This document shows positions 1 to 11,312 of a stretch of 11,312 bases of DNA, piece after piece (position 1 is the stretch's first letter; each line of letters opens with the position of its first letter). The stretch is taken from the NCBI GenBank assembly GCA_029932645.1, contig JAOZPR010000005.1, forward strand, positions 1,925 through 13,236, written 5' to 3'. Both the position numbers and the translations under genes were made by a program. This DNA comes from Candidatus Aenigmatarchaeota archaeon. GTDB lineage: Archaea; Aenigmatarchaeota; Aenigmatarchaeia; GW2011-AR5; JAGGXF01. Under the pieces are notes generated by a model. The model saw nothing but the letters and a program-made list of their open reading frames with translations, was not told the origin of the DNA and did not search any database.

Positions 1-2816
1 CCAATTGTTTTTCCTGCTGCATAAGAAGGTATTTGCATTGCAACTGAGGAAATGTTGTGTGTGCCAGAAAAATTACCTGATGAAACATTCTTCCACGAAT
101 CATCTGTAGTAGCATTCCAAGAAAAAGTCCAAGCAGACAAATTATAATTATCTGTCCAGTTAGCACTAAAATTAACATAATCGTTTATTGCTGGATTTGA
201 ATTATTATCTCTTAAATCGTACCATTGTGGCTTCTCCACTTCGCAAGCTGTGAAATCAGTAGAATTGCTATCCCATTGACCAGATGTGCTATTAGCGTAA
301 ATCTCGATATCCCATATTCCTATTGAGCTTAATTCATTTGGTATTGTATAATTATACTCATATGTGTAACCATTGGTTATCGAACTAATATTACTCATGG
401 TCTCATTATTGACCATGGCTGTTCCATTAGGATGTTCTATTGTTATCAAAACCGTGTCTATGTAACTTGCTCCATCAGGATGGCTCACATTAACCCTTAT
501 GGTAACATTCTCTCCTATCATAAAGGATGTTTTTTCTGTTAGTGTCGAATCATATGTTTTTGGTTTTTCCACATCTGTGGCAGCTTCTTCTGACTCTATA
601 CTATAAGATGGCTCTGGGGAGACATACTTCATAACCCTGATGTCATCTGTCAGAAATTCGTATCCACCGTGTATGAAAAAATAACTAAAGCTTGAGTAGG
701 TTGAATCTGAACCTGTTATGGACTTCACGATAATATCATTCATATCATAAAGCGTATAGTTCATGTTCTGATTGTAATAGGTAAAACTCTGCTTGTACCA
801 TTGGTTTTGATTTGATACATGTGTGCTAGATGTTACTGTGGTTGCTCCGCACGTATTACTTCTCTCCTCTATGTAAAAATCATCAGAGTTTCCGTTGGTT
901 TGCTTTCTTGGACCGTATCCGCTACAGCTGGTTGTTGCCCCCAAGCTATACCTATCTAAGGCGCCGCCGTTGTTATTAATCCTGTTGGTAAGAAATATCG
1001 CCCTGAAACTTGTGACAGTTTCTGACAATGCAATATAACATCCGTTCGGATCGTTGTTGCCTGTTTTCTTGATTACACCGCCTTGCGTCGTATCAGTATC
1101 GTAGACGCAGTAACCGCTTCCGTAATCTGTCCAGCCATCTATGTTTCCGTCTTCAAAGTCATCAAAAAGGAGAAATGTCGAAGAGCCGTTACTCTCGCTA
1201 TTGGCAGAAGGATTGCCGTAGTACATGTAAATCCTTGCAGTCCCGTTTCCCAATCCGATGTCTGTTGTATTTCCAGGAATCAAAATCACCTTTACCCAGA
1301 TTTTTGCCTTCTGCTCGCTAGAATTCCAAGATTCTACCCAATAAGGTATTGACGTTTCATTACCACTTGTTGCATTGTAGTATGTGAACCTTGTTGAGTT
1401 TTGTTGTGACCAGTTGAAGTTTGAGCCGACATTTGACGAGTTAAGGTTAATCTGGATTTGGTAATTCGTTAGATTCTCATTCACATTATTTGATATATTT
1501 ATCGCCTGTCTATAATCCCATGTTTCGTTCCACCAGCTTCCGCCAGCAGGGTCGAACGCAAGGAACTTTGATGGCGTGTTGTCTGTTTCGTATTCAAAGT
1601 ATTCCCATGTGCCAGATAGATGCGGAATCTTGTAAACATAAACTAATTGTTCTGGCTCAGGCAGCACAGAATTGTCAAGAACGCTTTCCAGGTCAGTGTT
1701 GATGTTGTGTGCTCTCAGCAAATCTTTTATTCCAGCGACTGCTGGGTCATCACTATACCATTTTTCCATAAAGCCTCTTGTTGAGAACAACAGTTCTGGC
1801 TCGTCGTATTTTTTGATTACATATGTTTGATTTTTGTAGTATGGGTAACCAACCTTCGTAACGTTACCATATGTCGCATTTGCCTCTATGTCTAGCTGCA
1901 ACGGAATGTATTCTAGAATTGGGGCATCCTTGTATTGCTCTGTGACATTGCCCTCATAGTATGTTACATTTTCTATGTAGATTTGCCTTGTCCTGCTCAC
2001 CAGATGCCACGCCTTGAATGACTGGATATTGCCTGTTATGGTTATGTAAGACACATCATCAGATTTGCTGTTGAATATCCTATATGTGATTCTCTGGCTC
2101 ACTGGTGATGTATGATAGTCGACCAGCTCGAACTCTGTGCCGTATGATGATAGGTTGAACAGGTCTGTCATCATGGTTTCCCTGACAGGCTTTGCCCCAA
2201 ACTTTCCAGTCAGCTTTGGTTTCAATGGCAGAGGAGCATCATATTCTATCTTTCTGAATCGGTTAGCCCTGATGTTCGCGAGCCCTGTCCTGACGTTTTC
2301 TGCGCCTTCAGGAGCAAGACCACGCCACTGCTCCAGGCTATCCACGTATTTAACCCAGTGGGCTTTTTTATTGGAAGGAGAAAAACGAGGCTGTTCTTCC
2401 GAGATGGGCGGGGATGGAACAGCCTCTTGAGAAAGATCATCTATACTGGCGGGCTCTTCTGGCGCTGGCTCTGTGCTTATAGTAAACTGGTTGCGCACAG
2501 TCTGGTTGTTGCTGGTCAGAACTATATCATAAAGGCCTTCGATAGAGAATCCTTTCAGTAGAGCAAAATATTTTCCAGTAAAATCTGTTCTGGCTAGTTT
2601 TTCATAGACCTTTGTGTTGTTTGGCCCAATGACAGTAAGATTAAAGAACGTTTTCGGCGCACTTGAGACCGTAATAAAAATGTTTTCGCCCGGCTCGTAT
2701 TGCGGATTGTTTGTTTCGACAGACAACTGACCTGCTGCGAGAGATAAACCAACTAGTAATAGAGTTGACGATATGACTATCAAAGCTAAAACTATTTTAG
2801 CTAACGCTTTCTTCAT
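1..2816 (-). CDS. Large secreted multidomain surface glycoprotein/adhesin with DUF2341 domain, lectin-like and Ig-like domains (3' truncated by window edge, >938 aa)
   Basis: Hand translation from ATG 2816 (SD GGTGA at 2821-2825) is open to position 1. It begins MKKALAKIVLALIVISSTLLLVGLSLA (signal peptide), then SVETNNPQYEPGENIFITV (MG/Ig-like) and a Pro-rich linker. DUF2341-type motifs at ~1535-1130: WWNETWDYRQAINISN..LTNYQIQINL..IPYWVESW..AKIWVKV..IYMYYGNPSA..FDDFEDG. A beta-sandwich and Ig-like repeats follow. Absent from the ORF track because it has no stop in the window. Confidence 0.92.
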   Translation of the reverse strand, partial: MKKALAKIVLALIVISSTLLLVGLSLAAGQLSVETNNPQYEPGENIFITVSSAPKTFFNLTVIGPNNTKVYEKLARTDFTGKYFALLKGFSIEGLYDIVLTSNNQTVRNQFTISTEPAPEEPASIDDLSQEAVPSPPISEEQPRFSPSNKKAHWVKYVDSLEQWRGLAPEGAENVRTGLANIRANRFRKIEYDAPLPLKPKLTGKFGAKPVRETMMTDLFNLSSYGTEFELVDYHTSPVSQRITYRIFNSKSDDVSYITITGNIQSFKAWHLVSRTRQIYIENVTYYEGNVTEQYKDAPILEYIPLQLDIEANATYGNVTKVGYPYYKNQTYVIKKYDEPELLFSTRGFMEKWYSDDPAVAGIKDLLRAHNINTDLESVLDNSVLPEPEQLVYVYKIPHLSGTWEYFEYETDNTPSKFLAFDPAGGSWWNETWDYRQAINISNNVNENLTNYQIQINLNSSNVGSNFNWSQQNSTRFTYYNATSGNETSIPYWVESWNSSEQKAKIWVKVILIPGNTTDIGLGNGTARIYMYYGNPSANSESNGSSTFLLFDDFEDGNIDGWTDYGSGYCVYDTDTTQGGVIKKTGNNDPNGCYIALSETVTSFRAIFLTNRINNNGGALDRYSLGATTSCSGYGPRKQTNGNSDDFYIEERSNTCGATTVTSSTHVSNQNQWYKQSFTYYNQNMNYTLYDMNDIIVKSITGSDSTYSSFSYFFIHGGYEFLTDDIRVMKYVSPEPSYSIESEEAATDVEKPKTYDSTLTEKTSFMIGENVTIRVNVSHPDGASYIDTVLITIEHPNGTAMVNNETMSNISSITNGYTYEYNYTIPNELSSIGIWDIEIYANSTSGQWDSNSTDFTACEVEKPQWYDLRDNNSNPAINDYVNFSANWTDNYNLSAWTFSWNATTDDSWKNVSSGNFSGTHNISSVAMQIPSYAAGKTI

Positions 2817-2848
2817 CTGTTCACCAAATTCCCATTATTCACAGATGT

Positions 2849-2875
2849 TAGAAATTTGGAAAATCCAAATTTCTA
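2849..2875. promoter_or_regulatory. Perfect 12-bp inverted repeat TAGAAATTTGGA-aaa-TCCAAATTTCTA, candidate transcription-factor operator or RNA hairpin
   Basis: Seen directly 33-59 nt upstream of ATG 2816. The core TTTGGA-N3-TCCAAA recurs at 11193-11207. Confidence 0.65.
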
Positions 2876-2969
2876 GTTTAAACCCTCGGAGAACTAATAA
2901 TTCTCGTGCACGCGGTCACGAAGAACAGTCCCCCACCCATCTAATTGTTTATTTATTGGAAAGAACCAG

Positions 2970-2985
2970 TATAAATAATTTTTGC
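2970..2985 (-). promoter_or_regulatory. Putative BRE/TATA promoter for the DUF2341 gene
   Basis: Minus strand reads GCAAAAATTATTTATA. An alternative TATA-like TTTAAA lies at 2877-2882. Confidence 0.4.
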
Positions 2986-2999
2986 CTCGATTTTTATTT

Positions 3000-4025
3000 T
3001 TAGCCTATCGGATTTTTGTATATGCTTTTATATCTGATGAGCGCCAACATTGCCATGCTTGTGGCATAAATATCCTCTTTTTTCTCGGTGCCCATAAAAT
3101 AACCCCCATTCCAGCTTCCGTCTGGCCGTTGTTTTTTTATTAGCCATTGAATTCCCTTCTCGACTCTCTTTTTGCATTTCTCATTTTTTTTGCATGCACC
3201 TGAAACAAGTAATGTGTTCAAGGCCAGAGTCGTTCTCAACTCTTTTGATGGTCTGCCTTCGGCTGCAAGCCCCCAAGAGCCATCTGAGTTTTGCGTGGTC
3301 AGAACAAAGTCAATAGCTTTTTCTATTATATCGGCCTTGCCATAAATCTCAGCAGCCCAGACATTAATATAAGTTGCATAGTACGGCGTGTCATAATACA
3401 TCCATGAGCTGTTCCATGAACCGTCTTCCAGTTGCGTGGATGCAAGAAAGTCAAGTGCTTTGGTTATATTGCGGGTTATATTATATTTAGCGTGCTCATT
3501 GTCTTCATCAGTTAGCGTGAGCGCAACAAGAGCATAGCCAGTGACAGATGGGAATCTTTTGTCTTCTATAATAAATGGTGTGCCTATTTTCCAGTATCCT
3601 TGCGCATCCTGCTTGCCGACGAGAAATTCTCTCGTGTCGCTGATGTTTTCATCTGCAAGATAAAGAGCCAGCATTGCGACAGCTGTTGTTTCAATACAAT
3701 ATTCTTCTTTGGATGTCGTTGTCATATAAAAACCGCCGTCGCTCCGCTTGACCGTATTAAGGAAACGCGCTGCCTTATTGATCGTTTCATTGTAATTAAG
3801 CTTGTTCAAAAATGATAAAGCAACAACAGCATTGGCCGTATCCCAAATCTTGAACATAGAATTGCCTGACAATGATATGGAACCGTCTTTGTTCTGTTGG
3901 TCAACCAACCAGTCAGCAGCGCTATTCATAGAACTTGAGATGTTAGTCGTAGTTTGCTGCTGAATAACAAAAATTATAAGAATTAGCAACAGAATTAAAA
4001 TCAATGGCCAGGTTGCCTTCTTCAT
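3000..4025 (-). CDS. Membrane-anchored or exported prenyltransferase/squalene oxidase (QW) repeat protein, single (alpha/alpha)6 barrel, 341 aa
   Basis: Six QW-like repeats: LVDQQNKDGSI, LNTVKRSDGGF, LVGKQDAQGYW, LASTQLEDGSW, VLTTQNSDGSW, LIKKQRPDGSW. N-terminal MKKATWPLILILLLILIIFVI is a signal/anchor. Start moved from 4220 to ATG 4025 because the extension overlaps the upstream gene and a T-rich terminator-like tract. Confidence 0.88.
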   Translation of the reverse strand: MKKATWPLILILLLILIIFVIQQQTTTNISSSMNSAADWLVDQQNKDGSISLSGNSMFKIWDTANAVVALSFLNKLNYNETINKAARFLNTVKRSDGGFYMTTTSKEEYCIETTAVAMLALYLADENISDTREFLVGKQDAQGYWKIGTPFIIEDKRFPSVTGYALVALTLTDEDNEHAKYNITRNITKALDFLASTQLEDGSWNSSWMYYDTPYYATYINVWAAEIYGKADIIEKAIDFVLTTQNSDGSWGLAAEGRPSKELRTTLALNTLLVSGACKKNEKCKKRVEKGIQWLIKKQRPDGSWNGGYFMGTEKKEDIYATSMAMLALIRYKSIYKNPIG

Positions 4026-4046
4026 GATATATAATATCCAGAAAGG

Positions 4047-4059
4047 AATAAAAGATTTC
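4047..4059 (-). promoter_or_regulatory. BRE/TATA-like element for a probably leaderless transcript of the QW-repeat gene
   Basis: GAAATcTTTTATT with the TATA-like element at -28 to -22 from ATG 4025. No SD precedes this ATG. Confidence 0.45.
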
Positions 4060-4073
4060 TTATAGGAAAGCAC

Positions 4074-4112
4074 AAAAAAGAAAAAGGGGAAAATAAAAGA
4101 AAAACGTTCCCC
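4074..4112 (-). terminator. Hairpin plus oligo-T terminator-like element after the 848-aa gene
   Basis: Minus strand reads GGGGAA-CGTTTTTCTTTTATT-TTCCCC-TTTTTCTTTTTT. Confidence 0.55.
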
Positions 4113-4179
4113 ACCCATCTCGAAAATAAAATCAAAGATTATGATTTGCTTACTCGTTCTGCTTCTTGTCACATGCTTT

Positions 4180-6726
4180 CTATTTCTTCCTGTCTGGCCT
4201 GTACTTGTATTTGAATTCATGAGATATTTTTGCTTTCAGATTATGCATCTTATGCATAGTATCCTGTCGCGCGGGCGTGCGGCTGGGCAGTGCACCTGTT
4301 AAGCGCGTGAGATTCGGCAAGCCGCCTCTTTCGCTTCCTTTCTTGTACTTGATTAAAAATCCGAATGCAACTATAATGATTATTAAGACAAGCCACCAGT
4401 TCGCGTTCAGGAAGGCTATGGGTGATGTTACCAGGGCTACCAATGCTGCCGGCACTCCAGCAATGGCTGTGAAGAGACCTGTCGGTGTCTCTTGTTCCTG
4501 GCTCGGGCCTGTGGGCAATTCCTCTAGGAACTGAACAGTAAGGGTTGCCTGGGCCTGAGTCTCAGCAGACTGGGCAGCCATATTTGCAAGGTAAAACTTC
4601 TTGCATTCGCGCGATGCACAATATCCTTTTGGAACGAAAAACCTCAGCTCCACGTCCACCTCATCATCAGGGCTCATCTGTGATATGCTCGTCGGAATTA
4701 TCTGATACCATTCCGGTGCCACACCTTCCACACCAATGGTTATATCAGTAAGGTTTGTCTGGCCTGTATTTTTGACTGTTATATTGACAGAGACTATTGT
4801 TCCTTCCGCGATATCGACTGTCTCTGGCGCCAACAGCGCCATGTCTGTCTTTCTTGAAAGCTCGAGAAAAACAGAAGATTCGGCAGGCAGGAAAGGCTCT
4901 TTCTCAGACCTCATCGTGAGCTTTGCCGAGCCTTCGTGCATTGGCGCCTTTGCATTAATCATGAAAAATCCGCCTATATCTGTTTTTACTGTTTCGTTGG
5001 TTGATCCGAGCGAGTATTCGACAACAGCGCCCTCTATGGGATTGCCATTCGAATCGAGCACCTTGCCTGAGATGGAAACCATCTCGCCCATGTAATAATT
5101 CTTCTTTGGTATGGTCACATCAAAATACAATGCTTTTCTTTCTCCTATAATAAATGATGAAAAGGAAGAAACATTGAATTTAACTATATTTGTGGTTGTA
5201 TCTATCACGGGGTTTTCTACTCTCTCCCATGTGTCTGAACATGAGCGCCTGTCAAAATTCCAGTTGTGGCAGGTATAAACCTCTATTCGTTGTTCATCAA
5301 CAACTTTTGATGCGTCGTAATATATCTCCAAGTCAGCAGACTCGAAACTAAGCTGCGGTGAAAGCTCAAGAACAACCAAGCTGGCAACAGATATGCCTGG
5401 TATATCTGCTTCACCAGAAAAGCTGTCAAACCTTATCGCATCCTTGATGCCGGTTTTGATATCAACCCCTTTGAGTGTTGCCAACAGGGTGTCGAACTGC
5501 AAAACCACTGTGTAGTTGCCTGGAAGAATCGATGCAGAATACTCACCAAGCTCATTAATATTTATCTGCTTTGTCTCGCCGCCCTTTGTGAGTTTTATTG
5601 TGCCTTTTACAGCGTGGTTGTCAGCATCCGAAACCTTGCCCGAAAACGGAAGTATGAACTTTATTGGGCTTTTTGCCTCGACCATGATGGGCGATAGCAC
5701 GTTGTAGTCCATGGCCAAGAAAAGCCTGTATGTGCCTGATTCATACTGAGGCAACTTGACTGTTATATCGCCTGTTCCTGACTGCATGCTGTATGAAAAA
5801 TCTGTTATCTCCAGATTGCTTGTCTTTTCTCCATCTTCGTTCATGAGATAAACATAAAAATCGGACTGCGAGATATCATCTATCGCGTTTTTGTTATAGA
5901 ACGCTGAATAGTGTATACTCAACGTGCCTGCTGTCGAGTATTCCAGCGAACCCCCATCGTTTACGTCCAAAATCTCCAAATCAAGCGGTGATTGAATCCT
6001 CACAACATTTCTTTCTATTATTTTATAGTTGTGTTGAACACCGGCATCAAAGTATTCCACCTCTACAATAAGATTGTATAGTATATCTGTGTCCAGGCTT
6101 GAGTAATCATAGTTCACGAAAGGTTCCAGAAGGAAGCGCTTTGTGTTCTGGTTAAAGCCAACTGGTCCAAGACTGAGTTGGTGCTTCTGACCAAACTGTT
6201 CCAGATAAATCTTGAAAGAGGGGTTTTGGGCAGGCTCTTTTATGTTCGACTCCACGAAGAGCTCTGTTTCTACAGGTTCGTCAAACTCCTGGCCAACATA
6301 AACAGAATAGGGTGGGCTGGCCTCTGGCAAAATCACATCACCAGTCAGCCTCTTAACACTGAATGTTGTCTGGTCAGTATCTGTTGACCCGGCATAGCTA
6401 CATGTTATATCCATTAGGTATGAACCAGGGTCTGCGGTCTGATAAGTAAGAGAAAATATATCATTTTCAGAATCGTATATAAAATCTATTGGCTGATATG
6501 TTACAGATTTGTGTGTAACCACTCCGCGAACAAGCAGGTTGGAAGAACTAACATTTGTCTCTGTGCATTTGGCAGTTATCACGATGTTGGCAGGAGAATA
6601 TGTATTTTCTCCTGTCTGCTCTATCCACGGGTTTGCAGTGACCTGTACATTGCTAACCTGAACTGCTCCAACAAGACTTACCAATAAAAGAATTGCCCCG
6701 ATAATAATATAGAGCTTCTTAACCAT
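4180..6726 (-). CDS. Multidomain cell-surface protein, 848 aa (signal peptide, Ig-like and carboxypeptidase-regulatory-like domains, PGF-pre-PGF-like domain, NEW3/CARDB-like domain, C-terminal TM anchor)
   Basis: Signal MVKKLYIIIGAILLLVSLVGA. Carboxypeptidase-regulatory-like motifs FSGKVSDADNHAVKG..GEYSASILPGNYTV and ISGKVLDSNGNPIEGAVV. PGF-pre-PGF-like ending IEVYTC..WERV..FNVSSFSSFIIG. NEW3-like VNITVKNTGQTNLTDITIGV..PEW..SPDDEVDVELRFFVP. TM WWLVLIIIIVAFGFLI followed by a basic tail. Confidence 0.88.
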   Translation of the reverse strand: MVKKLYIIIGAILLLVSLVGAVQVSNVQVTANPWIEQTGENTYSPANIVITAKCTETNVSSSNLLVRGVVTHKSVTYQPIDFIYDSENDIFSLTYQTADPGSYLMDITCSYAGSTDTDQTTFSVKRLTGDVILPEASPPYSVYVGQEFDEPVETELFVESNIKEPAQNPSFKIYLEQFGQKHQLSLGPVGFNQNTKRFLLEPFVNYDYSSLDTDILYNLIVEVEYFDAGVQHNYKIIERNVVRIQSPLDLEILDVNDGGSLEYSTAGTLSIHYSAFYNKNAIDDISQSDFYVYLMNEDGEKTSNLEITDFSYSMQSGTGDITVKLPQYESGTYRLFLAMDYNVLSPIMVEAKSPIKFILPFSGKVSDADNHAVKGTIKLTKGGETKQININELGEYSASILPGNYTVVLQFDTLLATLKGVDIKTGIKDAIRFDSFSGEADIPGISVASLVVLELSPQLSFESADLEIYYDASKVVDEQRIEVYTCHNWNFDRRSCSDTWERVENPVIDTTTNIVKFNVSSFSSFIIGERKALYFDVTIPKKNYYMGEMVSISGKVLDSNGNPIEGAVVEYSLGSTNETVKTDIGGFFMINAKAPMHEGSAKLTMRSEKEPFLPAESSVFLELSRKTDMALLAPETVDIAEGTIVSVNITVKNTGQTNLTDITIGVEGVAPEWYQIIPTSISQMSPDDEVDVELRFFVPKGYCASRECKKFYLANMAAQSAETQAQATLTVQFLEELPTGPSQEQETPTGLFTAIAGVPAALVALVTSPIAFLNANWWLVLIIIIVAFGFLIKYKKGSERGGLPNLTRLTGALPSRTPARQDTMHKMHNLKAKISHEFKYKYRPDRKK

Positions 6727-6748
6727 TACAATCCCTTGGCATCCTAAA

Positions 6749-7516
6749 TCAAAATCCCCTAAGCTTCTCCATGAAGCGCTTGAAAAACAGGTTCTTCGGC
6801 TCCTTAAATGTACGGTTGGTCATGTAGTAGGCGAGCCGCCTGAATTCTATGGACGGTTTGGAATACGGGCTGTATTTGATAACAGGCGTCTCTTCAAAAA
6901 TGCTTTTTTTAATTATTTTATCCTCTGGGATTTTCGATATTATTGGCGCTTCGCACATGATTTCTATCTCAGCAGGTCTCAGCTCATAGTTTGTTCCCTG
7001 TATGCGGTTGACAACAACACCCAAAACATTTTTCTTCAGGTCTCTTGTTATTTTTATGACCTTTATGGCGTCTGTGACCGATGGCACATCAGGGTTGGTC
7101 ACAACCACGATATCGTCTACGACCTCTAAAACAGTCAAAGCATCATCAGTAAGCCCGGGCGGACAATCCAAGATAACAAAGCCCTTGAGCTTTTTTAGGT
7201 CCCTCCTTAGCTTCTTGGCGTTCGGTTTCAGCCCAGTGTAAACATCATCCACGGAAAGCGAGGACGGTACCACCATTAGTCCTATCGGGTGTTGATGAAC
7301 AGCATTTAATATGTGTTCTTTACCGCTCAAAACATCTTGCAGGGAAACGTCAAAAGAAAACGTTCCAAGCTGCACACCGAGATTAGACACAGTCAGGTCA
7401 GCATCAACAACAGTTACCTGTTCGCCAAGTTCCTGCAGCGCTATTCCAAGATTAATAGCAGTAAGGGTTTTGCCTACCCCACCCTTACCAGAAGCAATAC
7501 CAATTATCCTAGACAA
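6749..7516 (-). CDS. minD: MinD/ParA-family ATPase (archaeal MinD type)
   Basis: Deviant Walker A SGKGGVGKT, VVDAD, ILDCPPG (Walker B), GVVVNR, IPED, and a C-terminal amphipathic membrane-targeting helix NLFFKRFMEKLRGF. Start is probably TTG 7516 (MSRIIGIAS), preceded by SD-like AGGTGG; the track start is 7531. Confidence 0.93.
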   Translation of the reverse strand: MSRIIGIASGKGGVGKTLTAINLGIALQELGEQVTVVDADLTVSNLGVQLGTFSFDVSLQDVLSGKEHILNAVHQHPIGLMVVPSSLSVDDVYTGLKPNAKKLRRDLKKLKGFVILDCPPGLTDDALTVLEVVDDIVVVTNPDVPSVTDAIKVIKITRDLKKNVLGVVVNRIQGTNYELRPAEIEIMCEAPIISKIPEDKIIKKSIFEETPVIKYSPYSKPSIEFRRLAYYMTNRTFKEPKNLFFKRFMEKLRGF

Positions 7517-7549
7517 CTCTCCCACCTTCAAAATATAATTTAGACCAAA

Positions 7550-7570
7550 TTATATATATAATTATTTTTT
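7550..7570 (-). promoter_or_regulatory. TATA-box promoter for minD and the 848-aa gene
   Basis: Minus strand reads AAAAAATAATTATATATATA, overlapping the previous stop codon, about 35-45 nt upstream of the minD start. Confidence 0.5.
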
Positions 7571-8389
7571 CTTAATATAAAGCTTTGTAGCCCTTTTTCT
7601 TGGCTTCTTTACGTGCCTGAGTACAAACAAGAGTACTAAAAAGCCTGCCAAAGCATATGCCGGGTAGATGCTTTGCGGTTTTTTGAGTGTTATGACCTTT
7701 TTAGCATAGTATTTACCATCTTCTGACATTATCTCTAAGGTTATCGGCTCTTCTCTCCAGTAATCTGTATCATAAGATATTGTCCCGGATATTTTGCCCT
7801 TCGTGGGCTCGAGCTTTTTCGACTCAAGATACCAGCCCATTGGATATTCTGACGGAATAATCACCAAGGGTGGCAAAACTTCAGCACCCTTCTTTTTTCT
7901 TATGTTTAGCTTGATAGTGTTTTGTGTGTTTGTTATGGATATATCAGCCAGGTCCTCTAGTGATATTTTTTTGCTTATATTTGTGTTGACAGCTGAGAAT
8001 CTGACTTCTTTTATTTTTTCTGACTCATAGCAATAATAGGCTGTTAAAATACCTCTGTAATCGCCGTCCTCTGGAGCCAACCAATAGATATCAAAAGAGT
8101 CGTATGCGCCGGGCTTCAGCAATTTTTCCTGGCTCCAGTCTGTGTATATGGTTTTGTTGTCCTTTGATATGTCTGCCCTTATCTTAACCTTGCAGGCGAC
8201 CGACCCACTGTTCAGCCATTCTAAATAGAAATGCTGGTATGTAGAATTGGTAATATTTTCGAACGAAAAATATTCTACATAGCCTTGAATCTCGCCAGAG
8301 ATATCGATACTAACATCTGGTGCTGAAACAGGTGTGGATAACACAATAACAGATATGATAGCGCACATGAACAAATATTTTACATCCAC
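7562..8389 (-). CDS. Secreted, C-terminally anchored Ig-fold protein (~275 aa), hypothetical
   Basis: GTG 8389 follows a strong SD GAGGTGA (track start 8398 lies inside this SD). Signal peptide ends PVSA. Ig-like motif LEWLNSGSV..LKPG..FDIYW..GDY. TM YALAGFLVLLFVL followed by a Lys/Arg tail. Confidence 0.85.
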   Translation of the reverse strand: MDVKYLFMCAIISVIVLSTPVSAPDVSIDISGEIQGYVEYFSFENITNSTYQHFYLEWLNSGSVACKVKIRADISKDNKTIYTDWSQEKLLKPGAYDSFDIYWLAPEDGDYRGILTAYYCYESEKIKEVRFSAVNTNISKKISLEDLADISITNTQNTIKLNIRKKKGAEVLPPLVIIPSEYPMGWYLESKKLEPTKGKISGTISYDTDYWREEPITLEIMSEDGKYYAKKVITLKKPQSIYPAYALAGFLVLLFVLRHVKKPRKRATKLYIKKK

Positions 8390-8414
8390 TCTTTTCACCT
8401 CTTACTGATTAAAC

Positions 8415-8438
8415 ATGTTTATGAAAATGTTTATGAAA
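8415..8438. repeat. 12-bp tandem duplication ATGTTTATGAAA x2 spanning the stop codon of the 208-aa gene
   Basis: Seen directly. The minus strand reads TTT TCA TAA ACA TTT TCA TAA. Confidence 0.7.
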
Positions 8439-9057
8439 AATATAGCGCCGGGATTAAAAAATCATATTTCGGTATCTTTATTTTGACCTCCATCTCTCCT
8501 GTGTAATAACCAAGCTCTGTTATATTCAATACGATTTTGACTGTCAGTTCTTTGCCTGGCTGTACTATTATGTTATTTTGGTCTGGGGTTATGAACTGAG
8601 AGATGTTCCCATAGTTTATTATCTTAATTTTTGCAGGTCTTTCTCCATTGTTTGGTATGGACAAGAATTTGGTAACCACGGGTGTCACATTAAACACAAG
8701 CCTGCCGAAATTAAGTCTGTCTGTTTCAGAAGAGACGCCAAGGTCTAACTTGGTCTGGTTTGTACGTTCTATCACCAGAACCTCTGTTGGATATCTGTAT
8801 AAAATACTTTCAAAAAATATCCCGTCTTTTTGTTCTATGGACATGTTAGTAGCAAGCACAACTGGTTCCTGCTCAATGCTAAACAATTCCGAGATAAAAA
8901 ACAACAGAAATATCAATATAGCCAATACTATTACCAGCACTTTAATATTTTTTGATTTTTTAGATTTCTTAGATTTCTTTGATCTGGTTGCTCTTATCAG
9001 CTTTGATTTTCTTGATTTATTTGCTTTTTTTCTTTTTGCCATTTTTCTTTTTACCAT
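8431..9057 (-). CDS. Type II membrane protein, 208 aa: Lys-rich N-terminus, single TM, extracellular Ig-like domain
   Basis: K/R-rich first 39 aa and TM VLVIVLAILIFLLFFI. Ig-like motif LNFGRL..LSIPNNGERP..IVQPGKELTVKI..GYYTGEMEV. SD GGTGA overlaps the upstream TGA stop. Confidence 0.87.
   Translation of the reverse strand: MVKRKMAKRKKANKSRKSKLIRATRSKKSKKSKKSKNIKVLVIVLAILIFLLFFISELFSIEQEPVVLATNMSIEQKDGIFFESILYRYPTEVLVIERTNQTKLDLGVSSETDRLNFGRLVFNVTPVVTKFLSIPNNGERPAKIKIINYGNISQFITPDQNNIIVQPGKELTVKIVLNITELGYYTGEMEVKIKIPKYDFLIPALYFS
8947..8982 (-). repeat. Imperfect 9-bp coding tandem repeat x4 (SKK SKK SKK SKN)
   Basis: TCAAAGAAA TCTAAGAAA TCTAAAAAA TCAAAAAAT on the minus strand. Confidence 0.75.
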
Positions 9058-9062
9058 CTAGC

Positions 9063-10037
9063 TCACCATTTCCAATAGACCAAAAATAATATAAAGAGCA
9101 CTACCAAGATGACAAGCCACCAAGGAAATTCACTCGGCTTTGGCGGCAGTGCGGCTTTTATTGCTTCTGGTATCTCAAGGTCATATCTTTCAGATATGGT
9201 TCCTGTCGAATAATCAACCACTACCTTTGCTGTGTACAGGCCTGGCTCTATGTCTTCTCCCCGCCAGAAAACAGAAAGTATTCCGGTTGTTTTTGGTGTA
9301 ACTTTTGCATCTCCCCCTTTGAGAACCGTGACTATATTGTTTTCTTTATCAAATAATTTTAACTCATTTAATCTTGCCACCATTGTGACTGTTCCTGTAT
9401 TCTGAAAAACAGTGTCAAACCTGACTATGTTTTTCATCTCCCTCTCTGCAAAAACGTTGACAACCTTTCCCTTTCGTATAGCCGGGTCTGGAACAACATG
9501 AAAAACAAAATAGAATCTCGTTATACCTATTGTGGAAACAGCTGTTCCACCGCTGGGTGTTGCTGCCATCTTAGGATCCAGATTTATGGCGCCCACATGA
9601 TATCCTGGTTCAGCGTTTCTCGGGACATCGAGTATGAATTCGACGTCGGCATTAGCACTGACTGTTTTTCCAGACGGTAAGCGCACAACGATTTCTGGAG
9701 CTTTTGGAGATATAAAAACAGGATTCTCTGGAAACTTGACCCAACCATTGACAGACTCTTCTGATGCGTTCTTCGGCACAAAACCTGTTGCCCCTTCTTT
9801 CATGAATATAGTAAGATGTGGGTTGGTTGTAGACAAACCAACAAGCATATCGTTTTCTGCATTGGTCAAGATATAAAACATGCCAACAGCCCGCTCACCA
9901 GGTTTGACATCACCAAGATCCAACAGACCAGGAGCAGTACCGACAGAAAGGGCTAGACAAATATTAGAACATAGCAACAATACCAACAATGATAATAATA
10001 GTGGTGGTAAAGCCAATGAACGCAAATCCCTCTTCAT
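9063..10037 (-). CDS. Two-domain surface protein resembling DUF916/DUF3324 (WxL-interacting) and PapD-like chaperones, C-terminal TM anchor, 324 aa
   Basis: Signal peptide. Domain 1: VGTAPGLLDLGDVKPGE..WVKF..VEFILDVPRNAEPGYHVGAI. Domain 2: FQNTGTV..VTP..VFW..IEPGLYTAKVVVDY. Anchor PWWLVILVVLFILFLVYW. The CDS is secure; the family call is by eye. Confidence 0.8.
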   Translation of the reverse strand: MKRDLRSLALPPLLLSLLVLLLCSNICLALSVGTAPGLLDLGDVKPGERAVGMFYILTNAENDMLVGLSTTNPHLTIFMKEGATGFVPKNASEESVNGWVKFPENPVFISPKAPEIVVRLPSGKTVSANADVEFILDVPRNAEPGYHVGAINLDPKMAATPSGGTAVSTIGITRFYFVFHVVPDPAIRKGKVVNVFAEREMKNIVRFDTVFQNTGTVTMVARLNELKLFDKENNIVTVLKGGDAKVTPKTTGILSVFWRGEDIEPGLYTAKVVVDYSTGTISERYDLEIPEAIKAALPPKPSEFPWWLVILVVLFILFLVYWKW

Positions 10038-10066
10038 TTCCCTCTTTTATTTATTATCATAAGGAC

Positions 10067-10085
10067 TATATAAATTTTAGTTTTG
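10067..10085 (-). promoter_or_regulatory. BRE/TATA promoter for the accessory genes (10037 onward)
   Basis: Minus strand A-rich tract followed by TTTATATA (10074-10067), 30-37 nt upstream of ATG 10037. Confidence 0.6.
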
Positions 10086-10153
10086 GCTTGGTTTACAAAC
10101 TGGTTTAAAAAATTTTCTTCATCTGATTGAGATATCTAGAACTACAAGTATTG

Positions 10154-10168
10154 AAACAAAAAATAAAA
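10154..10168 (-). terminator. Oligo-T archaeal terminator after the pilin-like gene
   Basis: TTTTATTTTTTGTTT starts 8 nt after the TAA stop at 10176. Confidence 0.55.
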
Positions 10169-10175
10169 TCGTAGC

Positions 10176-11111
10176 TTATTCTACGCCTGCTGCAACGAGC
10201 GTTAATTTACCAGTTATGCTACCGTGTGGCGTACCATACGGCACTACAACCCTCACATTTAATACCATAGTGTCTCCAGGATTGAACTTTGTCGTACCAT
10301 CTGCAAGCAGGTCCTGGTACGAACACCCCCCTTCTTCTCCTGGAACATCCATATTATATTTGTAAAATATTGTGTGGTTGCACGTATACTCAATAGCCAT
10401 ACAATACTGATATCCTTCTATTGTAACCTCTGCCAATCCCCAGTTCGTATAATTACCACCAGCATTGGACATGTTATAATATGAATAATCTGTGCCTGTG
10501 GATGTGAAATCTGTCGTACCTGTTGATGAAGAATTGTGCGGGCTCTTTGCTATTCTCACATCACCTTTGTTGGCATTTGCATCTGTATCGTTACATTGTC
10601 CGTTTGCTCCTGGATTCACTGTCCATATGAATTCATGATAGGCATCTGTTGAAAAGTTGGCTGTTCTGAACCTTCCATATTTCCAGCCAGCGTCAAATGA
10701 GGCAAAAGGTAGGGTAGAAGTTTCGTTCCACTCGTGCCTGTTCACATAGAAATATGCCCAAGACGCATTCGCTTCTCTTTTTGTGACAACAAAATTACCA
10801 GCATCATAGTTGCTCAACAAACCAGTACCGAACGGCCGGGTTGATGGATATGTGGTGTTCAGCCACAAATATGTAATGTTTGTAGAACCGATATTTTCAA
10901 CAAAAACATCCTGGCTGCTACCAACATCGCCTGGGTTTAGTCCAGTCCAGTTCAATGCGTTGGGCGTGAAGTCCAGTTGTGTGACAGTTCCAACAGTAAC
11001 AGTTATATTGACCTCTTCTGTTGAATTGGCTGTAGGTATAGCAAATACAGAAACAGATAAAAACAAAATTCCCGATATAATAAGGATGATATCCCTTAAT
11101 AACTTGTCCAT
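10176..11111 (-). CDS. Secreted beta-rich glycoprotein, 311 aa, candidate major pilin/filament subunit
   Basis: ATG 11111 with SD GGAGG (track start TTG 11126 lies in the SD region). Sec signal ends SVFA. No TM anchor. About 13 N-x-S/T sequons and 4 Cys. N-terminal strand EEVNITVTV, motif LNWTGLNPG..VENIGS, C-terminus VVVPYGTPHGSITGKLTLVA. Confidence 0.85.
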   Translation of the reverse strand: MDKLLRDIILIISGILFLSVSVFAIPTANSTEEVNITVTVGTVTQLDFTPNALNWTGLNPGDVGSSQDVFVENIGSTNITYLWLNTTYPSTRPFGTGLLSNYDAGNFVVTKREANASWAYFYVNRHEWNETSTLPFASFDAGWKYGRFRTANFSTDAYHEFIWTVNPGANGQCNDTDANANKGDVRIAKSPHNSSSTGTTDFTSTGTDYSYYNMSNAGGNYTNWGLAEVTIEGYQYCMAIEYTCNHTIFYKYNMDVPGEEGGCSYQDLLADGTTKFNPGDTMVLNVRVVVPYGTPHGSITGKLTLVAAGVE

Positions 11112-11164
11112 AACTATTCCCTCCAAGGTATCATGAGTTCTATCTATTTTTTCTCAGAAAGTGA

Positions 11165-11180
11165 TATATAAAGTTTGTGG
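11165..11180 (-). promoter_or_regulatory. TATA-box promoter for the pilin-like gene
   Basis: Minus strand CCACAAACTTTATATA, with consensus TTTATATA at 11172-11165. Confidence 0.65.
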
Positions 11181-11191
11181 TTTCTCTTAAT

Positions 11192-11219
11192 ATTTGGATA
11201 TTCCAAACATATATTTGGA
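11192..11219. promoter_or_regulatory. Palindromic operator-like site TTTGGA-tat-TCCAAA plus an extra ATTTGGA half-site
   Basis: Seen at 11193-11207 and 11213-11219. Same core as the site at 2849-2875. Confidence 0.55.
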
Positions 11220-11312
11220 CTATTAAAATATAATACGTTTTTTCTAACCCACTAAAAATGCCCTATAAGGCCCAAAATCGCGTGTTTTCTGAAATTCGTT
11301 CTTTAATCAATT

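Follow-up and report, generated by a model that had tools for sequence, protein, structure and literature searches.

Does an archaeon build a surface fibre by donor-strand complementation under the guidance of a chaperone, an arrangement that the literature we found describes for bacteria only? The window, the whole stretch of DNA that was analysed (11,312 nt), belongs to a small-genome (DPANN) archaeon of the phylum Aenigmatarchaeota with an 89% complete genome. It encodes, on the minus strand as described earlier, four ORFs of 311, 324, 208 and 278 aa. We consider it probable that they belong to a cluster for an usher-less, sortase-less pilus, in which the 311-aa pilin polymerises through its N-terminal strand, the 324-aa protein is the chaperone, and a giant protein caps the tip. 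The computed support comprises signals for secretion, conservation of the families, synteny, co-occurrence, predicted folds and co-evolving strands, from which we infer filament formation, chaperone binding, the order of the minor subunits and the biological role.

A conserved gene cluster that extends to the end of the window

The preliminary description had recognised genes of a conserved unit but missed its continuation to the left end of the window, which includes genes for a MinD-family protein, for an anchored protein of 848 aa and for a giant, likely tip adhesin:

10176..11111, minus strand: 311-aa protein, candidate for the major pilin (signal peptide, then a predicted donor strand and an Ig core that is incomplete)
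9063..10037, minus strand: 324-aa protein, candidate chaperone with a membrane anchor (two domains between a signal peptide and a C-terminal transmembrane helix)
8431..9057, minus strand: 208-aa protein, candidate base adaptor (N-terminal signal anchor, conserved strand, Ig-like domain)
7562..8398, minus strand: 278-aa protein, candidate donor-only terminator/anchor (signal peptide, N-terminal strand, two domains, C-terminal helix)
6749..7531, minus strand: archaeal MinD-family ATPase (TIGR01969 over cut-off), linked to the cluster
4180..6726, minus strand: 848-aa secreted multi-Ig protein with a C-terminal transmembrane helix, conserved cluster member
1..2816 (2816-><1), minus strand: gene for a giant secreted protein, 5' portion only, candidate tip adhesin (DUF2341 repeats by Pfam)

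The cluster is kept in about a third of the sampled genomes of the archaeon's phylum and also occurs in nanohaloarchaea-like contigs; its gene order is identical in brine contigs L083 and L084. The genes co-occur in other genomes and are syntenic there; the preliminary description had named a lack of co-occurrence as an outcome against its reading. Among 301 genomes, 91 carry the pilin, 90 the full-length chaperone and 78 both, compared with 27 expected if the two were independent, kin genomes not being independent of one another. The chaperone is found without a pilin match in 12 genomes and the reverse in 13, counts obtained with incomplete genomes and single-sequence queries. Strong matches to the tip domain described below occur in 83 of the 301, and pilin, chaperone and tip are found together in 65. 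The 43 chaperone loci include the MinD-family gene in 42 cases, the 208-aa family in 41, the 278-aa family in 40, the 848-aa family in 38 (nanohaloarchaea-like contigs included) and the pilin in 31; the fetched stretch lacks the pilin in 12, and the pilin gene is sometimes unlinked from the cluster. The chaperone is nearly always single-copy, and the pilin often occurs as tandem paralogues (one to five copies).

Pattern searches of the four proteins found no LPxTG, PGF-CTERM or twin-arginine motif and nothing class III-like, and LPxTG is absent from all eight window proteins. Neither an usher (PF00577; E. coli control positive) nor a sortase (PF04203) was detected in the 89%-complete genome (G000). 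The earlier statement that the window lacks class III signals, sortase motifs and an usher therefore stands for the four proteins and, for the usher and sortase, the genome, but the giant gene product, the first in the window, fits a loose class III-like pattern (KALA). A type IV pilus or archaellum subunit was rejected, the FlaFind-like class III pattern being absent from the four proteins; it occurs in 10 of 128 pilin homologues. PF00437 ATPases are present elsewhere in the genome.

The 311-aa protein is a candidate donor-strand pilin

The 311-aa protein belongs to a large family without a name. It has a hydrophobic signal at its N-terminus (signal peptide approximately residues 1-24) and no hydrophobic helix further on, and its homologues agree (N-terminal hydrophobic window in 125 of 128, downstream window in one of 128), which upholds its description as secreted and unanchored. 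The separate promoter and terminator ascribed to its gene likewise have their counterparts in the DNA, as motif matches, which are listed here with two strands of the protein:

11165..11172, minus strand: TATA-like box TTTATATA 5' of the pilin gene
11124-11120, minus strand: GGAGG 5' of the pilin gene
10154..10168, minus strand: T-rich terminator-like tract past the pilin stop codon
10067..10074, minus strand: second TATA-like box TTTATATA, 5' of the chaperone-like gene
10992..11015, minus strand: predicted donor strand, residues 33-40 (EVNITVTV), from hydrophobicity, model and co-evolution
10188..10223, minus strand: residues 297-308, the strand at the C-terminus (acceptor side), predicted to pair antiparallel with the donor, from conservation and co-evolution

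The putative donor strand follows the family pattern [AVI]-x-[VI]-x-V-x-[VI], with column hydrophobicities of 0.75/0.99/0.98/1.00 alternating with 0.10/0.08/0.05 in the family alignment. A domain of some 150 aa is inserted into the Ig core, and the chain ends just past its last strand, as it does in all 129 family rows (0-8 residues past it). In the best of five AlphaFold2 models of the monomer (pLDDT 93.5; all five 92.5-93.5), mature residues 1-21 have no strand partner. Where the model matches complete ASH/PapD/MSP domains, the match breaks off about 25 residues short of the domain end, for example at residues 3-97 of 124 in MSP (1grw) and 5-96 of 123 in VAPB (9jui).

No fold match reached Z >= 8. 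The best were generic ASH/PapD-like domains (Z 6.0-6.5), and FimA, FimI, TasA, CanA and PapE followed at Z 4.1-5.2 (TasA 4.9 over 127 aligned residues, CanA 4.1-4.3, all below 8). A WxL chain was absent among the best 50 matches, taken one per entry, in a search whose scores the inserted domain dilutes. The WxL domain PF13731 was found in none of 129 pilin alignment members, among the families listed, and at E<=0.01 in none of 151 genomes (Lactococcus control positive); the nearest named ESM cluster is WxL, at only 0.80.

When antiparallel registers of the N-terminal strand were scored on 251 homologues (effective number 229), the best of the 235 paired it with the C-terminal strand (mean z 2.18), and the runner-up is the neighbouring register (1.35). 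Control strands gave back the expected C-F and B-E pairings. The register ranked first in six of eight half-samples and within the top three in all eight, and the best score after nearest-neighbour block swaps was at most 1.13 in 12 of 12. Residues 22 and 283 are strongly coupled (z 14). A free N-terminal strand, coupled antiparallel by co-evolution to the C-terminal one, is, on these predictions, the signature of donor-strand polymerisation, with pairing presumably in trans between subunits. Co-evolution alone cannot separate cis from trans, and pairing in cis would give the same signal if the strand completed its own fold, as a monomer or a closed swapped dimer, and the cluster encoded ordinary secreted or S-layer-associated Ig proteins; DPANN surface proteins are commonly Ig-like and the best structural matches are generic. 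We regard this as very unlikely, as the best of the five models leaves the strand unpaired despite the co-evolution signal, and acceptor-only (tip) and donor-only (278-aa) architectures co-occur. Moreover, by the 22-283 coupling, the first core strand lies at one end of the C-terminal strand and the pairing of donor residue 16 (with 273) at the other, a gap of about 30 Å, calculated from standard strand rise and not from coordinates, that exceeds the likely span of the five-residue linker. The preliminary description had named beforehand a self-complete monomer or a known enzyme or S-layer fold as the outcome speaking against a pilus; what we found is an unpaired strand that co-evolves with the C-terminal one.

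The 324-aa protein resembles WxLIP chaperones in predicted fold

The model of the 324-aa protein (pLDDT 94) consists of two beta-sandwich domains and a C-terminal helix. The top TM-score among the Foldseek matches listed is that of WxLIP (9i25_C, 0.46/0.52, E 3.8e-9), above CfaA (0.32/0.39) and FimC (0.29/0.38); RbmA comes first by E-value. In a wide fold search, the best two-domain match was again WxLIP (9i1y_A, Z 12.7, 225 aligned, rmsd 6.1, 16% identity); a lone generic Ig domain from a GH2 enzyme has the same Z (7cwd, 102 aligned), and YadV reached Z 9.2. The ESM Atlas places the protein at 0.94 to a cluster that is 98% PF06030+PF11797.

At the sequence level, no member reaches the cut-offs of PF06030, PF11797 or PF13731, and the 324-aa protein itself has no PF06030 or PF11797 match above cut-off. 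PF11797 is weakly matched in 8 of 107 family members (best E 1.6e-4), and PF06030 is absent from the 107, among the 25 of 40 families listed; over 151 genomes, PF11797 exceeds its cut-off in none and PF06030 in one, there in another protein. A weak WxLIP sequence match (E 0.16) was lost with a deeper profile. PapD_N has no match among the 107 members, and PapD_C a single weak one (E 0.0045). The DUF916/PapD likeness proposed earlier is therefore borne out by the predicted two-domain anchored fold, which matches WxLIP over both domains, but not by Pfam cut-offs; the DUF916 likeness is at the level of modelled fold and language model only.

One segment stands at the position of the donor strand in ElrE/PapD-type chaperones:

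9495..9542, minus strand: loop-plus-strand of the 324-aa protein, residues 166-181 (AVSTIGITRFYFVFHV)

Its V167, I170 and I172 are conserved as hydrophobic (0.93, 0.92 and 0.84), and it is mostly without strand assignment in the model; it may act as the chaperone's donor strand. The 324-aa protein is likely a membrane-tethered chaperone of the pilin, which it would bind; the paired co-evolution set is shallow (35 pairs). The 311-aa protein could instead self-assemble, like TasA, CanA, archaeal bundling pili and tafi, with the 324-aa protein a mere nucleator or anchor. The TasA fibre 8aur is the highest-probability Foldseek row (prob 0.80, E 0.041, TM 0.30), CanA is also among the pilin fold matches, published archaeal donor-strand fibres are called chaperone-independent (PMC12337348), and the pilin gene has promoter- and terminator-like motifs of its own and is at times unlinked. 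We find self-assembly unlikely given a two-domain, C-terminally anchored, WxLIP-like partner that exposes a conserved hydrophobic stretch where chaperones have their donor strand and that co-occurs with the pilins, mostly as one chaperone for several of them.

Minor components and a candidate tip

The 208-aa protein has an alternating strand, YPTEVLVI, and, behind it, an Ig-like domain that closes with a G-[NY]-[YF]-T-G strand. In the 278-aa family, V29, I31 and I33 of the N-terminal strand VSIDI are fully hydrophobic in 30 of 30 rows; after it come one domain homologous to chaperone domain 2 (HHalign 95% and 97%) and a second domain. Both had been described as membrane-anchored Ig proteins. 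This is upheld with two qualifications: the anchor of the 208-aa protein is at the N-terminus, and 7 of 27 complete homologues of the 278-aa protein end, as judged by eye, in an amphipathic-looking tail without a clear transmembrane helix (of 30 rows, 3 that locus ends truncate are not counted). Both proteins may be base anchors.

The giant gene leaves the contig after 1,580 aa, so the end of this genome's copy is unassembled. In G038, of the same genus, the orthologue (85-94% identical, 3,759 aa) has a pilin-core-like domain at its end (3629-3758), and 16 large unanchored proteins in chaperone loci share one conserved terminal domain. The halves of this tip domain match the pilin core in HHalign at 64% and 84%, the whole domain against the whole pilin at only 12.6%. 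The payloads of these proteins are DUF2341, LamG, PQQ-propeller or beta-helix, and open frames reach 12,864 aa. A second chaperone-like and anchor-like pair adjoins the tip genes.

With so many minor anchored parts (208, 278 and 848 aa and this second pair), strand complementation might build a short stalk of few subunits that shows the giant adhesin through the S-layer, and no long pilus. This seems quite unlikely to us: a subunit that is both donor and acceptor, with one to five paralogues and its own promoter-like site, fits a high-copy polymer.

Proposed assembly

In the pilus that we favour, the 311-aa subunit would leave the cell by Sec export as an Ig-like sandwich without its last strand, and the chaperone's own strand (residues about 166-173) would occupy the groove. 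Residues 33-40 of the next subunit would displace that strand, lying antiparallel to residues 297-304, so that subunits join head to tail through the free N-terminal strand. Growth would begin on the acceptor-only C-terminal domain of the giant variable-payload adhesin (2816-><1) and stop once the 278-aa protein, as a donor bound to the membrane, is inserted, perhaps via the 208-aa protein; this terminal donor would tether the fibre to the membrane with no need for a sortase. The pilus would likely serve attachment to host cells or surfaces.

Comparison with known systems

In chaperone-usher pili (Fim, Pap, Csu, CFA/I), as here, an incomplete Ig subunit ends at its last strand and the chaperone has two domains (YadV Z 9.2). 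The archaeal system has neither usher nor outer membrane and its candidate chaperone is membrane-anchored, not soluble; membership was rejected on the absence of PF00577 from the 89%-complete genome, the C-terminal helix of the chaperone and the absence of PapD_N among 107 members.

The known archaeal donor-strand fibres, CanA cannulae, bundling pili and tafi, and TasA (PMC12337348; see also PMC9245690, PMC11821415, 10.1101/2024.12.30.630787) are described with Sec/Tat-secreted subunits and an N-terminal donor strand, like the secreted 311-aa protein with its predicted N-terminal donor; the fold likeness to TasA and CanA is weak, with Z below 8. Unlike in that group, the twin-arginine motif is absent from the four proteins, and whereas the archaeal fibres are called chaperone-free (PMC12337348), a WxLIP-like protein is tightly linked here.

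Pam pili of CPR bacteria are reported to consist of PamA/B pilins, PamC/D chaperones, a PamT tip and a PamR terminator (PMC13278184). Like the archaeal system, they are described as usher-less donor-strand fibres of a small-genome symbiont with chaperones predicted, in both, to be transmembrane-anchored, and PamR has the layout of the 278-aa protein (N-terminal strand, two domains, C-terminal helix; PMC13278184). By description, the strand that Pam pilins donate is an internal linker between their N- and C-terminal domains and the Pam tip is small and single-domain (PMC13278184), whereas the archaeal donor directly follows the signal peptide, the Ig core carries the extra domain as an insertion and the candidate for the tip is giant. 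The Pam two-domain pilin type was rejected on the N-terminal donor and the inserted domain.

The Elr/WxL pilus, known from Enterococcus faecalis and other Bacillota, is described as having an ElrD pilin, an ElrA tip, an ElrB anchor and ElrE, a WxLIP DUF916/DUF3324 chaperone; the ElrD donor lies antiparallel to the strand at the C-terminus, LPxTG terminator and sortase are optional, and the system is reported as Bacillota-only from Pfam cut-offs on RefSeq reference proteomes (10.64898/2026.10.17.759780). Because this bioRxiv preprint of October 2026 shows WxL/DUF916 clusters to be chaperone-guided donor-strand pili, the pilus and WxL-like complex that the preliminary description held apart merge into one. 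The archaeal cluster resembles this system in the modelled two-domain WxLIP-like chaperone with its C-terminal transmembrane helix, in an N-terminal donor strand antiparallel, by prediction and co-evolution, to the C-terminal strand, and in a large candidate adhesin that ends in a subunit-like acceptor domain. It differs in its archaeal host, in the inserted disulfide-bearing domain (about 150 aa) of the subunit, in having no LPxTG in the window proteins or sortase in the 89%-complete genome, and in further genes conserved with it (for the 208-, 278- and 848-aa proteins and MinD). Membership by Pfam and by donor consensus was rejected, as PF13731, PF06030 and PF11797 are unmatched at cut-off and the donor follows [AVI]-x-[VI]-x-V-x-[VI] where [S/T]-x-[G/A]-x-[V/I]-x-F is reported for Elr/WxL.

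The pilus is best read as working like the Elr/WxL and CPR Pam pili while being a member of neither. We lean, if only somewhat, towards DPANN archaea (Aenigmatarchaeota, Nanohaloarchaeota, probably Altiarchaeota) having the first chaperone-guided donor-strand pilus of archaea, which would combine a membrane chaperone related to WxLIP, a base of membrane helices from one split chaperone paralogue (208 + 278 aa), MinD-linked placement and interchangeable giant tips that set host range. If so, it would form with Elr and Pam one ancient usher-less pilus class that spans both prokaryotic domains.

Gene organization of the locus

That the locus encodes a real and conserved donor-strand surface system is well supported. 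All real genes of the window lie on the minus strand, in the order listed here from the candidate pilin to the start of the giant gene; the roles of the two core proteins (311 aa and 324 aa) are proposed.

10176..11111, minus strand: 311-aa protein, candidate pilin
9063..10037, minus strand: 324-aa protein, candidate chaperone
8431..9057, minus strand: 208-aa protein
7562..8398, minus strand: 278-aa protein
6749-7531, minus strand: MinD-family ATPase gene
4180..6726, minus strand: 848-aa secreted multi-Ig protein
3000-4025, minus strand: prenyltransferase/squalene-cyclase-like alpha-toroid protein, secreted or anchored, 340 aa counted from the second ATG
2816-><1, minus strand: start of the giant secreted protein, candidate tip, which runs off the contig
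8408-8432, minus strand: short direct repeat, CATTTTCATAAA / TTTTTCATAAA, at the end of the 208-aa gene

The coordinates, signal peptides, anchors, and promoter- and terminator-like motifs of the preliminary description agree with the sequence of the first four open reading frames; a sigma-70 promoter scan was set aside because its model excludes archaeal promoters. The earlier statement that a class III signal, a sortase motif, and an usher are missing was also borne out for these four proteins: class III-like, LPxTG, PGF, and twin-arginine patterns are absent from all of them, and searches of the genome carrying the window (718,593 bases, 89% complete) detected neither usher nor sortase. Type IV-type ATPases are encoded elsewhere in this genome; a type IV pilin reading was rejected because the motif scan of the four proteins revealed no class III-like signal. 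The alpha-toroid gene was not counted as part of the system because it was seen only in the window and its same-genus relative. Sequence searches of Pfam, NCBIfam, and PDB gave no name for either core protein.

The candidate pilin and its N-terminal strand

The 311-aa protein has an 86%-identical copy in the same-genus genome G038. Its family is large (270 representatives at E<=0.001) and has no name; it is found in 91 of 301 Aenigmatarchaeota genomes, frequently as tandem paralogues, and includes members labelled Altiarchaeota. A single-protein scan of the genome contigs returned 1 locus. One protein (P0046, 672 aa) has a full pilin domain (residues 381-665) fused after a region that looks LamG-like by eye, and is a possible adhesive subunit.

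Across the family, hydrophobic residues prevail at mature positions 10, 12, 14, and 16 (fractions 0.75, 0.99, 0.98, and 1.00) and polar ones at positions 11, 13, and 15 (hydrophobic fraction 0.10, 0.08, and 0.05), and the chain ends 0-8 residues past a GTLTVxA strand. When the mature chain (residues 25-311) was modelled with AlphaFold2 from 129 sequences (pLDDT 93.5, pTM 0.90), no strand was assigned to mature residues 1-21, yet residues 11-20 have a mean pLDDT of 96. Whether the protein is complete as a monomer had been singled out for checking, and the confident monomer model leaves the N-terminal strand out; we consider a self-completed monomer very improbable. Fold searches identified an Ig core of ~90-125 residues across positions 16-287, with a large insertion inside, and no match at Z >=8. 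The best matches are ASH/PapD/MSP domains (Z 6.0-6.5), followed by FimA, FimI, FimF, TasA, PapE, and CanA (Z 4.1-5.2), and the Foldseek match of highest probability is the TasA fibre (0.80, E 0.041), all of which are leads only; no WxL chains are among the matches listed. Several of the ASH/PapD/MSP alignments stop ~25 residues before the ends of those domains, which fits a missing last strand in the pilin.

Residue couplings were derived from 251 pooled pilin homologues (effective number 229), after removal of 23 of 274 aligned rows for gaps, and recovered as controls the two top cysteine pairs (213-239 and 149-220) and the B-E and C-F strand pairings. Among 235 antiparallel registers of the N-terminal strand (mature 9-16), the one that pairs it with the C-terminal strand scores best (mean z 2.18). 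This register (i+j=289; 9-280, 13-276, 15-274) has a neighbouring register as runner-up, is stable at three regularisation strengths, and ranks first in six of eight half-samples and among the top three in all eight; nearest-neighbour block swaps all score <=1.13 (12/12) and plain block shuffles <=1.15. Because the best antiparallel register falls here and the best parallel one (mean z 1.8) is driven by a core contact (14-264), the couplings indicate that the N-terminal strand fits antiparallel into the groove next to the C-terminal strand. We infer that the groove would be that of another subunit, since the monomer model omits the strand and 22-283 are strongly coupled, which puts some ten strand residues (~30 A, estimated from the standard strand rise) between the first core strand and the pairing site of residue 16. 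Couplings between proteins (34-59 pairs) gave nothing over noise for 278-aa/pilin, 208-aa/pilin, chaperone/pilin, chaperone/208-aa, and 278-aa/208-aa; for the last pair, the top antiparallel register lies on the final strand of the 208-aa protein (z 2.8), tied with others.

The candidate chaperone resembles WxLIP in predicted fold

Full-length homologues of the 324-aa protein occur in 90 of 301 genomes (104 matched, from which 14 weak partial matches were excluded), nearly always in one copy; some members are labelled Nanohaloarchaea, and UniRef names one DUF916-containing. The model (107 sequences; pLDDT 94.0, pTM 0.83) comprises two beta-sandwiches and a C-terminal helix. The DUF916/PapD likeness proposed earlier stands at the level of fold and in the ESM Atlas, but the family does not reach the Pfam cut-offs for the WxLIP families. 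The highest TM-score listed by Foldseek is to Enterococcus faecium WxLIP (9i25_C, 0.46/0.52, E 3.8e-9); RbmA is first by E-value with a TM-score of only 0.23, and CfaA reaches 0.32/0.39. In a wide fold search, WxLIP 9i1y_A is the best match across both domains (Z 12.7, tied with a one-domain GH2 match; rmsd 6.1, 225 aligned, 16% identity), above the chaperone-usher chaperone YadV (Z 9.2). In the ESM Atlas, unnamed clusters from archaea and Minisyncoccota rank ahead of a match at 0.94 to a cluster that is 98% PF06030+PF11797. A WxLIP sequence match (top PDB match of the A2 profile, E 0.16) was discarded because it was lost with the deeper A4 profile, and weak PF11797 matches in 31 of 151 genomes, mostly other Ig proteins, were left uncounted. 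Conserved V167, I170, and I172 lie in a loop and strand made up of mature residues 137-152. This segment matches the location of the donor strand of ElrE, the WxLIP chaperone of the Enterococcus faecalis Elr pilus, which is given as 139-153 (10.64898/2026.10.17.759780).

Among control genomes, PF06030 (DUF916) matched in Methanosarcina acetivorans, Thermotoga maritima, and Lactococcus (above cut-off in two of the three) and PF11797 weakly in Methanocaldococcus jannaschii, so a cultured archaeon may have a related protein.

The locus recurs across genomes

The comparison covered 45 stretches. Five were the window, its relative, and three metagenome contigs; the other 40 were genome regions of <=19 kb selected around chaperone or pilin matches on long contigs (one stretch stops at the chaperone and two derive from one genome). 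The chaperone is present in 43, and these chaperone loci include the MinD-family gene (42, in either orientation), the 208-aa (41), 278-aa (40), and 848-aa (38) families, and the pilin (31), whose gene is often divergent in orientation. The core and minor families thus recur together, as the synteny check suggested earlier had sought. A nanohaloarchaeal profile picked out brine contigs encoding acidic proteins (L083 and L084), which have the same gene order and two pilins. Pilin and chaperone occur together in 78 of 301 genomes vs 27 expected if independent, a comparison given without a P-value because kin genomes are not independent; by single-sequence search, the pilin alone was found in 13 genomes, of which at least one (G209) does have a chaperone when searched by profile, and the chaperone alone in 12.

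These counts also bear on a chaperone-free fibre with the 324-aa protein as nucleator, which we regard as unlikely; in passages of PMC12337348, archaeal donor-strand fibres are described as chaperone-independent.

Several further genes were observed in the related loci. The MinD-family ATPase could position the fibre. A 90-aa PqqD-like protein (weak, E 2.8e-4) is often encoded between divergent pilin and chaperone genes (10 loci, including L094:10378-10653 and L103:8427-8696), and the pilin gene is often followed, on the opposite strand, by one for a ~1,950-aa anchored protein with NPCBM-associated and MG2 domains. In the nanohaloarchaea-like homologues of the 848-aa protein, a cytoplasmic motif resembling a C2H2 zinc finger (CxxC...HxxxxH) was seen by eye at the end of the chain. 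Other Aenigmatarchaeota have a second type of locus, with genes for short pilin-like proteins (184-212 aa) whose last strand is of V-P-x(4-5)-G type, for a chaperone-like protein of 357-400 aa, and for a protein like those of the 208-aa family. The two locus types look mutually exclusive, because the 311-aa pilin family is found in 0 of 14 weak-chaperone and 0 of 25 weak-tip genomes.

Additional features of related loci (locus stretch and coordinates)
~1,950-aa anchored protein: L101:2590-8442, L103, L104, L106, L111, L113, L116, L117
Homologues of the 848-aa protein with the zinc-finger-like motif: L082:2286-4979, L084:4618-7344, L086:2256-5222
Second locus type: L066:412-2683, L071:414-2085, L077:712-2894, L063:1021-3085, L075:942-2526
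Second module beside tip genes: L101:15097-18284, L103, L104, L106, L115, L118; own genome, contig C10:3-10788

Candidate giant tip proteins and the 278-aa and 208-aa proteins

The loci include 16 large proteins that have no C-terminal anchor and share one conserved domain at their end, whose halves align with the pilin core (HHalign 64% and 84%; the whole domain only 12.6%). Searched against 648 locus proteins, the domain has eight next-best matches after its own family, all pilins with insignificant E-values; it has no Pfam or PDB match. The end domain lacks a free N-terminal strand, and the payloads are DUF2341, LamG, PQQ-propeller, or beta-helix. The profile detects it in 108 of 301 genomes (83 strong), and pilin, chaperone, and tip are all present in 65. 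The window's first gene is of this type, as its G038 orthologue (85-94% identical, 3,759 aa) ends in the tip domain, and contig C10 of the window's own genome carries a second tip gene (2,545 aa, open at the start) with two more pilin paralogues. A tip-type domain at G099:C1:101986-102402 lies within a 12,864-aa open frame, and others are in frames of 3,500-6,200 aa.

In the 278-aa protein, the pilin's donor pattern (x-[IV]-x-V-x-I) follows the signal, the domain after that strand is homologous to chaperone domain 2 (HHalign 95-97%), and the remainder is a second domain, usually with a C-terminal helix. A donor-only terminator such as PamR of the bacterial Pam pilus is built in this way. A short stalk, rather than a pilus, is a quite improbable product. 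The 208-aa protein has an N-terminal anchor, an alternating strand, and an Ig domain that ends after an F-like strand and resembles chaperone domain 1 (HHalign 75%; 34% with trimmed profiles); a base adaptor is one possible role, and alternatively it and the 278-aa protein may be the two parts of a split chaperone paralogue.

A second module recurs beside tip genes. Of its two anchored proteins, one (190-280 aa) has a single domain that is a homologue of chaperone domain 1 (HHalign 93%), and the other (407-488 aa) is a homologue of the 278-aa protein (98.8%). By eye, the two genes following the C10 tip look like this module, which may be a tip-specific split chaperone.

Proposed assembly and relation to known systems

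It has long been asked how DPANN symbionts locate their hosts and keep hold of them, and candidate DPANN filaments are mostly attributed to type IV pili or archaella. The locus supplies a candidate subunit, chaperone, anchors, and variable giant tip for another kind of fibre. It occurs in ~30% of the Aenigmatarchaeota genomes sampled, and also in Nanohaloarchaea, some of which have been cultured. The mechanism is probably that of a chaperone-guided donor-strand pilus, in which the chaperone would bind the pilin. The subunit would be exported by Sec, a chaperone strand would occupy its groove at the membrane, and the N-terminal strand of the next subunit would displace that strand; growth would begin on the acceptor domain of the tip and halt at a membrane-bound donor. 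Such a fibre would offer a mechanism to display the giant lectin-like proteins of DPANN genomes, and lifestyle and payloads suggest a role in host attachment.

For Ca. Nanohalobium constans, pili-like stalks that unwind into thin filaments are reported without assignment to any system (10.1101/794461). Passages of PMC11291902 cover type IV loci only. Our literature search, in which subscription journals were thinly covered, found no archaeal chaperone-guided donor-strand pilus, only the bacterial Elr and Pam pili and chaperone-free archaeal fibres. We regard the archaeal version as new; its pilus class was described in bacteria only in 2026. In the Elr study, in which ElrD (the pilin) and ElrE were tested by co-expression, the system is called confined to Bacillota on the basis of Pfam cut-offs applied to RefSeq reference proteomes (10.64898/2026.10.17.759780), a kind of screen that the window proteins would fail. 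The proposed system resembles the Elr/WxL pilus (10.64898/2026.10.17.759780) in its way of working, but is set apart from the WxL group by its Pfam results, its donor consensus, and the lack of a sortase match; it likewise resembles the CPR Pam pilus (PMC13278184) in its way of working but differs from it in pilin architecture.
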